From contig CT868020.1 of NCBI GenBank assembly GCA_000165425.1, positions 186,001-250,000 of the forward strand: DNA of 64,000 nucleotides, in the 5' to 3' direction. Origin of the DNA: Paramecium tetraurelia. Its lineage: Eukaryota. Below, in pieces: positions 1-64,000 of this stretch (position 1 is the first letter of the stretch; each line of letters opens with the position of its first letter). The notes beneath the pieces were generated by a model. That model was not told where the DNA came from. It did not search any database and was given only the letters and a program-made list of their open reading frames with translations. The position numbers and the translations under genes are program-made.

Positions 1-3000
1 AATATTTGTTTAATGTAATTATAGTAATTCCTTTTAATCTAATTTCTTTTGCAGACTTATTGCTATTTGATTCATGTTTTCCTTCAATTCCAAATAAAGT
101 TCTTTGAAAACCTATAGAATTTCTTGTATCTTTGAGACGTAGATCTGAATTTTCTCGTCATTTATTGGTGAAATGATATTCAAGGGCAATCTATCTCCTT
201 AATCCAATATAGGCATAAATGTTTCCTCTGAATGCAATGAGATGTATTATTTCTCAGGATCAAAATTCCACCCATATCTCAACAAGAATTGCAGCAATTT
301 ATCACCCAAAGTAATATTTTCACCTATAGCGGCTAACATAACAGTTAAACAAAATGAGCTCACTCCACCTGTATAGGAGTCATTCAATCCTCGATGCTTC
401 AAGAGTTTTTTCAAGACTATGGCTACTTCAGTAAAGCCTTTTACTGAATTTCCTACCTAACGTTGATAATCTGTTGAGAGAAGTCCAACATGGTAGCCTT
501 AATATCCATACATTGGATATGGTTGTTGTAATTCAAACGTGATGTCAATTTAGATGTTTTAAGCTTTACTTAAAAATCAAATCAATACATAATTCTCCGT
601 ATTTCAGATTAAATTAATCGATATTTCGATGATTCATCACATAATAAAGTGGGTTTCCTACAAACTCTAGAAATCCAGTTGAAGGATCAATTGTAATTTT
701 GATTAAAGGAATTGTTGCTTGAAATATATGTCTAAAAGTTGTGTTAGGATAAATACTTGTAACTTATAGCCCATTTCATTTATGAGAATACTTCCAACAG
801 TTTCCTCATAGGATCAAATAGTTAGGCTTTTGTGAACACAGGTAATCCAAAAACTACCATATCAACATCACTATCATGAAGGGCTAGACCTGTTCTTGAA
901 GAGCCAAAAATAACAGGTTCAACTTAAAATTAGAAAAAATGAGCCTTAATAATATGTTACACTCTTAGTATGGCAACTTCTCTTGCAGTTCTAAACTTGA
1001 GTAAATTATCCTATTCTTTCTGATAGATTGATTAAATATCCCTTGAAATCTTATGTTCCAAAATTTCCTAATATATCTTTTCAAGAGTCTCTTTCTCCAA
1101 ATCATATTTATATGTTTTTTATTCTTTGCTTGCGCTTTTCACTAAGCCAGGTCTCTGAAGTGTACTATCCTACTCTTTTTTCTAAGAAAGAATCTTAGGG
1201 GGAGTGGTATTACCCATTTTGTAATCATCAGATAGATAATTTTGCTATGAAGAATTTGATTTTTTCATCAAGATTGCTTGTTTTTCAACTTGGTCTTCCT
1301 TTTATTCTTTTTCCTTTTTGCTATTTTATTTTTTTTTTTTCCCATTAAATTTCTTCTTAGTAACTTCAATAAATTCTCCATCGTCATCATGCGTAGAGGT
1401 AGTTGTACAAAGAAAAGTCTCTTAGACTTATTCTTATACTTCTTCATCTTTTTAGATTTCAATTTGGACTGAAGGTTCAAATTATTAGGTTTGAACACTT
1501 TCACTTGATTCTACCTATTAAATTTCAGGAAGTTTTTTGAGTTTCTTCTTTTCTTGATTCCTAATATAACAATGAATAATTACTCCTTTCTTCTCTGTTT
1601 TTTCTTTTGATTCTTTGTTTACGTATCATTAATCCATTCTTCATCTCCGAATTGAATCTCTTGTTACTACTGTATCTATTGATACTCAGTACAATTTGAT
1701 GTACATTCACTCATATATTGTTTTTTCTGATTTTTAGCCTTTTTCTATTTTTACTTTTTGAATTTCTTCTGATTTTCCAATTCTATAAATGACTCATCCA
1801 CCACTCTTTTCATAAATGAAGTAGCGAATTCATAGAAAATACTTTCTACTTCCTCATTACTTGTGCTAAATAATCTTTAATCATTTTCAGGCAATATTTT
1901 CGATTTTGAAGGGTTTTTAAATAGCTTGCCTACCTGCTGCAATTATTATTATTATTTCTGTTTATCTTATTCAGGTTTAACTCTTTTAATTTCAGGTGCT
2001 TAAGTTAAAGGAAATTCTTTCAGTAATGTTTTGGAAATCAAAAATTTGCAAAATAACACATATTCATTGAGTACTTACTTGACAGGAACTGAAAACAATT
2101 CTTTTGGTTGGTTAAAATAGTACTAAACTTCTTTGCAAAGAATTTGACACTACAATGGGTTCATTTTGATCTCTTCATTCCAAGAATGAATTAGGTTCAG
2201 TTCATTGATGAATTACTTCTGATTCGATTGTTAGGTAAACAGTTATTAAAACTCAAGGAAAGCTTAATTTAAGTTTAAGGAAGCATAATTAAATCTTACA
2301 AGATTCAAATTCAATAAATTTTTATGTTAAGTGTAATTGCTCCCCTCATGAGATTAACGATATCTACAATATTTGATTGAATGAGTACTTTAATAGAACT
2401 GCAATTTAGAATTCTTCTACCAATAACTCAGGCAATGTCTAATAGACCTTCTGTTTTTTTAAGTTAATTTCATAATAGCCTTCAGTCTCATGAGATTCCA
2501 ATTCTCCCAAACTTGTAAATATGGTTCCATTGGATATTGTTTCAAATGAATTTATAATCTGTTCAACATCCCCTCTTAATGTAATGGTATCAAATAACCA
2601 TTCATAATCAGACACATAGATGTGATCAAGGATGTACTTTAATTTAATGAAATTTATGAAATACCTTATGTGCATTTAAATCAATCTTATTTAAACGCTT
2701 ACAATTTTAAATAGAATAATATCTGCTGAGTTCCTCAGCAACATTAACTTCAAAAGGACTACATAATAATTCCTAATATTCATGTAGCCCAATTTGATCT
2801 ATCTTGAACATTTTGAGATATAAATAAACTCTAAAGTAGGATGTAAAGGAGAGCACTTCTTCCAATTGTTCCTAATTTAGTTGTCTCAACCTTGAAATTA
2901 GAGTGATTGATACCAATCGAATATGGATTATTTTAGATCGTTAGATTTTAGTTTTATTTCTGGCAAGGGATTGCTATAGTAAACCACTTTATTAATTTGT

Positions 3001-3050
3001 CTGGTTGAGGTTCTATAGACTTAAGTCAGAGGATAGAAAATCTGGTTCAT
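1..3050 (-). CDS. Non-canonical poly(A) polymerase / terminal nucleotidyltransferase (Trf4/PAPD5/Cid1 family) with long N-terminal extension; 3' end runs off the window
   Basis: ATG at 3050. After removing tiny introns the protein has IFGSSRTGLALHDSDVD (GS plus DxD), QIDITF (third Asp) and the PAP-associated segment GLNDSYTGGVSSFCL...YGWNFD. Confidence 0.85.
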
Positions 3051-3148
3051 AAATAAATTATTTTCTAATATTTTCAAAAATGATAAAATAAATTTGGGGG
3101 ATGTTTTTGTTGTTTTTAATTGTACTTGAGTATATGCAAAATATATCA

Positions 3149-3818
3149 TCATCTGTACCTTCTGAGGGAAATTCTGTTTCTTCTAGCGTAATTGGCTCTT
3201 CTTGATGGTCTTGTTTGGTTGTTTCTGTGACCCTTTACTCTGAGACCTCTGCTCTTTCTGCCAGCAGATGTTAAGCCTAAAATAATAGAATTTGCAGACT
3301 ATACCTCTTAATTCTCTGTGCTTGTGAACAGGCTTGGTAATCCAATTGATTCTTGAATCTCCTCTGATGGCTGGATGGAATGGATCAACTGTGATGACCT
3401 CATAATATTTATATGTTCCGTCTTGAGCCACCCAATATGAATTCAAAACTCTCAATGCTCCAATTTTTCTGCCAACTCTCTCTTCAGCAACTGATCTGAG
3501 ATTTCTGGTGGGCTTCAATTGATTAACTCCTTGACTCTTGGGTTTACCCTTAACAAGACCCTTTCTGATCAACAATTTTCTTCCACCTCTTCTGACTCTG
3601 ACTCTGTAGATAACATAACCTTTAAAAGATCATTTTAAAATCTAACCTTATTTGGCCTTGTAACCTAATCTTCTGGCTTTATCTGGTCTGCTGGGTCTAG
3701 TTGCTCTATGAATGACTGGCAATTATCTGTATTCCCATGTTCTGATTCTCATGATGAAGCTGAGGACATCAGATTATTTCTTTTTCCAAAGCTCTTGTAA
3801 ATATTTATATGCACCCAT
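3149..3818 (-). CDS. RPL15: 60S ribosomal protein L15 (eL15)
   Basis: [21 protein letters not shown]...[15 protein letters not shown]...[18 protein letters not shown]...SLRRYR-TGA. Introns at 3620-3646 (27 nt) and 3277-3304 (28 nt). Confidence 0.98.
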
Positions 3819-3929
3819 TGTGAAAGAGAAAAAAAGATTTTTATTAATTAAAAAATTTCAAATCGATATAAACAAGCACACTAAATATACACAGATTTAA
3901 ATTTCAAAAAATAGCGTAAAAATATGTCA

Positions 3930-4562
3930 TCAAAGTTCGTACTTGAAGAGATTATTGTTCAAGAAATTTAGATCAAATAGATTGCTATCATCATATTGCT
4001 CCCATTTCGTGAGTTACCCTTATTATTTAGCTTTTATGAGAATCTAAGGGGATTCAAATCTTTTATATTTTATGACATCTGTTCTATTTAAACTTTTTAT
4101 TTGTTGTAATTGACTAATTGATCTCTCCTTGATTGATTTTGGTTTTATTGCACATTACTCAATATTAAACCCCATAGTAAATGGACAAGGCCGAAAAGCC
4201 CGTTAATTTTTGATTTTACTCAATGTCGACATGGCCCTCATGATCTTCTGATCATTTGCGTATGGTTTTTGATTGGGATTAAATATTGCCTGATGCAATG
4301 AGTTATTTTTATTGTGTTCTTCGAAAATTTACTGTTTCGGTTAAATAGTGCTGAAGCTTTCCAATTACAACCCCAAACTCATATGCAATTTCTACTTCCC
4401 TTAAGATTCTACTAATGCAGTCGAAGGACGCTTTTACTTTAAAGGTGTAATTTATTATTATGTTTTTACGATTTTGGCTTTGACTCTGTTCCTATTGAGT
4501 ATAAATTAATAAAGTCCATGTTCCTGGAACTTCTACAACTAGGAACTTGAACCGTTCTCCAT
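3930..4562 (-). CDS. Hypothetical protein (about 210 aa)
   Basis: Uninterrupted ATG-to-TGA frame under the ciliate code (MENGSSSQLQKFQEHG...NNLFKYEL); no family recognised. Confidence 0.7.
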
Positions 4563-4644
4563 ATATTTTTGACTGCTCTGCAAATTTTGTTAGCTCAGCA
4601 TTTAAATATGTTAAACTTAAACCCTTTATATAATAATTATTAAA

Positions 4645-5094
4645 TCAATAATCCATCCGCAAACATTGTATCTCTTTATGAGTTTGATGGCAATCCAAAC
4701 TGCAATACCTTTCCAAACATCTCGGACATGTGTACTTGGCTTGTGATCTGCAAATACTACATTATTTTGTCTACTGCGGCTTCGCTTTCGGAGTTATATT
4801 CTGGAAATTTAGGAACTCAGACTCCAAAGGTGTATTTTTAAGCATCTTCTTTAGATTAACATTCTTTCGTAGTGAGTTATTCTATTTCTTCTTTGCAATC
4901 CTCAACATTTTGCTTTTCTTTCTATTTGCTGATGCATCAGAGAGTTCTTCTTCCGCCAATTTATTTGGTGAATCATAATAGTCACTCTCCAAAATATCCA
5001 GTCTTGATTGAGTTCTTAAGCTTCTTTAATTTTCATCTACGTTTCTCACATAAGTATAGGTCTTTGTACGCTTCTAATGTCGAGTTGTAGCCAT
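4645..5094 (-). CDS. SWC6: HIT-type zinc-finger protein, SWR1/SRCAP subunit Swc6/Vps71/ZNHIT1-like
   Basis: 149 aa, no intron. N-terminal RLDILESDYY motif and C-terminal CSICRSQAKYTCPRCLERYCSLDCHQTHKEIQC zf-HIT. Confidence 0.85.
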
Positions 5095-5143
5095 CGAATA
5101 CCTTTTATTTTATAATTAAATTTGTAAATAGATTAATATTTAA

Positions 5144-7118
5144 TCAATTAAAGATCTATTAAAAACTTATACTTCTCTTTCCCTATCTAATAGCTTTGCC
5201 TATTTGTTAGCCATTTTAGAAGTTTCTTTTTTCCGATTAGGTGAATTTATCATCAAGATAAAATATTCCTTGTTGATCATGGAATTCCCCTTTATGAAAA
5301 TTCCCTACATACTTTGTGTAACCTAATTTGTTGTTGTCACAATTAAGTATGGTCAAAGTTCCTTATCCCTCAAATAACCCATTAACCCATTTACCTTCAT
5401 ACTTTTAATTTTTGCTTTATTATTTTAGATATCCCTATTCATGATATTATCCATTCCTCAAATTACCACGAAAAAACTCTAATTCTTAATAACCTCTGCT
5501 TTTCAAATTATAGACTGTCTTTTTGCAATTATCCCCAAAAATTATTTTATTTTAATAACTTACATTCTCGTACCATGTGATCTATTATTGATTCTACGAA
5601 ACTTATAAGATATCTCCAAAATAAAGTTACCCATTCTAAAAAATCCCTTTATAATAATTGCCTAAATCATCAATTGCATATCCTATCTGAACTCCCCCAG
5701 AATGATCTTGAGCTTTAATAAAGTAACTAATTTTGAACTAGTCTACTCCTATAACTTTGTTTAGGTCTTTTAGTGCCATCATCTAACCTTATTACTTCAG
5801 AGTTTAATATTATATAAACTGGTCTATAATCTTATTATTCTCTAGCTCAAGCCAAAATAGCATTTTATTTCTTTCTTTGTTAATATAGCCAGTGTCAATC
5901 TCCTTTTTAATTTAATTAAATTCAAACTCTTTTGGATCTATTTTATTTAATCTATGAATTATTTATGAGAAATATATCCTGAAGTCTCTCACTTAATCTT
6001 TATTTCCATTTTAACTAAAATGGTTTTCAACATGATATAATACGAAATATTATTCTGTAGGATCATATTTTTCTAAAGTTGGAATTTTATCTAATTAAAA
6101 TCCTTCAATCAAGTCAGAAATCAAATTATATAGGTTAAGTACTTTATCCAACTTGTTTACTCTATCAATGCTATTTTTATTACGATTTTATTCTCTATAA
6201 AGTACCAACCTTCGCTAATCAAAATAATAAAAATAATTGGGGTCAAAATTTTCTTAAGAGCAACACAATCGGGCTTGTTATTAATATTTTTTTTAGTCAA
6301 TCATTTTATTTTTAAATATAAATTATAATGGCTATTCAGTAAGGATAGCGCTAGCTTGATTAAACCATGCCTCGTTGAGTAATTCTTTTGGTAAAGTAGG
6401 CCTAAAATTAAGATATGTAAATTTGTTACATTGTTTATTAAGAATTTTATTGAAGTTCATCATACATTTCACAGTAGTTCGAGAAAAAATAATAGATATT
6501 GAAATTATCTTATTTTAATTCTTAGATTTGTTCGTTGAAAAAGGCTTAGATGTCTTCGCCCAAATTTCCTTATGGATGCTCAATTATAATTTCCATTAAC
6601 CTTGCAATTGCCTTTCTATAGGTGTGAGTTTATTCTGAGTTAGTCCATAAGTTATCCGAAATAAAGGTGATGGCTAATATTTCGTTTGCACCATTCAGAA
6701 AAAAGTTTTAGCTATTGAATAAGAGTTAGCCCAAGTGTTAAGATATTTCTTATTCGGATGATTTCTGGCTTATTTATTATTAAGATGATATTTGAGATAA
6801 GATCTTAAGTAATACACAAGCTTAATTGATAAGCAAGTATTTTGTTTATTCATCCATAAATTAGTTGTACTCCAATTTTTTTAAACAAATATGGTCCTTA
6901 TATTTTATACACATGATATATTTATAAGGATCATAGAGTATTTTTTCTATCTCCAAAATGAAGCCACCATATTACATAGCCATTTAATTCTACTCCTCTG
7001 CAATTTTAGAAATTCTCTTCATTTTTTGCAGATCCACATTTTCTAATCTCATAATTACTTCCCCATCGAATGAATACATGTTATCTACAATATGTATGAA
7101 ATTTTTGGAATTATTCAT
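5144..7118 (-). CDS. Degenerate kinase-like N-terminus plus C-terminal MORN repeats; apparent frameshift near 6695
   Basis: MORN repeats YKGIFQNGQLYFG, KYEGKWVNGLFEGQGTL, KYVGNFHKGEFHDQQG. The MORN frame is open upstream to 6694 via an intron near 6405-6430. The 5' part from ATG 7118 is in a different frame and reads like a divergent kinase lobe. Confidence 0.6.
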
Positions 7119-7629
7119 ATTTGGTAATATAATAATAATTATTTATAGATATTCTAACCCCTTAAAATAGCAAACTATAGGGAAACATTCTTATATTATA
7201 TATTTATAAATGAGAATTAATTATAAAAGGTAGAGAATAGAATAGCAAATCTCACTTTATTTAATAAAATTTATTAATCTTTCATTTTATATTAATGAAA
7301 TTTTAATAATATTGTTATTTATTTGAGCCAAGCATAAACAATAATTTTTACAAGAGATATGATTAACTTCACACTTTTTTTGCCTAGTATTTGGATAAAA
7401 ATCTATTTTTACACTTGATTCTACTCTCTTACTTTAGTATAAATAGGTTAAAATATTAATCGTAAGAATTCATAGATTAAGGCTGTGAATAATTGTATCT
7501 AAAAAGAATTATAGAATAGGTATGATTACTCCCTCAAGGAATAGTAAATATCAATGATCAGTTGAGATTATTATTAATACTTAGTAATTAAACAGTTTAT
7601 TAATATCTTAATATAAAAATAAAATTAGA

Positions 7630-9122
7630 TCATTCGCCTGAATTGAACAATTTATTGTGGTATTATTCTGCCATTTTGAGGGGATTTTTGGTAGTTTTTA
7701 AGTCAATAACTTCTCCTGGTTTATCCTGTTGGTTAAGATTGATTTAAGCAAGAGGTTGATTTTATTATTGAACTGGAAGTGCTGTTTATTATTAGAGTGG
7801 CTATATAAATTGCTAAGGAGGGGGTTGTAACTATTATTGCTTAAGTAACTAAGGGGGATTTTGATAAGGATGTTATGATTGGAAGGGCAAGGGCATAGTA
7901 TGAAGTTGTTATGGGAGGAACTATTAATTAGGCAACATCATTGATTAAGCATATTATGGTTGGAAGTTGAATTGTTGGTTTGGGAATGGCAATAAGGAAG
8001 GAAATCCTGAAGGAAGTGGTGGTAACTAAGGCATATTCATAGTTTCAATTGCAGTTATAGGATTGAACTTTTAGAGTATTGGGAACCCTTGGAGAACTCT
8101 AGTTGGAATGGGAGAGTTAGAAGCATGATGATTTTGTTGACTGCTTGGTCTCTCATGCACAACTCTTCTAATGATTGGTTATTATTGTTATTGTTGTTTG
8201 ATTGGTGAAACTTATTTGGGCTATTTAACTTAATCTCTTGATATGAATATATAGGATTGTAATTAATCTAGAATGATTTGTAATTAAGATGGTCTTATTT
8301 CCACTTGATCTAACTCATTTTTGACTTAATCTACAAATGATATAGTCATTTCATGTTATCGTGAATAGATATCTTCTGGTCTGCTTTATTTGTAAGATTT
8401 TATGAGTGTTTTTAAGCATTTCTCAGAATTCAATTTCTATAGTCTTCCTTACATATTATTCCATCTATCATAGGCTAACCTATGAAATTGATTGATTTCA
8501 TTGAGTAATTGATCAGTTTGCTTGATTGATTGAGAATTGAGATTGTTTTCTAGATTTTACATAAAGGTATCGATTGCCTTATAAAATTGTTCTTTTGCAT
8601 CTAAGAATTTTTTTTTCTAAGCTTCTCTATGATTTTTAACTAGATTCCTTAATTCTACTACATCCTCAATGTCTTCTCCCAACATATTGCAGATGTCAAC
8701 GATTTTATTATATTGCTCACCAAGACAATAGCCAAGTAAATCAAAATGGGGAGCATAGTCTTATCCCAAATGATCATCCTAATGGATGGTAACACACATA
8801 GGACAAAGTGGTAATAAGCAATCACTTATATGATAATTTTAAATAGATACGAATTTTTGCAAAAGTTTTATATGAATTGGTCTGGATGGTAATGGCAACT
8901 AACGATGGGAGTACTTTGTTATGCATTGTATAGAATATGCTTTAACTTTTATGGTTGAAATGTTGGGATTGGTTATTATTATTGTGGTTATTATTACGGT
9001 TAAATATGTTAAGAGGGTTGAAGTGGTGATAAGGCTCTTGTAGGAGTATTAGATCTATCAGATGGCCTTTATGAGTCAACATCAAAGATGCGACTTCTTG
9101 GTTGCCTCTAACTTGAATTCAT
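7630..9122 (-). CDS. B-box zinc-finger / coiled-coil protein with Pro/Gln-rich tail
   Basis: CHYHPDQFIQNFCKN-(intron)-DCLLPLCPMCVTIH B-box pattern, then a coiled coil and low-complexity P/Q region; TGA at 7630-7632. Confidence 0.8.
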
Positions 9123-9149
9123 ATTTAATATTTTTAACGGATATTAATA

Positions 9150-11440
9150 ATTATGTTCCAATATGTATCGAATCATTGTTATGGGCTTTATTCTGATTTC
9201 TCTTGGTTCACTTGATAATTTGATTTTAATTCAATTATCAAATCCTATTTAACCAAATCTTTGAGAACTCTTTCTACAGAATCTTAAAAATATCATTTAG
9301 ATTTCAATTATCAGTTTTTTGGATCTTATTTTTGACTTCCATAATAAAATGGGTTATTTTAAAGGACAGTAATTTCAATAACTTAAAGTATTCATTGACA
9401 AACATCATTTATTAGGATTGCATTAGCATAGAGATCATCAAATCTAAATAATTCTACAAGTCCTACATAGAATAGTTAATTTCTAAATAATCTAAATGTA
9501 GCAATATCACATTTAACAAAAGACCATTCTGATAATATAATCAAATTGTTTATTTATTAGTGTATTTAGAAATAAGCAATAGTAGAAAATTGATAAATAA
9601 TAAAAATTTGATCCATAAGATTAAAAATAAAATTAAGCTTTAAAAAGTTGAATTCTTAGGCAAAAATAATCTAATTATTTAAAGTCTCTACAATTCTGCA
9701 TATAACAAAAGATTAAAATTTTCAGAAGACTTTAATATTTAAAATTAAACAATTATCATCAGCGTTATACTTAAATTCAGTATCATCAAAATTTAACAAT
9801 ATGATTTTGAATTTCTCTACTATTAAATGATCTTTATTATGTTGGTTTAATATGATCATAATAAAAAGAGCAAATGTTTGAATTAACTTAAGAAAAAATA
9901 CTATCAATTCACAAGCCACAAAACTTTAAAAAATTTCCTACGGTTTTTATTATGCCTTTTAACTATTTAATGATTAGTAAATTCAAATTTTTTTATAAAT
10001 CTAATTAGAATGCAACATTTAATTTATTTTTTTTGGTTGTTGTTAAATTCATTAATTTTATCATGCCTTTATTGAAATTCATCGTTAAATAAATAACCAT
10101 AGCCTTTTATAAGAAATTGATTTTCATAATAAAATTTACAAAAAATCTTTATATTAAAAAGGATTAAGATGTAATCGACACTATCTATGATATTAAACGA
10201 TTCAAATAAGTAAACTTAATAAGGTAGGATTAAATTAAAAGTAATAAACATCTGAACCAAATAATTGACGATTTAATAAAGAAAGTAATACCTTTCAAAA
10301 TTAGGCCGTAATGAAAAGTCTCAAAATATACCTAAATTGAAAAGTCAAAAACTGAATCTGGTAAATTATTTATAATTTTCTGAAATTTATAGTATTTCAA
10401 TATAAATCAATGACCCATGTCAAAACCAGTAATTTTTGATTAATAAAATTTATTTAAAAATGAATAAACCTTAAGAAACTACACTTATTAAGAATTTTCC
10501 TCATAAACTTTAGCTATTGAGGTTTCGAAAACAATAAATTGCAAATTTAATCAAATATAAAGTTCAATTGGCCAAAAAAATTGCTAAGATTAAAAAGAAT
10601 CCTGACTGATTTTGTAATACGTTTTTTAAAATATTTACATTATAGACTTTTTAAATTTTTCGAAATAAGCACCTTCTAATTAATATTGACCATCTATTAA
10701 GAACAATATAAATTCGTTTTATTCTTCAGTGTCCTCATTTATATTATTTTATTTTATAAATATATGTATGAAAAATTGAGTAATTAAAATACCTCCTTAG
10801 ATGTAAAAAAAAGAAATGGAAAATGCTTAATTAAAATATATTTTAATAGAGTAAATGGTTTATCATTTATTTATAAGCAACATGAGCATATCTAGGTCTA
10901 AGGAGATCAAAATAATACTTACTTATTTATTCCTTTTATGAGTTATGAAATAACAGAACGTCTATGGGGGTTGATAATTTGAGACTATATCCTAAGAATC
11001 TAATACTTGAAATTTTATTTCTACCTTTTTAAAATTAGAACATTTTTTAAATCTCTTAAAATTAAATAGATATGTAATTGAAATACTATAATCGATTGTT
11101 ATATATGGCAATTATTTAATAAGGATCTAAGAATCTAGATAAAAAAAATGTTATATATTTTAAACACTTTAATTAAATAATAAGAACTAGAAAAATGTAC
11201 AAGAATTTTTATTAATAACAAATTATTTAAAAGGTTTTAGTTCATTAAAATAGAATAATATTTGAGTTTCTGATAAAATTGACAATTATAATTTATTAAA
11301 CACTTTGAATGAACTGATTTTTGAATTGATATGGAATACTATTTATTAGAATTCTAATATCAAATTAAAGTTGCATTTTACAGGAATGATTCATAAACGA
11401 ATGAATTGCCTTATATTTGATTATTACAATGTAATTATTC
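9150..11440. pseudogene. Probable decayed gene remnants; no intact ORF found
   Basis: A 2.3 kb gap in an otherwise compact locus. Codon-like stretches (for example about 10063-10610 on +) are broken by TGA and frame changes. Confidence 0.35.
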
Positions 11441-11499
11441 TAATAAATGAAATTAAGTGATTAAATTAATCAATAATAATTATAATATTTAACAGCTAG

Positions 11500-12539
11500 A
11501 TGTTTTAATCAACTCCAAAACTCAAATCATACGCTTCATAACAATTGCTATAAAATACATTGTAGTAGAAATAATTTTAGCAACCAATATTTGGAGAGCT
11601 AAATCCTTCTACTCCCTAAAAGTTTAGCATCGTCAAGAACTTAAAAGTGCTAAATGCTCCATCATAACAAACTGAGAGTAGCTTTAGGCAAAGCAATAGT
11701 AAGCGTATCAACACTCAGGAGAGCCCATCTGTTAATAAAGAGAACATTAGCAATCGAGTGGAGACATCTCAAATAGAGATCCAACTTAGACATGTTTTGT
11801 AGGAGAACAAAAAGTTAAATGATTTAATCCAAAAATTGACCAGAGAGAAATAATAATTGACAATTGGAGACAAGAATACTGATTTAATCCTCATTAAACA
11901 AAGAGTTGAAAGACTCGAATCAGTTATAGATTAGTAGAGCGATGAGATAGAGGAATGGAAAAAAAAATATAAAGAAGTATGTGAGTAAGACCAAAGAAGT
12001 AATTCAATAGAATAAATGGTATTATATATTTTAAATTAGGAATAACAAATGATATCAGTAATAGAAGAAAATGAAAAGATAAATGAGGAAAAATTAAAAA
12101 TGCAACAATAAATCCGTAATATGGAAAAAGATGTATAGTAACTTAAATATCAAATTGCGGATTAAAATAATCAGATAATAGCTTATGAAGAGGAAAGGAT
12201 TAAACTATTAGATCAATTGAATAATAATGTTATTTCAGTAAAGCAACCCTAATAATAAATGAATAATAAGGATTACTTTTTGGAATAAATATCGTTATTA
12301 GAAAATGTAAGAAATATATATTTAGTATATAGAACTTATCTGATCTATAATCAGCTTACAGTATCTAAGTACTAGATAATTAAAAGTTGAATTAAATGAT
12401 TGTTGGCTTGAATGAAGAATTGCAACTTGTGAATAAATAATTAGAAGAGGTGAAGAAGAATCATAAGATAGAACCAAATCAGAAATTCTCAGTGATGAAA
12501 TCCCTCTTAGGAAAACTTAGAGAAGAAGTGAATAGTTGA
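11500..12539 (+). CDS. Coiled-coil protein
   Basis: ATG 11500, heptad-rich E/K/Q/L sequence (RHVLQENKKLNDLIQKL...), two tiny introns, TGA 12537-12539. Confidence 0.8.
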
Positions 12540-12618
12540 TTATGCTTATTTATTATACTTGTTAAGAGAGGAGATTCTATTAGATATGTACCATTTATGT
12601 AATATATATATACGCGCT

Positions 12619-14488
12619 TCATTATAAGGCTGGGAACTCATCTTAGTTCTAGGCCTTCTATTATTTCTTGGCTTTTGATTTCTAAAGCATATTTAAATGA
12701 TTGAATACTTCTGTATGTGTCTCTTCTTCATCTTTTTTGCCCCAGTTTTCCCGGTTCAAATAATACTCCTTACGCTCTTAGATGCTCTTGACAACATTGT
12801 CAAGCTCAGTGATGTAGAATGGAGTTGCCACTTTGACTGTATCGAAGAATTAGAGAGTTTACAAATCATGTTGCAAGATGCTTGGCTTTTCATCTTTTTT
12901 CTCTTCTTTAGCATCCTTTTATTATTGTGGTTGCTAAATTTAAATATAGAATATACCTTGTTCTTCTTTTTGGATTTCAATTGACTAAAGTTATAGAGAT
13001 TGTCTTCAGCTTCCTTTTTAATGACAGTGCATTTCTCTTTCTTCCAATCGTCACTCTTTAAAACTTATTCAACATCTATTTATTTTTATTATTGGGCTTG
13101 TTATTAGGCAGCAGTGGGTTTAAGTTTATTCAAATAGGTGATCAATGTATCGCAAAGATCTATTAAAGAATTTAGAATATATACATACCAACTTAATATT
13201 AGAATGGATTGACATTTTCTAATTCTTTTGCCTTGGCTTCAGCTTCAGCCTTCTCTTCTGCTTCTCTGTCAGCTTCTCTTTTTGCTCTAGCTTCTTCTCT
13301 TTTCTTTCTTTCTTCTTCCCTCTTCTTTCTCTCAGAATCTTTCTTGATTCTGTTGAGTTGTTTTAAGAACCATTCTCTGTACCTTTCCAAATCTTCAAAA
13401 TCTTCATATTTATCCCAAGCATTATTGTAATCCTTCTTCAATTTTTCCTTTCTGTCTTTCAATTCCTAAACTTTGGTTTCAATGATTTGTCTTTCCTTGT
13501 CAATAAGAGGATTTTATTTAGCAACAACAGAATCCTTTGTACTATCCTTCAACTTGTCATAATCAGACTTGTATTTGCCAATTTCTCCATTCAACTCTTG
13601 AATGCTTTAATATAGAACACTCATAGCCTTTCCAATAGCTGCTGATTTAGTTCTAAGAACTTTCTATTCCTTCTCCAACTTTTACAATGGCTCAATGTAT
13701 GGAAGTGATCTTTCCAAAGCACTTATTTATTGTACAATTCTCTTTTCTTCATTTGCACTCAACTTATCTTATTAGAGTGATTCCTTCAATCTAGCCAATT
13801 CATCGATGATTCTGTCGGGATCATCTAAACTCTTCATCTTTTATCTGTATTCTTATGATTAATTAAAGAGTTTGTTGATTTGAATTTTGATTTCATCATT
13901 CTCACTCTTCATTTTCTACAATTCTGATGATTTCTCGGTGGCTAATTTAATCTTTTCTCCAATCACTTATCCTAATGGTTTCACTTCGTTTTAGAACTTA
14001 TCTTGATTGCCTTGTCTAGCCAAATTTTATTGCTCCTTAACATTTTTAACAAAATCATTCTAGGATGTTAACAACAAACTCTTACGAAATGATTCCATTG
14101 CTTTCTGATGTCTTCATTAATCTTATCCAATTATTTGTAATGATCATCTTTGCTTGGCTTTTAAGGAGGATGAGCAGGCAATTCTGGTACTTTACTTTCA
14201 AGAGTGATCTTGGTCTTATCCCAGTCGAATTCAGGTCGCTTTCTGTCCTCTCTTTGCTTCTTCTTTTATTGCTTCTCTCCCTATTCACCCTACTATTCTT
14301 AGGTCTCCTTCTTTGCTTCAGTTGCAGCACCTAAAATGCATCAAATTTAATTCCATACCTTCCTCTCCCTTTACGACGTATTGAACTTGCTGTTACTTTT
14401 GCTTAGGCTCTCTCTTTCTGTTCTCTCCTCTGCTCTAGTTTGGCTTTTTCTCCTCCTTTTAGACTTCTGGCTATGGTGTGGGGTCCAT
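12619..14488 (-). CDS. Bfr1 / proton-pump-interactor-like charged coiled-coil protein
   Basis: Highly charged coiled coil, NPFQYQVDLCDTLITYL motif, ILQHDLQTLQFFDTVKV segment, C-terminal DEFPALQ-TGA; about four tiny introns. Confidence 0.75.
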
Positions 14489-14699
14489 ATAAATTTTTTA
14501 AAAATATAGATATTTTTTTTAATTGCCCTACACGTATTTAATTAACTCCCAAATACAATTCCCATTATTTACATCATAAATTTCAGACAATATAAAATTA
14601 ACAACCAATTTGTTTATTCTTCAATCATTTATGAAATTACTCACTCCCAAACCTACATTTAAATACGCAAAATTAGATATCCTTAAACTATCACATAAC

Positions 14700-15880
14700 A
14701 AATTTGTTTTTCAAAATTATTTCTTTTTCTTAACTGAACAATTAATTTAGTATTTTAAACTCATATTTGAAAAAGAGAGCTGCAATAGTTCTGAACATCA
14801 ATAAAAATTTCCTCATAGAAATAAATATATTTTTTATTATCATTTTAATTATATAAATACTACACATTAGATAAAATCCATGCGATTAATATATGATCAC
14901 TTTAGAAATATATTAGAATAACAGAGTATTAACGAATGGAATCAAAAAGATAATCATGATTTGATTTTATTTTTGTAACATCAAAATTAATATTATTTTT
15001 ATTTCAAAATCATAGTTAAAAAAATAATAAGCCTACTTTGAAAAGTGTCAAATGTAGATTTATCTTAATTGAATTTCTTTTTTCTCGAAATTTCCTATAT
15101 GTCGGACTTTTTAATATTGAAAAAATTCTTAAAAAGATATAAAAATTTCGAATAAGCTTAATATAATTTCAGTTTTAATCTTTAATTTACCTAAGTCAAA
15201 TAAGTGGTTAACAAAAAGATTAGATAGATTAAGAGTATGCCTGAGTTTTTGACAAAACAAGATATCATTTTTTTCAATAGTTATATGTTCTCATTCTTAT
15301 AGTTAATATTATTCTTCTTAAATAATTTTGGATAGATTGAATAAAATAAATTGGAGTCGTATCATGGTTTTTTTGTACTTCTGTTAATTATGTAATCTTT
15401 GGGATACAAATTCAATTGCTCATCTTTCATATATTATGTTCTTGATTTAGAAATAGAACTTTTATCGATCTTTTAATCTCCGAAGTAAATAATAAATCAA
15501 AATAGATATTCGCTTAAATAGGGGAATTTTAGTGTTATTGGGATTGAATTGCAAACTATGATTCAGCACAGCATTACTGAATTAAATATCATATAAGAAT
15601 ACATATAATTCTCTTTACTATTGATCATATTTACATAGGTGTCAAAAGTAAAAAATAAGTTAAATTATGTCCTAACTTCCAGGGACTTTTATATTTTAAA
15701 CATATGAGTATTGCATTCATGATGATTTTAATTTGTAATTTAAATTGAAATAGGGGTGTTTGAAGGATTATTTTTCTTTAATTAATCAATTTTTTAAAAT
15801 ATAATGTTTCTTCTCCACATTGATATCTCTAACCACAAATTATATTCTAGTTTTTTTAAGGTAGATTAGATACTAGTGTA
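14700..15880. pseudogene. Possible decayed gene remnant
   Basis: Long spacer with + strand codon-like stretches from about 14880, interrupted by TGA and frameshifts. Confidence 0.25.
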
Positions 15881-15927
15881 TGTTGTTAAGGTTAAGTTAA
15901 TATTTTTTATATTAATAATTTTATAAA

Positions 15928-16628
15928 ATGAATTAACCACAGACTCGCTAAGTATAGAAATTAACAATTGATGATAAAGTAAGTAGATCTACTTAATATT
16001 TTTAGTAAAAATTTGAATTATAAAAGGAAATATTCATTACAATCAGATTAATTGATATGGTAGAAAAGTGTGCATAATTAGCTGATGATAAAATAACACC
16101 AGAAAAACATTCTTAAGAAATCACAAAGTTGATTGAAAGGTACAAAAATTTTACATCAAAAATCGATAAATACGATCTCAACTAATTCATAAAGGTACAC
16201 ATGATAATTCTATTGATTAGGAATACGGACTCGAAGATTGCAAATTTGGAATTGATAGAATAAACAAAGGACCACCTTAAATTAAATAAGGAAACAGAAT
16301 TTAATTAGTTGTTGATCTAATGCAAAGATTCTATTTGATGCAAGATATCATCTTAGAAAATAAGGACAATCCAAAAACATAAGTCTTCAAGCCAATTGTA
16401 GATTAGTTGATAATGCTTTTAATTAGAGCCAAAACTGAACTTCCTCCTTACAAATCATACTTGGAAGATTTGCAATAATTGTAATATCAATTCCTTATTG
16501 TGTTTAGCTCAAAACAACATCTTGAAAATTAGATTATTGGTGTGATACCTGAAGAGGAATTTTAAAAGTTTGAAAGTATAATAGATTTGGCTTAGCAAAG
16601 TTTTATGACTTCCCATTCACAACAATGA
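15928..16628 (+). CDS. VPS28: ESCRT-I subunit Vps28-like
   Basis: EIFITIRLIDMVEK...ITPEKHSQEITKLIERYK...FIKEYGLEDCKFGIDRI matches the Vps28 N-terminal pattern, followed by a C-terminal helical bundle; three tiny introns. Confidence 0.75.
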
Positions 16629-16724
16629 GCATAATTGTTTAAATATCGATTAAATTCTATTCAGTATTAATTAGTTTCATCATTTATTATACTTTTTTAT
16701 ATTGTTAATGTTAAACATATTAAA

Positions 16725-18172
16725 TCATTCTTCCTCCTCTTAAACGACTTACTTTTTCTTTTTCTTTGGTTTTTCAACGACTTCAGGTACTTCTACTTCC
16801 TCTTCCTTTGACACTTTTGGTTATTATTCGTCTTTAAGAATGTTATTGTTTTCTTCAGTAACGTAGAATTACTACCAATCTTAGGGAGTATTGGCATTTG
16901 GTTTTCCATGTGGGTCAAGCAATCCCTCTTTAATCAAAGCCTTCTTTCTAAGTGCTCTTGGTCCAGTACCCCATCTAAAAAGGATAAGACAATAATATAC
17001 TTTCTTGGATAGGTCTCTCTGTCCATAATGACTCTCTTGGATTTGCAAACGACTCCATGATCACATGATGCAATCTCACCTGTTGTCATTTAACTAACAT
17101 ATAAAACTGAATAAATTACGCAATAGCTACAGCAATGGCTTCTCCTTTGGTTGTGATCAACACAATTTCATCACCAATATCGATCTTATCATCAAATCTA
17201 AGAACTCCTGGAACCATTAGTTTTGCTCCATAACAAATAGCATTAACAGTGGAATCCTTAACGACAACTCTCTTATAGTTTGTCAAGAGAACCTCCAATG
17301 GGATGATCACATGTCTTAAATATGATTCATCCTTAAATTTTTCATATCGATATTAGGCATCCAATACGTCATGCATTGAGACCATGTACTTGTTTTCATC
17401 CAATATTCCTGATCTTACTCTTCTCAACTCTTCCATGTGACCTCCTACTCCCAATAACAAACCCAAATGAACACATAGAGTTCTTACGTATGTTCCTGCT
17501 TCACAACTCATCCAAAAGATTCCCAATCTCTTTTCAGGGTCATACTCAAACAATTTACTCTCATAAATTGTTCTAACTCTTAATTCTCTTTTCACTGCTG
17601 AAATCGCAGGTGGCTTCTAAAATACAGCACCTGTCAAATCTTAAATAGCCTTCTCTAACTTAGCTGCTGATGATATTGCATCATGTAATCTAAAATATTA
17701 TTATATCTTTATTACCTTATTATTCCGACGTACTCCTTACCAGCTGATTACTATGCCTTCACTAGTCTTGTTGCTCTATTTAGACACACAATCAATGCTC
17801 CTGTAACCTTTGGGTCAAGAGTCCCTGAATGGCCTGTCTTATCAACTTTTAATATTCTCTTGATCCATGATACAACTTCGTGAGATGATGGATTTGATGG
17901 CTTGTCAAGATTTATAACACCGTATTTCAAATGTTCAATTAGTGGTCTCTTTAATGGAGTCTATTATATTAATAATCTATCCTTACTGATCCACTTGGAA
18001 TTGGTGTATAATGTGAGGTCAATATGTTCATCCTTTCATAATTCTTCAATAACAATGGCCAATTGGAGGAATCAATTTTGGGTCCCTAATGACTAGTTCT
18101 TATCACATCCTCGTCTTAAACTTATTCAACTTCTTCAACTCTCTTTGATTTTTTTACCTTAGTTGTGGCCAT
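16725..18172 (-). CDS. CBF5: H/ACA RNP pseudouridine synthase (dyskerin/Cbf5)
   Basis: [47 protein letters not shown] domain [11 protein letters not shown], Lys/Glu-rich tail; four tiny introns. Confidence 0.97.
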
Positions 18173-18464
18173 TGATTTCTTTTTTTTAATTATATAAAAA
18201 AATTTCTAATTAAAAAGCTAATCCCTTAAATACTAATTAATTAAACTATAAAAAAGGAGAATTCAATATTACTAATAAAATACCTGTCTATTATAAATCA
18301 AATTATTAAAATGCATTCTCCAAAATCTATACCAAGTAAAGCTACAAAAAGTTTTGGTCTCAATTTTAACATTAATTTTGATCATACTTATGATGCCCAA
18401 ATATTAGAATTTTTAATATTATCTAACACATTTATGTGCAGTAAAATATTTATATTAATTATAA

Positions 18465-20513
18465 ATGGATTAAAGCTAGAGATTTGTGTTAGTAAAAGCA
18501 ATACTTCCTCAGAAAGATATGCATTATGTAAGCTTAATTAATGAATAATTAAAATTGCAAAAGAAGTATCCCTAATACATTCTAGCAATAAATGGCTATG
18601 ATTTTTTTGAAGATAAAACTTTATTACAAATTACCTATAATTGCAGCAAATATGCAAAATCCTTAACTGAAGTATAGTTTAAAACTTAGGAAGAAAAATT
18701 TAGAATATTTGATTAGCTAATTGAGATTGCAGAGTTTTTAGAAAAGAATAAAATTTTACATAATAATATTAAAAAAAATAATCTAATTATTGATCATAAT
18801 AAATTGTATCTTACAGACTTTGGATATATTGCAGGATAACCCGATCTAAATATATTTAGGAATAAATTAAATTTTATAAATCTCAATCTAAACTAAAAAA
18901 AATAAATTTATCCATATTTAACAAAAGGTTTGATGGAAGCAATAATTACTTACAATGAAAGGTAATTAAAATAAAAATTAGAAAAGAGAGAACCTATAGA
19001 AATAATGCAATATGATTAGCATGTATTAACATCTTTAATGGTAGAAATATTTTCTCCATTGGAATGGAATAATTGTGATCTTTCATATTTAAAAGATTTT
19101 TCTTTCAGTCAGAAAATAGGATACATAAAAATCAACAATTTAGATTTACAAGATTATGCCATTGTCATAATAGAATAAATACTAAATTTTAGGTTTTAAA
19201 AGGAAAATTAATTGACCCTAGAATTTCCTAGACGTTTAGAGCCTATGTTAAAGAAAATCGACAAATAGCGAGTATTAAATAATAAGAATTTGGAATTGGT
19301 TGAAGATTACTTTAAAAATAAAGATTTCGAATTTGATTTAGGATTATTATACTGCTTTACTACTTGTAAACTACTTGAATTAGAAACTTAGGTAGAGTAA
19401 TCAGGTAAAGAATTCGATTGCAAATTAAGAAAAGAAATATCTAGAATTTTAGCAATTCTTAATATGATTGATAATTAAATATTTTAAAAGAAAGATTTTG
19501 AAAAATTAGAATCATTAGATGATAAATTATTCTGTTTAGCTTATTTGGATGAATAATTTGAAACCTTTGAGATTTCAAAAAATAGAGATCAAACTTAGAA
19601 AATAGAGAAATTATTATATAATTATTCTTTAAAATATTAATTAATAGAATTTTATGATTAAATAAACAGAGAATCAAAGGATTAATTTATGGTAAATCAA
19701 GCATTTTAGAAATAATATAGGAACCAATTATACATTCATCCAGAGACTTTTGAATAAAATGAAATTCTAAAGGAATATATAAATATTCACATTAAAATTG
19801 AAATCTAGTTTGATATCAATCAAGATGAAACGATAAAGAAAGATACGATTATTATAAAATAAAGAAATAAGGGGGACCAAACAATTTTACATATTAAAAA
19901 AAATAATGAAGACGAGAAGATTATTCATGAGGTTTGTGTTGATCATATCAATTATATCAAGCATCTAAAAGTTGTGAAACTAAATAGACATTTTTAACCT
20001 ACGCCTACTGTAGTGTTTAAATTAATAAAAAAATTTAAATATTATACACCTTTAGTTTTATTGAAAAAGCAAAAGCAATTAGCAGAATTAATAGATTACA
20101 ACAAAAAAATAAAATATAAAGGGGAATGTGATTTTGACGAAGATAATCGAGATATCATTTTTTAAGGGAAAGGCATTAGAGAAATACTAGAATCTGATTA
20201 AACAACTCTTAAAATTGGAGATGTATATAAAGTAAGTGGAACTTTTAAGAATAATATTTTGGAAGGAGATTAAATCAAAACTTTTTATTATCACTTTATT
20301 GAAAATAAAAGAACTTTTAGTATAGGAAAGTATAAGAATGAGTAATTAAGTGGCAGACATGAACATTATTTAATAAATTAGCCTAATGAATATGTCAAGA
20401 CTATACATCATTGTTCTTGCTGTTTCTGTTCTCCCTTATAATCCTGTTATTATTGGCGCGCATGGTGTGCTTGGTGTCCTTGTTTGTTTAGATATTACTG
20501 GCAAATAATTTGA
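18465..20513 (+). CDS. Pseudokinase with MORN-like repeats and a Cys/Trp-rich C-terminal tail
   Basis: ATG 18465; ILHNNIKKNNLII...LYLTDFG kinase core; late MORN-like units (VSGTFKNNILEG, SIGKYKNEQLSG); 20-nt intron 18962-18981. Confidence 0.75.
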
Positions 20514-20605
20514 CAGTTTAATATATGGATTGAATCAAAATTAAAAAATATTATATCATCATTTATTATTAGGAGTATATAATAAACAATGTAGGTAATA
20601 AAAAA

Positions 20606-21928
20606 TCATTAAAAAATTGGTACTTTGTGAAGATGAAAAAGGTTGAGAATTATTTATTGAGTGATTGTCATATTTGAGAATGAGTCATTCAGATCTTCAT
20701 TAAAATCTTCATCATCTTCTTCGTAAATGTTGTGGAACTGCAAATTAGGTAATTGTATTTCCTAATCGATGGTTTGCTGTTTCAGTTTAGCACTTTGATT
20801 TTGGGTGCCAATAATTTAAATAATTTTTTATTAAATTTGATTAATGAAATTCCAGATGAATAAATTTCTTAATTGTTCATCATTAGAATAATAGAGTTTT
20901 TAGAATTGCTGGTTGTTGATCTTCAATAATTAGATCATGATAAGACTTGAATTGACTTAATGAAACTTGGTTCCAAATATACTCATTAAATGATACGGTT
21001 TTTCAAATAAGGATTTCATTTCTTCTGTCAATTCTGTGAAAGTGTATTGAATAAACTGTTTGATTTTGTTCCAGATAGGTGATTTATCTTGATTGTCTTT
21101 GATGACGGTGTAATTGCATAGCCATAATTGATTTGGTAGGGCTTTAAAAGTATTTCGAGTGAATGGTATTTTTTCGTTGTTTATAAAACAATAAATTGCA
21201 TCTATTATTAATCTATCGGAACCAATGATTTATATTTGATCTGTAATGCTAACAATTTCTACCATGTCGGCACACACAGGCAACTAGTCAGTAAAGGGAA
21301 CCACAGGGAATTTCCCTGATCCATGAGAAGCTAGTTTTATAAGCTATTTATATCTATCTTCGACAATTCTGAGGGAGAAATTCCGTTTGTAGCAAATTTG
21401 CTTATCAAATAGAAATATGGGCATGGAATGTACTTGTTAATCTTGAAGGACGAATTTCTCTTCGGTTTCGCAGTACCATTGTAAAAATTGATTAAAAAGA
21501 AGATTGATGTTGGGGTCTGTGATCATACACTATTGGAGACAAACGGGACAGTACTGTTCGACCAAGTCGTTTTGGAAACATTGAGAGCAAAAGAGGTGTT
21601 GGCAGGGCAATACGACAGGATTAATGGGAGTAAGGCCACAATCCAAACATAAAACTATTTATGGAAATTCTGTTTGGAGAACTAAATTTCGGATAGGGGC
21701 ATAAAAGTTACCTTCTGGTCCTTGTTCGAAGAGTATCAACAATACTTCCTTTAGCATTTCGTTGACTGGCCATTCTGGTAATGTAGGTTTTCTACATAGG
21801 GGACAGGAGTGATTTAGTTTCAAATGATGATTGATGCATTTTTCGCAGAAGGAGTGTCCACAAGACAAGCAGGTCGGATCGCTTAAATGATTCAAACAAA
21901 TAGTACAATTGAATTCAATTTTTTACAT
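20606..21928 (-). CDS. Double RING finger plus LON N-terminal-like domain protein (LONRF-like E3 ligase)
   Basis: Intronless 441-codon frame; CTIC...CGHSFCEKC...CPLC and CLDC...PCQHLFCSQC...CPVC RINGs, then MPIFLF...FSLRIVEDRYK LON-like motif. Confidence 0.85.
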
Positions 21929-22221
21929 ATTAAGTTTATAAACAAGAATTTAAGATTAATGTTTTGAAGATGATTATATTGGAATATTTTAAATTCTTAA
22001 GTGTTCTTGTTGTTCTGAAACAATTTTGATGGTCACGTGAATTTTAACAACTAGCATAATTATTTATTTTTATTACTCAGTTATAGAGTGTGATAATTAA
22101 TGTTTTTTTATTCTTAAATTAAATCTAAAGATATCTTATTTATCAAATAGTCAAATCACATTAAACTGAAATTCGCAAGATTAAAGCAAGAATGATAAAA
22201 AAATAAATATATTATAAAATA

Positions 22222-23888
22222 ATGATTTGCTGCTCATCATCAAAGAAGAAAGATGATAACAAAAAACCAATTGAGATATTAGAACAAATCGCACCTGAGA
22301 ATCAATAAGGAGATAAGTAAACTAATCAGTTATAAATTTGAACATAGATCCTGTAGAACCAATCAATAGCAAGAGGTAGAGTTGGAAATGGAAGAACGAC
22401 CTAAGAAAAATTCAGTGGGGTATCAAGTGTAAGATGAAAATGTCTCAGCATCAATATGTCCCTCATTTGTGGTTGGCAAAACTCCGTTTACTCTTTTCGT
22501 TATGAGTCTCCTTGAGAAATAATAAAACATGAAAAAGGAGTCTCAATAACAGGAGGAAATGAAGATCGACTTTTAGGAAGATTTGAGTGTGATTGTCAGT
22601 TACCCCCAAATAGAGGCTGAAGTTAAGAATAACGAAAAAGACAAATCATAACTTGTAGACATTCCTGATCAGCCTGAAGTGATCTAGGAGGAGGATGAGG
22701 AAGATGACGATCGAGAGATGTCAGAGGAGGAGGCCAAGAATGCAGCCATCTTCAAATGGGCCAAAGAAATACATGATTACAATACAGACAATACTGAAGA
22801 ATTGATTTCGAAGGCTGTCTCTAATTTTAAACCACTTCAATCAAAGGAGGAATCAAGGTCCACCTTAGCACATAAGGATGGAGGTAAAGTGTGCAAAAAT
22901 AAAAAATTAATTAGAACCTTGAGAGCCATTGGCAAAGAGTTGATCAAATAAATTGGTAAACAAATTTTATCTGGAAATTTAAATTTAACAACTGTGTCAT
23001 TCCCTATCAAGGCCATGATACCCAAATCAGCACTTGAGAAGGTCTTGATGTCTAGTTGTCTCTTCCCACTCTACATCAACAGAGCTGTTCTGGAGAAAGA
23101 TCCCATCGAAAGAGTAAAGTATCAACCCTATTATTAGATGAAGCTAATTATTTGTGCCACCTTAGGTAATTTCTATTTGAATTGCTCCTTTCTCAAACCC
23201 TTAAATCCCATCCTTGGAGAAACCATCTCTGGTCTCTATCAAGATGGCACTACCGCATATGCTGAACAGATCTCACACCACCCTCCCATTAGTTACTTTT
23301 TAACCATAGGTCCCAAAAATAGTTATAAATTTTATGGTTATTACAATTACGAGGCCAAAGCAGGAGTCAACTCACTCTCCTTGAGGAATAAAGGCAAAAG
23401 GTTTTTGTAATTTGCTGATGGAGAATTAATTGAGTACAACTTCGCCGGAGAAGAATATAGTGGTAGTTTCTGGGGTCCCATGAAAGTCGAATGCAAAGGC
23501 AAGATTACATTTTTGGATAAAAAGAACGACATTTCAGCTTGTGTTGAATTGGATAGTGTAAGGTGGAAGGCATCAGATTACTTGTCTGGAGAAATCAAAC
23601 AGAAAGGCAAAAAAGTCTGTAAAATCTATGGATCCTATATGGGCTACATAGAATTTGGAGAAGTCAGATATTGGGATGTCAATTACATACGTCCATACGA
23701 ATGCAAAGTCTTTAAACCTAATCAATTTCTTTTGAGTGATGCTTCCTTCAGACCAGGTATCCAATTGTTATATCCATGTAGATTTAAGATAACTTAAACG
23801 CAATAAAGTACAAGAGGCTCAGAAAGAGAAGGATGATCTGGAAATGCAATAGAGACAAGATGCTAAACTCAGAAAACCCAAAAAATGA
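22222..23888 (+). CDS. Oxysterol-binding protein (OSBP/ORP family)
   Basis: NLTTVSFPI, KPLNPILGET and the AEQISHHPPIS signature; N-terminus MICCSSSKKK. Confidence 0.95.
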
Positions 23889-24189
23889 TTTTCACTGAAT
23901 TATTGTTATTCATATTTATGCAAACAGTTTCTTAAATTTTGTATTTTATTTACAAATTGTAACTAAACTAATAATTTAATCAATTTTTTAATCAAACTAA
24001 TAAACAGAATTTATTGACGAAAATGAATTAATTCATCTTCTATATAATGTATTAAGGCTTTTGATGATGGTAAATAAATTTGAATTAATTTAAAATTCAC
24101 ATGATTATTCCTAAATATTTCTGCTTTTTAATAAGCACAATTAATATTAATTTAATTGCTTTATTATATATAATTGTGGTTGTGTATAT

Positions 24190-24921
24190 TCATTCATCAA
24201 TTTTAAGTACAAACCCCAAAATGTCTCGAATTCCTACTTGGCTTTGATCGACTGGTTTATGGGAAGTGGAATAATTCCAGAGTGATTTATCATCGATAAT
24301 GTATCCTTCTCCGGGTTCGAGACTCATTTCAAATAGTAGCTTAGTTTTGTCAGGACTATATATTTGACTATCAGCTCCTTGACAATTGATCTTATTAACT
24401 ACTCCGATGATTTCTAAATCATTTCCATCTCGATTGGGTCCTTCTGGAGTCGACTGAGCAGGTTAGTCGGCGTAGGATATCTAATGATATTATATATGGA
24501 AACATACTGTTCTGACGGCATGCACAGAGATTTGAGCCTTTTTGTATTATTTTAATTGCCAAGTGATTTGAAGAGTATTGTAAAGGAAATCTTTGTAGAT
24601 CTGATCGTGCTTCATCTCTTTTGTTAGTTCTTCGTAGACATTCGCATATTGGAGACATTTGGTTTCATCGTAATTGTCTAGACGATATTCTTCATGGAAC
24701 CTCGTCATATTGCCATCCTTGTCAAACTCAATTTGATAATTCATCATTCTTCTTTATCTCATGATTTTATCGGATGGCAATTTGAGTCTCTTTTGTAAAT
24801 AGAGATCAGGCACTAGAGTTTCGAAATGAGGTTTGAGCTATTGAAAATCTGATTTGACATCCCTGTTCGTGAATGAAGCAAATGGGAATTTTGTTGATTT
24901 GAGTGCCTATAAAACTTTCAT
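24190..24921 (-). CDS. 2OG-Fe(II) dioxygenase-like protein (bacterial 2OG-Fe_Oxy_2/BsmA-type pattern) with altered metal ligands
   Basis: LVPDLYL...RQRR...ISVHAVRT-(intron 24481-24507)-ISYADQPAQSTPEGPNRDGND...LEPGEGYIIDDKSLWNYST...GIRDIL. Confidence 0.8.
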
Positions 24922-25038
24922 AAAATAAATTAAACAATAGTCAAAAATAAAACTTATTTATTTTCAATTTTTGAAATACCTCTAAATCTATCTCTTTATA
25001 TATATAAATGTGTCTCAAATTAATAAATCATAACTAAT

Positions 25039-26688
25039 TCAAATTTTATAAGGTGCCAAACTTGATCTTCTCACCTCTTCCACTTCCTACTCCTTGTCAT
25101 GCAATCTCATGCGCAGACTCTCTACTTCACTAGCCAACACTACAATAATCGATAATTGATCTTAAAGCCTTTTTATTATAGAACCCTCGTCCGCATATTA
25201 CATTCTCCATTGTCTCAATTCATCGTCTTACACCTTAATTTCATCATTCAGTCGATCGATCTCAGCAGAAAGCACTCGACACTAAATATTTCAATACACT
25301 CAAATACATTTTCTTAGAATTTCTTTAACTATTCTACTTGGTCCTCCAATTGGAGAATTTGTTATTGCAATTTAGTGAGCAATCTCCTAAGATTTTCGAT
25401 TTCTTATGATTTGTCTTCTATTGTATTTCGGTATGACACAACAGTGCTTTGGAATTCTTCAATTCTTGCAGAATACTATTAGATAATACTTGGTAGTTTA
25501 AGTGATAGTAATCTACTCCTTCTACTTGATCAACTGATTCAATTTGTCCACTTCAAGCAGGAGATTCTGATATCTGCCTTCCAATTCAGATTTCTTCTTT
25601 TAAACGTCCTGCAATTCAGTTAAGAGTTAATTTACTTTGCTCTTTTCAGTAAGGAACTCTAATATGAATTTAGTAAATACAATTATTGGCATTTTCCACT
25701 TAGGATTTCACTTAATTCAATTATTCCTATCTTTATTTCAATTAACCCTCCAAGGCAAGTATTGTGTCATTCAATTACTGATTCTCCTGTTGGATTCGTT
25801 TATGATCATCATTTATCAACTATAATTTAAGATACTTTTATTTCCAACTCTCTGTTTCTTCTGACTTTGAAACCAACAACTTGTTCACTCTTTCTGTCTC
25901 ATTTTTGTAGGATAACAATTGATTCTCCAATTCCCTTTACTTATTTATTTCTTTCTGGAGGATAACATTCTTCAGATCGTCGTTCTCCTTCTATTTTTGA
26001 TTGCATAAATCCTTCCACTTCTTCAATTCGCCCTCTAGGAATTCTCTCTAATATGAAGAATTGAGTTCTTAGGTTTGAAGTGCCTTTTCCTATGAAATAT
26101 AAATATTATTGTATTACAATTTCAGTTTTCATTTCAGATTCCAATTGATTCCTCAGAACTTGCATTTCATCCAATTTGATAGTCTCAAATTCTCTTAATT
26201 GTAGAGTGAGATTATCAATTTGATTGGAGAGGTTGACAACTCTACTCTCGTAATAATTGGTCTAGAGTTCCTTCTGCTCTTGAATTTCCTCCTATAACGT
26301 GGTGATTTGGATGATGAGTTCATATTTCTCAATTTTGTGAGTCTCCACGACGTTGATCATTTCATTCAATTTATTAGTCAGATCTATTATTTATTAATTC
26401 CAAATGATGTCTATCTTAGGTATTATCTTGCATCTCTTTAATTCTGAAACGCAACTTTTCATTTTCTGATCCCAATCTCTCAATTTCACAAGCCATCAAA
26501 AATTGGCATATCTGTGGACTCGATTTTTACTATCTACTTTCAGGAGTGGATCTGATATTATCAATTGAAGTTTCATGTATTTGATATCTTGTTTCACGTG
26601 TTTAAGGAGTGTTAGAACGCACAGTCTTAGTTTCAGAGGTGTACTTATATTCTTAAATGTTCTAAATGCGTTGTTGCTAGTAAGACAT
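25039..26688 (-). CDS. Long coiled-coil (probably cytoskeletal) protein
   Basis: ATG 26688, extended heptads, repeated VLSAEIDRL / VLASEVESL motifs, tiny introns, TGA 25039-25041. Confidence 0.8.
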
Positions 26689-26829
26689 AAATTAATTAAT
26701 CAAAAATTGCAAATAGAGTTGAACAAATGAAGATAATTTAACTGATTTTTTACATTAGATTTTGTGATATATAATAATTTCAAATGATAAAACTTAAATA
26801 CGTAATATATTAGTATGTTGTTTATATAT

Positions 26830-28674
26830 TCATTACTATTTCTTTATCCTCTGTCTAGACTGATTAAGCTTCTGTTTAAGTTTAGCAAAAACTCTTACAG
26901 TAGCTCTTATAGTAACTTTGGAGAGTGCCTTACTTATTTCATTTTCAGAAATGAAGAAATTCTCATCTGAAAACTCCTGTTCGATCAATGGTTCCTCTCC
27001 ATTCATTGTAATAAATGGATGATCCTAAATAGATTGCTAAATGTACCATAAGTTACTCAAGTGTGTGACGTTACCTTGCATCCTTCTTCAGACAACAGCT
27101 TAGGAAATCAGCCAAATCTGGATCAGTATCTTTAGAGAAATTAATTTCATTATATGAAACAGCCTCCTTGAGTTACTAAACATTTTTAGCTGGGAAAGGA
27201 TGTCCTCCTTAAGTGAGCATGAAGAATGTGATACCAGCAGCCCAGATATCTGCTGGTTTCCCCTTAACCTAAGAAGTCTTGAATGCTTCTGGAGGCAAGA
27301 AGGCCTTGGTTCCCACATCTCCTTGAATCAAATCAGCAGATGAACTATCATACATTTATGCGACACCAAAATCAGCAATCTTTAAGTTATCAAACTCATC
27401 AATCAATAAATTATCTGGTTTAATATCTCTATGTACAATTCTGGCAAAGTTGTGTACTTAATAGATAACTGTGTATTAATACAATAATCTAATCCAAGTA
27501 GGAAATGTCTCAGATACTTCCTGATCTTTTCACAAGTGATTTTAGGTGGTTTTTCTCCTTCATCCCAATCAATATTCACACCTTCAGATTTCCAATACTG
27601 CTTTGAATTGATGGATCCCTTCTTCACATGTTCCATTATGAGATATAACTTCCTCTCTTCTGGATCATCTATTACCTCCACCAATCTAACTACATTTTAA
27701 TGATCCACTTTCTTTAGTATTGCCACTTCCTATTCTAATAATGAATATGCTGAAGTCTCTTTTGTTAGTAACTTCCGTTTCAACTTGTTTTTATCAGCTA
27801 TCTTCATTGCATAATATGATTAATCTATTTCATTGTAAACTAAACGCACCTTTCCAAAGGCCCCTCTTCCCAATTCATGCAAGATTACAAAGTTATTCAT
27901 TTTCTTCCTTCCTGCTTCATCCCGAGACCTCTCCAAGATCTATGTTTCCTTTGGTTGGTGGATCCCACTTAATCCTCTCATTAATCTTACCGATCTCCTC
28001 TGCTCTGCTGCATTTATTACATTCCTAAATGGATCACCTACTGAAAATGATTGCAATCTCCTTGGTCCTTTGCCCATTGGAACACTTAGAGTGTTTGGTA
28101 TTATTGCCATCTAAGCTTCTTCTTAACATTAAGATTGTGATCGCATGATCCGTGGATTATCCACATTCTCAATCCTTAAGAAATGTTCATCTAAGTCTAA
28201 TTTAGAGGCATTGGACCCACCCACAATGAAACTTTCAATTTCATTTGGTGATTCTAATATTGATGTCTATGAATTTAAATGCTGTAATCTAGAAGATACT
28301 AGTGACATCCTCTTTGGAATGGTGATCTATCGGTTTTATGATTGGCATAATACCTATAGAGCATTGGTACTCTCATCCGATACACTTTTTTATTGTATAT
28401 GATTGGCGGCACAAATCGGAGACAGAATCGAACTCCGACCTTAACTGTCATAAAATTTAAGTAGTTTCTGACGAGTACAAGGGGTATTATCATCATCCCT
28501 CTTTTTTTTGAAAAGACTGATCAGATTAGTTTTTGGATTCTAGAGCAAATATTTTCGGATGTCCTCCTTAGATTTTTATTTCAAAATCGGAGGAGTCTTT
28601 GGAACCTACTCATTTTGCTATTCTAATCGTTTCTTTCTTAGAACCTCTAAGAGATTCAATTTATTGTTATTCAT
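26830..28674 (-). CDS. Ser/Thr protein kinase, CaMKK-like
   Basis: [62 protein letters not shown]. Confidence 0.92.
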
Positions 28675-29454
28675 AAATTATATTAATTATCAATTATTAT
28701 TATACTATCACCATTCTTTACATTTTTTAAATATATTTTCAATCATTATGATTTCTATTTCATTTTAATTACATTATCTATCTATTCTTTTTTTCAAATT
28801 TAAGCAGATTAAATAAATCTGGGTATTCTTATACAAATTTGATTCTTCCTTTAAAATTAAACTATAAATTTTTGTAATCCTTCTTTAATATTAAGGCAAT
28901 TTAAATTATTACTCATCTAAAATTAGAATGGTTCTAAATTTATTCTACTAAACTTGAGAATAAAATCAAATTAAATTGTATCACCTATAATGAGGGCGTG
29001 TTTTTGAACCATTTCATTAATGAATTTCGTTTTAATCTTAAAAATCTATTTAATATAATTTTTTTTAAAGTACGAATTTTTACTCATATATTAAAATTTT
29101 AATTATAAAAAGGAAAAAAGATATCTTAATAATAAATAATCATATCTTACTGAAACACAACTTAATGATTAAATTAACTTTTGCCCCTGAGCCATTCTAA
29201 AATTTCGGGCTCTCAAATAACAACTTTTTTATTTTTATCAAGCTGTAGCTGTTATTATGGCAAGTCACAAGTGCCTTAAAGGATATGGAGTGGGAAATCC
29301 ATCACACAGGAGCACGCATTTGGAGATCGAGCTATTGAGCACTTTAATAGGTAAAATGTATTGTGGTTTTGAGATTTTATAGTGCAAGTTTTTATTCAAA
29401 CATGTTATTTCTAAATTGATAAAAATTTGATAGGAATTATTATTTATTTATCAG

Positions 29455-32400
29455 ATGAAGAACTTACTGCATTATTATGATGAATTCAAAAGACACACAT
29501 ATCAAGTGCAAATAATTGATTTACAATTTATAGCTCCATTTCAAGAATGGCGAAGTTATAAAACTCGATGGTTATTCCACCTACTGCAATCGTATTGATA
29601 GGAGCTCATCTATTATATCGATTTTAATATTCGCACCCCTTCGAGTTGTTAAGAACAACATATTGTATTACAGTTTAAGTATTCTGTCTTTGATATTGTT
29701 GACATCCATATGGTCAATGTAATTAGAATTATGATATTGTAGAGATTATCCACAATATGAATTTTATTTCATTTTCTCGTTTTAACTGCTCGCCCATGTA
29801 GGTGTGGAGCTGTATAATAAATTCAAAATTAATGGGCTAGACAAAAAATTAAACAATCAAGAAAATAAAATACTGAAATAATGGGACGAATGTATTAGCA
29901 ATAAAGAAATATTAAAAAGAATCAAGTAGAAGGCAGCCACAAAGCATAAAATGGATGATGTAAAAGAAAGGGATCGAAAGATCTCTTTTAAAAATAGTGA
30001 CAATTTGCAACGCTAACCAAGTCAAAGGAGTAGATCATCAGGATGTATCGCAGTTGTTTTTATTTAGTGCAATCCCAACTTTCTCGATTATCATTAAATC
30101 AAGGCAGAGCCAAGAGTCCATCAAATCAACACTTAGATCGCATCGATAAAATAGGCTCCAGATTTTCAGCAATGAGTCCCTTGATCCTTCAAGATATGCA
30201 AATAAAAAACCAATCAAAAATCAAATTTGTTTAGGACCCAGCAATCAGCAATTTCATGTAATAAATGCCAAGCATGTTCGGCAAAAACAATTCAAAAATC
30301 AAAAGACCCCTAGAAAACAAAAGTGCAAAAAACACTGACAAAATGGATCTGATCAAATCGATCAACTCTTCAGAAATCCAAATCGGAGACGTGATTATTG
30401 TGGAAAGAAATTAAATTGCCTCCTGCGACATTCTGGTGTTATATTGCAGTGATGAAATTTATACTGTCTAAAACCAACTCTGTGGCTACTCAGACAAGAC
30501 TATAAGAAAGCCATTAATTCAGAACAAATGTAACTCTTAGTATTGATTGCTAGTTGACTCACATAATTTAGTTCTATTCAAAAAGTCTTTTACTGGAACG
30601 ATACATATAACCGAAACCTCAAACAGTATGCAGGGCTACTTGTAACTAAAGAAAGACCCACAATCCTACATAGTGCAAGACGATAATTTCATATTCGCAT
30701 AGGAGAAATTGCTCAATACACCATGGGTGATTGGAGTGGTAATTAAGGTCGGATTGAAGTGTCATTGTTATAGGCACTTTCAAATTAAACCTCAAGTACC
30801 CAATTACCCTTAAGATCTGTTGCTTACTCTTGTGTTTATTTAAATAGCACTCCTAATTGTAAGAATTTTAGTTTAAGAATTTAGATAATGTACATCATAA
30901 TCTCTCAGATTGACAACGTGAATTATAATCTAGATCTAATGCAGCTGATTTTTGAAAGCCTCATGCATTTGACATTTCTCCTGCCGAGCAGTTTTGCCTT
31001 CTATTATTCGATTGCCGCTCTCTATCAATAATAAATGATCCAGAAAATCAGTCGCTTGGACATCAAATAAATTAAGGACTTTCATCCAGAGCAATATTAC
31101 AATATAAAGAGAATATCCATGAATCTAGACAGTCTACTTGATGGGAGTTTTGAAATCAAAAATATAATATACAAGAACCAAATCTGCTACTGTAAAGAGT
31201 CAGAATTGATGCTTCAAGCTTAGGAGGTGGCTTCATCCCTCAATAGTCAAAATCTATTTAAGACTGCCTACTCGAAGGAAGACTCTAAGCCTGAGATCTA
31301 GCTATCCAAAAATATACAAAATAATACTTATAATGCTGGAAAATATTAAGAAGATGAAATAATCAGTGTAGGTGAAGATGAAGATGACATCGGAGCAAAT
31401 ATGCCTTAATCCATTGAATTTAGATTAATCAGCAATTTTACTAACCTAACTCAGTAAGATGTAAATATTGTGGTTTAACCACTGAACGCCTCTGAAAGAA
31501 GCGAATTCCACCCAAAATCAACGAATAGAATTCACCAATCCATTCATATCAGGAGTCTTAGGCAAATTGCTATGAAGGATAGTAGAATAGATAGAAAGTC
31601 GATAAATGTAAATGAGATGATAAAATCTATCAACACCAACAATGAAAATCTGTCGTTGCTCTAACTAAGTTTGAATCAAGTCTCTTATACCAAGTTAATA
31701 ACCACAGCAACAGGAGAGGAAAAGCTTAAGAATACTCACGTTAATATTTTAGATGAGAAGTAAATTTAAATTGCAAAATCCTTTGGGGTTGAATTAGTTT
31801 GTGTAAACAAAGTTTAGTAATTAATTAATATAATTTAGAAACACCCTCACTTACATTATTAAATAGAATCTGTAGTTGTACTCTTTCAAGTTGATTGATA
31901 TGTAAATGCACCGTCATCACTAGAGATTATACATGTTATTTGAATTGGATCCTGAACACGAAAAACTACTAGATGCTCCTTACATCTTATTCATTAGGGA
32001 ATCTAATAACAAAGTACCAGAAATGATTGATGAGTTGAAGACTGGATTAAGATCCTCACTCCCTATTATACCAAATCATGATAATGAGTAAATACACTAA
32101 ATCCATTACTTTTATTGTTTACTCAATCATCAAGATGCTGAGGCATATGTTAGTTAATAGGCGACGTCCCCGTAAAACACACTTGAGACAGAGGAAATTA
32201 TTTATAATTCATTAGAGTCATTATAACTCAATATCGTATTGGGATTCAAATATAATTTAAAACCATAAGCCTCTGACTTTATCAAGAGTGTTGAAAAATC
32301 TTAATAACAATTATTCTTATACACTGAATAATACTTTGCATTTGCTAATTCGATACTTTCTTAGACTGATATACAACATCATAATAAATTTGTGTTTGAG

Positions 32401-35400
32401 TAAGACAATGAGGAAGATCTTAGAGCGTATTTTAAGAAATCTTTACAATAATTTTCATAGATCTTTTAAGAGCAGCAACCTATGTTTGGTTCATAGATGC
32501 ATTCTCTCAAGCAATTGCAATTAACCAATGCTAATCCTTCAATGCTCTCAAATAAGAAAACCTCTGAAGATTTTCATAATACTTCTTCTCTAGTTGTGAT
32601 TCTGAGCAGCTAGGCGTTTAAAATTATTGAAAATAATAGTTACATGATCAATCATCTTAAACTACTGCTTAGCTTCTCTAAAGTTACTCTTCTATATGAT
32701 GCTAATCCATCATCATTAGAACATCTCTAAAAATGCTTTGATGGTCCCAACATGACTCTGAATCTGATATTTGAAAATCAAAGTTTACTGAAGAGTTACT
32801 AGGGATATCATCTTTAAGTTGCCTTGTTATAAGAATTTAGTTACTTTCAGCAATTCAAATACGACAACGTGAACAAGTAAACCTTCTTTAAGAAAATGGT
32901 ACAATCATTGAAAGTGAGACTAGTATACGAAGGATGTACATATTATAATAGTAACATTTAAGGTTTATTTAATGAATTATTGATATTCCACAATTCAGAT
33001 GCCATACTGTAAGGATTTAATGAATTGAATGAATTTCTGTTCTACTATGTGCCCTTGTTGAATGTGCTATCGAAATATTAGATTAGAATTGCTTTTGAAA
33101 GAACTTTGTTCTCCTCTTGTTTTGCTGTAACATTTTATATAGTGAATGTTGTCCAATTTAATCCGCAATTCAATATCATTCTGGAATTCATATTTTACTC
33201 CTTCTTCTACACTTTAATCATCTACATTTTGGCAACAATTGAGTTCATTTCAATTTACAAGAATTACAAAACAGATGTCCACCAATAAAAGGTAATAGAG
33301 AGTTACATCAACATGTCAAAGAAGTAGCGTTATTACTTTTACTTCGGAATTAAATGTAAGTCCTTTCATTTATCATTAGCCATCCTCCAAGGACTCCTGA
33401 CTTAATTAATATTCTCCCATCAATCGAAACTCCAGACTGCTGATGTAGTAATAGTGTATACATTTCTATCGATTACTGTCAACGATGCAATAAATACGAT
33501 TGTCAACATGGGACTAATTGTGATGTCGAGTATCGCATATGTAATATGCTTTTCCTTTTACATTTTGATTCACTTTACAATTATGGCTCCCAACTCCTAA
33601 TTCACCTTTGAGATATCAAATCTCTTCGAAATCCTATTAACCATATTCGTGTTGCAAATCTCTGAGTCATGGTTGTAGTACTTCGCTATGTTATAGGTGC
33701 CTGACATGGACGGAAGGTTTTAGAGAATCTATAACTAGTTCAATCTCTACAAAAGCGAAAGCTATTACAGACATCACTTCCTTCTATTATTACAAAGAGA
33801 AATCAATAGGGTGTTTGAGAATTTCGAACAAGTCGATCTGAACCTCCAAAAATGTATGAGTATGTTCTATTCGCATTGTAGTATTACTAAATAGGAAGAC
33901 GTTGCCTTAGTCGTTGGGAACATGGCAATCTCAAGTGTTCCAGAAGGCCTAATCGATTATGAAATGGAGAAAGAAGTCAACGATTTAAGGATTACAATTA
34001 ATTTGTTTTCACTGTTAGATGCTAATAATAATTTACTCTCAATCAGGTGACACCTATTATTTCCTCATAATCTACATCGTTTACCTCATAATTTAAGTTT
34101 TGTTGTTTTGGTTCTAATTAATATATAAATTAAACTCTAGACAATTGCAATATTTAGAAGTCGTTAAGTTTATGATTTGCGGAGCTGCTACTCTGATAAC
34201 AATAATGGGCTTATCGATCACCAATATGAATTCCATATATCATCCTTTTACTGAGTTGCTGGTGACCTTTTAATTATCAAGCAAATTGCACCCCATATAT
34301 GACCATAGATTATACTTGATTCCCACTGTGGTTGTATTGATTGCCTACTTCATTATGTAGCTATTATGTATTTCCAAATAGATTAATCGTGAAAATAGAG
34401 ATAGCTCCCTACTTCATAATCATCAAGATTGTCCTGATCTTGTTGTTCTCTGTCTAGCAGTACGTCATTAAGAGTTACGTAAGAAGTGTTTCAGTATTTT
34501 AGTTTATTTTGTTGGAGGAAGATCAAGCCACCAATTAGATCAACTTTATTGAGGAGAACAACAAAATCCACGATATCCTGGGCATACTCCTACCCAAGTT
34601 TATTAGACATCGCTTAAATGAGAGTAAGACTTCTTCACATATGTTATAGCTGATGAGTACAATATCCATTAGAATCAAGGGGAAGTGGCCATTGTTTTTT
34701 GTGACATATGCAATTTTGATCAAGTAATAATGGAAGAACAGGAGAACATCGTACAATTCTTAGATGATTTATTCAGAACCTTTGACAAATATTGCGAATT
34801 TTGTGGAGTTTAGAAAATAGAAACTGTGGGTAAGACTTACATGGCTTCAGCTGGTCTCAAGGCATGCGAACAAGAGTTGGTCTACTTGTCTGAAATTTAA
34901 CCAGTTTAAAGAGCCTTGAATCTGGCTGAAATGATGATGATTTATATCAGATCCAAACTGTAAGTTTATTATACGAATTAGATGGGGTATTAATAGTTAG
35001 CCATTGGTGGGTAAAATCGGGATACATTATGGAAGAGCAATATCCGGAGTAATTGGATTTCATAAGCCTCAATTTTCATTGATTGGAGACACTATCAATA
35101 CCACGAGTAGAGTGTGTTCAACTGGATAAGAAGATAAAATTACCTTATCGGAGAAGGCCTTTGAATAGCTGAATAATGATAAAATAGAGTTTGAGGTCAG
35201 GTATGTCGAGATGAAGGGTTTAGGTTTGAGGCCTACATATGTGTACCTTCAAAAACTAAATCTCAAGAATAGTATTTCAAAAGCTGATATCAGTAATAAT
35301 TCGAGCAAATAAAATACAATTAATATCACAAACAGAGTGAAAAGTTAATCCTTTTAAAGAAATGGTCTGAAGAAAAGAACAGTTGCTCTATAGGATCACT

Positions 35401-37165
35401 TAGCGTAACGTTCAAGACCTATTTTGTAATTTTAATTATCTTGGAATTTCTAATAACAATAACAATAATAATCACAATTATGGCAGAATTCACAATCTTT
35501 AACAGATGATCAAAATGTTAAAGGATTATAAAAGTAGCTCTCAAATTGTAATTTAAATCAAGTCAACAATTTAAACATTGGGGAAACTGAAAATGATGAA
35601 AAAATTAGTTTGATTCCAAATGCTTCTAAAACTGGCCAATTGCAAAACTTAGAGAGTATGATGCAACGTAAACTTCATTTTGAAAAGTATCAACCAGAGG
35701 TAGATCATTATATTGATTACGATTAACTGCTTGTAATTATTATTATAATTATTGTTTAGAATGTAATTTTATTGAAAAATGAAACTGGAGTTGAAGAAAC
35801 CACTATTTTGGAGAGTTCCTTTACGGAATTACTTCAAAAATCCTACTATTAAAATTAGAATAATTATTTAGAGTATCATGATTATATATATCAGCAATCG
35901 TAGACTCTTACTAATAAAATAATACAAATATATTCCTTGTATTATTTGATCAAATAGTTTTGTTTGATTGGTGACTATCATGTGATATCAGTCCCATTGA
36001 TTATACTGTAGTGGATAGGGTGTGCCCTAAATTTGATATCTCTGATGATATATAGGAAGAAGATTATATCTTATTGGATAATGCTGATCTATTTGGAATT
36101 GAGTTTTTAATTGATTATTGGAGGACTCTTTATTATTTTTGATGTGAATAGCTTCTTAAGTTACTTACACATTGTTGAGATGATTTTTATACAATCTTTC
36201 TTTAGTAATATTCAATTACTTCACTTTTGGATTAAAATATTATTTTGCATACTTAGTTTCCTATTTGAGGCACTCATTTTAATATTTATTGATGAATACA
36301 GGATTTCTCTATTTTTCGTCTTTGCTGCAGTAATCTACAATATCAATTACTCGTACTTTTTGGAGGAACAACAAGTGGCTTGTTTTAATTAAAAAAATAT
36401 ATTCTAGAGTCAGCAAGCCAAAGAATCCCAACTGTTACAATATTTGCTTCCGAGACATGTAAAAATATTTGATAAATTTAGATTTTATAAACATTTTTTG
36501 ATGATAATACCAGAGCAAGATGTTTGAGTGATAAAATCGAAGATGTCACCATTTTATTTGCTGACATCGCTGGATTCACTGAGTATTCAAGTAAAGTGAC
36601 TGCTGAGTAGGTGTTATTGATGCTGAAAAATCTATTTGTTGAATTCGATAGGAAGTGTTATGAATTAAATGTTTACAAACTGTATACTATAGGGGATTGC
36701 TATGTTGCGATTGGAATGATAGACTTCAATGATAGGAATCCTACTGAAGAAGCCAAGAACATTGTGGATTTGGCATTTGAAATGATTAGAATAATTGAAA
36801 TAGTTAGGAAATAAATTGATTTTGATGGGTTGGATATGAGGATAGGCATTCACACAGGCTGTGTTTTTGGAGGAGTGATGGGGACTGACATTGTGAGATA
36901 TGATATTTATGGTCCAGATGTTCTCATAGCCAACAAAATGGAATCGAATGGGAAAAAAGGGCAAGTGCATGTGAGTGCAGCAACTAAACAATTGCTATAG
37001 CAGGATTATGAAGACAAGTACTCTTTTACTTTCCACACAAAAGTCACCTTGTCTTCAATTAACAGAAGTATTGAAGGCTTCATCATAGAAAGTTTGATTG
37101 AAGATCAATACCCCTCGGATTAGATCATTGATCATTAGATCGAACCTTTGCATTCAGAACATTGA
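29455..37165 (+). CDS. Alveolate-type membrane guanylyl cyclase with N-terminal P-type-ATPase-like domain
   Basis: P-ATPase-like segments (IQIGDVIIVERNQIASCDILVL, TPWVIGVVIKVG), many transmembrane helices, and two cyclase domains (FCDICNF...KIETVGKTYM...FSLIGDTINTTSR; FADIAGFT...KLYTIGDCY...YDIYGPDVLIANKMES); many tiny introns. Confidence 0.93.
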
Positions 37166-37197
37166 TTGTTATTATTTTTGATTGTTGTATAAATGTA

Positions 37198-37546
37198 TCA
37201 TTTCTTAATTTACTTTACGATTTTAACTTCCTCTACTAAAAATGCTCTGATGATTCTGTTTTTAAGAGCTCCAGCACTCAATACTCCGCCATATGGTCTT
37301 GAAACTGTTCTCTATCTTCTTGCGAGTTGCTTTAGTTTTGTGGGTCTGATTCTCTTTAATCCATTTAAAACAACACTCAAATTAGAATCTGCACATGTGG
37401 ATGCAGTTGTCTTCTTATTTGGATATTAAACAACAACGTTGCCACCTTCAATTAATTCACTCTTTACCTGGAGTCTTCACCTTTCTGATCTTATTTGATC
37501 TTGTATTGTAGCTTGTTCTTCTTCTGTAAGTCACTCTCACGCCCAT
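37198..37546 (-). CDS. RPL34: 60S ribosomal protein L34 (eL34)
   Basis: [28 protein letters not shown]...TVSRPYGG...[15 protein letters not shown]; one 22-nt intron. Confidence 0.97.
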
Positions 37547-37636
37547 TTATTAAAAATCTTTATTTTAAATTTTTTAATTTCCACACAAACATACCGAATC
37601 AACTTTTCAAATAAATAAATACAAACTAAAAATCAC

Positions 37637-38652
37637 TCAACTCCACATATTCCCCAGATCCTTGTATGATTTCGACTTCATTTTCTCCAACTTTATAGAA
37701 CTCATCTAATATTATTGTTCTGTCTAACGCAATCTGTGCATTAATTGTGTTTCCTATTATTCCAATTGCTACAGTCTATCCTACGCTTGCATATTTAATA
37801 AGTAAGCATCCTCAACTTTTCTTTTGTAATTCGTTTTTGCGATTACTTATTTGGTTTACCAAAACAATTACAACTTTTCCTACTGTTACTGCTCCATCAC
37901 CTTCACTCTCCTGTAGGCCTTGATATTATCTGATCTCAACTCAGTCATCGTCTGATACAACCCAAATTGAATTGATTCCTTCAATTGCTTATTCTCCTCG
38001 ACCTTTATTTGCAAACTTAATAGCATCATAATTTACATTTAGCCCAACTTCCCCTTTGTTCTTTGCATTATCTAGAGATGCTTCTGCCTTTATTAGTATA
38101 TCTCACTCCTCTTTCTATCAATGATCTCCTTCTACATCAACTAGTATTTCTATTGCAACTGTTCCTTATAAAACTTATTTTATTTGCATGTATATATTTA
38201 TTGCATGCTTCTTTCCAAGCTTTTTGTCTCAATACTTTAAATAAGAATACTTTCATAAGATTCCTCCTCTCTTATTAAGACATAAATTGAACTCTTGCCT
38301 TTATCTTTCCAATATTCATATCTATCATCTTGTTCGCAGAATGAACTTCAGGGTATCTCTAATTTTCTATCTATTACTCCAACTCGTAACTAATATCCTC
38401 TTAAAATAAATAATACTATTCTGAAGGGTGCTCATTTACAGTCTGTAATGCCCATTCAATTTAACTTTAAACCTTTTCAGTTGACGATTAATATTCATTA
38501 GATTTCATAACTTATTGTAACAAATCCAAAATTTCATTTTTTCTCCCCAATTCTAATTGTTCTTGTAATGTATTTAGATCTAATAAAACATAATCCTACT
38601 CTTTTGAATCAAAGACGAACTCCCCTTCTTAATTTGTACTTATTGAAATCAT
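37637..38652 (-). CDS. Hypothetical coiled-coil protein
   Basis: Q/E/K/R-rich frame ending DLGNMWS-TGA at 37637-37639; two tiny introns inferred; start codon uncertain. Confidence 0.65.
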
Positions 38653-39332
38653 CTAAAATATAATATTAATTTTTAAAGAATTATAAATAAAACAATTAAC
38701 CCCAAAAAGAACATTAATACAAACACTATTTAACGTTTTCAATGTGATAAATAATAAGCATATTGTGGATTTTATATAAATTTACAAATCAATTATATTT
38801 GATGGACTGTTAACAATTGTAATGAGATGACTCAATGATAAAGGAGTTTGTACGACTCATAAGATTATTGAACATTACTAACACTTTAAGTACAATTATA
38901 TAAATTTAGAATTGATTATTGAATAAAATAATAATGACAATAAAAATATGAAATTAATAGAACCCATGATTAGGCTCTTTTGTTCAAGTTTCCAGTTCTA
39001 TATCAAATAATTTTCAAAGATTAACTTTTATACATTTTTTTGTTTGTATTTTTAATTTAGTAGAATTTGTATTTATTGAATTACTCTTATTATAAATTTT
39101 TTTAAGGCAATTTGATATTATTTTCAAACGTTCTTGGTCTGAAATTTTAAAAACTAATTGAGGTTGATTAAATATGATAATACAATTATTTATTATGAAA
39201 TGGCTTGCAATTCTTCAGGGAAATACAAATAACTAAGTATTGTTGTTTTTAATAATTATTATTGTATATAAAATAACCAATATATGTATTTTTTGATTTA
39301 TTATTAAAGATTAATATACTTACATTTCTACT

Positions 39333-40990
39333 ATGCAAACACAAAATGAAATGATTTAAACTCCTACATTATTAGATATTAAGTAACTAAATTATTCATT
39401 TGTTTAAGAAATCAAATCAGATCTAGAAATTTGTTCAATTCAATAATAATTAAATTCTTGTTTGCAACAATTTTATTACTTAACCTTAGTCTATAAGTCT
39501 AATTTTAGGTCAACAAAATAATGATGTTTATTATACTCCAAACATACCAATTTATTGATTTGTTGAATTATCTTTATCATTACATTTAGATGAAAAACTA
39601 GCATATTCGATTGTAATTATTATATAATATTCAGAAAAAAGAAAAGAGTACACCTCTACACACTTACAACCTTTTTAGACTGCTTATTTATAACTTCATT
39701 TTTAATCTTAGAAAAATCAGGATACACGTTTTACTTGTATAGCAATGCCCCACTCACCTTTAGCGTATTACTCAATTGTTATCCATTGTATTTTAACAAT
39801 AAAATGCAAGAATCAATATAAAAATTGAACAAAACATCAACTATTTTAAGATTATATATTTTGATTTGTTCGATATTTGTGAGTTTAAAATTGGACAATT
39901 TCATAAACTGGGAATGGAGTGCTGTATTATGGCCTTTATGGTTTGGCTTATTTTGTTCGATTGTAATTAGTGTTGGATGTCTAATCATAACTTTCAATAT
40001 GGTAGTTTAATATTTATTTGAGTAATTGACGACTTAAAAATCTAAATGTAATCATATTGCATATATATAGTAATTTCTTATATATGGCTAACCCAATTGT
40101 CTATTTTTGCAACAATATGCATAGGACTTACTTCTTTAGGCTATTTAGATTACTTAACAAAGTAACTGAATTATTAGAAGAATTTCAAAATCCTTCAATA
40201 TTTCATCATAGCTGAACTCATTATCATAATGTTCTATTCAGTTTGTTTTCATTGTTAAATAAATGAATACATTTTCAGTATCCTCTAAGATGACGAACCG
40301 TTAAGCAACTAATAACAGTTGTCTGCACACACTCAACCAAATAATTAAACATTATAAAACTTGAATGTACTTTCTTCAAGAACTGGAATACCTCTAGTAA
40401 TGCAGAAAATCTCCAAAGCCTATTTCAGTATTCCAAAAGGAAGAGAAAAGTATGTAAGGGACTCTATAAATGGTTCTCCTGAACCTAAACAATCATAAAA
40501 AGGACACAAAAGAGCATTTTCTAGTTAAGGTGTGGGATCTGAAGTGCTTCAAGAATCAGATTTCAAAATAGTGGAAAAACAATAGAGTGTTATAAATTAA
40601 GTTAATTCAAATAGAACAAGATCTTAAGTGGAAAAAAAAAGAAGCAATTCTTAATTAATAACTGTATTTAGTAAAAATATCTAAGATTGCTAGAGATGAA
40701 TCTATCCAAAACTAGAAATTAGACATCAGTTAGACTAGCAATGTTTGTATAGTTTGTTATGAGCGTGGACCGAATGCAGTGTTTATGAATTGTGGACACG
40801 GAGGAACTTGCTATTAATGTGCACTTGATATTTGGAAATAAAAAATGGAGTGTTATTTATGTAGAGATGTAAATGATTTCATATTATTTAGAAAATTGTT
40901 TATATTTTGAAAGTAAATCTTGAGGAGAGATTCGGAGATCTTTTCAAAGTTATTTCAACTACTTAAATGATAGATCAATTTAATAAATGA
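39333..40990 (+). CDS. Multi-pass membrane protein (TMEM185-like helices) with C-terminal C3HC4 RING
   Basis: LKLDNFINWEWSAVLWPLW transmembrane motif; CIVCYERGPNAVFMNCGHGGTCYQCA...CYLCR RING. Confidence 0.85.
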
Positions 40991-41044
40991 TGATTATTAT
41001 TATCTATTTTGTATGATTAATTTTAAATTTTAATACAAATATTC

Positions 41045-43059
41045 TCAATTTAATTTAGTGATTTCCAATGTAATCTTATGGCCATAATATTGTTATGGTT
41101 CATTAGTTTAAAAATAAATTTACATTTCAGTTTTTTTTTGAAGTTAGATATAGATTGAAGAACCATCAATTTGACATTGAGGATTTTCTGCTAGCCTGAG
41201 ATTCTTCAATTCAGTAAATTGTAATTCTAAACTAACATCTTATTCATGATTATTTTAAAACTACATCGTAATTCCTTATTATAAATTATTATGTACCTGA
41301 ATGATTTTGATTTATGTATGCAATAAATTAATCACACACTATCTTCTGTGTATATTAATCTGCTCTAATTTAATCATGTATTTTCCACTATCCAATCTGG
41401 TGTTTACATTGACCTACTAAGGCATGTGTATATTGATATTGAAAATTAGTGTTCTCTGATTTGTTTATAATTTCTGGATCTAATGTATACAAAAGAATTT
41501 AAAAGCAATTTTGCTTAACTTCTACTAAAACTTGGTTCTCCTTTTTTAATGAATCATATCGAATTAAGTATCCTTATTCCTTAAATTCTATTTATTCCTA
41601 AATATCAATTGTCCCTCTATTTTCATAGTAGAAGTACAGAAAACCATATATTTGATTGGTATAAACATTTATTTGCTATTAATGACTGGAAATAATAGAT
41701 CTTTTTTTATCTTTAGCCAATGTATGCTATATTAAACTTTTAATTAGATTTATCTTTTTTTATTCAAATTAATCATCAGGATATATTTTGGAATTTGCAA
41801 TTTCTCCTTTAATTGAGAAATTTAGATCAAAATATTTTTATAATGGTTCTTAAGAATCATTTCCAAAATTATTAAAGTAGGCTTGACATAGGATTAAGTA
41901 TTCACCTTTTTCAAGGAGGGCATTTATAGAAATGTCGCATTAAAAATCACATTATCCATCAATAAATTTATATTAATTAGACTCCAATTCCTAAAATAAT
42001 AACACTCTGAGTAAACCAATTTATTTTTTATTATTTTGACTCCTTATTATTATCTCATTGTCTTCGATTACAAAATCTTTCTACCATAAAGTGCATTAAT
42101 AATTGCCCTAATTTTCTATTTTAAATTTATAACTATAAGTGTGTTCAATGATGTCAGTTTTTCTTTCAATTGGATTCTCTAAAGAGATTGCAGTCATTAT
42201 ATAGTCATCCTTCCATTATAAAACATGAACACTTTGAAAATTCGTTTTAAACTCCTCCCAACTTAAATAACAAACTGAATCATCTTTTTACCTGCCTACA
42301 GCCTAACATTTTAAGAATACCTTAAAAGTAAACAGATTCTGAGTTTGGAGCAATTAATTTAATTAGTTTTAATTAGTCTTAACCATCACTTGGATGTGTG
42401 GTAATTACAGAAGCTATGGACTTAGAATCTTACTAATATTTGACGAATAAAATATTTGATTTGTCTTTCAATTTCTTCTCTAAATCTTCAAACGATTGAA
42501 ACTCTTATTCATGTATCAATTAACCAGTTATCATCTAATTTGTTAATTTTAGGAAGAATACTTATAAATAGAATTCAATTGAATCATTTTTTAAAGCCTT
42601 AAAAGAATTATATCCAAGACCTAACATTTTTCCTATTGCTTTCTCTAATATTATTGGCCATTGGTATTCTGAAATAATTGTTGCCAAATGAGGATAATTT
42701 CCACTCAATTTACATGGTATTTAATCATCAACTATCACTAGTTTCTCTAAGCCTTATTTCCAGAGCCAAACACCGTATAATTCATCATTTGATTCAAAAA
42801 TTTTTTTTAGATTGCCCATATTCTATTATACAACAATAACAGCATTTAAAAATGTAAATGAGGAATAAAAGTCAGATGCCTTCAGTTTTGGATCAGCATT
42901 ATATGATTTCTGAATTTTCTCAAATTACTTTAATTCATGGAGCACTAACATTTTATTATCACATTTCTCATAAAAGTCCTTCTATTCGAAGTCCTTTATT
43001 CCCACTTAACTGAGATTATCCATTTAATTGGTATAAGCTTCTCTATTTTAGTAATGCAT
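41045..43059 (-). CDS. Calpain-like (CysPc) protein lacking the catalytic triad
   Basis: YGVWLW...LVIVDDQIP, WPIILEKAIGK, MITG and CYLSWEEFKTNF calpain motifs; the Cys/His/Asn positions are substituted. Confidence 0.8.
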
Positions 43060-43449
43060 AAAATTATTTATATATAAAATTATATTCTACTATGAATTTC
43101 TCGATTTCCAATTTTTCTCATTTATTATCAACAGAAATTTATTCTTCAATATCTGTTTTTCTATGCTTAATAATTCATATTGGATGTGCTTGTTTAAAAT
43201 GACTGATTATTTTTTTATTTTTATATTTTCAAAACTAATTTCTAAATTGCAAAATATTATAAGAATAAATAACCATTTGGGAGAAAGAAATTATTTTCTG
43301 CTGATCAATTTTTATAGATAATTAAAATTTATTTTATAAATATTATTAGTTGTTTATTGTTATTTTATAGATAATATATATAATAAATGATAAAATCTAG
43401 ATAGAACTCCTTACAGGCTATTCGAATTAATTAATCAAGTGAAAAAATA

Positions 43450-44356
43450 ATGAAAGTTATTCCAATCAAACCAACATCATAAAGCGAGTTTCAAAATAAG
43501 AAATCAGCAGATCATTTGGATCCTAACGAACTCAGACCTTTCTTGGAAGACTTAATGAGAAGATATGATAAAATGGCTCTTGAACTACAAGCAGCTTAAG
43601 CGAAAGTACTCAATACCATTTCTTCTTAGAATTATGAATATAACGATCAAAATTAAAAATTAATTAGAGAAAATGACTAACTCAAAGAAGCAGCCAAATC
43701 CAGAGAGGATGAAGTCAATTCCCTATATTCTAAGTTGGTGGGATATTAAAATAAGTATGGCCAATAGATCGATCAACTATAAAATGATAATGTGAAAGTA
43801 GTGCAAGTGTTGACCTAAAAAATTGATGACCTAGAATCTGAATTAATGTATTACTCCTTATATTATTTAGAAAAACATAGAACGATTTGGATTATAATAA
43901 AGGATTATTGATTTTGAGAGAATAAGAAGTCCTAGAGTGGAGAAGCAGAAGATAATTCGATGAATCAAAAACTCTAAAAGAACTCAACTAAATAAAACAA
44001 ACATTGTAATCAAAGGAATAAGAATTGCAAGCATTAAGAATAAAATACGATTTCAAATAAAAAACAACACAATCAAGTTCAGGATAATAATTAGAACTAG
44101 ATGCACTGAGATAAGAATTATATATTAAAGAATAATAGCTAGAGAAAATAAATAATTAGGAGAATTCAGAATAATGTAGCATTTATTAAAATGAAATCAA
44201 TAGAATTAATAAAATTGTAATTATTTCTATTCTATATTTAAGGTTGTAGATTTAAGAAGTGAAGTGGAAAAACTTAAATAAGAGTAGGTAGATTACGAAT
44301 GGTTAAAGAGAAGATATGAAAAGGAACATTAATCCTATTCTACTTTAAGAGTTTGA
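43450..44356 (+). CDS. Coiled-coil protein
   Basis: ATG 43450, heptad-rich sequence, three tiny introns, first in-frame TGA at 44354-44356; 3' end somewhat uncertain. Confidence 0.7.
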
Positions 44357-44769
44357 AAATTATTATATAGGCAATATTACTTTAACTAATATATCTAAAT
44401 TATATATTGAAGCTAAATGGATAAAGATTAAAATATATTCTTGAAATTTAATTGATACAAATTATTTAATTAACTATTCTAGATGGGTTGCCTTTGGTAC
44501 ATCTTCTACATTTAATATTTGTTTTGCTTATTTTAATAATGGGTGGACAGATTTTTAGATCAAGAACTATTGAAAATGAGGTTCCATAAATCACTTAATT
44601 CTCATATCTCTGTAAGTATTATTTTACTCTAAAATATTCAAAATATAAATATTAAAACTTTACATTATTTTAACATAATGAATGAGTTAAAGAATTAACT
44701 TATAATACTCGATTATACAGCCCATCTAATATCTCAAAATGATTTGCAAATATATATATATTAATAGTC

Positions 44770-45373
44770 TCATTATTTTTTGGATTTAGTAATTAACCAA
44801 TCTACCACTTGAGTAATATTGTTTCCTGTCAATGCACTACACATAGCGACTGCCCAGCCATTCGATGTTATGTAATCCAAATTCAAACCTACATTAATTA
44901 TCTATTACCTTCAATCAATTATTTTTCATTTAGATGAGGATTCACATCAATCTTATTTCCTATGATCAATATTGGAATATTTCGCAATGATTTATTATCT
45001 AACAAATTATGCAATTCCTTCTTTGATGTACCCAACGTTGCTTACTATTGTAATAATCATCTTTACATTGCTTGTATCAACAAGGAAAATAAGCGCATCA
45101 CAACCTTGAGCATAATTTCCCCATTCTGGCCTATATTGAATTTAGCCACCAATATCCCAAATCTACTTTTAATGACATTTCTACCTTCATAGTCACTCCC
45201 CCTTTCTTTACAGTCCTCACATTAAGGCCCACAGTAGGTACTGTAAATGAAGGATCTCCCATTGATAGCTAATTCAGCATGGTTGTTTTTCCAACATTCT
45301 CTAATCCAACCATACAAACCTCCAACTTTTAAGTAGAGAAGAAATTCTTCAATTTTTCGAACAAATTTCCCAT
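44770..45373 (-). CDS. ARF-family small GTPase, ARL8-like
   Basis: MGNLFEKLKNFF, GLENVGKTT, PTVG, GVTMKIWDIGGQ, GNKID, CSA; three tiny introns. Confidence 0.9.
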
Positions 45374-46055
45374 TAAAATATATAAAATTAATATTTAAAA
45401 TTATATATTCTTGAAAATAATGTCAGAATTCATAAAATATTATGGAAATTTAAATTGTCTTGAAATTATTTTATTAAATAATAAACAAAAAATTAAATTT
45501 AGCAGCAGACTTTTTTATTTTAGAAGTTTATTCATCTTTAGAGGACTGTTCCAAGTTTTATTTATTTTACGCATATTAATTTAAAGAGAAAAATTACTTT
45601 AAAGATTAACATTTAAATATTATTCCTAAAAAAAATAGTTTGGTTTGATTTTAAAGAATCGATTAAAGAAAGATGATTAAATTTATAGGAATTGTTAAAG
45701 GAACATTCTTGTTATCTCAACAAATTAGTCACAATATCATAATATCAACTTAATTATAACTTACATAATCCAATTTTTCCATTAATAATTAACAGATCAA
45801 TGATTAGAAGAAGAGTATGGAATGGGATTGTAGGTTGGGATTCGGATTATTGGATAAATTTTGAAAGAATTACGAACTATGAATCCTTAAATCGTAATAA
45901 CCCTTTATGAGTACCATATTATCTATAAAAGGTGTCAAAGTAGTAATTAAAGATTCACTTTAATTTAGGGAGTTAAAATGAAGATTAATAAAGTTATGTT
46001 TGAGATAATACCTAATAAAATATTAAATAATTTATTGTGTAATATAAATTAATTA

Positions 46056-47314
46056 ATGGCACGCAAAAGGGCTGATCCAGATCGCTTCTTAGAGTACGAA
46101 GAATTTAAAGATCATTCTGGTTTTACTATCTAAGAGGATGGAGATTATATAGATTTCTATTATGACTAATTCAAGGGTTGGTTTGATGAATATGGCAATT
46201 ACTATAATTCGAATGGTGAATCAGTTAGACCAAGTTAAGCTAGCTTGAGATTTTGGGATTCAATCAAACATAAATGTAATAATCTTTATTGAACAGTTAT
46301 AGATTCTTAAGATGACATAGATGATTTATTAAATCAATATGACGGGGGTACCGATAGTGAAGATGATAATGATGATGATTTTGAAAGGTGATTGATAAGA
46401 TTTATTCTAGAGAGTACCATAATAAAGCACATATGGATAAACTTCTCAAGAGACTGAGACATTACGGAGATTAGGAAGAAATTAAAATCAGATTCAGCCA
46501 TAATAAATGGAGTACTAAGGATAAAGATATTATACAATTGTTGGGAGCCTAAAATGTGAAATCAGTTTAATTTGATTTAAAATCTGGCACAACTTACAAA
46601 ACAGGGACAGGAACCATAATAACCTTTAATAAAAAATGCGCTCAGTAAATCATTTAATTCCACAATACCGAAATTAATAGTCATCCTATCTCATTTGATA
46701 TTGATGCTATAGATATCAATGATTCAGAGGACGAGGTAGTTGATATTTAGAAAGAAGATCCATTATTAAGTAAACCACAATAATAATAATAAGTTTAGTA
46801 ATAGTAATAACCATAACAGTAATAATAGTAAAAACCTTAACAATAACAATAACAATAATAGTAATAATAACAACAATAATAATAACAATAACAACAATAA
46901 TAACAACAACAACAACAACAACAACAAAAAGAATAATAATAATAATAACAATAATAATAACAATAATAATAACAATAATAATAACAATAATAATAACAAT
47001 AATAATAAAAGAAAGAAGTCTGGGTTTAAGAATTCTTAATTGTTGAAGGATTCCCTGATAAAGAACCTCAATAAAACATTAAATAATGGTTGTCTTAAAA
47101 AATATTAAATAATGCATAAATTCATGAGAACATGTTTGAAATTAAAGAAAAAATAAAAAAAGAGAAAGGAAAGGTAATCGATCACTACTAGGCTGTTAAA
47201 TTAGATTTAGGTTCAAAGGAAAAAATAGAAGATGCTAAAACTTAACTTGATTAATGCAACATGTATTAAGGAAAGAGAAGGATAACCTATTTTATATACA
47301 AACCTCAACAATGA
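46056..47314 (+). CDS. Putative RNA-binding protein with two degenerate RRM-like domains flanking a long poly-Gln tract
   Basis: N-terminal GWFDEYGNYY motif; RRM-like IRFSHNKWSTKDKDI...KTGTGTIITF...AQQIIQFHNTEINSHPISFD; polyQ; second RRM-like FLIVEGFP...; two tiny introns. Confidence 0.75.
46778..47008 (+). repeat. Coding (TAA/CAA/TAG)n trinucleotide repeat encoding poly-Gln, about 77 codons
   Basis: In frame with the host CDS; includes a pure CAA run and repeated CAATAATAATAA 12-mers. Confidence 0.95.
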
Positions 47315-47401
47315 AATTATGATTTATTTAATTTCTATTATAATAAATGAATTTTATAAACATAACATCAAATATAAATCATAGATAGAATAAACCGTAA
47401 C

Positions 47402-48527
47402 TCAATATTTGATATCATTTATAGATTTAATAGATGAAGTCGTATATGAGGTTATTAGGTCTGAGATGAATACAATTGAAGTCTCAATGTCTATTTGATC
47501 CTCAGGGATTACAATAGAATCATTATTTGGCAAATTTGACAAAAACATCAGTATTTGCTCACTATTCTTATTTTATTTTGTTTCTTTAAGAGACTGGCTT
47601 GAACTGGCCAATTTGCTAGATTAACTTCGATCCCCAACTGAAAGCATAGATCTAAATAGATTTTTGATGTATTCATAATCCGGCATTGTTTATTGAGTTA
47701 AGGTTTCAATATAGGATTTGAACTATGAAAATTCTGGAGGAAATCTTTAGGAAAGAACTGTAGTGGTGAAAACGGCCTCTTTCATTTCACCAATTTTTTT
47801 TATCTCTAATTGTTGAGATTGTAGTTGTTTTAAGGATTGCCAAGGCAGCTTCTCTAAAAAAGTCAGTTATTAACACTTACAATTTCTTAGATACACTAAA
47901 ACATACAGTAGACTTTCTAAATCATCCTTGAAACCAAGTTGGCCGCCTCTATGAGCCTATCTACTTGCATATCTTAAGGAGCCGATGAAAACTTTATTTA
48001 AGAAAGTTTTGAGTCCAAATTTTTAAGATAGGCCAAAATCAATTAGTTGAATGAAACCAGGTCTGAGAATTTAATCAACTGGGACATTGATTTAAGGTTA
48101 TGATATCATTATATTTTCTGGTTTTATGTCAAGATGTAAAATGCCTTTTTTATGAACTTATTCTAAAATTTCAATTATGCTGAGTCCAATAGCTAAAGTA
48201 CTCTGTAGAGAAAGTACACTTTCTTTTGCTATCTCTGAGAGATTTCTTTTTAAAAGTGGAGTGATTATATAGCTCCTAATCAATATTATCATAATTTTAC
48301 TTAGAATCTTTAGTTTTCCCAAAATCAATCAATTATGGAATGCCCTTAACTCCTTCAAGCTCTTACAGCCTTTGGATTTCTCCTTCTAATTATCCCAAAC
48401 TAGGAATTTTTTCAATTTTTAAGGCTAAAATTCGAGAAGATTAATTATTCTGAACTTTAAAGACTTGGTGCCCAGAGCCAGACCCTATGTTGGAGAGTAT
48501 TTTGTAATTAGAATTCTATAATTGCAT
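47402..48527 (-). CDS. Casein kinase 1-family protein kinase
   Basis: IGSGSGHQVF, LALKIE, HLDIKPENIM, IDFGLS, FIGSLRYAS...KDDLESL. Confidence 0.9.
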
Positions 48528-48599
48528 CACACTTTATTAATATTAATGAAATGTTTGAATCTCAAGGAATATATTATTAATTTTCAAGGCAGTTTAAAT

Positions 48600-50230
48600 C
48601 CTATACTATATTGATCAGTTTTTCAAAAAAAATAAATATCATAATACAAGGTAAACAAATATTGGGTTGAATAATAATATTTATAAAAACATTACTAAAA
48701 CAATAATATATTAATAAAAAGATTTAAATTAATAATAATAATAAACTTCTTCCAATATGTTTTTCTACTCTTCTTTAAATTTATAATTTTCTTCCTTAAT
48801 CGTATTAACAATCAAAGATTGCTTAAAAGATACACTAAATTATCAAATGCTACAAGTCGAGTAATATTCATGTTTTTGGTAATATCATTCACCCTATGAT
48901 TAGTACGGGTAGATCTTTCATTTCTAAGATCTCAACAACATAAAAACTCGCTCATTTATCCCATCAATTTACTATCACTTCAAAATTTATTTTAAATAAT
49001 ACATGTTTATTCACAAATTCCGTCATTCAATAGGTTTATCATAGGATGTGATTAACTCAATTAAATTACATAAGGCGTAATCACAAATGAATCTAGATGC
49101 ATAATTGAATTTACATAATTTAAACCTTAAGACCTTGCAAATATAAACAGTACAATTTTCGCTTTGCAAATTTCTAAATTCATTCTCAACAAAGTTTTAA
49201 TTTAAATTCAAATGTATATAATTGATAGATTCTGCATTTACAAGAATTTAAAAGACGATTCTTAACAGTCTATTAAGCGGAGTAACATATCCAGCGCATT
49301 ATTAATTAGAGTTAATGGATTATCATAATTCAAACTCAAAAATACATGAAGGACCTTCTAAATTTACCATAAATAGTTGCCCAAAATAAGTTACTCATTT
49401 ATAAAGTTGGAAATTACTAATAGTACTCTTTATTTTTTACAATTATGGACTTTTATTTTCATATTTTATTCGATTCAACTTATTCAGATTTACTAAACTT
49501 TCTGAATAAATTTGCCGTTTTAAACAATAATTCTGTTATCTATAAAGATTAATAAAAAAAATTTTTCACATAATAAAAAATACAAATGCTTCTTTCTGCC
49601 AAGTTGTTACCTAAATAATTAAATTGCATTAGAACACTTTTCAATTCACTCTTTTGATAAAATTAACTTTTACAATTCCTAATATAAATAATTATTATGC
49701 TTTTAAGAAATTTAATACTAAATCATTCATCTAAATAAGTCAAAGTATACAGATATAAGGAATGACAATTCGTAAGCGGAACCTTTGGTAAAATAATAAG
49801 AAAAAGTGGTTATGATTGATAACTTTAGAAATTTTTTTATTATTGTAAAGTATTGTTTAAACCATATATTCTTTACATTTTAAGGAGGATATATTTGTAA
49901 CTCAAAACTTGATAATAAATTCTTAAGAGTTATAGAAGAGCAGAGTTAAATGAACTTCAACAATAATTAAAATAACACTATTATTAGTATTGATAAGTGT
50001 AATAATTTTATAGAAGACAAATTGCACCTCCTAACTCAAATATAATTTGATGGAGCCAATGCGATTTATATACTCAAATATTTGGGTTTGATTAATTGGT
50101 GTTTTAGTTAAGGAGGAAAACACTTTAATGTCATAACTAAAAGATTTCCTTAAAGAGTTGAAGTGATTGAAATCTTAGATAAAGGAAAACTAATGTTAAA
50201 TTTGTATTTACTTGTTACTAGAATTTTATT
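48600..50230. pseudogene. Probable decayed gene remnants or orphan ORF
   Basis: A 1.6 kb gap. A TGA-free + frame runs from about 48757 to 49815 with no recognisable motifs, and interrupted coiled-coil-like fragments occur on both strands. Confidence 0.3.
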
Positions 50231-50251
50231 ATTATTATGCATATATAAATA

Positions 50252-50983
50252 TCATACTATCAAAGAAAACCAGGATAAAAACAAGTAAAATAAAAAAACA
50301 GGGTAAACTGCCAACTTCTTCTTATGTGGTGGTACCAATGATGCCATAAAGCCAACAGATGCTATGATTAATTTAAATTCGAATTTACAATAGGCAGACC
50401 AAGCAAAGCAAATGATCACTGGAATTAGCTTCACTACAAATGGTAAATAGGATCCAACAAATGCAATAATTATAGCTTCGATGTTGATTGGAAATACACA
50501 ATATCCCAATAAGCAAACAGATTAGAAAAATGACCTAAGAAATAAAAGGATGTTATTTACACTTTTCCTCCAAGCAATTAAGCATTAAGTGTAACAACAA
50601 ATGCGCCAACCCAAATGAGAACAAATATGATTGCGAAAACGTCAGACTTTGAACTAGAAGTAGTGGAATCAGCCTTGAAACTTAGAGTCCTTCAATATAG
50701 ATAGTAATTTACATAGCCAATGCTAAACAAAAAATTAAGGGTCCCCATAAATCCCCTATGAATATAGAAATAAAGTTTACAATTTCGTAATTCTTTTCCA
50801 TTGTCCTCTTGTTCTTTGGGAATTAATACGTATTTCAATTTATATGCTATCATTCTTAAATCTCTCATCTAAATAAGTTATTTCATATACAATAGTCTCT
50901 GATACACTTTCTTCTAGATCTAGAGTTTTCAAGTCTTCCATTTATGAATAATTTTATGGTTATTTTTAGTTTGTGTAATCCAT
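50252..50983 (-). CDS. YIPF6: Yip1-domain Golgi membrane protein (YIPF6-like)
   Basis: [60 protein letters not shown]; five tiny introns. Confidence 0.92.
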
Positions 50984-51126
50984 GGAGTGTTAATAAATAT
51001 ATTTATTATTTCTGTGAAAATCTATCCGAATATTTTTTAAATAAAATACACAATACATAAAACAGTCTTCAAAGTTTAGATAATACCATAATAATTATAA
51101 TATAGTTTTAAATCATGAGATTTGCT

Positions 51127-53121
51127 TCACCCACAACATCCTTTTTTCTTCTTCGTTTGCAATGACTAATACTAAATAGAAACATCATACAGAAATGATT
51201 TTTTTAAGTCCTTGTATTTCTTCATTTTTTTGGGCAATCATATTTTATAACTCATCTACATCCTTAATATTGTCTCTATATATAATATTTGTCAATTCAA
51301 TTACCTGATAGTTTTATTTTCAGTTTGCAATTTGCTGAGTTAATCTGATAATTGTTTTTTTTATGCTTCCAACTATACTTTGTCTTGATCCAATTTCTTA
51401 ATTTTTGTTTCATGCTAAGCAATGTTCTATTCTAATATTTTAATATTATCCAACAATTGTTTCTCCTTGACCTATTGCACTGCCTTCTCCTCCTCTGCTT
51501 AATTCTTATTTTTGCTATACTTTTGCCTTAAGTTTACGATATGATATTTACACAACAGAATTAACTAACTATTTTACTATAATAGGATGATGATTCTATA
51601 AAAAATGTATCAATGTATTAGCCTTTTCAGTTCCTGCTGATTTTTTATCATAAGCATTTAAAAATCTATAGTATGATAAATTTGATTATTACTCATTGAA
51701 ATGTTAAAAGAAAACTTCTAAATTATCAATCGTAAATGTTTCTTGATCCAGATTTTCCTTCAATTTCTAAGACACCTCAGCAATAACTTCTTCATTCTTC
51801 CTAATCACATAATCAAACTCAAATACGTATTATTCATATCATCATTCAATCTAATTGCTAGATTTTCTTTTTCAGTCATGAAATCTAATAGCTTTTTCTT
51901 GTATTCTTCAAAATGGTTATTCTTTTCCCTTATGCCTGCAATATAATGAAACGTTTGAAAGGATTCATCTCTAATTTTTTTCAGGATTTAAAATATCTCT
52001 TCAAAAGACTTGGCTTCATCAGAACCAAAGTATTTCTTAAGATTAGTTTCATACAATTATTTGGCCTGAGCCAAGCCTTATTGGCATTCAGTTTCTACAA
52101 TATGTTCCCAAGCAGTAGATATGATTGGAACCTTCCCCTTATTAAAATTAGTTATGAAAGTTTCAATCATCTTACAGAACATCCTGCCATTTAAGTTAAC
52201 TCCATTTAATTATTTAGGAGATGTATTCTTCAGCAAGTATTCCCTTAGTTGAGTTACCTTAAAATAAGATAGACAGTTTTACTTATTATTGAAACTCCTC
52301 TCTTAATTGATTGTTCGGTAATTGATTTACCTTCTACAATTCGTTTTCATTAATAACAGGCCTAACGAATTAAAAGCAATTTCTATCTTTAAAACATGTT
52401 AACAGGGTCTTCCTGACTTTTTTTGAATTCTCACTTTGATATTAACGATCATCATGCAAGGCTAACTCCAGATACTCTTTGGGTGTGATCTTTCTATTTT
52501 AACCATCCTTCATTTCAAGCACAAAATCTCTCAATAACCACATAAATTTTGGAGTATAGTAACCCAATATATTTTCATTATTACTGTTATCATGATCCTA
52601 AACTTGAATGTTCTTCGATAGCAATGTAGTTAGATGCAGTTGAATAATTGATTGCTCATCAATGCAGCCAATCGAATTAAACATAAAAGTACTACTCATT
52701 AAAATTGCCAAAGCGAAAATCTTGGCATCATGAGTTTGTGATTTCACTCCTGATTCACTGCCTTCTGTGTCCAAAAAATAGATTTGAAGATTGCTTTGCT
52801 TATTAATCACAGGTTTTGTGTATAACCAGATTCCTTGGGTACAAGAATTCGTTGTTGGACTAACCTAAAACTAGATCTATTAGCAAACAAAGTGATTACT
52901 CCTTCATTCTATACATCGATGAGTTTGTTCAAGAGAAAACTCTTCCCTGTCCTGTATTTGCCACAAACGACAACAAAAGCTATATTTCCTCTCAATTAAC
53001 TTAAAAACTAAGCTGCTTCGCTATTTAATTCAAATTTATTATTTTATGACACAAAGTTAACCAATTAGATTGCCTTAAAATCATTTATTTATTCCAATTT
53101 GATTTGGTCAAGATCAATCAT
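51127..53121 (-). CDS. Guanylate-binding protein (GBP/atlastin superfamily large GTPase)
   Basis: GKYRTGKS (G1), SCTQGIW (G2), LDTEG (G3), WLLRDF (G4), helical stalk; ends KKKKGCCG-TGA. Confidence 0.93.
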
Positions 53122-53282
53122 TTCTTTTTTGATTTAAAAATAATAATAAATTAATTATTCACATTCATAGCCAGTTATTTTATATTAGAGTTCACATACA
53201 AACTCTTTAATCCCATTATATTCTTCCTTCCCTCATTCCTTTTTTCTTATATTAATATTTTCTAATTAATCGTTAAATTTGA

Positions 53283-55161
53283 ATGGAAAATAATGAATAG
53301 GAAGACTACATTTAACTTAAGAAAAATGTAATAGCATTATATCTAACCATTAGTATGCTTTGAGAGAGAATGAATGGAAAAAGGATAAAGCCTTGTATGA
53401 ATAAAAAATATAATTGTTGGAAATTCAATTGGAGGATTATAGAACCAGGGAAATGAATTAAAAGAAATTGAATGATACAATAACTTAGGCTATAGATATT
53501 TCAGGAAAAACATAAGTATGATTCTAATTCTAATTTATCAAGCAAAAAAGCTATACAGAATTTCAAAAATCTATTGAAGTCTAAATGGCGAATAATAAAA
53601 AGCACCAAGATAGCATATCGAAATTGGAAGAAAAAGTAATATATAATCATAAGTTTTAGCTTAGATGTTTGAATGAATAGTTAAATGAAAAGGAAATTTA
53701 AATTAAGGATCTTGAACTTTAGCAGCAGAAATAATAAATTACATATGATCACAAAATATAGAGCTTAGAATCTGAGAAATAGTATTTAAACTAAGAAATT
53801 TCTAAATACAAAGATTAAATATAAAAAAATGAGGAAAATTCTAAGTCAAAAGAGCAAGTTTTAAAGTTACAATGCGAATAAGAAATTCAAAAAATTAAGG
53901 ATAACTTTTTTAAAGACATGCAAGAAAAACAATCAGATTATGATTAAAGGTATTAGCAACTAGCACAATTATACGAAAAGGAAAAAGAACAATTGTAATA
54001 AAGATTAATTCGAAGTTAAAATACTATTAAAAAATATTAAACTCATATTGAATCCAATCAGGAAGTACAACAATTACAATAAAAATATGATGAATAAATT
54101 GCTGCTTTAAAATAAGAAATGCATGAACAATAAGTTCAATTTCAATATGAAAAGAAAATGTTAAATAAATAAGTTGATGATCAGAGGATGTATATATTTC
54201 ACATATATTTTAGAAATACTAACAATTATGATAGTACCTCAAAGAAAAAAAGCTAAGACATGATCAAAATTAGAAATTCTATAGCTTCATAAGAAAGTCC
54301 GGTGCAGTGCAAAAGCTTTCATATATCCCAGCCTGATTTTAAATAAGTTCTCTAATAACCAAAGAATTCAATATCTTCTATTTAAAAGTAATCCCTGTAA
54401 CCTCCAAAAAACAATCAATCATTTGAAAAAATCAAGGCTAACAACCATGATACTCTCCCTATGCCTATTGAAGACTTTAATCTTATGATGAGTAAAAAGG
54501 CGAAATCTTAATCAACAAATTCTCTTCCTTCAAACAATTTCAATCTTAATTCTTATCTTCAAGATGCTAGTATAATGAAAGAGGAAACAGAAACTGGAGA
54601 TGAGTTTATAAGATTTAAGATATCGAACTAATAAACAACTAGGTTTAATAATGAAGTTGATCAAAGACGATCATATTCTCAATAAGGGACTAAAACACAC
54701 AGCATAAATTCTGCGACAAATTTAAGTAAAATGTTAGGGTAGACAGATTAAAGTTATTAAAATTAAACTACTTCTATCTCTACTTAATAAAAAACTCATA
54801 ACACTTCATTTTCCCATTTTAAGGTTCCTTCCTTTACATAAGGTTAGTTAAACAATCTAAAATATAGTTTGTATTAGCAATAGCCTTAAACAACTTTGAG
54901 GATGAATGATAATCACATCAATTATATCTAGCAAATTAAGGCGCGATATATAAATTAAGATGAAACTAGTTAGAATGATTCTACTGCAATTAAATATGTA
55001 AATGAAATTGGTATTAATAGAATAAAGAGAACTAGTAGCCATCAAAAAGCATGCATATAAACAATGAGATTAAATTCTTGATTGGTAAACTGCTTCAGGC
55101 GAAAGGAAAATTAACAACTGAATTGGAAAATACTCAAAAATCTTGTAGATATAAGACTTGA
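53283..55161 (+). CDS. Long coiled-coil protein
   Basis: ATG 53283; ENEWKKDKALYEQKIQLLE heptads, Ser/Gln-rich middle, C-terminal NEIKFLIGKLLQAKGKL; several tiny introns. Confidence 0.8.
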
Positions 55162-55255
55162 ATTTTTATATTCATATTTTTGGAGAAACTATTTCATTTT
55201 ATCTCAATATCAATTAAAAATTTATCAAAATATTAACATAATTACAATAATAATT

Positions 55256-55892
55256 ATGCCTGAAGGAATTTACATTTCTATTCTGCTACCAGCATTTCAA
55301 GTGAAACATGAAAATTAGATTGTAAAATATTCAATAAAGCAATAAGGATAAATACTTAAAATAAACATTATGTATATCATCTTAATCTTATGAATTATTT
55401 GAAATTCCATCTAAAATTGGCAAAGAGTTTTGTGTTAGATTGATCTAAAATTGTAAGATTAATTGGATCATCATAAGCTTTTAATTTGCAGGACTTAGAA
55501 AAGTTAATGGAAGATAATCGGTCCCTTCAGGCATCATATTAAAAATGTAAAGAGTCTTTATAGGCACTTAATTCTGAACTTGAAAAAATAATGAATGATC
55601 CCTAAGCTTTATTAGAGACAGACAAAATTAAGCACCAAAAACTAATGACAAAATATAAGCAAATCAATGATGAAAATAAAAGACTTAGATAGCATTTAAA
55701 GTACATATGCTTGTGAATTAGATAATTGAACGAAGACTTTTGTAAGCAAAGAGTAGAAACGCAATCTATTTTTGATTCACTTCGAGAAGAAATTGATTTA
55801 TTAGTAAAGGTAATAAAATAATTTTTAAGTAAAAGGAACTGGCTCCATTTTAATCATAGAAGAAGCAAAATGATATTTTAATATCTAATTGA
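55256..55892 (+). CDS. Small coiled-coil protein
   Basis: ATG 55256; four tiny GT-AG introns restore a continuous frame; TGA 55890-55892. Confidence 0.7.
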
Positions 55893-56271
55893 TTTATATT
55901 ATGATTATCTTAATTACATACTAGGAGTTAAATATTTTTTTATTTATATCATAATGTTATAATAATATCAAGCATTCATATAATTTTACAGATAGATGTA
56001 AATCTCATAAATTTATAACACAATCTTTCATCATCTTTTACTTTTTGCCTAGCGACATTAGATTGCATTTTCGGTTGAAATAAATATTGTTTACTTAATT
56101 AAATGTAAAATAATAAAAATAATGTTTAAGTATAGGATGCAATTAATTTTATTGAAATAATGAATGAGATGAAAATCTTAAATATACTTTTGGAATTTTT
56201 AAAGAGATGAAGATAAAAAGAGATATTTAACATTAAAGATGAAATTGGATTTGATAGTCTTTTTTTATTAA

Positions 56272-56991
56272 TCATTTTAAATTTGTTATTTCAGATGTAA
56301 GATTAAATTCTCCTTTTAATAATTTTTCCCTGAATTCTGAATCTCTATCAATCATTCTTACGATGCATTTTACTTTATCCATATAAATCAGGACAGAATG
56401 TTTATACAGATCATAAATCGTTTATTCAATTTTTTTAGACTATTCTATATGTTCATTTTTAGTCTGCAAGCAAAAATATTTTTTTAATCCTTCAATTGCT
56501 TTTTTCCTTTTGTCTTCTTGCACTTATTCACTTGAAGCATTTTGATTTTCTCTATAATTAGATTTTGTATTATTTGAGTTCTTTGCTTATGCAACAGTAG
56601 TTTCCTATTTTTAATCATCAGTTTTAAATTTTTTTTGAATAAATGGCTCATTATTTTTGGATGGTTTTTATTTTTATTGACTTTATTTACAATCTTCATT
56701 GGCTTCATTATTTGTACTTACATCATTAGAAATAATGACCGATTTCCATTATTTGACTAATTTACGACATATTTTAATAGCTTTGGAATACTTTTCATCA
56801 TCTTCATCAGTATATTTCTTTTATCCAATTCTAACAAAACTTTTAGTGATTTAGCTTTCAATCACAGATTATAATTCATATTAACCTTTATAAACTTAAG
56901 CAATCAATTAGTATGACTTTTGAATAGGAGCTGAAGAGAATTTCTTTAATTCTTGCTTAATTTCAGACAATTATTCTGTATTTAATTTCAT
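56272..56991 (-). CDS. TFIIS-like protein (N-terminal TND plus central domain, no zinc ribbon)
   Basis: Intronless 240-codon frame; ICRKLVKQWK (TND end) and DKRKKAIEGL...KKIEQTIYDLY...YMDKVKCIVRMI...FREKLLKGEF (TFIIS central-domain pattern), then TGA. Confidence 0.7.
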
Positions 56992-57086
56992 TTATTTATT
57001 ATATTATTTCTAGATCAATTATGATGAATATGCAAATCAAAATTGTATTGAATATATTTGAAATATACATCTATATAAAAATAAAC

Positions 57087-58455
57087 TCATTTTTTTTATA
57101 ACTTGATTAGATGAGGTTAATACTACTCTAAAGATTCTTTAATAATGCTTTGACTTCTTGGGTCTAATTTAATCATATTTGCCTTGCTTATTAATGATCT
57201 CAAAATGAATTAATATTATTAATATTAGGGAGATTTTGTTTATTGGAGGGAATAAATCAAAATAGCTTAACTAATATCCATAGCTTTGAACTCATTGCTT
57301 TTTGTTAAATGCAGTCCCAATTTGTTGTAAATATCAGTATCAGTAATGCCTAATCTTTGGATAAATCAAGATAAAGTTTACTTATTCAAATTCCAAATCA
57401 TTATGGAAGCAAACTTTGAGGAAAAAGGCTGATTGGATTTCTCTTGGTTTTTCAACATAATATGTGCTAATTTTTAAGCAAATTCTGGACTTAGCTACAA
57501 TTAACCTAAAGTTCTTAAAAGTAGTAGTAACTGGAGTAGACCTTCATTGGAAAGGTCCTATTCAGCTAGATTTTGGATAACAAGTTTTTGATACTATTTT
57601 AAATTGAAATAAGTACAGCACTGATTTATTTATTTTCTTTGATGTTGAGAGTTGCTTATAAGAGTAGAATTAAAGATCTATTAGTTATTAACTCTTTATT
57701 ATTAAAATTATTTATGGCTAATTTAAATGTGTATATTAATAATGCACTGGAATCTAACTTAATATCTTGAATAGCCCAAATAATGAGAACCAAATCTTTG
57801 AATTTGAATTTAAAGTCTTTAAGCACTCGTTTTTCAGATTGCAAATCCTCCTCCAATTATTGCTCTAAAAAATGTTCATCTTCATCAGATTGATTGATTT
57901 CGTTATCCTCTTGATTTTCTGATTTCAATTATTCCTTGGGAGTTTGTAAATCCTCAGGTTTCTCTGAGACTGGGACTAGAGAATCTAAATTTTATTGTAA
58001 TTGATCAATCAAATGAATTACAAGTTTGGGCTTCTTGATACCATTTTTATGATAACCCCATAATAGAATGGCAATTTGCTTCACTCTGATGCAAGTCAAG
58101 TCATTTCCATATTATTTGATTATTTATTTGTTTCTTCCGATTTTAGCAACTTGCACATCTATCTAATAATAAGATTATCAATTTTACAAAATCTCCATTT
58201 TTCCTGCATAGGCACCTACTTGAATACTTCTGTTAGTTAATCATAGAAGGCAGCATCATCATTGAGATCGAATTTCTTTTTAACTGGACTTGTGTTCATA
58301 TGTTTCAAAGCTTCCAGAAATAGTAATGGAGTAAAATGTTCTTAATTTTTGTGATAGATTTAGTAGATTTCTTTGGGACTACTACAGGTTTTGATGAATC
58401 TGAGAATCTTCTTTTCGGATGAAAAGCACTTAAGAATCCTAGTTGATAAAATCAT
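57087..58455 (-). CDS. Probable mitochondrial helical-repeat (HPR/OPR/FASTK-like) RNA-binding protein
   Basis: Presequence-like MILSTRILKCFSS; repeats KDLVLIIWAI, FASIMIWNLNKLGI, MDISQAILIYS; two tiny introns. Confidence 0.65.
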
Positions 58456-58465
58456 TAATTAAATA

Positions 58466-59186
58466 ATGTTTAAAATTATTCAAAGAGCCTGTTTCAGATA
58501 TTCGGCTGCCAACTTCAAGGCTGAGGCTGAAATCAAATCAGTTCCAGGTATCAACATTAGAGAGTGAATTTAGGACATAAGCCTCCCTCTTTTGAAGATA
58601 CTGTATAAGGAAAGTATGCAGGAGTGTTATTCGCAACAGCATCATAAAAAGAAGCACTTCATTTTGTGTTGTAGGATATGAAATACTTCAAGGAATTGGC
58701 TGACAAGAGTCCAGTATTTGCAGGCTTTTTGGTAAATTCAGCCTACAAGAGAAATCAATAAAGAAATGTGATTCAAGCTCTTACAAAAGTAAATGAGGCT
58801 CATTATGTTTTAGGAAGGATTTCATGAGGTCACTTAGAATTTGCTGAACACTATGATTGATAATCAAAGAATTTCTTATCTAACTAAGACAGCTGATAAA
58901 TTCATTGAATATTATAGAATCTTTAATAAGGAAGAAAATATCACTATTATTTCTGCTGAAAACTTATCAGAAGAGCAAAGGTAAATATAGAGGGATTTAT
59001 TATAGATCACAAGTAATTTAGGCCTTGAAGGAATCAAGTCCCAATATGCAATTCTCAGTTCAATACAAGGTGGATCCATCCATTTTGGGAGGATTACAAA
59101 TGTATTCAGGAAATAAATTCTTGGATTGCTCTTTGTAGTCAAGAGTTAATAAATTGAGGTCAGAATTGTAAAAGTTGAGCATCTGA
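58466..59186 (+). CDS. ATP5O: Mitochondrial ATP synthase OSCP subunit
   Basis: Presequence, QGKYAGVLFATAS, NLLNTMIDNQR, ITIISAENL, KVDPSILGGLQMYSGNKFLDCS; three tiny introns. Confidence 0.93.
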
Positions 59187-59239
59187 TGAAGAATAAGTAT
59201 TAATAATAAATATTATATATATATATATTATAAATATTA

Positions 59240-61004
59240 ATGGACATTCTCAAAGACCCTACCAATGATAGATAGGTGAAGACTCTAAAGCCTCCTCCTC
59301 ATCGACCACTCTCAAAAAATCTGATGTTTCCAGATAAATTGAAAAGTACGCCACAAAATTACATTTTTTAGACAAACCTGATTGGAAATTATTGAAAGAT
59401 CATCTTTAAAAAGAGGGAAGAGTAGCAAAAGAAGAATTATTTAAATTGGTTGCTGATTGCAATAAATTATTGAGTAAAGTGACATATTGATTGTTAGAAA
59501 ATGAGGGAAATGTTCTATATTTGCAAGATCCACTTACTGTTGTTGGTGATATTCATGGGTATGTACCTAAATTTAAATAGATAATTTTATGACTTACTTA
59601 AATTATTGGAACCCAAAGTTGGTGGCAACCCTGAGACAACAAAGTAAAATAATTTTACATTATTAGATATCTCTTTTTGGGAGATTTCGTAGATAGGGGA
59701 TCATATTCAATAGAAGTAGTCATTTTACTTTATGCGATAAAAATTAATTATCCCAATACTGTTTATTTTTTGAGAGGCAATCACGAATGCAGATAACTGA
59801 CAGCATTTTTTAATTTTAAAGATGAATGTACCTATCAATGTTATGATAGGTCTATACAAATATGATTAGGAAACCTACGAGATGTTGATGGATTCCTTTG
59901 ATCTATTTCCATTGGCATGTATAATAAATTCAAAATTTATTGCAATTCATGGCGGAATCTCACCTGATTTAAAATCAGTAAAATTTTGATTAATATTTAG
60001 ATTGAAGACATAAAGAAATTGGACAGATACCACGAACCACCTCGAAGTGGACTCTTTTGTGATTTGCTATGGAGTGATCCAGTAGATCATGATTAAGGAA
60101 ACCTGGATGGATAATGGAAAAGCAACGAGGTTCGTGGATGCAGTTGGTTCTTTGGGATTGATGCAAGCATGAAATTCTTGCAGAGAAACAGTCTCATCAG
60201 TATCATCAGAGCTCATGAAGTAAAGTTCACTCATATTTAAATAGGCACAACTTGATGGATATAAAATGCATCGATGGAATGGTGGCTAAGATTTCCCGGT
60301 TGTGATTACTATTTTCAGTGCCCCCAACTATTGTGACGTTTATAACAATAGAGGTGCAGTGATCAAATTCGAAGTAAGAATCAATTATGAAAATAATAGA
60401 ACAATACTCTAAATATTTAATAATTTTAATATACTCCACATCCATATTTACTTCCCAATTTTATGGACATATTTACTTGGTCGATACCTTTTGTGGCTGA
60501 GAAAATCACTGAAATGCTTTACAATTTAATCTAAGCAGGAGATCAAGGAGATGATGAAGATGATGTTAATTAAGAGGACATTGAACAATTCAAATAATTA
60601 ACTAATCAAAATAAGCAGTTTAATAAATAACAATCAGGAGGATCAACTGGAAAAAGTAATTATTATAAATTATAAATTAAAAGGCACAGAGAAATTGAAA
60701 AATAAACTGAAATTCGTTGCAACCATGATGAAACTCCAAAAGACACTCAGAGAAGAAAGTGAGAGTGTTATGAAATTGAAAGGAGCGTGTCCAGATAAAA
60801 GATTGCCTAAAGGTATACTATCAGCTGGTAAAACAGCTATTACTGATGGTAAAATGTATGATCATTGTAGCCCTTGCTGATTTCAATGTCGCCAAAACTG
60901 CTGATATAGTTAATGAGAAAATGCCAGCTCAAGCATAAATCCCTTAACAATCTATATCAATCAAAAAACCCAGTAATAATACACCTTAGCCCAAGAAAAA
61001 ATGA
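59240..61004 (+). CDS. CNA: Calcineurin catalytic subunit A (PP2B)
   Basis: [44 protein letters not shown] (CnB-binding helix), CaM-binding and autoinhibitory segments; about ten tiny introns. Confidence 0.97.
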
Positions 61005-61292
61005 GAATCCAATCCATATATTCAAATATAGATGTGTAATAATAATAATTATTATTATCATCATCATTTGTTTCATATTTATATAAGATTTAGTCTCCCT
61101 TGATTTATTTATAAGAACAAGGTATGGGATCTACTCTTCCTCTATTTCCCTGCTTGATTTTCGCAAGATCAAAACGAAAACTAATTTAAATTCGATTCTT
61201 AATACAAAGTTTATATTATTTTTCCTAAATATTAGAATGAAAAATAAGTGATACAAAATAGACTAGCTTTAATAATTATTTCAAATATCGAG

Positions 61293-63106
61293 ATGTATAT
61301 TGAGTATGTTTAGAATAATTTCAACCCCTCTGCTTCAGAATTAGAGTTATTGAAATCCTAAGAAATAAAAGAATTATACGAATATATTTAGCAATAAGGA
61401 GGATTTATTAAAGTATCATAGAACACTATTTGTAGTATTATTCGCAACAGTACAATGAATTTCAATCCTATGATAACAATGAAATTCTGCAATTGTTTCA
61501 AAAATACTTATTAAATTATGAATTGAGAACAACAGATGTGGATGGACAATATCTGCACAGATGTGCATATATAGAACTTAATAAAGCAATAAATTGTTTT
61601 ACAGAACCTCCGTAGATGTGGCTATAAGATTAAGTTACTCTATGGTCGTTGCCTAATTATGTATCTGCAGAATTGAACAAAAATCTGTTTACTTTCTAAG
61701 ATTTATCAAAAAATCACAAAAATTTTGAAATTGATATTATAGCTTAGAATCCATTTACTGATACAACATTGGCAGAGGAGGAAAATTATTATTAAACCTT
61801 CAGAATGACATTAAGTTAATATAAAGAATATGCCGAAGATCCAAAATTATTTTTTTAAAACAATCCCCAATATAAAAGTGATAAAGTTTACTAGGCAGTA
61901 AATGTTGATATGGAGGACTGGAAGGAGGAAATCCATAGATTATTTGATTTCTTACCCACCTGCTTCACAAGAAACAACGGATTGAATTATCTAAGGTAGA
62001 ATTGTAAAGGTGCAAATGTGCCAGAAATATACATGAGAGTCTAGAATTGTTGGATAGGGGGATAATAGGATTTTTAAGGTCTGAGTTAAGTTAATATCAA
62101 TCACGGCCCAGGAGATTGTGTTTGGACGATTATTGATGCCAACTATATCGATAAGTTATTTTCTATAACTCCTGATTTATTCAGGAAGGAGGGAAGGTGG
62201 TATGTCAATATTGAGTTTTTCCTCAAAAATCAAATACCTGTTAGACAAGTAATTTAAAAAAAAGGGGATATACTTATAATTGGGGCGGGATGTTTTTTTT
62301 AGGCCAAAAATATTGGAAATTCTATTCACACATCCTTCAATTTCTTAATGGTGGATGAATTTTCTATTCAACAAATTTATAAAAGACAGAATAGGAATGA
62401 TTTCTTTCGGTTTTAGGATGTTATTGCAATCAGAAATTTGTTTTTAGACATTTATATCCATGAGAAGTTAAGTATTTTACAAAACTACTTAAAATATTTT
62501 ATCGATTAAGAATTTCGGCGTTAATTATCAAAAAATAAATTAACTAACTTTGAGTTATTTATATCTTCAAAAGATGTCTTAATTTGTACTAAATGCAATA
62601 AAGAAATCTTTATATTTTTTTAATTCATCAAAGATTGGGTATATTATTGCCCAGATTGCTACGTTGATTATGAAAAAGTAATATACATGAAATACAGCAT
62701 TATCTAATTGAAATATCTCATTTAAGCTGATAACATTTAATGCTCGAAATTGTTGTGCAGTAACTATGTTGGGGAATCGAATTGTGCCTTAAAGTAGATA
62801 ATCTAAGAACAGGTTTAATTATCGGAGGAAGAAGATAATTCATCGATTTTTGAAAGTAGAAAATTCTTGGATGAATTCATTGTTGGGTTAAACATGGAAT
62901 CGTTGAATTCTCATTTATAAAATGGAGTATCTCAACAATAAGATGTTTTAAGTAATGACACTAGGCAAGTTCAAAAAATAACAAAGAAAATCAAGACTAT
63001 CAAATTACAACAGGTAAAAAAGAAGAAGCATAAAAAAAGTGCAAAATATTCAGAACTTTAAGTAATTAAGTACATATAATAAACCAAAAGAAGCATCTTA
63101 AATTGA
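61293..63106 (+). CDS. KDM6 (UTX/JMJD3)-like JmjC protein, predicted catalytically inactive
   Basis: AVNVDM, EIYMRV, VNINHGPGDCVW, QKKGDILIIGAG and a C-terminal CTKC...CPDC zinc motif typical of KDM6; start codon less certain. Confidence 0.85.
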
Positions 63107-63346
63107 TGAATTAAATTATACATATATTATCTATAGCAATGAATCATTTCATGGAAATTATTGAATATTTTATAATTGTACTTATTTATTCAATTATTAT
63201 AATAAAGATTAATTAGCATTTTGCCATTTATACTAAATTTTAATCGAAGTGATTCCAACCGCACTGCATTTACAATCTAGTTTGATAATCAAATAACATA
63301 ATATTAGATGTATTGTTAAATTATCTATTAAACACAAATTATGTAA

Positions 63347-64000
63347 TCAATTTATTCCCCATATTTTTTCAAATACCTTATAATATGTGCTTTTTAAAGA
63401 TTTTGGCTAATATCAATAAGCTTTCTTACATCATGTTGATAATAATAATGTATGATAGCGATAACAAATGAGAAAACAATAACATCTCCATGAGGAATGT
63501 CTATCATTTTTCCCCTGCTTTTTAATAGGTTTATAACTGTTTCGCAAAATCTAGGAACTATACTTAAACAAATTTCCATTGCTCTACAATGAAATTCTAG
63601 AAATACCTAGTATTAGATTCTAGAAGGAGAGCAAATGAACTTATGAATCCACCAGATAATGGAACAAATGGGTCGACCTTTTTGAGGAGATTTTTTTGTT
63701 TGCACCAATTATATCTGAGGATTTGAACCATAAAGGAGAGGAAACAAATGCTTTTAAAATATGAAACAAGAGCTCTGCTTATTGTGGATATAGGACTAAT
63801 GATTCAATAGTATTTATGATACCTCTTCATAACTTGTTTTCGTTTGTACAGCAGAAAAGGAATCAGATGAACTGGTAAATACACTTTTGAATTGGATCTC
63901 ATGATTCTTGGAAGACTATAATAAGGGATTTCGAATTATACTTACTTTGATAAAATGTTTATTTCACAAGATAGTCCAGGATGCACGATTTCACAACTAA
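63347..64000 (-). CDS. TMEM135-like membrane protein (5' part outside the window)
   Basis: RAMEICLSIVPRFCE...HGDVIVFSFVIAIIHYYYQHD resembles the TMEM135 C-terminal region; TGA 63347-63349. Confidence 0.7.

Follow-up and report, generated by a model that had tools for sequence, protein, structure and literature searches.

Dioxygenases of the 2OG/Fe(II) class bind iron through an HxD...H triad, which in the subfamily considered here reads PEGxHxDG...WH...RD. This subfamily, Pfam family PF10014 (2OG-Fe_Oxy_2), is studied as a source of biocatalysts that functionalise C-H bonds. A gene of the ciliate Paramecium tetraurelia, located in the window (the whole stretch of DNA that was analysed, 64 kb in length), encodes a member of the family with asparagine at both histidine positions of the triad. 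The question that it raises is whether such a protein can still act as an iron-dependent oxygenase and, if it cannot, for what purpose its fold is kept.

Gene structure and transcription

The gene occupies positions 24921..24190 on the minus strand and consists of two exons separated by one in-frame intron. Under the ciliate code (translation table 6), in which both TAA and TAG specify glutamine, the reading frame starts with the ATG at 24921 and stays open until the TGA at 24192-24190. Exon 1 (24508..24921, minus strand) begins with the ATG at 24921-24919 and encodes residues 1-138, among them R55, R57, E77, K88, N94 and H134; RNA reads cover it over 24518-24924. Exon 2 (24190..24480, minus strand) encodes residues 139-234, followed by the TGA, and is covered to approximately 24185. 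Between them lies an intron of 27 nt (24481..24507, minus strand; GTATG...TTAG), which is in frame and contains no TGA. The spliced product of 234 aa is 100% identical to an unnamed P. tetraurelia protein (P0004, with two NCBI accessions), and the annotated 234-aa proteins lack the nine residues that the 27-nt intron would encode.

In two stranded oligo-dT RNA-seq runs (X21 and X22), first mates were found on one strand only, covering 24185-24924, with next to no reads over 24000-24184. Reads with an identity of 99% or more to the window numbered 145 and 231, respectively, and in both runs the read depth dropped over 24481-24517. Moreover, RNA contigs from X3 and X4 (the label of X4 as an RNA run is a guess) span 24309-24700, lack exactly 27 nt at 24481 and show no other difference. 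This exact removal establishes that the intron is real and that an mRNA is made, as expected from an earlier note on this locus (hereafter, the earlier note), which had described an intact ORF with a ciliate intron. Loose read ends were observed at the exon 1 boundary (window 24509; five reads in X21 and nine in X22). By our reading they decode to the start of exon 2 of a paralogue (I-S-Y-P), which would mean that the paralogue is spliced at the same junction.

Family, active-site substitutions and their distribution

The assignment of the protein to PF10014 in the earlier note was borne out by an HMM search, in which the match extended over profile positions 1-191 of 192 (E 7.4e-36; score 124.1 bits, cutoff 23.1); a search of the 234-aa protein against the NCBIfam profiles gave no match. 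The AlphaFold (AF2) model, computed from a 134-row alignment, had a mean pLDDT of 89.8 and a pTM of 0.87. When this model was compared with the PDB using Foldseek, the top ranks were taken by BelL 8jms (E 2.6e-16), HrmJ 9dq0 and 9dqp-r, IDO 6lnh, the BsmA homologue 3pl0, 8w8h and TqaL 7eeh; for 8jms, 9dq0, 6lnh, 3pl0 and 7eeh, E ranged from 1e-16 to 2e-11 and TM from 0.6 to 0.78. AlkB and PHD2, which are more distant 2OG oxygenases, appeared only from E of approximately 1e-5 to 1e-4. Structure prediction, which had been suggested as a check, thus gave a model that matches the folds of BelL, HrmJ, IDO and TqaL. The product is a true PF10014 homologue with a predicted double-stranded beta-helix fold like that of the solved members.

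To our knowledge, all characterised members of PF10014 are iron enzymes. According to the accessible parts of the cited papers, the relatives characterised so far are Fe/2OG enzymes that act on free amino acids, for example by hydroxylation of isoleucine (PMC3684760, PMC13336071), by cyclopropanation of the free amino acid 6-nitronorleucine, the substrate of HrmJ and BelL (PMC12006828), or by aziridination of valine in the case of TqaL (PMC12006828, PMC10764440). HrmJ and BelL, which form nitrocyclopropanes (PDB 9dq0-2, 9dqp-r and 8jms), are the best matches among solved structures in both sequence and structure; unlike the Paramecium protein, they are bacterial iron enzymes with both histidines, encoded in biosynthetic clusters, and the identity is 17-22%. 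IDO (L-isoleucine 4-hydroxylase of Bacillus thuringiensis; PDB 6lnh) resembles the Paramecium protein in its profile match to PF10014 and in predicted fold (Foldseek E 4e-15, TM 0.69-0.78), and the two have in common the RxR motif, the HQxR-type histidine, the PEG..D.G motif and the C-terminal RD. However, IDO carries H-x-D...H and a mid-protein arginine, whereas the Paramecium protein carries N-x-D...N and N94, and the Foldseek identity is approximately 15%. The fungal, aziridine-forming Fe/2OG enzyme TqaL (PDB 7eeh) is likewise eukaryotic and belongs to the same fold group, but it has an intact triad and a longer chain, extended at the N-terminus.

In pairwise HMMER alignments to the HrmJ and BelL chains, the segment PEGPNRD lies opposite PEGPHRD or PEGVHHD, and SLWNY lies opposite the second histidine. 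The iron triad accordingly reads N154-x-D156...N207, with the C-terminal R223 kept. The codons, all on the minus strand, are AAT at 24433..24435 for N154, at the position of the first iron-binding histidine of the family (PEGxHxD); GAT at 24427..24429 for D156, the triad carboxylate; AAT at 24274..24276 for N207, at the position of the second iron-binding histidine (LWH); and CGA at 24226..24228 for R223, the family arginine of the C-terminal RD motif. The motif coordinates given in the earlier note were right to within 3 nt: STPEGPNRDG lies at 24453-24424 and not at 24450-24421, and SLWNYST, placed at about 24262-24285, was found at 24285-24265.

We then determined how the family occupies these positions. 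A search of representative proteins gave 216 matches at E <=1e-3, and the alignment combined 115 full-length relatives (170-340 aa, from the best 150 of the 216) with 6 short fragments and 13 proteins of the P. aurelia complex. Among the 115 relatives, histidine was found at site 1 in 114, aspartate in 114, histidine at site 2 in 114 and the C-terminal arginine in 112. When all rows outside the aurelia complex that have a residue at the position were counted, fragments included, the corresponding values were 115/116, 115/116, 116/119 and 116/118. In contrast, N, D, N and R were found in each of the 13 full-length proteins of the aurelia complex. The pattern N-x-D...N with aspartate and arginine retained, as originally proposed, is therefore upheld both by the HrmJ/BelL alignments and by the alignment of 134 rows. 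The 2-His-1-carboxylate site (H-x-D/E...H) that marks the Fe(II)/2OG dioxygenase class is absent; the basic residue following the second histidine position, for the C5 carboxylate of 2OG, is present by sequence as R223, a role that we presume from the general layout of 2OG oxygenases.

Two further substitutions had been missed in the earlier note. Position 94 is arginine in 113/115 relatives and asparagine in 13/13 aurelia proteins (AAT, 24640..24642, minus strand), and position 77 is glutamine in 108/115 relatives and glutamate in 13/13 aurelia proteins (GAA, 24691..24693, minus strand). Milder changes were seen at positions 168 (R to K) and 174 (G to A). The other top-tier core residues R55, R57, H134, P150, E151, G152, D156, G157, G173, L192, D202 and R223 are kept. 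The arginine that matches position 94 sits in a conserved ...R.F/Y... motif, both in the alignments to the two solved structures and in the profile consensus. In the arginine cluster of the PF10014 free-amino-acid oxygenases, R55 and R57 are thus retained, the DxR arginine aligns with K88 and the RxF arginine with N94. According to the accessible part of a review (PMC10764440), the carboxylate of the TqaL substrate is bound by three arginines. Mapped by motif spacing only, N94 would replace one of these (TqaL Arg144, Arg178 or Arg185). In the accessible parts of the open-access literature (PubMed Central and bioRxiv), we found no protein of the 2OG-oxygenase fold with asparagine at both histidine positions, and no paper that mentions the Paramecium gene identifiers or Paramecium together with PF10014.

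The cluster of the protein at 90% identity has 22 members, and among the 15 listed, 13 are full-length proteins of 234 aa from P. sonneborni, P. tetraurelia, P. octaurelia, P. primaurelia and P. pentaurelia, each species contributing two to four. N...D...N was present in all 13, which settles, for five species of the aurelia complex, whether the pattern is fixed. The same cluster contains two very short annotated proteins of P. tetraurelia from one contig (P0015, 45 aa, and P0016, 51 aa), which may represent a broken or mis-annotated further paralogue. In the RNA reads, no variant was listed at either asparagine codon among the 40 differences listed of 57, and synonymous variants at the neighbouring positions 24432 and 24436 were listed. 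Histidine in orthologues or raw reads, which the earlier note had regarded as fatal to its proposal, was therefore not observed. RNA editing from asparagine to histidine was considered and rejected because no variant was listed at these codons at a depth of approximately 20-50, and an error of assembly or sequencing was rejected because the 13 independent annotated proteins agree in these residues.

Beyond the 90% cluster, the nearest matches among the best 150 of 216 were short gene-call fragments from Logan, JGI and ENA records, a pattern that would fit prokaryote-style gene calling on ciliate DNA. One of these, P0020 (98 aa, 60% identical), reads H-x-D...H. A search with P0020 as the query yielded one more fragment, P0177, which has histidine at site 2, as does P0053. 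Site 2 is threonine in P0025 and serine in P0051, and it is asparagine in P0176, a 45-aa ENA fragment obtained from a search for shorter proteins. Position 94 also varies among the N-terminal fragments of the clade: P0036 has R, P0022 and P0048 have K, P0021 has N and P0003 has S. In fragments P0003, P0019 and P0021, similarity is lost immediately after ...AVRT, just before the point where P0020 begins, and this arrangement suggests that the position of the intron is old.

A FastTree phylogeny of 46 rows was computed from five aurelia proteins, five fragments (P0020, P0177, P0053, P0025 and P0051) and 36 full-length representatives, P0140 among them. Aurelia proteins and fragments grouped in one clade (SH-like support 100), whose stem measured 1.08 changes per site; branching inside this clade is not settled by the tree, in which residues of the fragments occupy only 19-41% of the columns. 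Proteins of the P0140 cluster (230 aa, four members), which have Y-x-G...N with the arginine kept, fall elsewhere in the tree as a separate lineage, and the site has therefore degenerated more than once in the family. P0140 and P0211-P0213 are near-identical metagenome proteins of PF10014 and lie on contigs of up to 75 kb. Two pattern scans of metagenome contigs gave 358 and 389 pattern matches, among which there was no confirmed relative.

Selection and possible functions

Reads 90-95% identical to the window (152 in X21 and 248 in X22) derive from at least one co-expressed paralogue. Forty differences to this paralogue were listed, with 17 more beyond those. Under table 6, 35 of the 40 were synonymous, two of them CAA/TAA exchanges, and five were non-synonymous (S50A, I53T, Q63H, H105Q and S209A). 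With 144.7 synonymous and 557.3 non-synonymous sites, these counts correspond to dS of approximately 0.29, dN of approximately 0.009 and omega of approximately 0.03, a rough estimate from RNA read variants that may mix paralogues; omega would be approximately 0.14 if all 17 further differences were non-synonymous. The binomial probability of the 35:5 ratio, with 20.6% of sites synonymous, is approximately 2e-19, or 3e-11 if the 17 are counted as non-synonymous. The ratio and the omega value thus indicate strong purifying selection, and the dN/dS estimate, which had been named as a check on the proposal, is not near 1 even at its upper value. Paralogue reads carry TAA in place of CAA at glutamine codons 219 (window 24240) and 130 (window 24534), which directly supports the reading of TAA as glutamine in this gene family.

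The earlier note had further argued that two matching His-to-Asn changes look selected, and this part of its argument was not borne out as it stood. Among the 13 aurelia proteins, 192 of 234 columns (82%) are invariant, so that two invariant asparagines would be expected anyway. In addition, the change from histidine to asparagine is one C-to-A step towards AT, relatives within the clade have threonine or serine at site 2, and the unrelated P0140 reads Y-x-G...N. The pattern is best read as purifying selection on the gene, but not as evidence of selection for asparagine as such.

The reading towards which we lean is that the protein is a pseudo-oxygenase under strong selection, which would bind a ligand or a partner in the old pocket without oxidising it. 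Both histidines of the Fe(II) site are lost (N154 and N207) together with one near-invariant arginine (N94), with the rest of the family core kept, and activation of O2 by iron is most likely no longer performed. The ligand in the kept pocket might be a small acid (2OG through R223, a related dicarboxylate or a derivative of an amino acid); alternatively, the pocket might bind a partner protein. This possibility is favoured because the pocket has otherwise been retained, under strong selection, although both histidines and a core arginine are gone; threonine or serine at site 2 in fragments of the clade is also expected if the side chain no longer binds iron. However, the triad aspartate and R223 are fully kept, which would fit a working metal/2OG site as well.

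Pseudo-enzymes are common, and their commonness makes the Paramecium case interesting rather than startling. JARID2, for example, is a JmjC-type pseudo-enzyme of a family other than PF10014, with a 2OG-oxygenase fold and an incomplete metal site. As a natural, strongly conserved and expressed member of its family, the Paramecium protein could provide a clean system for the 2OG-oxygenase fold after iron chemistry, whether in ligand sensing, with another metal or as a scaffold. The name '2OG-Fe dioxygenase' should not pass to the Paramecium proteins by annotation.

It seems rather unlikely, in comparison with a pseudo-oxygenase, that the protein is an active enzyme whose metal site has been re-tuned to consist of oxygen ligands only (Asn O, Asp and Asn O, with a chelating 2-oxo acid). 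Such a site would hold a harder ion (Mn2+, Mg2+, Ca2+ or Fe3+) and would convert a new substrate by chemistry that is either non-redox or redox of a different kind. Asparagine can ligate metals, as in lipoxygenases and metallophosphatases. The retention of D156, G157, the PEG motif and R223, the invariance of the whole pocket region in 13 paralogues and the very strong selection are consistent with this idea, and the changes to N94 and E77 could mean that the substrate is new, not that one was lost. However, relatives within the clade carry threonine or serine at site 2, which are poorer ligands than asparagine, and no protein of this fold with such a site was found in the accessible open-access literature. 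A wider proposal, to which we assign a similarly low probability, is that Paramecium and its relatives possess an IDO-type lineage with an all-oxygen N-D-N site, which would act as a sensor of 2OG or amino acids or as a hard-metal site (Mn, Mg or Ca) with chemistry new to the 2OG-oxygenase fold. If true, this would explain why each species keeps several paralogues under very strong selection.

More doubtful is a residual Fe(II)/2OG oxygenase, whose iron would have as ligands D156, the chelating 2OG, water and, weakly, the asparagine carbonyls. AspH, a member of a different family with two histidines, exemplifies the same principle, in that the fold is kept without the canonical triad; two protein ligands suffice for its activity, and single-ligand variants are reported to be active in the accessible part of the source (PMC10947486), so that missing ligands do not prove inactivity. 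Among AspH/JmjC-type proteins with incomplete metal sites, the accessible open-access literature contained no report of one with asparagine at both histidine positions. The retained aspartate and arginine would agree with residual activity, but the presence of histidine at each site in 114/115 relatives argues that these ligands are normally indispensable in the family, and here both are lost along with a near-invariant arginine.

Finally, it is very improbable that the gene is a decaying copy without function, whose annotation and expression are incidental: the loss of catalytic residues and the annotation of one P. tetraurelia cluster member in two pieces (P0015 and P0016) would be in keeping with decay, but none of the 13 full-length proteins, which come from five species, has a disrupted ORF, 82% of columns are invariant, synonymous differences outnumber non-synonymous ones by 35:5 (binomial p ~2e-19), and spliced RNA is present in an oligo-dT library.

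Origin and genomic surroundings

PF10014 is overwhelmingly bacterial according to the Atlas clusters, and the Paramecium gene represents a rare eukaryotic, intron-bearing branch of this mostly bacterial family. A scan of genome contigs confirmed 527 of its 568 pattern matches, of which the best 80 were, by title, nearly all from cyanobacteria, with 26-36% identity; the pattern required histidine, which makes these matches unusable for counting its conservation. The closest named full-length protein among the best 150 of the 216 matches is from the cyanobacterium Symploca. Cyanobacterial PF10014 proteins in general (Symploca, Nostoc, Anabaena, Trichodesmium and others) are the closest named full-length relatives listed, with 26-36% identity over nearly the whole length; they are canonical, all were found with the histidine-requiring pattern, and a long stem lies between them and the Paramecium clade. 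Identity this low (26-36%), a stem of this length and a sampling without labelled eukaryotes permit no judgement of a gene transfer or its direction, including the bacterial origin that the earlier note had put forward as possible.

The G+C content of the window is approximately 23-34% (in steps of 2 kb). Neither neighbour of the gene suggests a functional link, one being an oxysterol-binding-protein gene and the other a coiled-coil gene. The former, upstream in the window and convergent with the dioxygenase-like gene, is a long ciliate-code ORF at 22226-23836 (plus strand) that matches Pfam Oxysterol_BP (PF01237, E 2.8e-24). The latter comprises coiled-coil-rich ORF pieces in two frames at 25039-25529 (minus strand), which have weak coiled-coil Pfam matches only and probably form one intron-containing gene; RNA depth starts again near it, at approximately 24999.
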